Shown here: positions 1 through 33,642 of the stretch, in pieces
Layout: each line of letters starts with the position of its first letter
Numbering within the stretch: the first letter of the stretch is position 1
DNA from: Thermoanaerobaculia bacterium
Lineage (GTDB): Bacteria > Acidobacteriota > Thermoanaerobaculia > Multivoradales > DATKCC01
Direction: 5' to 3'
NCBI GenBank assembly: GCA_046538065.1
Contig: JBKHJP010000003.1
Location: forward strand, 1 to 33,642
DNA: 33,642 nucleotides
Translations under genes and position numbers: made by a program
Notes under the pieces: model-generated
Told to the model about the DNA's origin: nothing
Database searches by the model: none
What the model saw: only the letters and a program-made list of their open reading frames with translations

Positions 1-130
1 GGTCGGTGTGGCACAGGCCGCACGCCTCCACGGCCACCACCGCCTCCCCCGGTCCCGGCTCCGGAACGGTCAGGTCCCCCCGGACCAGGGGGCGGGAGGG
101 TGTCTCCAGGAAGTAGCCCTCGGCGAGCAT
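1..130 (-). CDS. had: Zn-dependent alcohol dehydrogenase, probably 6-hydroxycyclohex-1-ene-1-carbonyl-CoA dehydrogenase (5' part only, runs off the window edge)
   Basis: Manual translation from ATG at 130-128 gives MLAEGYFLETPSRPLVRGDLTVPEPGPGEAVVAVEACGLCHTD, which carries the MDR-family CGxCHTD Zn motif. A GGAGG RBS lies upstream. It is co-oriented with dch. Not in the ORF track. Confidence 0.75.
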   Translation of the reverse strand, partial: MLAEGYFLETPSRPLVRGDLTVPEPGPGEAVVAVEACGLCHTD

Positions 131-228
131 CGTGCGGGCCTCCGCATCGTGGAACGGATCGAATCGCTGTCCACGACGCTAGATGAACGATCGTTCGTTC
201 GCACCACCCCGCGGGGTAGTTTCGGGAC

Positions 229-444
229 CTACCCAACGGGGCAGGGGCACCCTCCGAACCGGGTCAGGTCCACCGCCCAGGAGCCTTTGAGCTTCCCTTT
301 GAGCTTGTGGGTTTTAAGCTGAGGATGAAAGGGGTCCAGCTCGAGGAGCTCGAGTGTCGTACGCAGTGCCGGGGCTGCGGGTGGGTTCTTCTTGACGAGA
401 CGCCGGGCGGATCGGACGAAGGACGAGGAACGTAGGAGCTTCAA
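229..444 (-). pseudogene. RelE/YafQ-family mRNA interferase toxin, C-terminally truncated
   Basis: LRSSSFVRSARRL...DPFHPQLKTHKLKGKLKGSWA is typical of RelE/YafQ N-terminal halves. After SWA the sequence becomes unrelated (VDLTRFGGCPCPVG*) and the usual DxRI...GTHDEVY-type C-terminus is missing. Confidence 0.75.
244..272 (-). mobile_element. Possible solitary IS3-family terminal inverted repeat
   Basis: TGGACCTGACCCGGTTCGGAGGGTGCCCC begins with TG and resembles IS3-family ends. It starts exactly where toxin homology stops. No transposase follows it. Confidence 0.4.
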
Positions 445-456
445 GAGGGGATCTTG

Positions 457-672
457 TCAAGAGAGGATCTCGTCCATCAGTTCGCCCGGAGTCGCCGGCC
501 GAGTGTCGCCCCGATCGTGCTCGAGGCGAGCTGCGCGCAGCTCGTCGCCGATCTGGATCCGCCGCCGCTCGGAGAGGCGCTTCTCCAGGATGCCGAGGAG
601 GGTCTCCTGTTCGTCGTCGCTCAGGCCCTCGGCGGCTTCGAGGACTTCACCGAATCGCAACGCTTCGGCCAT
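457..672 (-). CDS. Antitoxin-like small protein (71 aa), partner of the adjacent RelE/YafQ toxin
   Basis: MAEALRFGEVLEAAEGLSDDEQETLLGILEKRLSERRR...ATPGELMDEILS, acidic, with a strong GGAGGTGA RBS at 678-685, directly upstream of the toxin. Confidence 0.75.
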   Translation of the reverse strand: MAEALRFGEVLEAAEGLSDDEQETLLGILEKRLSERRRIQIGDELRAARLEHDRGDTRPATPGELMDEILS

Positions 673-836
673 CTCGTTCACCTCCCGAAGAAAGTCTACC
701 AGCCGAGATTCCGGACCTTTACGGAGCCATACGGGGGCATCCAAGAGCCTGCGATGAGTGGCCGACCTGGATCCGGGAGACGCACTCTCCGGCTCCTGAA
801 CGCCTTGCTCTGGGTGGTGCTGGCGGCCGGGGCTGG

Positions 837-1637
837 TCAGGCGTCTTGCCAGGCGGGCTTCCGGCGCTCCAGGAAGGCTTCGATGCCTTCGTTGCCGTCG
901 TGGCTTTCGAGGACCTCGCGGACGTACTGGTCCTCGGTGGCCTGGAGGGTGCGGTCGAGCTCGTCGAGGAAACCGGTGGCCTGGCGCAGGGCCTTCGTCC
1001 CCTGGCGGAGGGCGAAGGCGGAGAGGGGGCGGAGGGTCTCCCGGTACCAGGCGAGGAGCGCCTCCCGGGGGTCGCCGTCCTCGAAGACGCCGGTGATGAA
1101 GCCGGAGCGCCAGGCCTGGGAGGCGTCGAGGGATTCGCCGGTCAGGAGCATGCGCTCGGCGGTGGGGGCGCCGAAGCGCCGTGCACCGATGGCGGCGAGG
1201 ACCGGCGGGAAGACGCCGAGCTTGATCTCCGGGCAGCCGAACCGGGCGGTCGGGGTGGCGAAGAGGAAGTGGCAGACGAGGACGACCTCGAAGCCGCCGC
1301 CCAGGCACTGGCCCTCCGCGAGGGCCGCCACCGGCACCGGATAGCCGGCGAGCTCGCGGATCAGCCGGTGGAAGGTGGCGAGCATGGCCGGCGCCTGGTC
1401 CTTGCGGTGCTCCTCGACCGAAGCGCCGAAGGAGAAGTGCTCCCCGGCGCCCCGGAGCACCACCAGCCGGAGGTCACGGCGGTCGCGGTGTTCGGCCAGG
1501 GCACGGGAGAGCTCGTCCATCATCCGGCCGGTGAGGACGTTGCCCTTGGGCCGGTCCAGGACCAGCTCCAGGACCGTGCCCTCCTCGGCCAGGCCGGCCC
1601 GGATGGTTTCGTAGGTGGTGGCGGCGGTTTCGGTCAT
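837..1637 (-). CDS. dch: Cyclohexa-1,5-dienecarbonyl-CoA hydratase (crotonase family)
   Basis: Enoyl-CoA hydratase motifs GQCLGGGFE and FGCPEIKLG, plus HFSFGASVEEH as in Thauera-type Dch. GAGGAGG RBS. A had-like gene lies downstream. Confidence 0.8.
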   Translation of the reverse strand: MTETAATTYETIRAGLAEEGTVLELVLDRPKGNVLTGRMMDELSRALAEHRDRRDLRLVVLRGAGEHFSFGASVEEHRKDQAPAMLATFHRLIRELAGYPVPVAALAEGQCLGGGFEVVLVCHFLFATPTARFGCPEIKLGVFPPVLAAIGARRFGAPTAERMLLTGESLDASQAWRSGFITGVFEDGDPREALLAWYRETLRPLSAFALRQGTKALRQATGFLDELDRTLQATEDQYVREVLESHDGNEGIEAFLERRKPAWQDA

Positions 1638-1677
1638 GTGTGACCTCCTCGGGGCGGAGTTTACCCGGGGCTGAAGG

Positions 1678-1770
1678 CCCCCACCCCGGCCGAGTCAGAG
1701 CTCGGCCGCTTCATGCGTCCGTGCCTCGTCCGGATGAAGCGGCCGACCTCTGCGTCGGCCGGGGTGGGGG
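1678..1770. repeat. Long imperfect inverted repeat (stem of about 35 bp)
   Basis: CCCCCACCCCGGCCGA..CAGAG.TCGGCCGCTTCAT pairs with ATGAAGCGGCCGA.CTCTG..TCGGCCGGGGTGGGGG. Confidence 0.8.
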
Positions 1771-1932
1771 TGCGGGGTCGTAGCGAAGGGCCTCCCTCCC
1801 GTCCCCCGGTCCGATCGAGGCCGCCGGAGCGGGAGGCCCGCCCTCGTCGGGACGCTCTCGGCCTCCCGTCCGGCGATCGCTGCGCGCGTCGCCTGCCGCC
1901 TGGAAGGCGTGCTGCACCCCTTCGATTTCCTA

Positions 1933-1969
1933 GTCGTTCCGAGCGGAGCGAAGCGGAGTCGAGGAACCT
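1933..1969 (+). repeat. REP-like palindromic unit
   Basis: GTCGTTCCGAGCGGAGCGAAGCGGAGTCGAGGAACCT resembles the GTCATTCCGAGCG-AGCGA-GGAATCT intergenic repeat family. GTTCC/GGAAC form the stem. Confidence 0.5.
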
Positions 1970-2013
1970 CACCCGCGCAATTCCGGCCCGGACGCTCCTT
2001 GTTGTGGTTTGCG

Positions 2014-2814
2014 ATGACCTGGAGATCCCGGGATCCCTTCGTTCCTCCGGCTGGCGCGGCCTTGCTGCCCTGTCTGGCCGCCGCTGCGTTCCTCCTGCTC
2101 GGCTGCCGCGCCGACGCCGCCGCCGGGCCCCGAGGCGACGACCCCTACGCTGAGGAACGTGCCCGGATGGTGGAGGCGATCCGGAGCGACGTCGCGGAGA
2201 CCGCCCGGGAGGTGGGCAAGAAGCGCCTGGACCCGGAGGTGCTGGACGCCCTCCGGGCGGTGCCGCGCCACGAGTTCGTGCCGGAGCGCCTCCGGGACGC
2301 CGCGTACCGCAACCGCCCCCTCCCCATCGGCCACGGCCAGACCATCTCCCAGCCCTACATGGTGGCCATCATGACCGACCTCCTGGAGGTGGACGGCGAC
2401 GACCGGGTCTTCGAGCTCGGCACCGGCTCCGGCTACCAGGCGGCGGTCCTGGCGGAGCTGGTGGAGCACGTCTACACGGTGGAGATCGTCCCGGAGCTCG
2501 CCCGGGAGGCAGACGCCCGGCTGGAGCGCCTGGGCTACGACGACGTCACCGCCCGGCAGGCCGACGGCTATTTCGGCTGGGAGGAGCACGCCCCCTTCGA
2601 CGCCATCGTGGTGACCGCGGCGGCGAGCCACGTGCCGCCGCCCCTGATCGAGCAGCTCGCCCCCGGCGGGCGGATGGTGATCCCCGTGGGAAGCCCCTTC
2701 GCCACGCAACAGCTCATGCTCGTGGAGAAGACCGCGGACGGCGAGATCCACTCCCGCCAGCTCCTGCCGGTGGCCTTCGTCCCCCTGACGCGGGAGGAGG
2801 GGGACGCCCGGTGA
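2014..2814 (+). CDS. pcm: Protein-L-isoaspartate(D-aspartate) O-methyltransferase with N-terminal signal/lipobox-like extension
   Basis: Motifs VPRHEFVP, LPIGHGQTISQPY, ELGTGSGYQAA and APFDAIVVTAA. N-terminus reads ...AAAAFLLLGC. Start placed at ATG 2014; the track ORF starts at GTG 1909. Confidence 0.92.
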   Translation: MTWRSRDPFVPPAGAALLPCLAAAAFLLLGCRADAAAGPRGDDPYAEERARMVEAIRSDVAETAREVGKKRLDPEVLDALRAVPRHEFVPERLRDAAYRNRPLPIGHGQTISQPYMVAIMTDLLEVDGDDRVFELGTGSGYQAAVLAELVEHVYTVEIVPELAREADARLERLGYDDVTARQADGYFGWEEHAPFDAIVVTAAASHVPPPLIEQLAPGGRMVIPVGSPFATQQLMLVEKTADGEIHSRQLLPVAFVPLTREEGDAR

Positions 2815-2854
2815 GGGTGCGGGCTGACGTTTCGCCGGGAGCGGGAGCGAGCCG

Positions 2855-5569
2855 GTGCCGGCGTCCCCGAACCGGCCGGTGAGCGCCCGCGGCCTCCAGC
2901 GTGTTCCCCGGGCACCGGCCGACGCCGCGTCCCCCTCCCTACCCCTCCTGGCCTCCGTGGCCCTCCTCTCCGGCGCCGCCCTGGGGCTCGAGATCCTCTG
3001 GATGCGGCTGCTGTCGATCGCCTGGTGGCACCACTTCGCCTACATGGTGATCAGCCTGGCGCTCCTGGGCTACGGCGCGAGCGGCACCCTCTTGACACTG
3101 CTCCGGCGGCGTCTCCTTCCGCGGTTCCGGGCGTCGTACGCGGTGGCCGCCACCGGATTCGGCCTGGGGGCTCCCGCCTCCTTCGCCCTGGCCCAGCGGG
3201 TGCCCTACAGCCCGTTGGAGGTGGCCTGGAACCCGGGGGAGCTCCTGGGGCTCGCTGCGGTCTACCTGGTGCTGGCGGTGCCGTTCCTGTGCGCCGGGAC
3301 GGCGGTGGGCCTCGCCCTCACGCGCTTCGCCGCCGCCCCCGGGGGCGCCGCCGGCCGCGTCTACGGGGCGGACCTGGTGGGGGCCGGGGCCGGGGCCGCG
3401 GCGGTGATCGGCCTCCTCTTCGTCCTCCCTCCGGAGGAGGCCCTCCTGGCGCTCGGAGCAGCCGGGCTCGGCGCGGCGGCCCTGGCGGTGCTGGAGCCGC
3501 CGGCGGTGGCGAGGCGCCACGGTGCCGCGGCGGTCCTCCTGGGCGTCGCGGCGGTGGGCCTGGTGGTCGTGGGCCCACGGACGCCCCTCGCCTCGTGGGT
3601 GGAGCCGGAGGTCTCGCAGTACAAGGGCCTGGCCGGCGCCCTCCGGGTCCCCGGCGTGCGGGTGGTGGAGGAGCGCTCGAGCCCGCTGGGCCTCGTGACG
3701 GTGGTGGCGAGCGAGGACGTCCCCCTCCGCCACGCTCCGGGCCTCTCCCTGGCGAGCTCGGAGTCGCCGCCGGAGCAGCACGGGATCTTCATCGACGCCG
3801 ACGCCCTGACGGCGGTGGACCGGTTGGGGGAACCGGAGGCGGAGGGAGGCCCGCCTCCGGGCGAGGGCTCGTCCGCCCCGTGCCCTCCGGGCCCGGACGG
3901 AGAGCGACGCTCCTCCTTGGCCCCGGTGGCGTACCGGGACTGGATGTCCACGGCTCTCCCGTACCACCTCCTGGAGCGCCCGGAGGTGCTGGTCCTGGGC
4001 GCCGGTGGGGGAGGGGAGGTGGCCTCGGCCCTCTACCACTGCGCCTCCCGGGTCGACGCCGTGGAGCTCGACCCGAACGTGGCCGATCTCGTCCGGGAGC
4101 GGTTCGACGACTTCGCCGGTCACCTCTACCGGCGCCCGGAGGTCCGCCTCCACACGGCGGAGGCCCGGGGCTTCGCCGCCGCCTCCGAACGCCGCTGGGA
4201 CCTGGTCCAGGTGGCGCTCCTCGACTCCTTCACCGCCTCCGCCGCCGGCACCCACGCCCTGGCGGAGAGCCACCTCTACACCGTGGAGGCGGTGGGGGAG
4301 CTCCTGGACCGGCTCGCCCCGGGAGGGATGCTCGCCTTCACCCGCTGGCTGGAGGTCCCGCCGCGGGGGGCGGTCAAGCTCTTCGCCACGGCTGTGCGGG
4401 CCCTGGAGGAGCGCGGCGTCGAGGCCCCGGAGGAACGGCTGCTCCTCGTCCGGAGCTGGAAGACGGCGACCCTGGTGGTCAAGGAGAGGCCGTTCACGGC
4501 GGAGGAGCTGGCCGCGGCGCGCCGCTTCGCCCGGGAGCGCTGGTTCGACCTGGCGTGGGCGCCGGGGATGGAGCGGGAGGAGGCGAACCGGTTCAACGTC
4601 CAGGAGGAACCGTACCTCCACGACGCGGCCCGGGCGATCCTGGCCGGGGGCGATGCCCGGCGGCGCTTCTTCGAGCGGTACAAGTTCCACGTCGAGCCGG
4701 CCACCGACGACCGGCCCTACTTCTTCCGCTTCTTCGAGTGGGGGCTCCTGCCGGAGCTCCTGGCCCTGAGGGGCCGGGGGGGGACGCACCTGCTGGAGTG
4801 GGGCTATCCCGTGCTGGTGGCGACCCTGGTCCAGGCGGCGGGCTTCGGGCTGCTCCTGATCGTCGCCCCGCTGGCGGTGGTGCGGCGGCCCGGGGGAAGA
4901 GGCGGTGGCGAGGGCGGTGGCGGGCGCAGGCGCACCGCTCCGGAGCTCGAAGCTTCGAAGCAGGCCGGGGTTCCGCCGGGAGCGAGCTCTCGGCCGGCGG
5001 GGGGCCTGGGGCGGGTCGCGGTCTACTTCGGCTGCCTGGGGCTCGCGTTCCTCTTCGTGGAGATCGCCTTCATCCAGCGCTTCACCCTGTTCCTGGCCCA
5101 CCCGCTCTACGCCGTGGCGGTGGTCCTGGCCGGGTTCCTGGTCTTCGCCGGCGCCGGGAGCGCCGCCTCCGGCTGGCTGGGGGAGAGGTTTCCGGCGGGC
5201 GGTCGACGCCCCTCCGCGGTGGGGCTGGCCGCGGGGAGCGTGGCGCTCCTGGCCGTCGCCTACACGGTGGTCCTGCCGCCCCTCTTCGACCGGACCGCGG
5301 GTCTGCCCCAGCCGGCGAAGGTAGCGCTGGCGCTCGCCTTCCTGGCACCCCTCGCCTTCGCCATGGGCATGCCCTTCCCCCTGGGCCTCGCCCGCACCGG
5401 CCGCCGGGAGCCCGCCTGGGTGCCCTGGGCCTGGGCGGTCAACGGCTGCGCCTCCGTCGTCAGCGCCGTCGCCGCGACGCTCCTGGCCATCCATTTCGGC
5501 TTCACCGCCGTCGTGGCCACGGCGGCGGCGCTCTACCTGGTGGCGGCCTGGGCGCTCCGGGGAGTGTGA
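2855..5569 (+). CDS. Membrane protein with central spermidine-synthase-like SAM-dependent methyltransferase domain
   Basis: Multiple N- and C-terminal TM helices (FAYMVISLALLGYGASG; WAWAVNGCASV). Central VLVLGAGGG, VDAVELDP and ATDDRPYF motifs. Confidence 0.85.
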   Translation: MPASPNRPVSARGLQRVPRAPADAASPSLPLLASVALLSGAALGLEILWMRLLSIAWWHHFAYMVISLALLGYGASGTLLTLLRRRLLPRFRASYAVAATGFGLGAPASFALAQRVPYSPLEVAWNPGELLGLAAVYLVLAVPFLCAGTAVGLALTRFAAAPGGAAGRVYGADLVGAGAGAAAVIGLLFVLPPEEALLALGAAGLGAAALAVLEPPAVARRHGAAAVLLGVAAVGLVVVGPRTPLASWVEPEVSQYKGLAGALRVPGVRVVEERSSPLGLVTVVASEDVPLRHAPGLSLASSESPPEQHGIFIDADALTAVDRLGEPEAEGGPPPGEGSSAPCPPGPDGERRSSLAPVAYRDWMSTALPYHLLERPEVLVLGAGGGGEVASALYHCASRVDAVELDPNVADLVRERFDDFAGHLYRRPEVRLHTAEARGFAAASERRWDLVQVALLDSFTASAAGTHALAESHLYTVEAVGELLDRLAPGGMLAFTRWLEVPPRGAVKLFATAVRALEERGVEAPEERLLLVRSWKTATLVVKERPFTAEELAAARRFARERWFDLAWAPGMEREEANRFNVQEEPYLHDAARAILAGGDARRRFFERYKFHVEPATDDRPYFFRFFEWGLLPELLALRGRGGTHLLEWGYPVLVATLVQAAGFGLLLIVAPLAVVRRPGGRGGGEGGGGRRRTAPELEASKQAGVPPGASSRPAGGLGRVAVYFGCLGLAFLFVEIAFIQRFTLFLAHPLYAVAVVLAGFLVFAGAGSAASGWLGERFPAGGRRPSAVGLAAGSVALLAVAYTVVLPPLFDRTAGLPQPAKVALALAFLAPLAFAMGMPFPLGLARTGRREPAWVPWAWAVNGCASVVSAVAATLLAIHFGFTAVVATAAALYLVAAWALRGV

Positions 5570-5664
5570 GGCCCGAGCTGGGGCCAGGCCCTCGCCCGGT
5601 GGCGTGGGACGGGGCCTCCGGCTCGGGCCGTGGCCCCGTGGCGGGGAAGCACCGACTCCGGGGC

Positions 5665-6969
5665 TCAGGCCGTGGCCTGGTGGAGGAGCTGCAGGGCGGT
5701 CCGGGTCTCGCGCGGGATGTTCCGGGTGGCGAAGACCGGCAGGGCCTCCCGGGCCAGGCGCGCGGCCTCGGACCGGCGGCCCTCCTCCAGGCGGAGGCGA
5801 GCGAGGTCCAGCGAGACCAGGGCGGCTTCGACAGGGATGCCAAGCTGGGTGAATTCGTCTCGCGCGGCCTCGAAGCGGGACCTGGCAGGAGGGCTCTGGC
5901 CGATCGATCGATAGATCCTTCCCTCACTCCAAAGGCTGCGCAGGCAATCTATAGCCCCGGCGATTTCCTTGCCGAGGCGTCGTGCTTTAGACGCGAATCT
6001 CAGAGCGTCCTCTGATCTTCCGCGGTCGCTTAGATATACAGCCAGATTGTTCACCGCCAGAAACTTAAGTCGTGGCTCCTGTGCGATATTGAAGAGCTTT
6101 TCCGCCGTCCGGAGGCCTTGAAGGGCTTCGGCGACAGCCTTCAGCTCCCGGAGAACTGTTGATCTGCGGAGGAGTGCCCGCCCCTCTCCATGAGCATCGC
6201 CGGCTTCACGAGAGAGCTGAATCTCCCGGTCTGAGGCGCGCAACGCCTCCCAGAGGCGGCCCCGGTCTCGAAGGAAAGATGCGGTCAACGACGCCAGCTC
6301 AGCCTCTTCCAAGGGATCACCACTTCCCGCGAGTCGATGCCCTTCTGCGACCTGTAAGGCTTGTGCCGTACCCTCGAAATCCGTGGAGATGCGACGACAG
6401 TTGGCCACCGATCGCCAGCCTTGGGAGCGGAGATCGTTGAGCAGCGCAGCCGACTGACCTGGGACTTCGAGCCTCTCGATCAGTACGAGTGCGAGCGTGG
6501 AAATTTCTTCGCCGACGACGGGATCATTGCACCACAGCCTTCGGGCTTCAGCCAGTAGCGACTCCACCAAGCCCAAGGTCCAGAACCGAGGCGAATTCTC
6601 GATGAGCATTTTCCGATGGGCAGGCGGCTGCGCGATCAGCTCCGCGAGAAGCTCGGGGGCCGAGGCGCGCGAGCCTGACGGCTGCTTCCTCGGGCGGTCG
6701 GCGATCCGATCGAATACCCTCTTCGTTACGTCTCCGTAGGCGCTTTCTGGAACCGTGGGCTCGAGCCGGCCGAAGAGCTCTTGGTGCCTTTCCTCCGCCC
6801 AGGAGCCGAGGCCCCGGAGTCGCGCACGACACTCTTGGCACTGGAAGACGTGCCACGCTACCCGGAAGAGAGTCGCGCCTTCGAGCTTGCGCTCGGCGTA
6901 GCGACAGAGCTCTGAGCAGTTCGGGTGAGTTTCGGTTCGATCCTTGGGCACGGCGATAGTCGGCATCAC
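5665..6969 (-). CDS. ZAS (zinc anti-sigma-like)-TPR protein, paralog 1
   Basis: N-terminal H-x24-HVFQCQEC motif followed by about 8 TPR-like helical repeats, no TM segment. Homologous to 7608..8984 but lacks its last helix. Start is GTG 6969 or ATG 6966. Confidence 0.8.
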   Translation of the reverse strand: MMPTIAVPKDRTETHPNCSELCRYAERKLEGATLFRVAWHVFQCQECRARLRGLGSWAEERHQELFGRLEPTVPESAYGDVTKRVFDRIADRPRKQPSGSRASAPELLAELIAQPPAHRKMLIENSPRFWTLGLVESLLAEARRLWCNDPVVGEEISTLALVLIERLEVPGQSAALLNDLRSQGWRSVANCRRISTDFEGTAQALQVAEGHRLAGSGDPLEEAELASLTASFLRDRGRLWEALRASDREIQLSREAGDAHGEGRALLRRSTVLRELKAVAEALQGLRTAEKLFNIAQEPRLKFLAVNNLAVYLSDRGRSEDALRFASKARRLGKEIAGAIDCLRSLWSEGRIYRSIGQSPPARSRFEAARDEFTQLGIPVEAALVSLDLARLRLEEGRRSEAARLAREALPVFATRNIPRETRTALQLLHQATA

Positions 6970-7040
6970 GTCGGCTGAGGCAAGCGGGATGTTAACAGAG
7001 GAGTCGCCAAACCCGTGAAGCGAATATTACGAATAAAATC

Positions 7041-7051
7041 ATGTTCCGAAT
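7041..7051 (-). promoter_or_regulatory. Putative operator ATTCGGAACAT in the AT-rich promoter region of TPR paralog 1
   Basis: 10/11 match to ATTCGGTACAT (9122-9132) upstream of paralog 2. A TG-N-TAACAT extended -10 candidate lies at 6989-6997. Confidence 0.4.
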
Positions 7052-7066
7052 TATGTTGCGACAGGA

Positions 7067-7088
7067 GGCCGGCTTTCGCAAGCCGGCC
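7067..7088 (-). terminator. Hairpin after the DPNG peptide gene (GGCCGGCTT-GCGA-AAGCCGGCC)
   Basis: Perfect 9-bp stem with a GNRA loop, about 20 nt after the stop. The U tail is weak. Confidence 0.55.
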
Positions 7089-7107
7089 AGACCAGATCTG
7101 AAGCTAC

Positions 7108-7437
7108 CTACCCGTTGGGATCGAAATCAGCTCCCGACTCACCGCAGCTGCTGAGTTCGCAGCTTGTGGACGTCGGCCCGGCAAGAGCATCATCGGGAGA
7201 ATCGCCTTCCAGATGGGAGACGAAGATGCCGAAATCAGGAAGCTCATTCTTTCCATTCAGTGACGACAGAGCTACGACCCAGTCGACGAATGCATGATAT
7301 CCGTCCATCACCTGCCCAAGTAGCATCTGCGGTTCGTCACCGACGGAGTCCCCGTCCGCAAGGGCGGGGGCCGGTACGGACACGGAGCAGACGAGTGCGC
7401 CCAGCCAGACGAAGACGATCCAAGATTTCTTTCGCAT
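7108..7437 (-). CDS. Small secreted protein / peptide precursor (109 aa) ending ...CELSSCGESGADFDPNG
   Basis: GGAGG RBS at 7445-7449 and ATG at 7437. Sec signal peptide MRKKSWIVFVWLGALVCSVSVPAPALA, then an acidic low-complexity mature region and a C-terminal DPNG. Confidence 0.8.
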   Translation of the reverse strand: MRKKSWIVFVWLGALVCSVSVPAPALADGDSVGDEPQMLLGQVMDGYHAFVDWVVALSSLNGKNELPDFGIFVSHLEGDSPDDALAGPTSTSCELSSCGESGADFDPNG

Positions 7438-7607
7438 AGTGCTGCCTCCTTGCTCAAGCGCGCGGATTCCAGAGAGGAACCCCGCTCTGTTGAGGTGTTG
7501 GCGGACCGGCAACACGGACAGAAGCCGCTCCACCGTGATAGCGGAGAGCTGTGCTCCCCGCACGTTTCATTGGCTTCCGAAAGAGAGGAGACAGGGCGGG
7601 CGTCAGG

Positions 7608-8984
7608 TTACTGCACGAACTCGAATCGGAGGGCCGGGTTGCGCCGAGCACGGCGAAAGTACCGGGCGGCTTCTTGGACCATCGCGACCGTGGCTGCGCC
7701 CTCCTCCATCGCTCGCTGAACGATCGAAAGCGCAGCGAGCGCCTCTCGGTGCACATCTCGCGTCGTGAAAATCGGGATCATTTCGAGGGCGAGCTCTCGT
7801 GCCTGTCCGGTTCGGTTCGTCTCGAGATAAAAGGCCGCTAGGTCGAGAGCGACCAAGGCTGCGTCGTAGCCTATTCCTTGGTCGGCAAATCCTTCCATGG
7901 CGTCTCGAAGGGCGGCTTCAGCGGTCGTGTCGTGGCCGCAGCACATCGCTACGAGCCCCTCCAGCCATGACGCTCGGATTCGATCGAGGGCACCGCCGAC
8001 AGCTGTCGCGAGGTGCCGAACTTCGGGAAGCAGCTTTTTCGCTTCGGGGCCGCGCCCGGATTCGCTCAGGTAGAGGACGAGGTTCCCATGAAGCAGAAGC
8101 TGCATCCGAGGTTCCTGAGAGGCGTCGACCAGTGTGGCGGCGTGCTCAAGAGTGTCGATCGCAACCTCGACGTCTCCGGCTTGCCGAAGCGTGGTGGCCC
8201 TTTGCACCAAGCCTCGCCCTTGCCCTTGCCGGTCTCCCGCCTCCCGGAAAATCTCGATCGCGCGGTCGACCGCCTGGAGCGCTTCGTCGAACTGCCGCTG
8301 GTCACGGTAGTAGGAGGCCTTGAGCGACAGCAGCTCCGCCTCTTCCAGCAGGTCCCCGCTGCCTTGCACGCGGAACTCCTCCGCCAGGTCGAAGGCCTCC
8401 GTCACGCTCCGGAGGTCGGAGCGGATCCGGCGGCAGTTGGCGATGTAGGACCAGGCTTCCGCCTTCAGGTCGTTGAGGAGCGCGGTGCCGTGGATCCGCC
8501 GGTCCAGGCGGTAGACCACCGCCAGGGCGAGCTCCGCGAGCTCCTCCGCCGTGCCGGGCCCTTCGCACCAGGTCCGGCGGCACTCCCCGAGCAGGTACTC
8601 GGCGAATCCGTAGGTGGCGAAGCGCGAGGCGTTCTCCACCAGCAGGCGCCGCCGGGACGGCGGATGGGGCTCGAGCTCCCTCCACAGGTCGGCGGCGGAG
8701 GTCCGCTCCCGCTCGATCTGGATCCCGAGCCGGCGGAACTTCTCCGCCACGTGGCGGGTCACGCCGGTGTAGCTCGACTCGTCGTGCTGGAAGCGGCTCT
8801 CGCCGAACATCTTCCCGAACAGGGCCTCGGCTCTCGGCCCGGCCTCCGGGAGCAGGGCGCGGCAGCGCCCGCACAGGAACAGGTGCCACGCCACCTCGAA
8901 GAGCGCCTCGCGCTCCAGCTCGTGGTCGCCGAAACACCGGAGCGTCTCGACGTCCAGATGGTCGTCCACGCGATCGTCCGTCAT
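7608..8984 (-). CDS. ZAS (zinc anti-sigma-like)-TPR protein, paralog 2 (458 aa)
   Basis: Start at ATG 8984 (MTDDRVDDHLDV...) with a GGGGGGAG RBS. H-x24-HLFLCGRC motif, then TPR-like repeats ending ARRNPALRFE. Confidence 0.82.
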   Translation of the reverse strand: MTDDRVDDHLDVETLRCFGDHELEREALFEVAWHLFLCGRCRALLPEAGPRAEALFGKMFGESRFQHDESSYTGVTRHVAEKFRRLGIQIERERTSAADLWRELEPHPPSRRRLLVENASRFATYGFAEYLLGECRRTWCEGPGTAEELAELALAVVYRLDRRIHGTALLNDLKAEAWSYIANCRRIRSDLRSVTEAFDLAEEFRVQGSGDLLEEAELLSLKASYYRDQRQFDEALQAVDRAIEIFREAGDRQGQGRGLVQRATTLRQAGDVEVAIDTLEHAATLVDASQEPRMQLLLHGNLVLYLSESGRGPEAKKLLPEVRHLATAVGGALDRIRASWLEGLVAMCCGHDTTAEAALRDAMEGFADQGIGYDAALVALDLAAFYLETNRTGQARELALEMIPIFTTRDVHREALAALSIVQRAMEEGAATVAMVQEAARYFRRARRNPALRFEFVQ

Positions 8985-9088
8985 GCTCCCCCCTCGTCTC
9001 GGATTCTGCATGGTCGAGGTTCCCGGAACCGGTATCCCGCGGGGCACGGGCGGCCCGCCCGCCGGTCCGGCTCCGACCTGTTGCGCGG

Positions 9089-9132
9089 AGTATAGGGCAA
9101 AACATCTTCGAACGCAACCAAATGTACCGAAT
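9089..9132 (-). promoter_or_regulatory. Sigma70-type promoter TTGCGT-17-TATACT with adjacent upstream motif ATTCGGTACAT
   Basis: -35 at 9117-9112, -10 at 9094-9089, exact 17-bp spacer. The motif at 9132-9122 is shared with the paralog 1 upstream region. Confidence 0.6.
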
Positions 9133-9302
9133 CCGGCGACGCAATGGCCAGATCTACCCCCTGGAGGAAAGAAGAAGCCCGTTTCGGGGTCCCCGGAGCC
9201 TCCCGGGCCGGCGCCGGCCGGAGCGATCCGTACGTGGTGTTCCGTCCTTCTTAGTGTGGGAAACGCGCGAACCGTGAACACACCCGGGAGGATTTTTTTT
9301 CC

Positions 9303-9812
9303 ATGAGACACACACCACTCGTCGTCATCGCCGCCCTCGTGCTGTTCGGCTGGCACTCTCCGGACGCCGTGGCCGAGTCCTCCGGAGGTCCGCGGGACGA
9401 GGCGCCGGCCCTCCGTTTGTCGGACCGCCCCTCGAAGCTGGAGCTCCACTTCGTGCAGCGCTGGCTGGAGGACTGGCGACGCAGCGCCGGGCCGGTCGAG
9501 CTCGCGGTGGCCGACCTCCGTCCGGACGGCCGGGGCGCCCCGCACCTGGAGAAGGCCGCGTGCATGGACCTGGCGGCGGCGTTACTGGAGCTGGACCGCC
9601 GGGCGGTCCTGCCCGCTCCGGACGCCGCCGTCTCCTTCCACCTGGAACGGGGGCTGCGCCGGCTGGCCCGCACCGCCGTCACCTGCCTCACCCGGCGTCG
9701 GTACGCGGCCCGTCGTGCCCTGGAGGAGGCCCGGGGCGCTTTCGGCGAAGCGGAGCGCCTGCTGCGGCGCTACGAGCTGGGAGCTGGTAGCCTTGGCGAC
9801 CTCGCACGATGA
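9303..9812 (+). CDS. Hypothetical secreted helical protein
   Basis: 169 aa with signal peptide MRHTPLVVIAALVLFGW...AVA and host-like codon usage. Its stop overlaps the next start (ATGA). Confidence 0.6.
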   Translation: MRHTPLVVIAALVLFGWHSPDAVAESSGGPRDEAPALRLSDRPSKLELHFVQRWLEDWRRSAGPVELAVADLRPDGRGAPHLEKAACMDLAAALLELDRRAVLPAPDAAVSFHLERGLRRLARTAVTCLTRRRYAARRALEEARGAFGEAERLLRRYELGAGSLGDLAR

Positions 9813-10996
9813 TCGATGGCCCCCTCGCCCTGTCCGCCACCGTGGCGGCGGTCGCCGCCGCGGGTTTCTGGCTCGAGAGCCGCTTCCCCTGGGCGGAGAA
9901 GCTGGGCGCCTCGCTCCTGGTGATCGCCCTCGGGGCGCTCCTCTCCAACCTGGGGCTGGTGCCGGCCAGCTCGCCCGTCTACGGCGCGGTCTACGGGCCG
10001 GTGACCTCCCTGGCGATCGTCTGGCTGCTGCTGGCCGTGGACCTGAGGGACCTCCGGGCCGCGGGTCCGCGGATGCTGGGAGCCTTCGCCCTGGCGGTCG
10101 CCGCCACGACGGCCGGCGCCCTGACGGCCGTCGCCCTGTTCGGGGCGGCGGTGGGCGACGAGACGTGGCGCCTCGCCGGGACCATGGTGGGGACCTACTC
10201 GGGGGGCAGCCTCAACTTCGCCGCCGTGGGGCGGGCGGTGGAGCTGCCGGAGAGCCTGTTCACGGCGGCGGCTGCCGCGGACAACGTCATGACGGCGGTC
10301 TGGATGATGGCGACGCTGCTCCTGCCGGTGTGGCTCGGCCGCTTCTATCCCGCGGCGCCGCCGGCCCCCGACCCCGCCGACCCCGCCGCGGCTGGCTCGG
10401 GGGAGGAGGACGGCCGGACCGGCGCCGCCGGCGAGGAGGGGCGACGTCGCCAGGGCCTCCTGGACGGGGTGCCGTTCCACGTGCCGGACGTGGCGGTGCT
10501 GCTGGCCGTGGGGCTCATGCTCCACGTGGCGGCGGAGACGGTGGCCCGGGAGGTGCCGTTGCCGATCCCCTCCGTCGTCTGGCTCACCACCTTCGCCCTC
10601 GCCGTGGGCCAGCTCCCGCCGGTCCGGCGCCTCCAGGGGTCGTTCCACCTGGGGACGCTGGCCCTCAACCTCTTCTTCGTCGTCATCGGCATCGGCTCCC
10701 GGGTCGCCGAGATCCTCGCCGTGGGTGTCGAGATCTTCTACTTCACGGCCACCGTCGTCCTGGTCCACGGCGTGGTCGTGTTCGTGGCGGCACGGTTCGC
10801 CCGGCTGGACGTCGAGACCACGGCGGTCGCTTCCCAGGCGTCGGTGGGCGGCCCGTCCACGGCCATGGCCCTGGCCATCGCCCGGCGCCGGCCCGACCTC
10901 GCCCTTCCCGGGGTCATGGTGGGCCTTCTGGGTTACGCCGCGGGCAACTACCTGGGCCTGGCGGTGGCGCACCTGATCCGGGCCTGGGGCTCCTGA
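9809..10996 (+). CDS. DUF819 family membrane protein
   Basis: About 11 TM helices with GTYSGGSLNFAAV, ASQASVGGPSTA and VGLLGYAAGNYLG motifs. Confidence 0.85.
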   Translation: MIDGPLALSATVAAVAAAGFWLESRFPWAEKLGASLLVIALGALLSNLGLVPASSPVYGAVYGPVTSLAIVWLLLAVDLRDLRAAGPRMLGAFALAVAATTAGALTAVALFGAAVGDETWRLAGTMVGTYSGGSLNFAAVGRAVELPESLFTAAAAADNVMTAVWMMATLLLPVWLGRFYPAAPPAPDPADPAAAGSGEEDGRTGAAGEEGRRRQGLLDGVPFHVPDVAVLLAVGLMLHVAAETVAREVPLPIPSVVWLTTFALAVGQLPPVRRLQGSFHLGTLALNLFFVVIGIGSRVAEILAVGVEIFYFTATVVLVHGVVVFVAARFARLDVETTAVASQASVGGPSTAMALAIARRRPDLALPGVMVGLLGYAAGNYLGLAVAHLIRAWGS

Positions 10997-11117
10997 AGGC
11001 ATCGCCCCGGCGTTCCCCGAGCCTGCGCCGCTCCAGCCGGCCCGTCGGCCCCGGCGATCCTCCGTCCTGGTCCCGTCCTTGCACGTCGGTGGGAGGGGGA
11101 CGGAAGGAGGAACGTCG

Positions 11118-12008
11118 ATGCCACACCCGCGAACGAGACAGCTCGCCACACCCCTTCTGGTCCTGGTGCTCGCCGTCACGGGCTGCCGGGGCATGGGAGC
11201 TCCCGGTGGCGGGGAGCCGCCGCCGCCGACCCCCGAGCGGACCGTCGTCGGCGAGGTCGCCTGGGTGGATCCCGGGGAGCGCCAGATCGAGGTCCGGTCG
11301 CGCACCGGCGACGTGGTCGCCTGGTACGACGCCGGAACCCGCGTGCTCTTCGAGGGCCGCGAGGACTCCCCGGAGAACCTGGAGCCCGGCGACCGGGTGC
11401 GCATGGAGGTGAGCGGGGCCGGGGCCCGGAACCTCTACGCCGAGCGCATCGAGGTCACTGACTCGGTCGCCGAGCGCCGGCCGGCGGAGGAGCCCCGCGA
11501 GGAGAGCTTCGCCGCGGACGTCCTGGCCGGGGAGGTCCAGGCGGTGGACCTCGAGCGCCGGGAGATCCGCCTCGAAACCGACGAGGGCGAGCGCTTCTTC
11601 GCCTTCGACCGGCGGACTCGCGTCTTCTACCAGGGTGAGGAGTACCGCCCCGAGAACCTGGAGTGGGGCGACCTGGTGGAGATCGAGGTGGCCGACACCG
11701 GCGCCCGCGAGCCCTACGCCGAGCGGATCGAGGTGACGCGGGCGGTGCAGGAGCGCGAGGACGTGCGCACCGACACCGGGCCCGGTTTCGAGAGGGATCG
11801 CGTGACGGGGACCGTGGAGTGGATCGACGGCCGCCTGGGAGAGTTCGGCCTGGAGACCGGGGGCGGGGAGGTGCTGACCGTCCGGATCCCCTTCGACGCC
11901 CGGGAGAGGGTCCGCGAGCGGTTCAGCCGGCTGGACCGGGGCGACCGGGTGGAGGTCGAGGTCACACCGCTGGACGGGGACCGGGTCTCGCTGGTCCGGT
12001 TCCTGTAG
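11118..12008 (+). CDS. Lipoprotein with three tandem OB-fold/DUF5666-like repeats
   Basis: AAGGAGG RBS and lipobox VTGC. Repeats follow the pattern GEVxxVD...TRV...PENLExGDxV...YAERIEVT. Confidence 0.75.
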   Translation: MPHPRTRQLATPLLVLVLAVTGCRGMGAPGGGEPPPPTPERTVVGEVAWVDPGERQIEVRSRTGDVVAWYDAGTRVLFEGREDSPENLEPGDRVRMEVSGAGARNLYAERIEVTDSVAERRPAEEPREESFAADVLAGEVQAVDLERREIRLETDEGERFFAFDRRTRVFYQGEEYRPENLEWGDLVEIEVADTGAREPYAERIEVTRAVQEREDVRTDTGPGFERDRVTGTVEWIDGRLGEFGLETGGGEVLTVRIPFDARERVRERFSRLDRGDRVEVEVTPLDGDRVSLVRFL

Positions 12009-12045
12009 GGAGGAGCTCGCCTCCTCCCCGGGGTAGCATCGTCCG

Positions 12046-13326
12046 GTGGTGAGCCTCTGCAGCCGTCACCGGTGGGCGGCATGGGCCGCCGTGGGGATCG
12101 TCGCCTCCGCGTGCGCCGGGGGCGGAGAGACCGAAGGCACTCCGAGGCTTCGCTGGTACGTCTTCCGGGAGCCTTCCGGCGCCTTCGCCCGGGCGGCGGC
12201 GGAGTGCACCCGTGCCGCTCGAGGGCGCTACCGGATCGAGATCGCCGAGCTTCCGGCCGACGCCGACCAGCAGCGGATCCAGATCGCGCGCCGGCTCGCC
12301 GCCCGGGACCCGGACCTGGACGTCCTGGGCCTCGACGTGATCTGGACCGCCGAGCTCGCCGGGGCCGGCTGGATCCTGCCCTGGGACGAGGTCGCTCCCG
12401 AGGCGGCGGAGTCGATCCGCCGGAGCACCCTGGCGGCGCCGCTGGCCACCGCGACCTACCGCGGACGCCTCTACGCCGCGCCGTTCACCACGAACGTCCA
12501 GCTCCTGTGGTACCGCACCGACCTGGTGGAGGAGCCGCCGCGCACCTGGGCGGAGCTGATCGCCGCGTCGGAGGCGCTGGCCCGTGGGGGAGAGCCCCAC
12601 CGCGCCCAGGTGCAGGGTGGGCGCTACGAGGGCCTGACCGTCTGGTTCGTGAGCCTCCTGGCGTCAACGGGAGGGCGGGTCCTGGAGCCCGGGGGTGGGG
12701 TGGCCCTGTCCCCCGGCCCCACCCGGGAGGCCCTGGCGGTCATGGGGCGCTTCGCCCGGTCCGCCGCCGCGCCTCCGAACCTCGCCACCACCCGGGAGGA
12801 CGAGGCGCGCCTGGCCTTCGAAGCCGGGGACTCCGCCTTCATGCTCAACTATCCCTTCGTCTGGCCGAGCGCCCGGGAGAACGCGCCGGAGATCTCCCGC
12901 GTCATGGGCTGGGCTCCATGGCCCAGGGTCGACCCGGAGCGGCCCGCCCGGGTCGCCGTGGGCGGTCTCAACCTGGGGATCGGAGCGTTCTCCCGGCACC
13001 CGGAGCTGGCCGCGGAGGCGGCGGCCTGCTTGCGGAGCGACGCCCACCAGCTGCGGGCGGCCCTGGAGGGGGGCCTCTTCCCGACCACGGCGGCGCTGTA
13101 CGAGGGGCCGGAGCTCTCGGCCGAGCTGCCGTTCCTGGAGACCTTTCTCGAGACCCTGCGCCACGCCACCGAGCGGCCGGAGACTCCGGCGTACGCGGAC
13201 CTGAGCCTGGCCATCCAGCGCACTCTCCACCCGCTCCGGGCGGTCGACCCGGACGCCACCGGCCCGGTGCTCGCATCGTTACGCGAACGGCTCCGCCGCG
13301 CGGTGCGCTCCCGGGGGCTCCTGTGA
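12046..13326 (+). CDS. lpqY: Sugar ABC transporter substrate-binding lipoprotein, LpqY-like (trehalose/maltose)
   Basis: Lipobox ASAC. ELPADADQQRIQIARRLAARDPDLDVLGLDVIWTAELAGAGW and YEGLTVWF resemble mycobacterial LpqY. Confidence 0.75.
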   Translation: MVSLCSRHRWAAWAAVGIVASACAGGGETEGTPRLRWYVFREPSGAFARAAAECTRAARGRYRIEIAELPADADQQRIQIARRLAARDPDLDVLGLDVIWTAELAGAGWILPWDEVAPEAAESIRRSTLAAPLATATYRGRLYAAPFTTNVQLLWYRTDLVEEPPRTWAELIAASEALARGGEPHRAQVQGGRYEGLTVWFVSLLASTGGRVLEPGGGVALSPGPTREALAVMGRFARSAAAPPNLATTREDEARLAFEAGDSAFMLNYPFVWPSARENAPEISRVMGWAPWPRVDPERPARVAVGGLNLGIGAFSRHPELAAEAAACLRSDAHQLRAALEGGLFPTTAALYEGPELSAELPFLETFLETLRHATERPETPAYADLSLAIQRTLHPLRAVDPDATGPVLASLRERLRRAVRSRGLL

Positions 13327-14210
13327 CGGACGGGGGGCGGCGCCTGGGGATCGTCCTCGCGGCCCCGGCGGTCGGTGTGATGCTCGCCGTCACCGCCTAT
13401 CCCGTCGCCCACGCGGCCTGGTTGTCCCTCCGGCGCTACGACCTGCGCTTTCCCGGCGAAGGGGGCTTCGCCGGACTCGCCAACTACGCCGACGTGCTGA
13501 GCTCGCCCCTCTGGTGGCGGGACCTGGGCAACACGGTCCTCCTCACGGTCGCCTCCGTCGCCCTGGAGCTGGTCCTCGGGATGCTCCTGGCCCTCCTCAT
13601 GCACCGCACGCTGGTCGCCCGCCGGCTGGTGCGCACGGCGACGCTGCTGCCCTACACCGTGATCACGGTGGTCGCCGCCCTGGCCTGGAGGTTCGCGTTC
13701 GACCCGGTGACCGGCTTCGTCGATCCGCTCCTGAGCCCCCTCCTCGGACGGGAAGTCCCGTGGCTCAGCCGGCCGGTGCCGTCCTTCGCGGCGGTGGTGG
13801 TAGCGGAGGTCTGGAAGACGACGCCGTTCATGGCCCTGCTGCTCCTGGCGGGGCTGGTCCAGGTGCCGGAGGAGCTCCTCCGGGCGGCCCGGGTCGACGG
13901 GGCCGGGCCGTGGCAGCGGTTCGTCCGGGTGACGCTTCCCCTGATCCGGCCGGCGATCCTGGTGGCCCTCCTGTTCCGGACCCTGGACGCCTTCCGGATC
14001 TTCGACTCCGCGTTCGTGATGACGCGGGGGAGCGCCGCCACGGAGACGGTCTCCATCCTGGGGTACCGCCAGCTCCTGGTGCGCCTCAACCTGGGGATCG
14101 GCTCGGCGGTCTCGGTGCTCATCTTCTTGTGCACGGTCGCGATCGCCTGGGTCTTCATCCGCTGGCTCGGGGCGGCTCCCGGGGGGGACGGAACGGAGGA
14201 GGCGGGATGA
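13323..14210 (+). CDS. sugA: Carbohydrate ABC transporter permease (SugA/MalF-like)
   Basis: GTG start overlaps the upstream TGA. EVWKTTPFMALLLLAGL and an EAA-loop variant (RAARVDGAGPWQRF). Confidence 0.85.
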   Translation: MTDGGRRLGIVLAAPAVGVMLAVTAYPVAHAAWLSLRRYDLRFPGEGGFAGLANYADVLSSPLWWRDLGNTVLLTVASVALELVLGMLLALLMHRTLVARRLVRTATLLPYTVITVVAALAWRFAFDPVTGFVDPLLSPLLGREVPWLSRPVPSFAAVVVAEVWKTTPFMALLLLAGLVQVPEELLRAARVDGAGPWQRFVRVTLPLIRPAILVALLFRTLDAFRIFDSAFVMTRGSAATETVSILGYRQLLVRLNLGIGSAVSVLIFLCTVAIAWVFIRWLGAAPGGDGTEEAG

Positions 14211-15046
14211 GGGGCGGCGGCCGCGGTCTGCGGGAGCGGGGCCTCTGGGGCGTCGCCTCCGCCCTGGCGGTCCTCTACGCCCTCACGCCGCTGGCCTGGC
14301 TCCTGTCGCTCTCCCTCAAGCGTCCCGGCGATCTGGCGGACCGGCGGTTCGTCCCGCAGGCGGTGACCCTGGAGAGCTACCGGCGCCTGTTCGACGACGA
14401 CCGCTTCCTCTCCGCCCTGGTCAACTCCGTGGGGGTCGCCTCCCTGACCACGGTGCTCGCCGTCGCCCTGGCGGCGGCGGCCGCCTACGCCATCGTCCGG
14501 CTGGAGGTGCCGGGTGGGCGGGCGGTCCTGGCCGGGGCGCTGGCGGTGGTCATGTTTCCGCCCATCTCCGTGGTGGGCCCGCTGTTCGACCTGTGGCGGT
14601 TGATCGGCCTGTACGACACCTGGCCCGGGCTGGTCATCCCGTACATGACCTTCGCCCTGCCCCTGGCGTTGTGGATCCTCACCTCCTTCTTCCGCGAGAT
14701 CCCCTGGGAGCTCGAGGGGGCGGCCCGGCTGGACGGGGCGACCCGCCTCCAGGCGCTGCGCCGCGTGGTCCTGCCCCTGGCGGCGCCGGCGCTGGTGACC
14801 ACGGCCATCCTGGTCTTCGTCTTCGCCTGGAACGAGTTCCTCTTCGCCCTCTCCCTGACCTCCACCGAGCGGGCCCGGACCGTGCCGGCAGCCCTGGCGT
14901 TCTTCGCCGGCGAGTCCCGATTCCAGGAGCCCACGGGGACGATCGCCGCGGCGGCGGTGGTGGTGACGGTGCCGGTCACGGGCGTGGTCCTCCTCTTCCA
15001 GCGCCGGATCGTCGCCGGCCTCACCGCCGGGGCCGTCAAGGGCTGA
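14207..15046 (+). CDS. sugB: Carbohydrate ABC transporter permease (SugB/MalG-like)
   Basis: ATGA overlap with the upstream gene. IPWELEGAARLDGA and FAWNEFLFA motifs. Confidence 0.85.
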   Translation: MRGGGRGLRERGLWGVASALAVLYALTPLAWLLSLSLKRPGDLADRRFVPQAVTLESYRRLFDDDRFLSALVNSVGVASLTTVLAVALAAAAAYAIVRLEVPGGRAVLAGALAVVMFPPISVVGPLFDLWRLIGLYDTWPGLVIPYMTFALPLALWILTSFFREIPWELEGAARLDGATRLQALRRVVLPLAAPALVTTAILVFVFAWNEFLFALSLTSTERARTVPAALAFFAGESRFQEPTGTIAAAAVVVTVPVTGVVLLFQRRIVAGLTAGAVKG

Positions 15047-15056
15047 GGTCCAGAGG

Positions 15057-16175
15057 ATGGCCGGCGTCCAGCTCCGGAACGTGACGAAGCGCTTCCCCGG
15101 CGGCACCGTCGCCGTCTCCGGCGTCGACCTCCGGGTGGAGGAGGGGGAGCTGTTCGTCCTGGTGGGTCCCTCCGGGTGCGGCAAGTCGACGCTTCTCCAC
15201 CTGATCGCCGGGCTGGAGGCGCCCACCGCGGGGGAGGTCTGGATCGGGGGTCGGCGGGTGGACGGGATGGACCCGAAGGACCGCGACGTCGCCATGGTCT
15301 TCCAGAGCTACGCCCTGTACCCCCACATGACGGTGCGGGAGAACCTGGCGTTCCCCCTGGAGCTCGCCGGGCTCTCCCGCGGCGAGATCGCCCACCGGGT
15401 GGAGCGGACCGCCGCCACCCTGGGGATCGGGGAGCTCCTGGACCGCCGGCCGGCGGCCCTGTCCGGGGGTCAGCGCCAGCGGGTCGCCACCGGGCGGGCC
15501 ATCGTCCGGGAGCCGGCGGTCTTCCTGATGGACGAGCCCCTGTCGAACCTGGACGCGCGGCTGCGCCTGGAGACCCGGGCCGAGATCCTCCGCCTCCAGG
15601 AGCGCCTGGGAACCACCATGGTCTACGTGACCCACGACCAGACCGAGGCCATGACCCTCGCCGACCGCCTGGCCGTGCTGCGCGACGGCGCCGTCGAGCA
15701 GGTGGGAACGCCCCGGGAGCTCTACCGGGAGCCGGCGACCCGGTTCGTCGCCTCCTTCCTGGGCTCGCCGCCCATCAACCTGGTGGAGGGGCGCCTGCGG
15801 CAGGGGCGCCTGCTCCTGCCCTGGGCGCCCGGCGAGGGGATCGCCCTGCCGGAGCGTCTCCGGCGGGCCGCTGGAGGGCGGTCCGGACCGGTCGTCGCCG
15901 GGCTGCGGCCCGAGGCCCTCCGGCTCGCGGCCCGGGAACCCGAGCCGGGGGTGGAGGGCCCCGGCGGGGTCGCCCTCCCGGTCCGGGTGGCCCTGGTCGA
16001 GTGGCTGGGGGCGGAGCTCTACGTCCACGCCGAGGCGGGTGACGGGGAGCTCATGGCCCGGCTGCCCCCCGACGCTCCCGCCGGCGTGGGGGACCGCCTG
16101 GAGCTGGCTTTCGATCCGGCGGAGCTCCACCTCTTCGACCCGGAGACGGAACGGCGCCTGGGCCCGCGCCGGTGA
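15057..16175 (+). CDS. sugC: Carbohydrate ABC transporter ATP-binding protein (SugC/MalK-like)
   Basis: Walker A GPSGCGKS, LSGGQRQR, DEPLSNLDA, VTHDQ, and a C-terminal TOBE-like domain. Confidence 0.9.
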   Translation: MAGVQLRNVTKRFPGGTVAVSGVDLRVEEGELFVLVGPSGCGKSTLLHLIAGLEAPTAGEVWIGGRRVDGMDPKDRDVAMVFQSYALYPHMTVRENLAFPLELAGLSRGEIAHRVERTAATLGIGELLDRRPAALSGGQRQRVATGRAIVREPAVFLMDEPLSNLDARLRLETRAEILRLQERLGTTMVYVTHDQTEAMTLADRLAVLRDGAVEQVGTPRELYREPATRFVASFLGSPPINLVEGRLRQGRLLLPWAPGEGIALPERLRRAAGGRSGPVVAGLRPEALRLAAREPEPGVEGPGGVALPVRVALVEWLGAELYVHAEAGDGELMARLPPDAPAGVGDRLELAFDPAELHLFDPETERRLGPRR

Positions 16176-16179
16176 GGCC

Positions 16180-19776
<3,597 letters not shown>

Positions 19777-19875
19777 ACACCTTATCCCAACAGGCCGGGA
19801 AGGGCTGTCGGACGCACGAGGACGTGGGTGTCGGACCGGAGCGGCCGGCCGGAGCGGCCCGGCCCTCGCCGGTCC

Positions 19876-20247
19876 TCAAGCGCGTTGTCCGGTGCGTGCC
19901 GCCGACGACTGCTCGCCGGCCACCAGGGACTCGATCAGCTCCCGGTCGTCCCGGCTGATCCGGACGAACTCCACTCCCACCTCGTGCCCCCCGGAGGCCC
20001 GGCTCTTCTCCCAGACCACGCGGCTGTCGGCTTCGACCACGTCGCCGCCCAGGGCGATCAGGACCTGCGCCAGCGAACCGTAGCCCAGGGGCTTGCGGCT
20101 CTCGAGCATGCACCCCCCTGCGCCCAGGACGCGGGCCCTTGCGAAGTCCTCGAACGGCTCCTGCATGGGTTCCGTGGTCAGGCGCCGGACCAGGGCGGCG
20201 CGGGTGACACGGGCTCTCGGGTAGCGGCGCTTCGCTCGGAACGGCAT
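19876..20247 (-). CDS. PilZ domain protein (123 aa)
   Basis: ATG at 20247 with a GGAGGAG RBS. KRRYPR, GAGGCML, SRVVW and VGVEF motifs. Confidence 0.8.
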   Translation of the reverse strand: MPFRAKRRYPRARVTRAALVRRLTTEPMQEPFEDFARARVLGAGGCMLESRKPLGYGSLAQVLIALGGDVVEADSRVVWEKSRASGGHEVGVEFVRISRDDRELIESLVAGEQSSAARTGQRA

Positions 20248-20394
20248 GGCTCCTCCTCCCACGGCGGGGCGTGGCTCGGTTTGTATAGACAATTCCAAAT
20301 ATACCATGAGCGGGACGGGCGGGCCTCCCGCCGGCCGGGAGTAGACTGGGGCGGTCGGGGCATCGGAGCCACGGAGCCGACGAGGAGGAGAAAG

Positions 20395-21228
20395 ATGTCT
20401 GAGAGGCCACGTCCCCTGAACGGCTTCGACGAGGCGGACCGGGAGCTGGTCGCCGCCCTCCGGAGCGACGAGCCCGACGTGCGCTCCTACGCCCTGGGGG
20501 AGGTCCACGCCGTGGTGGGCGACGCCCTGGCCCGGGAGCTCCTGCGCTTCGCCCGGGACGACGGCCGGGATCCGGAGGAGCGGGGCCGGGCCCTCATCGC
20601 CCTGGGGCCTGCCCTGGAGGAGGCGAGCTTCGAGGAGGAACCGGACGGCTCCCTGTCTTCGGACGTCCCGGACTGGTGGGCCGCGTCCCTGTCCGACGCT
20701 GCCTACCGGCACGTCCACGACGAGCTCCGGAAGATCTACCACGACGCCGCCTTGCCGAAGCTGGTCCGGAGGCGGGCCCTCGAAGCGGCCGTGCGGGCGC
20801 CCCGGGATTGGCAGCGGGAGGCCACGGCTGCAGCCTGGCGCTCCGGCGATCCGGAGTGGCGCCTGACCGCGGTCTTCGCCATGGCCTTTCTGGGCGGGTT
20901 CCGGGACGAGATCGTCGAGGCCTTCGGAAGCGACGATCCGCTGGTGCGGCGCCAGGCGATCCGGGCCACGGGGCTTTCGGACGAGGCCGCCGGCGCCCTC
21001 AGAAAGGCGATTCTGGCCCTGGCGGCGGACCTGGGCGCTGAGCGGGAGGACCGGCTGGCGGCGATCTGGGCCCTGGGGGAAGGGCAGCCCCGGGGCGCCC
21101 GGGACCTCCTGGAGGACCTGACCGAGGACCGGGACCCGGAGATCGCCGAGGCGGCGGAGGACGCCCTGGAAGAGATCCGGTTGTTCTCCGGGGTCGTACC
21201 GGACGACCTCCTGGACGAGGCCTGGTAG
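20395..21228 (+). CDS. HEAT-repeat protein
   Basis: ATG at 20395 with a GAGGAGG RBS. Repeats of the type SDEPDVRSYA, SDDPLVRRQAI and DRDPEIAEAAEDAL. Confidence 0.8.
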   Translation: MSERPRPLNGFDEADRELVAALRSDEPDVRSYALGEVHAVVGDALARELLRFARDDGRDPEERGRALIALGPALEEASFEEEPDGSLSSDVPDWWAASLSDAAYRHVHDELRKIYHDAALPKLVRRRALEAAVRAPRDWQREATAAAWRSGDPEWRLTAVFAMAFLGGFRDEIVEAFGSDDPLVRRQAIRATGLSDEAAGALRKAILALAADLGAEREDRLAAIWALGEGQPRGARDLLEDLTEDRDPEIAEAAEDALEEIRLFSGVVPDDLLDEAW

Positions 21229-21297
21229 GGGCGGCCCCGGCGCTCGTAGGGTGCGATCGTCATCGCACCGTGGGCGGCTGGTCAGGTGACCGGTGCG

Positions 21298-21320
21298 ACC
21301 CCTCGGCTGCGCTCGGGGGA
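21298..21320 (-). repeat. Second REP-like unit
   Basis: The minus strand reads TCCCCCGAGCGCAGCCGAGGGGT, the same CCGAGCG..CGAGG core as 1933-1969. It lies between convergent genes. Confidence 0.35.
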
Positions 21321-21335
21321 GCCCAGGGTCGCGCG

Positions 21336-22934
21336 CTACAGGAGATCGGCGGCCTGCAGGGCGTCCAGGGCCTGCCGCAGGGAGGCCTTCGGCGGGCCCG
21401 ACGTGTCGATGCGCCGGAGGGCCTCCGCCGTCTCGCCGGCGGGCGCCTCCCAGCGGTCGGCGAGGGCCCGGTAGACCGCCCAGTCGGCGTCCGACGGGTC
21501 GGCCCCCGGGGCGGTGGCCCGGGCCTCGAGCCGCCGGCGCACCTCCTCCGGCGGCGCCTCGCAGGCCAGGATCAGCGCCTGGACTCCCCACGCCCGGGCG
21601 GCGTCCAGCACCTCGCGGCGCCGGGTCTCCTCCCGAAAACCGGCGTCCAGCACCACCCGGCGCCCCTCGAACACCAGGGCACCGGCCCGCTCCAGGCAGG
21701 CCGCGTAGGTGCGCTCGGTCCACTCCGGCGTGTAGATGCCCCGGTCGACGCCGGCGGGCGCCGGGGCCTCCGGGTCCAGCCCGGCGAGCTCCTTGCGCAC
21801 GGCGTCGGAGGCGATCCGCACGAAGCCGGCCCGCTCCTCCAGGTTCCGGGCCAGGCAGCTCTTGCCGGTTCCCGGCAGGCCGGCGGTGAGCACCAGGCAG
21901 GGCCGCTCCGCCGGCGGCGCCAGCAGCCGCAGGGCCAGCAGGAAGTGGGCCCGGGCCCGCCGCAGGGCGTCTCGGCGCTGGGCCTCCGGGATTTCCTCCT
22001 CGTCGGTCTCCAGGCTTTCCACCTTGCCCCGGACGACGGCGCGGTAGGCCTCGTAGAAGGCCAGGAACTCCCGGCCGTCGGGGTCGGCCGCCGCCTCGAA
22101 GTAGGCGTCGGCGAAGGCCCCGGCCAGGTCCCGGCGGCCGGAGAACTCCAGGTCCATGGCCAGGAAGGCGGCGTCGGCCACCGTATCGGCGCACCGGAAG
22201 CGCTCGCTGAACTCCAGGCAGTCCACCACCACCAGGTCGTCCGGCGGCTCGCGGTCCGGAAAGCTGTAGACGTGGGCCAGGTGGAGGTCGCCGTGGCCGT
22301 CGCGCACCCGGCCCCCCTCGGCGCGGGCCTCGATCCGCGAGCGCCGGGCGGCCAGCTCTTCCTCGGTCAGGCTGCGCAGGCGCCCCCAGACCGCCGGGCT
22401 CACCGTGGTGCCCCGGAAGCGCTCCGTCTGCTCGAAGTTCTCCCGGGCGTTGGCCGCAACGACCGGAAAGCGGCCCCAGCGGGCGATCTCCGGGCCGGTG
22501 TCCGCGGCGTCGTGGAAGGCGGCGATCCGCCGGGCCACCAGCTCCACGGTGGCCCGGTCCAGGGCGCCCCGGGCGACCATGGCCCGCAGCGTCGCCTCCT
22601 CCGGCAAGCGCTCCATGCGGACGGCGTACTCCACGGCCCCGCCGCCGCCGCCCACCTTCACCCCGGAATCCCACCGGGCCACCGGCACGACGCCCAGGTA
22701 GACCGAGGGCGCCAGGCGGCGGTTGAGCAGCACCTCCGACTCGCAATCGGCCCGCCGGGCCTCCAGGGTGGTGAAGTCCAGGAAGCCGAGGTCCACCGGC
22801 TTCTTGATCTTGTAGGCGAACTCACCGGCCAGGAAGACCACCGACGCGTGGGTCTGGACGACGGTGACCTCCCCGGCCGGGTGAGGGTAGGCGCCCGGGT
22901 CGGACAGGGCTTCGATCAGCTCGTCGAGACGGAT
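21336..22934 (-). CDS. Bifunctional aminoglycoside-phosphotransferase-like / AAA_33 P-loop kinase (Rv2004c-like)
   Basis: QTHASVVFL, AYKIKKPVDLGFLDF, RDGHGDLHL, DCLEF and GLPGTGKS motifs. Homology extends upstream of the track start (22841) to an ATC codon at 22934. Confidence 0.85.
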   Translation of the reverse strand: MRLDELIEALSDPGAYPHPAGEVTVVQTHASVVFLAGEFAYKIKKPVDLGFLDFTTLEARRADCESEVLLNRRLAPSVYLGVVPVARWDSGVKVGGGGGAVEYAVRMERLPEEATLRAMVARGALDRATVELVARRIAAFHDAADTGPEIARWGRFPVVAANARENFEQTERFRGTTVSPAVWGRLRSLTEEELAARRSRIEARAEGGRVRDGHGDLHLAHVYSFPDREPPDDLVVVDCLEFSERFRCADTVADAAFLAMDLEFSGRRDLAGAFADAYFEAAADPDGREFLAFYEAYRAVVRGKVESLETDEEEIPEAQRRDALRRARAHFLLALRLLAPPAERPCLVLTAGLPGTGKSCLARNLEERAGFVRIASDAVRKELAGLDPEAPAPAGVDRGIYTPEWTERTYAACLERAGALVFEGRRVVLDAGFREETRRREVLDAARAWGVQALILACEAPPEEVRRRLEARATAPGADPSDADWAVYRALADRWEAPAGETAEALRRIDTSGPPKASLRQALDALQAADLL

Positions 22935-22950
22935 CGCGCCCTCCCCGCCC

Positions 22951-23352
22951 TCATTGCAGGGACGGCTTGTTCAGGGCGGAGGCGACGCTCCACTTGCCGG
23001 CGCCCTTGGCCGCGATGAACAGGAAGAGGAAGCAGTAGAGGACCGCCTTCTCCCCGTCGTTGCCCAGGGGATTCAGGAAGGAGCCCTGGGGGACGTGGGC
23101 CATGAAGTACGCCACGGCCATCTGGCCGGAGGCGAGGAACGCCGCCCAGCTCGCGAACAGTCCCACGAGGATGAGCAGGCCGCCGAAGAACTCGATGATG
23201 CCGGCAAGGCCCATGAGCGAGGCGATCTCCTGCTGCTGCCCGCCCAGGACGCCGAAGAGCTTCTGGGCGCCGTGGAGCGTGAACATGTACCCCGCCACGA
23301 TCCGCAGCAGGGCGTAGATGGGCTCAGAGAACTTCCCGAGAAACCTGGTCAT
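22951..23352 (-). CDS. DoxX family membrane protein
   Basis: LLRIVAG..F.LHGAQKLFG, IEFFGG, GQMAVAYFMAH and GAGKWS motifs. Confidence 0.9.
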   Translation of the reverse strand: MTRFLGKFSEPIYALLRIVAGYMFTLHGAQKLFGVLGGQQQEIASLMGLAGIIEFFGGLLILVGLFASWAAFLASGQMAVAYFMAHVPQGSFLNPLGNDGEKAVLYCFLFLFIAAKGAGKWSVASALNKPSLQ

Positions 23353-23500
23353 GGTATCTCCTCTCGATCCTTGGGCAGAAGGGCCCGGTCCGGGACTGAG
23401 GTACGGCTCCAGGTCGGGTCCTGAGTCCGGGCGCCGGCATTCCGGCGGCCGGGTGCCCGGATGGACTGGGAACTCGCGGAGGATGTTAGCAAACCGGCTC

Positions 23501-24883
23501 TCAGCGCTCGTTGAGGCCGTGCTTCTTGAGGAAGTAGGACATGTTGCGCTCGTCGATGCCCAGCATCTCGGCCGCGCGGCGGCGCACGCCTCCCGCCCGG
23601 TCGAGGGCCGTCTCGAGGAGACGGCGCTCCTCCGCCAGGAGCGAGGCCCGGAGGTTGAGGTCCGGAGCGTCGGCCGGGGGACGGGCCACGTCCTGGGGCA
23701 GGCTCCGGGCCCGGAGCCGGTCTCCGGTCTCCAGGACGGCGCCGCGCTCCAGGACGTTCTTCAGCTCCCGGACGTTTCCGGGCCAGGTGTAGGTTTTCAG
23801 GGCCTCCAAAGCGTCCCGGGCGATCCCCCGGAGCGGCTTTCCGAGCTGGCCCGTGATCTCCCGGAGGAAGGCCTCCGCCAGGATCGGGACGTCGTCGCGG
23901 CGCTCCCGGAGCGGCGGGAGGTGGATGGTCATCACGTTGATCCGGTAGAACAGGTCGGCCCGGAAGCGGCCCGAGTCCACCTGTCCCGCCAGGTCGGCGT
24001 TGCTCGCCGAGATCACCCGGACGTCCACTGCGGTGGGCCGGCTGTCGCCCACCCGTTCGAAGCGTCCGTCCTGGAGCACCCGGAGGACCTTCGCCTGGGC
24101 CACCTGGGGCAGGGAGTTGACCTCGTCCAGCAGCAGCGTTCCCCGGTGGGCCACCTTGAACCGGCCGACCCGGTCGTCCAGAGCGCCGGTGAAGGCCCCC
24201 CGCTTGTGGCCGAAGAACTCGCTTTCGAAGAGCTCCGTGGGGATGGCGGCGCAGTTGACCGGTACGAAGGGGCCGGAGGCCCGGCGGCTCAGGCGGTGGA
24301 TGTAGCGGGCCACCTCCTCCTTGCCCGTCCCCGACTCGCCCAGGAGGAGGACCGCCGTGTCCGTGGGGGCCACCATCTCCGCCATCTCCAGGACCCGCCG
24401 CCAGGCGTCGGTCTCGCCGAGGGGCCGCCGGGTGCGCTCCCCCGGGGGCGGCGCCGCGCTGGCGCCGCCGTTCCTCAGGAACTCGAGCTCTAGCTCCAGG
24501 CCGCTGCGCCCCAGGGTCCGCTCCAGAACCACTGTCAGCTCGTCCGGGTCCACGGGCTTGAGCAGGTAGTCGGCGGCCCCGAGCTTGAGGCACTCCACGG
24601 CGGACGACACGGTGCCGTGGCCGGTGAGGACGACCACCGGCAGCTTCGGCTCCGCCTCCGCCAGGTGCTGCAGGAGCTCGACGCCGTCGCGCCCGGGCAT
24701 CTTGAGGTCGGTGACCACGGCGTCGACCCCGTCCAGGCGCTCGGTGTCCAGGGCCTCGTCGCACGAGCCGGCGGTGCGCACCGCGTAGCCGCGCCGCCCC
24801 AGCAGGGTCGCCAGGGACTCCCGGACGTAGGTCTCGTCGTCCACCACGAGGACCGTGGCGAGGGGACGGTCAGTCGAAGGCAT
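23501..24883 (-). CDS. Sigma54-dependent response regulator (NtrC/AtoC family)
   Basis: REC domain, GESGTGKE, GAFTGA, FRADLFYRIN, WPGNVREL and a Fis-type HTH. Confidence 0.95.
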   Translation of the reverse strand: MPSTDRPLATVLVVDDETYVRESLATLLGRRGYAVRTAGSCDEALDTERLDGVDAVVTDLKMPGRDGVELLQHLAEAEPKLPVVVLTGHGTVSSAVECLKLGAADYLLKPVDPDELTVVLERTLGRSGLELELEFLRNGGASAAPPPGERTRRPLGETDAWRRVLEMAEMVAPTDTAVLLLGESGTGKEEVARYIHRLSRRASGPFVPVNCAAIPTELFESEFFGHKRGAFTGALDDRVGRFKVAHRGTLLLDEVNSLPQVAQAKVLRVLQDGRFERVGDSRPTAVDVRVISASNADLAGQVDSGRFRADLFYRINVMTIHLPPLRERRDDVPILAEAFLREITGQLGKPLRGIARDALEALKTYTWPGNVRELKNVLERGAVLETGDRLRARSLPQDVARPPADAPDLNLRASLLAEERRLLETALDRAGGVRRRAAEMLGIDERNMSYFLKKHGLNER

Positions 24884-24991
24884 GGCTCACTGGATGGTCG
24901 TAGGGGGCGCCTTGGCGCACCGGATCGCAGGGTTCGGGCCTGCCGGGCAGCCGGACCCGGAGGCCAGGGCGGACGGTTCGGCAACCACCGA

Positions 24992-25158
24992 GCTCCGGCC
25001 CGGATGGGCCCGCAGGGGAACGTCGAGGCCGGTGCTCCGCCCACTGGTAGCTGAGGCCGCGTACGCTACACGCACCGGCCGAGCCGAGGCGAGCGCCGTC
25101 CGCCCGGGCCACCCCTGAGCGCGAGCCGGTTCCCCGGCGGGCTCCTCCGGGCCGGAGC
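24992..25158. repeat. Nested palindromic element (about 170 nt), MITE-like or structured RNA
   Basis: Outer stem of about 30 bp: GCTCCGGCCCGGA-GGGCCCGC-GGGGAAC / GTTCCCC-GCGGGCTC-TCCGGGCCGGAGC. Inner stems GGCCGGTGC/GCACCGGCC and GTAGC/GCTAC. Confidence 0.7.
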
Positions 25159-25182
25159 GGTGCCCGTGCTGCGCCCATCGAG

Positions 25183-26811
<1,629 letters not shown>

Positions 26812-27024
26812 AAGACGTATGAGAGCCGGAAAACCCCAACTTTATGGATGATATCGGCCTGTGGTCAAGGCTGATCCCCGGGTTCGGCGGGGCCTTGGGA
26901 CGTAGTCTCTATGAGGACGCTTCCGGCGGATCGGGGACGGCCCGGGCGGTGTCGCGCCCGGCAGAGGCCGCCTCGGCGGGTGTTTCCGGGATTCGGGACG
27001 GAGCCCGCCGGCCCGGTCCCGCCC

Positions 27025-27039
27025 TGGCATCCGCATTGC
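27025..27039 (+). promoter_or_regulatory. Sigma54 (-24/-12) promoter
   Basis: TGGCATCCGCATTGC has the GG-N10-GC spacing and points toward the DHOR gene, divergent from the sigma54 two-component system. Confidence 0.65.
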
Positions 27040-27315
27040 GGGGGATTCGCCCATGCAGGATGAGCCCCGGGGGAGGTGTGGGTCCTCGCCTTCCCCGGGC
27101 CCTTTTTCAGGGCGAAGAGGTTCGGGGTTCCCCGCCTGCTCGGCCTTCCAAGCGACGACCGGCCAAGGCCAGCCCGCCGCCCGGGGCGCCGGGGAGGCAG
27201 CCGGTGAGCGTGACTGTCCCGACTTGAAGACAAGACAGCACTACGAAGACTAGGAAAGGGCGTCATCCACCCAGCGCGGCAGATCTGATGGGTCGATCCC
27301 AGGCCTTCGCCTGAG

Positions 27316-27435
27316 CTCCTCTGGAGGGACCGATACCTCCGCATTCCGATGTCGAGACGGGCGGGAAGGCGTCCCGACCCGGACGGGGGGCGTGTTGCTT
27401 CCCACTCGACGGAGTTTAGGAATTCGGCAAGGAGG
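27316..27435 (+). ncRNA. Candidate cis-regulatory leader RNA, copy 1
   Basis: Hairpin, three-way junction and RBS-proximal hairpin, with pairing conserved against 31697-31813 despite sequence change. Confidence 0.5.
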
Positions 27436-27439
27436 AACC

Positions 27440-29560
27440 ATGAGATCGAGAGGCCTGTCTCTCTTCGTCTTCGCGGGGCTGCTCGCGTTCGCCGCACCGA
27501 GCGCAGCGCAGCTCGCGGAATGCGACCAGATCAACATCGACCCGGCCGACGTCCCGGGTGGGTGCATCGCCCGGACGCTCGAGGACCAGATCGGCACCGG
27601 GCGGGGTGACGAGTTCACCGAGAGCTCGTCCATCTACCTGATCAAGCGCGACCCCGCGCGCTCGGTGCGCCGCGGCCGGCAGCTCTTCCAGCGCAAGTTC
27701 ACCCGGGACGAGGGCCAGGGTCCGCGGGTCAACTCGAGCTCGACCGGCGACCAGGTGACCAACCGCGCCCTGGGCGCCGGCCTGTCGGACAGCTGCGCCG
27801 GGTGCCACGGCCGGCCCCGCGGTTCGGCCGGCCACGGCGGCGTGGTCAACACCCGGCCGGACAGCCGGGACGCCCCGCACCTCTTCGCGTTGGGAATCGT
27901 CGAGCAGCTCGGCGACGAGATGACGGCGGATCTGCGGGCGATCCGCGACGACGCCATCGAGGATGCCGAGAGCGGGTCCGGCGTGATCCTCGAGGAGGAC
28001 TTCGAGGACGGCCTCGGCGGGTTCGTCTACGAGGACGACGTCTTCGGCACCAACAACCCGGAGTACGCCGACGGAGACCTCTACTTCTCCTCGAACCAGG
28101 ACGACACCGTGATCCGGGTCGACCTCGGCAACATCGACGACGCCGACATCTTCGGCATGTCGGGCGGGTTCTCCCAGAGCTTCACGCTGGAGACCGCGGA
28201 CACCCTGACCGTGAGCCTCCTCTTCGAGCTCCGGCAGTCGCCGGACTACGAGTCGGACGAGTACTCCGAGGCGATCGTGCGGATCGGCGGGGAGGAGTTC
28301 CTGCTGGCGCGGATCTTCGGCAACGGCAACGGCGGGAGCATCCGGAGCACCGGGATCACCGCCATCTCGTTCGACGTCAGCCTCGACGCCGGGACGCACA
28401 CCCTCACGGTCGGCGGCTTCAACAACCAGAAGACGCTGAGCAACGAGCTGACCAGCATCTTCTACAACGACATCGTGGTCGAGGGCAGCGCCGGGCAGCC
28501 GGTGGTCCGTCCGCTGGACACCAAGGGCGTGAACTTCGGCTCCATCACCGCGTTCTCCGACGGCACCGTGGACACCTCGGAGGTCGAGGGCGTCGACGAA
28601 GATCTGCGGGTCAAGCCGTTCTTCCACCAGGGCGGCACCATCTCGATGCGCGAGTTCATCGTCGGGGCCCTCAAGGCCGAGATGGGCCTGGAGGTGCCGG
28701 ATCCGGTGCTGTGCGCCGCCACGGACCCGGTGGATCCGCAGAAGGTCACGAGCCCCGCCGGCTTCGTGTTCGACCCCGCGGAGGACTCCTTCGAGCGGCC
28801 GCCGGTGTGCGACGAGCTCGAGGACGGCGACGGGGACGGCGTGACGAACGAGATCGACGCCGCCCTGCTCGACCACCTGGAGTTCTACCTCCTGAACTAC
28901 TTCAAGCCGGGCCAGGGCCGGACGACGGGCTTCACCGACTCGGGGCTGGAGGTGATGGAGCAGATCGGCTGCACCGAGTGCCACGTCCAGGACCTGACGA
29001 TCGACTCCGACCGCCGCGTGGCGGACGTGGAGACGGTGCACGACCCGGTCGACGGCATCTTCAACGAGCTCTTCGCCACGGCGTCGACCCTCTTCGAGAC
29101 CGTCGACGACGGGGAGGAGTTCCCGAAGCTGCTGCCGAAGGGCGACCCGTTCGTGGTGGAGAACTTCTTCTCCGACCTCAAGCGGCACGACCTCGGTCCG
29201 AAGTTCCACGAGCGGGACTTCGACGGCAACACGGTGACCCACTTCGTCACCGAGCCGCTCTGGGGCGTCGGATCGACGGCGCCGTACGGCCACGACGGCC
29301 GGTCGATGAACCTCGACGCGGTGATCCGTCGCCACGGCGGCGAGGCCCAGGAGGCGCGGGACGCCTACGTCAGCCTCGGCGAGACCGATCGGCTGGCGGT
29401 CCAGGCGTTCCTGAACACGCTGATCCTGTTCCCGCCGGACGACACGGCGTCGAACCTCAACCCGGGGGACCCGGACTCCACGAACCCCCAGGATCCGGCC
29501 AACCACGGGAGCATCAACCTGGGGGCGCTGTTCCAGATCGACTCCGAAGGGCCTGAGTAG
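27440..29560 (+). CDS. Secreted di-heme oxidoreductase (DHOR / thiol-oxidoreductase-like), copy 1, with a 172-aa inserted beta-sandwich domain
   Basis: AAGGAGG RBS and signal peptide. CAGCH and CTECH heme motifs, RDAPHLF, FSDLKRHDLG, TEPLWGVG, PYGHDGR and IRRHGGEA. Confidence 0.85.
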   Translation: MRSRGLSLFVFAGLLAFAAPSAAQLAECDQINIDPADVPGGCIARTLEDQIGTGRGDEFTESSSIYLIKRDPARSVRRGRQLFQRKFTRDEGQGPRVNSSSTGDQVTNRALGAGLSDSCAGCHGRPRGSAGHGGVVNTRPDSRDAPHLFALGIVEQLGDEMTADLRAIRDDAIEDAESGSGVILEEDFEDGLGGFVYEDDVFGTNNPEYADGDLYFSSNQDDTVIRVDLGNIDDADIFGMSGGFSQSFTLETADTLTVSLLFELRQSPDYESDEYSEAIVRIGGEEFLLARIFGNGNGGSIRSTGITAISFDVSLDAGTHTLTVGGFNNQKTLSNELTSIFYNDIVVEGSAGQPVVRPLDTKGVNFGSITAFSDGTVDTSEVEGVDEDLRVKPFFHQGGTISMREFIVGALKAEMGLEVPDPVLCAATDPVDPQKVTSPAGFVFDPAEDSFERPPVCDELEDGDGDGVTNEIDAALLDHLEFYLLNYFKPGQGRTTGFTDSGLEVMEQIGCTECHVQDLTIDSDRRVADVETVHDPVDGIFNELFATASTLFETVDDGEEFPKLLPKGDPFVVENFFSDLKRHDLGPKFHERDFDGNTVTHFVTEPLWGVGSTAPYGHDGRSMNLDAVIRRHGGEAQEARDAYVSLGETDRLAVQAFLNTLILFPPDDTASNLNPGDPDSTNPQDPANHGSINLGALFQIDSEGPE

Positions 29561-29593
29561 GCACTCCGGAGCGTCGTCCTTTGCGTGACGACG

Positions 29594-29639
29594 ACCCCGT
29601 CCGGCCCCTCGACTCCGAGGGGGGCCGGACGGGGTTTTT
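29594..29639 (+). terminator. Rho-independent terminator
   Basis: ACCCCGTCCGGCCCC / GGGGCCGGACGGGGT stem followed by a T-run. Confidence 0.85.
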
Positions 29640-29759
29640 CGTTTCGGCAGAGAGCTGCCGACCACCCCTGCTCCCGCGGCGTTCTTCGTCGCAGCTCCGG
29701 GGGGGGGGGGGCTGTGGTCGGGGGGCACCGGCACCGGGCTTCCCGCCGGAGCCCGGTGG

Positions 29760-30335
29760 CTACGGTGCGGCGGATTCTCCGCGGGCCTGGGCGGCGACGG
29801 GACTCGGCCCGGTGTCGAGGGCCTCGGGCGGGGCGGGGCTGTACCCATCGATCCGGAAGTGCCACGCCCCGGCGTCGTCCCGCTCGGCCACGGTGATGAA
29901 CTTCCCCACGCTGTGCCCGGCGGATTCGCCGCTCTCGGCCGGCGGAGTCGTGGTCAGCGAGTAGTACCCCACGTCCACCGCCATGTCCTCGCGAACCGTG
30001 CGGTCGACGACGTCGAAGGCGAGCTTCACCACCACGTCGTTCTCCGCCGCCCACCCAAAGAAGCCGGAGAAGCTCTCGCGCACCGCGCCGCGACCCTCCA
30101 GGATCCCGCCGGAGGGCGGCAGGTACAGGGCCTCCTCGGCGTAGAGGCCCGCCAGCTCGTCCAGGTCGAGGTTCGCGTAGGCGGCGCTGAAGCGCTCGTA
30201 GAGGGCGTCCAGCCCGGCGGCCGCGCCGGCCTCACCGGGGTCGCCCTCCGCCGGCTCCGGCGGCGCCGCGCAGGACGCGAGGACGGAGCCGAGGAGGAGC
30301 GGGAGGAGGGCCAGCGCGCAGTTCGAAGGTCTCAT
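29760..30335 (-). CDS. NTF2/SnoaL-like (DUF4440/YybH) lipoprotein
   Basis: Lipobox LASC, LYAEEALYLPP..GRGAV, AVDVGYY and GKFITV..R...GAW motifs. Confidence 0.85.
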   Translation of the reverse strand: MRPSNCALALLPLLLGSVLASCAAPPEPAEGDPGEAGAAAGLDALYERFSAAYANLDLDELAGLYAEEALYLPPSGGILEGRGAVRESFSGFFGWAAENDVVVKLAFDVVDRTVREDMAVDVGYYSLTTTPPAESGESAGHSVGKFITVAERDDAGAWHFRIDGYSPAPPEALDTGPSPVAAQARGESAAP

Positions 30336-31243
30336 GGTTCACCGTTGCCTTTCCAGAGCCGCTCCGCGATGGCCTCGATCAGCGCCCTCAGGGTCTGCTC
30401 GTCGTCCTCGTCCATACCCGAGGTCCGCCACTCGGGCTCGTCGCCGCTCCGGGTGTAGGCGTCGCGGCCGGCCTCGATCACCACGTTGCCGCGCTGGATC
30501 CCCAGGCGGTCGCCTCCGGCGCCGGGCTCGTCCTGGGAGCGCGGTGGCTCGTCCTCCGGCTGCACTCGCAGCCGGTAGTGCTGCTCGGCTTTCCCCGGGC
30601 CGCCGGCCTGGCGCTCGAACCGCGGGTCCGGCGGCGGCGTCGGCCGCTCGCGGGGCGGCGGCACAGCGCCGCCGCTGCGCAGGTGGAAGAGCTCGAGGGC
30701 GTCCCGCCGCTCCGGCGTGACCCAGACCCGGACGGCCAGGGGGCCGAAACGCTCCGTCTCCGAGACGGTCACCGGCGGCAGGACCCGCTCCAGCAGGAAG
30801 AAGCGGCTCCTCTCGCGGTACGGGCCGATCCGCGCCTCCGCCGCAGCGGCCGAGCCCTCGGTCTCCGGCGGGGCGGGGAAGAGGGCGTCCCGGTGCTCCG
30901 CCACCGCTTCCGTGACGGCTCGGGTCAGGCGGGTGCCGACCGCGGCCCAGGCGCCCTCGGCGATCGGGTCGCCGAAGACGATGGTCGCCGGTTCCCGGGC
31001 GGCCCCGTCGGCGGCCTCGGGCGGCTCGAGGTCCAGGGGCGCCCGGTGGGGGGCCCTCAGCGTCGCCAGCTTGCGTTCGAGGACAGAGAGCTGAAAGTCG
31101 GTCAACGCCCCGGCCGCCGCCGGCGATGGTTGGCAGCAGGCGAGGGCCAGCAGCAGCAAGCCGGTCCGGACCCCTGGGCGCCATCGCCCGAGCGGTCCGC
31201 GGACCGACCGATCTTCATCCGAGCCCGTCTTCGGTCTGAGCAC
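30332..31243 (-). CDS. Hypothetical exported protein (start uncertain)
   Basis: Host-like codon usage from about 31160 to the stop. Hydrophobic LLLLALACC segment. Stop overlaps the next ATG. GTG 31243 is the nearest in-frame start. Confidence 0.55.
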   Translation of the reverse strand: MLRPKTGSDEDRSVRGPLGRWRPGVRTGLLLLALACCQPSPAAAGALTDFQLSVLERKLATLRAPHRAPLDLEPPEAADGAAREPATIVFGDPIAEGAWAAVGTRLTRAVTEAVAEHRDALFPAPPETEGSAAAAEARIGPYRERSRFFLLERVLPPVTVSETERFGPLAVRVWVTPERRDALELFHLRSGGAVPPPRERPTPPPDPRFERQAGGPGKAEQHYRLRVQPEDEPPRSQDEPGAGGDRLGIQRGNVVIEAGRDAYTRSGDEPEWRTSGMDEDDEQTLRALIEAIAERLWKGNGEP

Positions 31244-31696
31244 GATTCCATGAGTGTACAACCTCGGCCGGACGGCGTGGCCGGGCCGAGCTCCGCCCCA
31301 CGGGCCTGATTTGGACGGTGTTCGTCGCGCCTGTCCCGCCTCGCGCTGCAGAGTGCACCTTGCATCTAGAGAAGCACCACAAAAAGAACACTGCCGGCGC
31401 CCTCCGACCCGGGTTCGACGAACGTTGGTTTGCCCGGCGCAGCGGGCGGCCTCGCCGTTCGGCGACCACGGGAGAGCCGGTGACGACGGCCCCAAGGATG
31501 GTTCTTGCCCGCCACAAGCCCGAGCGCGCCGGCCGGTGGCCCCGGGGTCCGCCACGAAGCGTGTCCAGGATCCCGTCGACCGACCTCCCCGGCGCCCGGC
31601 CCCCGGGCCGGTGACGCCGCGTTCCGTAGACCTGGGCGCCCCTCAATCCTGGCACGGCCGATCTCCTGAGCTGAGTTGCAGACATTCTTCATGGAT

Positions 31697-31813
31697 TCCT
31701 CCAGAGGGGGAGCACACCCCCTCGCAACCCGGCGTCGAAGGCGGGTGCAGTGGCGCCCACCCGGGGAGCGTGTCGCTCCCCACGCGACTGAGCAGAAACT
31801 GCACGCAAGGAGG
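31697..31813 (+). ncRNA. Candidate cis-regulatory leader RNA, copy 2
   Basis: Same stem architecture as 27316-27435, with compensatory changes. Confidence 0.5.
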
Positions 31814-31817
31814 ATGC

Positions 31818-33425
31818 ATGAACGCGAAGGTTCCGATTCTTTTGATTGCAGCAGGCTTGCTGGTTCTCGCAGCACCGAGCTCGGCCCAGCTGGCCGAGTG
31901 TGACCAGATCAACATCGACCCGGCCGACGTCCCGGGCGGGTGCATCGCCCGGACGCTCGACGACCAGATCGGCACCGGGCGGGGTGACGAGTTCACCGAG
32001 AGCTCGTCCATCTACCTCATCAAGCGCGACCCCGCGCGCTCGGTGCGCCGGGGCCGCCAGCTCTTCCAGCGCAAGTTCACGAGGAACGAGGGCCAGGGTC
32101 CGCGGGTCAACGCGGACTCCACCGGCGACCAGGTGGCCAACCGCGCCCTGGGCGCGGGCCTGTCCGACAGCTGCGCCGGCTGCCACGGGCGTCCCCGGGG
32201 CTCCGCCGGCCACGGCGGCGTCGTCAACACCCGGCCGGACAGCCGGGACGCACCGCACCTCTTCGGGCTGGGCATCGTCGAGCAGCTCGGTGACGAGATG
32301 ACCGCCGACCTGCGGGCGATCCGCCAAAAGGCGATCGAGGAGGCACAGGAGACCGGCGACGTGACGACGGCCGACCTCGTGTCGAAGAGCGTGTACTTCG
32401 GCTACATCGAGGCGTTCCCGAACGGCACCGTCGACACCTCGAACGTCGAGGGGGTCGACGAGGACCTGCGGATCAAGCCCTTCTTCCACCAGGGCGGGAC
32501 GATCTCGATGCGGGAGTTCATCGTCGGGGCCATGAAGGCCGAGATGGGCGTGGAGACGCCGGATCCGGTCCTGTGCGCCGCCACCGACCCGGTGAACCCC
32601 CAGAAGGTGACCAGCCCGGCGGGCTTCGTCTTCGATCCGTCGAAGGACAGCTTCGAGCGGCCGCCGGTCTGCGACGAGCTCGCGGACGGCGACGGCGACG
32701 GGGTGAGCAACGAGCTCGATCCCGCCCTGCTGGACCACCTGGAGTTCTACCTCCTCAACTACTTCAAGCCGGGCCAGGGCCCGACGAACAAGTTCACCGA
32801 TTCCGGCCGGAAGCTCATGGACAAGATCGGGTGCACGGAATGCCACCGCCCGACGTTGAAGATCGAGTCCGACCGTCGCGTGGCGGACGTGAAGACGGTG
32901 CACGACCCGGTCAACGGCATCTTCAACGAGCTCTTCGCCACGGCGGAGACGCGCTTCACGGTGGTGGACGACGGGGAGGAGTTCCCGAAGCTCCTGCCGG
33001 AGGGTGAGAAGTTCACGGTCCACAACTTCTTCTCCGACCTCAAGCGTCACGACCTGGGGCCGAAGTTCCACGAGCGGGACTTCGACGGCAACCGGGTGAC
33101 GGAGTTCGTGACGGAGCCGCTGTGGGGCGTGGCCTCGACGGCGCCGTACGGCCACGACGGCCGGTCCATGACCCTGGATGCGGTGATCCGCCGTCACGGC
33201 GGTGAGGCGCAGGCCTCGAGGGACGCCTACGTCAACAAGCTCAAGGAAGAGGACCGGATGGCGATCCGAGCGTTCCTCAACACGCTCGTCCTCTTCCCGC
33301 CGGACGACACGGCGTCGAACCTGAACCCAGGCGATCCCGACGCCGCGGACCCGCAGGATCCGGCCAACCACGGCAGCATCAACCTCGGGGCGCTCTTCCA
33401 GATCGCCTCCGAGGGGCCCGAGTAG
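31818..33425 (+). CDS. Secreted di-heme oxidoreductase (DHOR family), copy 2 (535 aa, no insert)
   Basis: AAGGAGG RBS, signal peptide, CAGCH and CTECH. Highly similar to copy 1 outside the insertion. Confidence 0.85.
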   Translation: MNAKVPILLIAAGLLVLAAPSSAQLAECDQINIDPADVPGGCIARTLDDQIGTGRGDEFTESSSIYLIKRDPARSVRRGRQLFQRKFTRNEGQGPRVNADSTGDQVANRALGAGLSDSCAGCHGRPRGSAGHGGVVNTRPDSRDAPHLFGLGIVEQLGDEMTADLRAIRQKAIEEAQETGDVTTADLVSKSVYFGYIEAFPNGTVDTSNVEGVDEDLRIKPFFHQGGTISMREFIVGAMKAEMGVETPDPVLCAATDPVNPQKVTSPAGFVFDPSKDSFERPPVCDELADGDGDGVSNELDPALLDHLEFYLLNYFKPGQGPTNKFTDSGRKLMDKIGCTECHRPTLKIESDRRVADVKTVHDPVNGIFNELFATAETRFTVVDDGEEFPKLLPEGEKFTVHNFFSDLKRHDLGPKFHERDFDGNRVTEFVTEPLWGVASTAPYGHDGRSMTLDAVIRRHGGEAQASRDAYVNKLKEEDRMAIRAFLNTLVLFPPDDTASNLNPGDPDAADPQDPANHGSINLGALFQIASEGPE

Positions 33426-33455
33426 GCTGGAGCGTCGTCGCACCGGCAGCACCAC

Positions 33456-33492
33456 GCCCCCGTCCGGCCTGCGGGCCGGGCGGGGGTTTTTT
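33456..33492 (+). terminator. Rho-independent terminator
   Basis: GCCCCCGTCCGGCC / GGCCGGGCGGGGGT stem plus a T-run, homologous to the copy 1 terminator. Confidence 0.85.
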
Positions 33493-33591
33493 CTGCCGGT
33501 TCCTCCTCCCCCGAACTCCGAGGGCCTCCCGGGCCTCACGAGGGCGGAGCATCCCGCCACCCCGCCGGGCGGTGCATCGCCACGGCGTTGT

Positions 33592-33619
33592 TTGACACGA
33601 TGGGCCGTGGAGGTGTGAT
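33592..33619 (+). promoter_or_regulatory. Possible sigma70 promoter for a gene beyond the window
   Basis: Perfect TTGACA at 33592-33597 and a weak -10 (TGTGAT) at 16-bp spacing. Confidence 0.3.
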
Positions 33620-33642
33620 TGTGTTTTTCCGCTGGTTTCCGT

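Follow-up and report, generated by a model that had tools for sequence, protein, structure and literature searches.

A lower-GC block with borders inside two TPR genes, a probable allele of a recombining hypervariable cassette

Gene content and base composition of the block

The window, meaning the whole 33,642-nt stretch of DNA that was analysed, carries two paralogous TPR genes and a small gene between them, all on the reverse strand. P2 (TPR paralog 2; 7608-8984, 458 codons plus stop) is separated by a 170-nt spacer (7438..7607, GC 0.63) from pep (7108..7437), which is predicted to encode a 109-aa Sec-type exported protein. A further spacer of 138 nt (6970..7107), the lowest-GC piece of the block at 0.52, separates pep from P1 (TPR paralog 1; 5665-6969, 434 codons plus stop), whose product is 41% identical to that of P2. 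Just past the pep stop the sequence reads as a 22-nt GC-rich hairpin (about 7067-7088), which a terminator scan did not report.

Base composition changes abruptly within both TPR genes. Plain GC in 300-nt windows was 0.567-0.683 across 5701-8400, against 0.72-0.82 in the flanking genes and a genome-wide mean of 0.730 (sd 0.040). The 2.4-kb block from 5800 to 8252 has a GC of 0.615, a value matched or undercut by only 0.24% of 5505 genome windows of 2400 nt each. In-frame GC3 of P2 was 232/244 (0.95) up to codon 244 and 146/214 (0.68) thereafter (0.67 at codons 245-383, 0.71 at 384-458), with the change point at window position ~8252 (LLR 30.5, matched by 0/2000 permutations). P1 gave the mirror image, with GC3 of 265/390 (0.68) through codon 390 (0.76 at codons 1-100, 0.65 at 101-375), then 44/44 (1.00), and a change point at ~5799 (LLR 15.9, 0/2000 permutations). 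GC3 of pep was 0.65. The remaining window ORFs of at least 90 aa had GC3 of 0.84-0.97, bar one of 104 aa with which the contig begins (GC3 0.77).

Amino-acid identity to database alleles breaks close to the same places, at about 5832 and about 8318. P2 codons 1-222 (8319..8984), encoding the head (H9, H34, C38, C41) and first TPR helices, have native composition (GC3 212/222, 0.95), match allele P0003 at 217/222 residues and form the left conserved flank. Codons 223-244 (8253..8318) make up a left crossover zone, in which GC3 is still high (20/22) and the sequence is already allele-specific (50% identical to P0003, 95% to P0002). The low-GC3 C-terminal TPR half, codons 245-458 plus stop (7608..8252), is the left part of the block. 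Its right part is P1 codons 1-379 (5833..6969), the low-GC3 portion of the second zinc-anti-sigma-like/TPR paralog, and the last P1 codons, 380-434 plus stop (5665..5832; GC3 53/55), are a tail of native composition that forms the right conserved flank.

Apart from the three genes and the two spacers, the block contains nothing else. No integrase, IS or transposase was present in it, and no tRNA, Rfam family or flanking direct repeat was found at it; it thus lacks the mobile-element signature of a classical island. A lower-GC block with borders inside both TPR genes is confirmed. The first-pass annotation had described such an island, and both the 300-nt windows and the genome-wide ranking bear it out; the borders it gave, 5825 and 8265, lie some 30 nt or less from where GC3 changes and near the identity breaks. 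Its reading of P2 as G/C-ending in the N-terminal half and A/T-richer afterwards, and of P1 as atypical save for the last ~50 codons, agrees with a GC3 profile that is not flat and has two change points. Both frames are open, as it had said, and the integrase or IS it reported missing is indeed missing.

The TPR proteins and the exported protein

P2 and P1 are soluble cytoplasmic proteins in which a zinc-anti-sigma-like head is joined to a TPR superhelix, as judged from profiles and a structural model. Both matched Pfam TPR_12 (P1, 1.2e-10; P2, 5.8e-9), Pfam giving generic TPR families only, and neither contained a transmembrane segment, secretion signal or toxin domain. The AF2 receptor model (pLDDT 84) is an all-helical superhelix, and a Foldseek search with it returned Rap chains at ranks 3, 8, 22, 26, 38, 47 and 48, with pheromone-bound Rap proteins mixed with generic TPR hits. 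These results match the cytoplasmic TPR-type superhelix receptor typical of RRNPP(A) systems. The N-terminal HTH or Rap-type effector domain of those systems is absent, with no HTH family found by Pfam in P2 or P1 at E up to 1. Distant family members (P0065-P0083) carry XRE HTH domains (PF01381).

The head instead contains H-x24-H-x3-C-x2-C (H9, H34, C38, C41), invariant across 16 P2 orthologs, and the P1 head has zinc-ligand-type residues at the same spacing in the P1/P2 alignment. P2 therefore has the H-x3-C-x2-C and further upstream ligand of zinc-binding anti-sigma factors, in a spacing that we take to be the same as that of the ChrR zinc ligands. Profile matches were weak: ChrR (PDB 2q1z_B) at E 0.008, RseA at E 0.009, ChrR TIGR02451 at E 1.6e-4 with 21.5 bits (cut-off 124.5), and NF041468 with 16.1 bits (cut-off 165), so that neither TIGR02451 nor NF041468 was matched above its curated cut-off. 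None of 19 Sigma70_r2 matches shared a contig with any of the 16 main paralogs, on contigs that are short.

The pep product has a hydrophobic, signal-peptide-like N-terminus (KD19 1.98 at residue 7) and ends in C-x-x-x-x-C ... G-x-x-F-D-P-N-G, directly followed by the stop codon. It is of low complexity, with conservation confined to the extreme C-terminus. A word search found no homologs; a family profile found 86 representatives, of which 77 have DP[NDE]G at the end, and pep can be aligned with the peptides encoded downstream of P2 orthologs. All P2 orthologs with sufficient downstream DNA are accompanied by such an exported protein, ~100 aa long and with a DP(N/D)G terminus. The association extends to the paralogs, since 11/18 ORFs with this type of ending in the genome adjoin a TPR gene of the family, compared with 0/18 control-motif ORFs, and pep thus has the adjacency of propeptide and receptor genes seen in RRNPP(A) systems. 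In the loci fetched from three relatives, 8/8 such ORFs adjoin a TPR gene, and a peptide gene lies beside just 8/32 TPR ORFs.

Which receptor pep would serve is a separate matter. The peptide gene lies upstream of the TPR gene in 10/11 paralog pairs, so pep may belong to P1 rather than P2. On the reading put forward here, pep would pair with P2, either in place of P1 or in addition to it, and the swapped C-terminal half of P2 would bind it. Complex prediction, run on residues 100-458 of P2 together with residues 29-109 of pep, was weakly supportive, at a score of 0.34 (runs 0.28, 0.34, 0.37; best control 0.01), to be read against a mark reached by 116/157 solved complexes and 2/215 mismatched pairs, of which just 18/157 solved complexes and both passing mismatches reached it at scores of 0.60 or below. 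At least 47% of contacts agreed between runs, and the partner was poorly folded (pLDDT 38-40).

Mosaic alleles in two clades

Comparison of P2 with allele P0003 gave identities of 98% (residues 1-222), 50% (223-244), 54% (245-383) and 79% (384-458). The collinear control, P0003 against P0004, gave 91, 91, 88 and 88% for the same segments; as these two are collinear at 88-91% throughout, the window's gene is the recombinant. Alleles P0002-P0004 and the P1 homolog P0085 are known from Logan assemblies only, and the mosaic in this clade is thus seen at the protein level. For P1, identity to P0085, its only close homolog among 5.8 billion proteins, was 61% over residues 1-100, 48% over 101-375 and 95% (42/44) over the last 44, with residues 29-80 and the tail matching closely.

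The trees of the two P2 halves conflict as well. In the N-half tree the partner of P2 is P0003 (path length 0.022); in the C-half tree it is P0002, and the P2-P0003 path there is 0.64. The AU test rejected (P2,P0002) on N-half data (p 0.0059) and (P2,P0003) on C-half data (p 0.00014), in 'quick' tree searches and with groups chosen after the trees were inspected. There are three C-half allele classes per clade, and the C-half of P2 still falls inside the genus-level clade to which it belongs (support 99). This placement indicates that the incoming DNA was a deeply diverged allele from the same locus of a relative, and did not come from a distant low-GC donor.

The same arrangement was found at three loci of a sister clade, L042, L043 and L044. 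Their GC3 falls from 0.96-0.97 to 0.74-0.76 after codon 264-272 (0/300 permutations each). Nucleotide identity among them lies at 93-100% between -319 and +760, drops to 63-79% over the C-half and to 39-60% over the peptide gene, and between L043 and L044 is back to 0.93 about 35 nt past the peptide stop. The cassette borders in this clade thus lie at codon ~253 and ~35 nt beyond the peptide stop. At conserved residues, 93-94% of codons are identical in the N-half and 42-47% in the C-half, indicating that synonymous sites there are saturated.

The block therefore has features of pherotype loci: a variable stretch with intragenic borders (P2 codons 222-244, P1 codons 379-390), near-identical flanks (in DNA for L042-L044, in protein for the window's clade), and coexisting discrete alleles. 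L043 and L044 derive from one metagenome, and a run from the same study as those supporting the window (X4) holds a P0004-like second allele, which shows 16 differences in its match to 8287-8452 and is divergent beyond it. Separate trees of the halves and comparison of flanks with interior, both proposed by the first-pass annotation, thus came out in its favour, the former in conflict by AU tests in both directions. The joint swap of receptor C-half and peptide gene that it proposed is mirrored in the sister-clade DNA, where identity is low across both and high in the flanks. The location of both borders in conserved TPR segments, together with the missing mobile-element signature, fits its further proposal of homologous recombination in conserved TPR helices, as does the mosaic identity.

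We consider it probable that the block is one allele of a hypervariable cassette exchanged by homologous recombination among related lineages. The cassette would run from about 5800-5832 to about 8252-8318, comprising the C-terminal TPR half of P2, the gene for the small exported protein and P1 minus its last ~55 codons, with crossovers in conserved TPR-coding segments and conserved flanks on either side. In this genome it would have replaced the lineage's former P0003/P0004-type allele. As to function, the exported protein may be processed outside the cell, and a C-terminal fragment may re-enter the cytoplasm and bind the TPR groove, altering the action of the head domain on a sigma factor encoded elsewhere. 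Swapping binding half and peptide gene together would then shift signalling specificity in one step, as in pherotype switching. The peptide-sensing mechanism taken alone (binding, re-import and sigma control) we put forward tentatively, at slightly less than even chances.

A different history for the same pattern is that the segments diverged in place, as old balanced polymorphisms or fast-evolving segments that never moved, with flanks kept alike by recombination or constraint and low GC3 as a by-product of the cassette's evolutionary regime. The C-half alleles are monophyletic per clade (supports 99 and 87), all three sister-clade alleles have lower GC3, synonymous sites are saturated between alleles, and P2-type and P0003-type sequences (52-54%) are more diverged than comparisons with another genus (55-61%), all of which favours this history. 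However, the near-identity of the P2 N-half to P0003, set beside the collinearity of P0003 and P0004, indicates that the cassette of one lineage changed recently relative to its flanks, and the N-half and C-half topologies conflict. Divergence in place would also need homologous recombination at the same borders, differing mainly in the piece moved, and we regard it as unlikely.

Acquisition of a classical island from a distant lower-GC organism, through a mobile element or illegitimate recombination, would account for a GC content far below that of the genome, for the failure of the word search with pep and for the single close homolog of P1. The block, however, has three genes only and none of the integrase, IS, tRNA or flanking repeats of such islands; both borders are in frame within homologous genes, the C-half and peptide are orthologous to their counterparts in relatives, and P1 matches P0085 closely at residues 29-80 and in the tail. 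Such an origin seems very improbable. Less probable still is a polymorphic toxin/immunity- or bacteriocin-type module, in which the exported protein would serve as a weapon or at the surface, regulated or guarded against by the TPR proteins. Joint replacement of a variable C-terminal part and the next gene between conserved flanks, at lower GC, does recall the C-terminal/immunity exchanges of CDI or Rhs systems, but P2 and P1 have none of the expected domains or signals, the exported protein is conserved at its extreme C-terminus only, and sensing is better suited by a TPR groove resembling peptide binders and by paralogous pairs that number dozens in each genome.

Assembly data bear directly on both junctions. 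In run X1, a single 5681-nt Logan contig covers 5400-8700 with 0 differences and a flat depth of 11.5. Contigs at 5594-7045 and 7032-8700 in run X2 (depth 6.8), and at 5755-6087 and 8122-8395 in run X3, also cross both junctions with 0 differences; the supporting runs are all from one study, and X1 and X2 are possibly the window's source samples. Since independent contigs from three samples span both junctions, an assembly artefact is excluded as the source of the block. The genome was assembled from a metagenome and is fragmented (522 contigs, 76.6% complete), and another allele is present within the same study, but a chimera of reads from two co-occurring relatives, joined at conserved TPR sequence, would require two in-frame switches, a separate k-mer assembly reproducing them at flat depth, two more samples agreeing exactly and a matching pattern on separate sister-clade contigs, and is the least credible explanation of all.

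Significance and comparison with known systems

Gene adjacency alone cannot show that a receptor half and a peptide work as a matched pair. The co-replacement of half-receptor and peptide gene in two clades is evolutionary evidence that they do, and points to TPR residues ~223-383 as setting specificity. Natural allele sets are available in the window allele against P0003/P0004, and in L042, L043 and L044 among themselves. A broader reading, less likely than not, is that each genome of Acidobacteriota-type bacteria holds dozens of private peptide channels, which, at the P2 locus at least, evolve as pherotypes. Each channel would pair a propeptide of ~100 aa, exported by Sec and with a hydrophobic-DP(N/D)G end, with a cytoplasmic receptor in which a zinc anti-sigma head is fused to a TPR peptide clamp. 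Binding half and peptide gene would together be a recombination cassette whose coexisting alleles are ancient, and the lowered GC3 would mark the long separate history of each allele class. If so, RRNPP signalling would have a Gram-negative counterpart, social dialects included; were signalling confirmed, strain-specific peptide dialects would be found beyond Bacillota, in an environmental phylum that is abundant and little studied. That all sampled cassette alleles have low GC3 within very GC-rich genomes may also make them useful as a natural case, which could show how base composition holds in rarely recombining regions.

The head resembles zinc-binding anti-sigma factors (ChrR, RsrA, RseA) in its ligand pattern and weak ChrR/RseA profile matches. 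Unlike them, it scores below curated cut-offs, its sensor part is a long TPR superhelix, and no sigma factor gene adjoins it or shares its contig.

Among RRNPP(A) systems, pherotypes occur in PlcR-PapR and the peptide varies in AimP. As in these (Rap-Phr, PlcR-PapR, NprR-NprX, AimR-AimP), a cytoplasmic TPR receptor adjoins a Sec-exported propeptide gene, the signal part, conserved or variable, lies at the C-terminal end of the propeptide, several copies occur in some propeptides, many paralogous pairs occur per genome, and Rap structures are among the best Foldseek matches of the receptor. The system here differs in that no sequence membership was found beyond generic Pfam TPR, the head is zinc-anti-sigma-like and not an HTH or Rap effector domain, and the propeptide is ~100 aa long. 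In the parts of the literature cited here, RRNPP(A) systems are described solely for Bacillota and their mobile elements (PMC10075063, PMC9765709).

The specificity groups of agr likewise have a variable block with peptide gene and sensing half between conserved flanks. In Staphylococcus aureus this block consists of part of agrB, the whole of agrD and agrC's sensing half; by contrast with the locus here, the receptor is a membrane protein, and the thiolactone peptide is made by a dedicated processing enzyme.

In Bacillus subtilis, the comQXPA locus also has a hypervariable stretch confined to the signal gene and the sensing part of the receptor, with intragenic borders, highly conserved flanks and several discrete allele classes that coexist at small spatial scale. 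In the data cited, comQ clusters share 65-70% nucleotide identity and gyrA ~99% (PMC4408185); the sister-clade values here are 63-79% for the C-half and 93-100% for the N-half. By contrast with comQXPA, whose receptor is a membrane histidine kinase, the locus here encodes a soluble TPR receptor and has no gene for a modifying enzyme, and its variable part covers the 3' half of that receptor gene plus, in this window, most of a second one. The host, too, is different, being GC-rich and related to genomes labelled Acidobacteriota, and allele specificity is putative. With these differences, the locus looks like the strain-specific dialect switching of Gram-positive peptide signalling, in a very different, GC-rich bacterium.

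Gene content and base composition of the region

Two full-length paralogs encoding zinc-anti-sigma-like/TPR proteins, P2 (7608-8984, minus strand, 458 aa, with its start confirmed from the N-termini of database relatives) and P1 (5665-6969, minus strand, 434 aa), enclose a gene for a small exported protein, pep (7108-7437, minus strand, 109 aa). P1 and P2 are identical at 174/426 positions (41%) and matched only generic TPR families in Pfam; pep had no family in Pfam or NCBIfam. One flank carries a gene for a spermidine-synthase-like membrane protein, and the other carries genes for a small secreted protein and a DUF819 protein. Genes of the TPR family often occur as tandem pairs or triplets (loci L062, L066 and L070-L073 of genome G026), so P2-pep-P1 represents one version of a common layout. 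A divergently transcribed gene (9303-9812, plus strand) encodes a 169-aa protein with a hydrophobic N-terminus and no Pfam or NCBIfam family, conserved beside P2 orthologs in three of six relatives' loci at 40-42% identity. Another genus, g6, has a ~105-aa cytoplasmic ORF overlapping the start of the P2 ortholog (L034 7091-7414, minus; L031 7794-8108, plus), without a Pfam or NCBIfam match and with no counterpart upstream of P2 in the window. A promoter and terminator scan returned no signal exceeding shuffled expectation.

The first-pass annotation had described a lower-GC island at 5825-8265, and both plain GC and in-frame third-position GC (GC3) confirmed it. Plain GC over 5701-8400 was 0.567-0.683, against 0.72-0.82 on both flanks. 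The GC3 profile was not flat: in P2, GC3 fell from 232/244 (0.95) to 146/214 (0.68) after codon 244 (~8252), and in P1 it rose from 265/390 (0.68) to 44/44 after codon 390 (~5799). A change point of equal strength was found in 0 of 2000 permutations for either gene. GC3 was 0.65 in pep, the two spacers had GC of 0.63 and 0.52, and all remaining ORFs in the window with a length of 90 aa or more had GC3 of 0.84-0.97, except one of 104 aa where the contig begins. When the 4.4-Mb assembly was divided into 5505 windows of 2400 nt, only 0.24% of them were as GC-poor as 5800-8252. The only stretches of this genome with lower GC than the block lie on contigs C103 (3-7 kb), C265 (11-15 and 30-31 kb) and C501 (17 kb), at 0.56-0.61 in 2400-nt windows. 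Low GC3 as a general trait of the family was ruled out: no drop within the gene was seen in the other paralogs, and the profiles of orthologs from g6 and from loci L046-L048 are flat.

Because this metagenome-derived assembly is fragmented (522 contigs, 76.6% complete), the region was tested for chimerism by aligning independent Logan contigs to 5400-8700. In sequencing run X1, a single 5681-nt contig covered the whole interval with 0 differences and a flat depth of 11.5. Contigs from run X2 (5594-7045 and 7032-8700) bridged both borders with 0 differences at depth 6.8; contigs from run X3 (5755-6087 and 8122-8395) likewise bridged both. X1 and X2 may be source samples and all supporting runs come from one study, so their independence is incomplete. 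Runs X5 and X6, from a second study, matched only 0.05-0.06 of the sampled words in a sequencing-run search and play no part in these conclusions. An assembly artefact, which would entail two in-frame jumps at equal depth, is very unlikely.

Mosaic structure of the TPR genes

A search over 5.8 billion proteins identified three close relatives of P2, namely P0002 (83% identity), P0003 (80% by BLAST, 79% in the full-length alignment) and P0004 (76%), and one of P1, P0085 (57%, the next match being 40%). No close allele of P2 was found in JGI metagenome contigs (best match 66%), and a search of nine family genomes with P1 as query found no P1 orthologs, the best matches being P2 orthologs at 36-42%. 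P2 and P0003 were identical at 217/222 positions over residues 1-222, then at 11/22 (223-244), 75/139 (245-383) and 59/75 (384-458). For the same four segments, identity of P2 to P0002 was 89, 95, 68 and 85%, and that between P0003 and P0004 was uniform at 91, 91, 88 and 88%. Since P0003 and P0004 are collinear, and the N-half of P2 is nearest to P0003, it is the window's P2 that has the replaced C-half. P1 was 61% identical to P0085 over residues 1-100, 48% over 101-375, and 42/44 over the last 44 residues. The alignments thus displayed the conserved flanks and variable interior that the proposed exchange had called for.

Separate trees for the N- and C-halves of P2, built from 45 family members with 'quick' searches, were in conflict. 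P2 paired with P0003 in the N-half tree (path 0.022), and with P0002 in the C-half tree (path 0.37), where P0003 was distant (path 0.64); the next clade, by contrast, shifted only from 0.48 in the N-half to 0.76 in the C-half. AU tests, applied to groups picked after inspection of the trees, rejected (P2,P0002) on the N-half data (p = 0.0059), did not reject (P0003,P0004) on the same data (p = 0.20), and rejected (P2,P0003) on the C-half data (p = 0.00014). In both trees P2, P0002, P0003 and P0004 formed one clade (supports 100 and 99), which argues that the incoming half came from a relative with the same locus and not from a distant organism. A contig from run X4, a hypersaline-lake sample of the study that supplied the supporting runs, matched 8287-8452 with 16 differences (N-half ~90% identical at the nucleotide level) and diverged at the cassette start; its loose end, translated by eye, read as a P0004-type allele.

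Two other origins were considered. Gene conversion from another paralog of this genome was rejected, as the other 15 strong paralogs are ~30% identical and GC3-high (0.85-0.98). Nor did a single native gene split by insertion fit the data: the native-type tail of P1 is 36-53% identical to P2 orthologs, against 58-73% for P2's own tail.

The placement of the borders inside the two TPR genes, in conserved TPR segments, was borne out by breaks in GC3 and identity within both P2 and P1, and by the alignment, in which both border zones encode conserved family motifs. Codons 223-244 of P2 still have high GC3 (20/22, p = 0.014 under the island composition) yet are already allele-specific, with 50% identity to P0003 and 95% to P0002. 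This places the left crossover at or before codon 223 (~8318), some 20 codons before the GC3 change point. At the right border, the run of identity with P0085 begins at about codon 379 (~5832), and GC3 is uniform from codon 391. The coincidence of a weak inverted repeat (arms 5785-5811 and 8253-8279, 27 nt, 70% complementary) with both points of GC3 change is probably due to chance: the repeat is one of 15 similarly weak pairs and is oriented wrongly for homologs on the same strand.

A mosaic was also seen in the DNA of a sister clade. Of 15 ortholog loci found by scanning JGI metagenome contigs, L042, L043 and L044, at 64-65% identity to P2, had GC3 change points after codons 265, 272 and 264, respectively, with a fall from 0.96-0.97 to 0.74-0.76 (0/300 permutations each). 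Compared pairwise, their nucleotide sequences were 91-100% identical over a stretch that starts 319 nt before the gene and reaches to around its nt 760; identity was 63-79% in the C-half, and 39-60% in the peptide gene that follows. Between L043 and L044, which come from one metagenome, identity returned to 0.93 at a terminator-like hairpin some 35 nt past the peptide stop. Conserved residues were encoded by identical codons in 93-94% of cases in the N-half versus 42-47% in the C-half, indicating that synonymous sites between these alleles are saturated. No mosaic was present in the flat orthologs of g6 and L046-L048, whose peptide genes had GC3 of 0.78-0.92, versus 0.62-0.69 in the two mosaic clades. 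The cassette is therefore a recurrent feature of the P2 locus, accompanied by lower GC3. All sampled cassette alleles were GC3-lowered, though each clade's alleles form a monophyletic group. The lowering may reflect weaker forces in favour of GC in rare allele classes that are isolated from recombination, or an origin in unsampled relatives of lower GC.

The peptide family and the putative receptor

Every P2 ortholog with sufficient sequence had a downstream gene for a ~100-aa protein whose N-terminus resembles a signal peptide and is followed by a Trp-rich amphipathic stretch and a low-complexity linker, and whose extreme C-terminus reads G-x-x-hydrophobic-D-P-(N/D)-G; pep conforms to this pattern. 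A word-index search with pep recovered pep alone, so a family profile was built from 11 positional orthologs. The profile matched 86 cluster representatives among 1.84 billion, seven at E ≤ 1e-10; nearly all were 90-123 aa long, and 77/86 had a DP[NDE]G end followed by at most three further residues. No Pfam or NCBIfam entry covers the members, and the clusters that an atlas look-up retrieved for pep were all unnamed, with scores below 0.9. One member, P0149 (109 aa), is 34% identical to pep, of the same length and with a very similar Cys-containing C-terminal region; it is a candidate for the peptide allele of a rival cassette.

In this genome, 11 of the 18 ORFs with a DP(N/D)G-type ending have a TPR gene of the family as their same-strand neighbour, compared with 0/18 for shuffled control endings. 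In ten of these 11 pairs the peptide gene comes before the TPR gene; only at P2-pep-P1 does it stand between two TPR genes. At 20 loci from three relatives, all eight ORFs with the ending adjoin family genes, and only 8/32 family ORFs have one. A minus-strand ORF of contig C201, ending near strand-oriented position 5693, is a paralog's peptide precursor with five ...MDPNG copies, and precursors with two MDPNG units occur at L033, L048 and on contig C455. These multi-copy precursors recall the tandemly repeated pheromone propeptides of Bacillota.

No hydrophobic segment was found in the TPR proteins. The AF2 model of P2 was an all-helical superhelix (pLDDT 84.1, pTM 0.66), for which Foldseek returned generic TPR peptide binders, led by LGN/Pins (E = 2.7e-5), and then several Rap proteins, some pheromone-bound. 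Within the N-terminal ~45 residues, H9, H34, C38 and C41 are invariant in 16 orthologs, and this head gave weak matches to ChrR and RseA anti-sigma profiles, under the curated cut-offs. No sigma-factor gene was found on the same contig as any of the 16 main paralogs.

Complex prediction for P2 residues 100-458 with pep residues 29-109 scored 0.34, versus 0.01 for the best control, with partner pLDDT of at least 38 and runs agreeing in at least 47% of contacts. The mark applied was reached by 116/157 solved complexes and 2/215 mismatches; at scores of 0.60 or below, by only 18/157 solved complexes together with both passing mismatches. The predicted complex thus lends weak support to binding.

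A probable pherotype-like cassette and known systems

The block is best explained as a pherotype-like cassette: by homologous recombination, with crossovers in conserved flanks, an exported-peptide gene would be replaced jointly with the half of a cytoplasmic TPR receptor that putatively sets specificity. In the window, the cassette would additionally carry a second receptor, P1. The joint swap of receptor C-half and peptide gene, already proposed in the first-pass annotation, is supported by the mosaic identity, the tree conflict and the sister-clade DNA. A putative mechanism would then involve re-import of the peptide, its binding by P2, P1 or both, and control of a sigma factor. No description of the peptide/TPR pair, or of a DPNG-ended signal, was found in the open-access literature (PMC and bioRxiv).

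RRNPP systems are treated as a Bacillota trait in PMC10075063 and PMC9765709. In distant members of the TPR family, P0065-P0083, the zinc-anti-sigma-like head is replaced by an XRE HTH domain (PF01381), which is the classic RRNPP architecture; two of them carry the NCBI label Thermoanaerobaculia. The module described here may work similarly to RRNPP systems, although its head domain and sequence set it apart from membership. In form, the cassette is like the comQXP locus of Bacillus subtilis.
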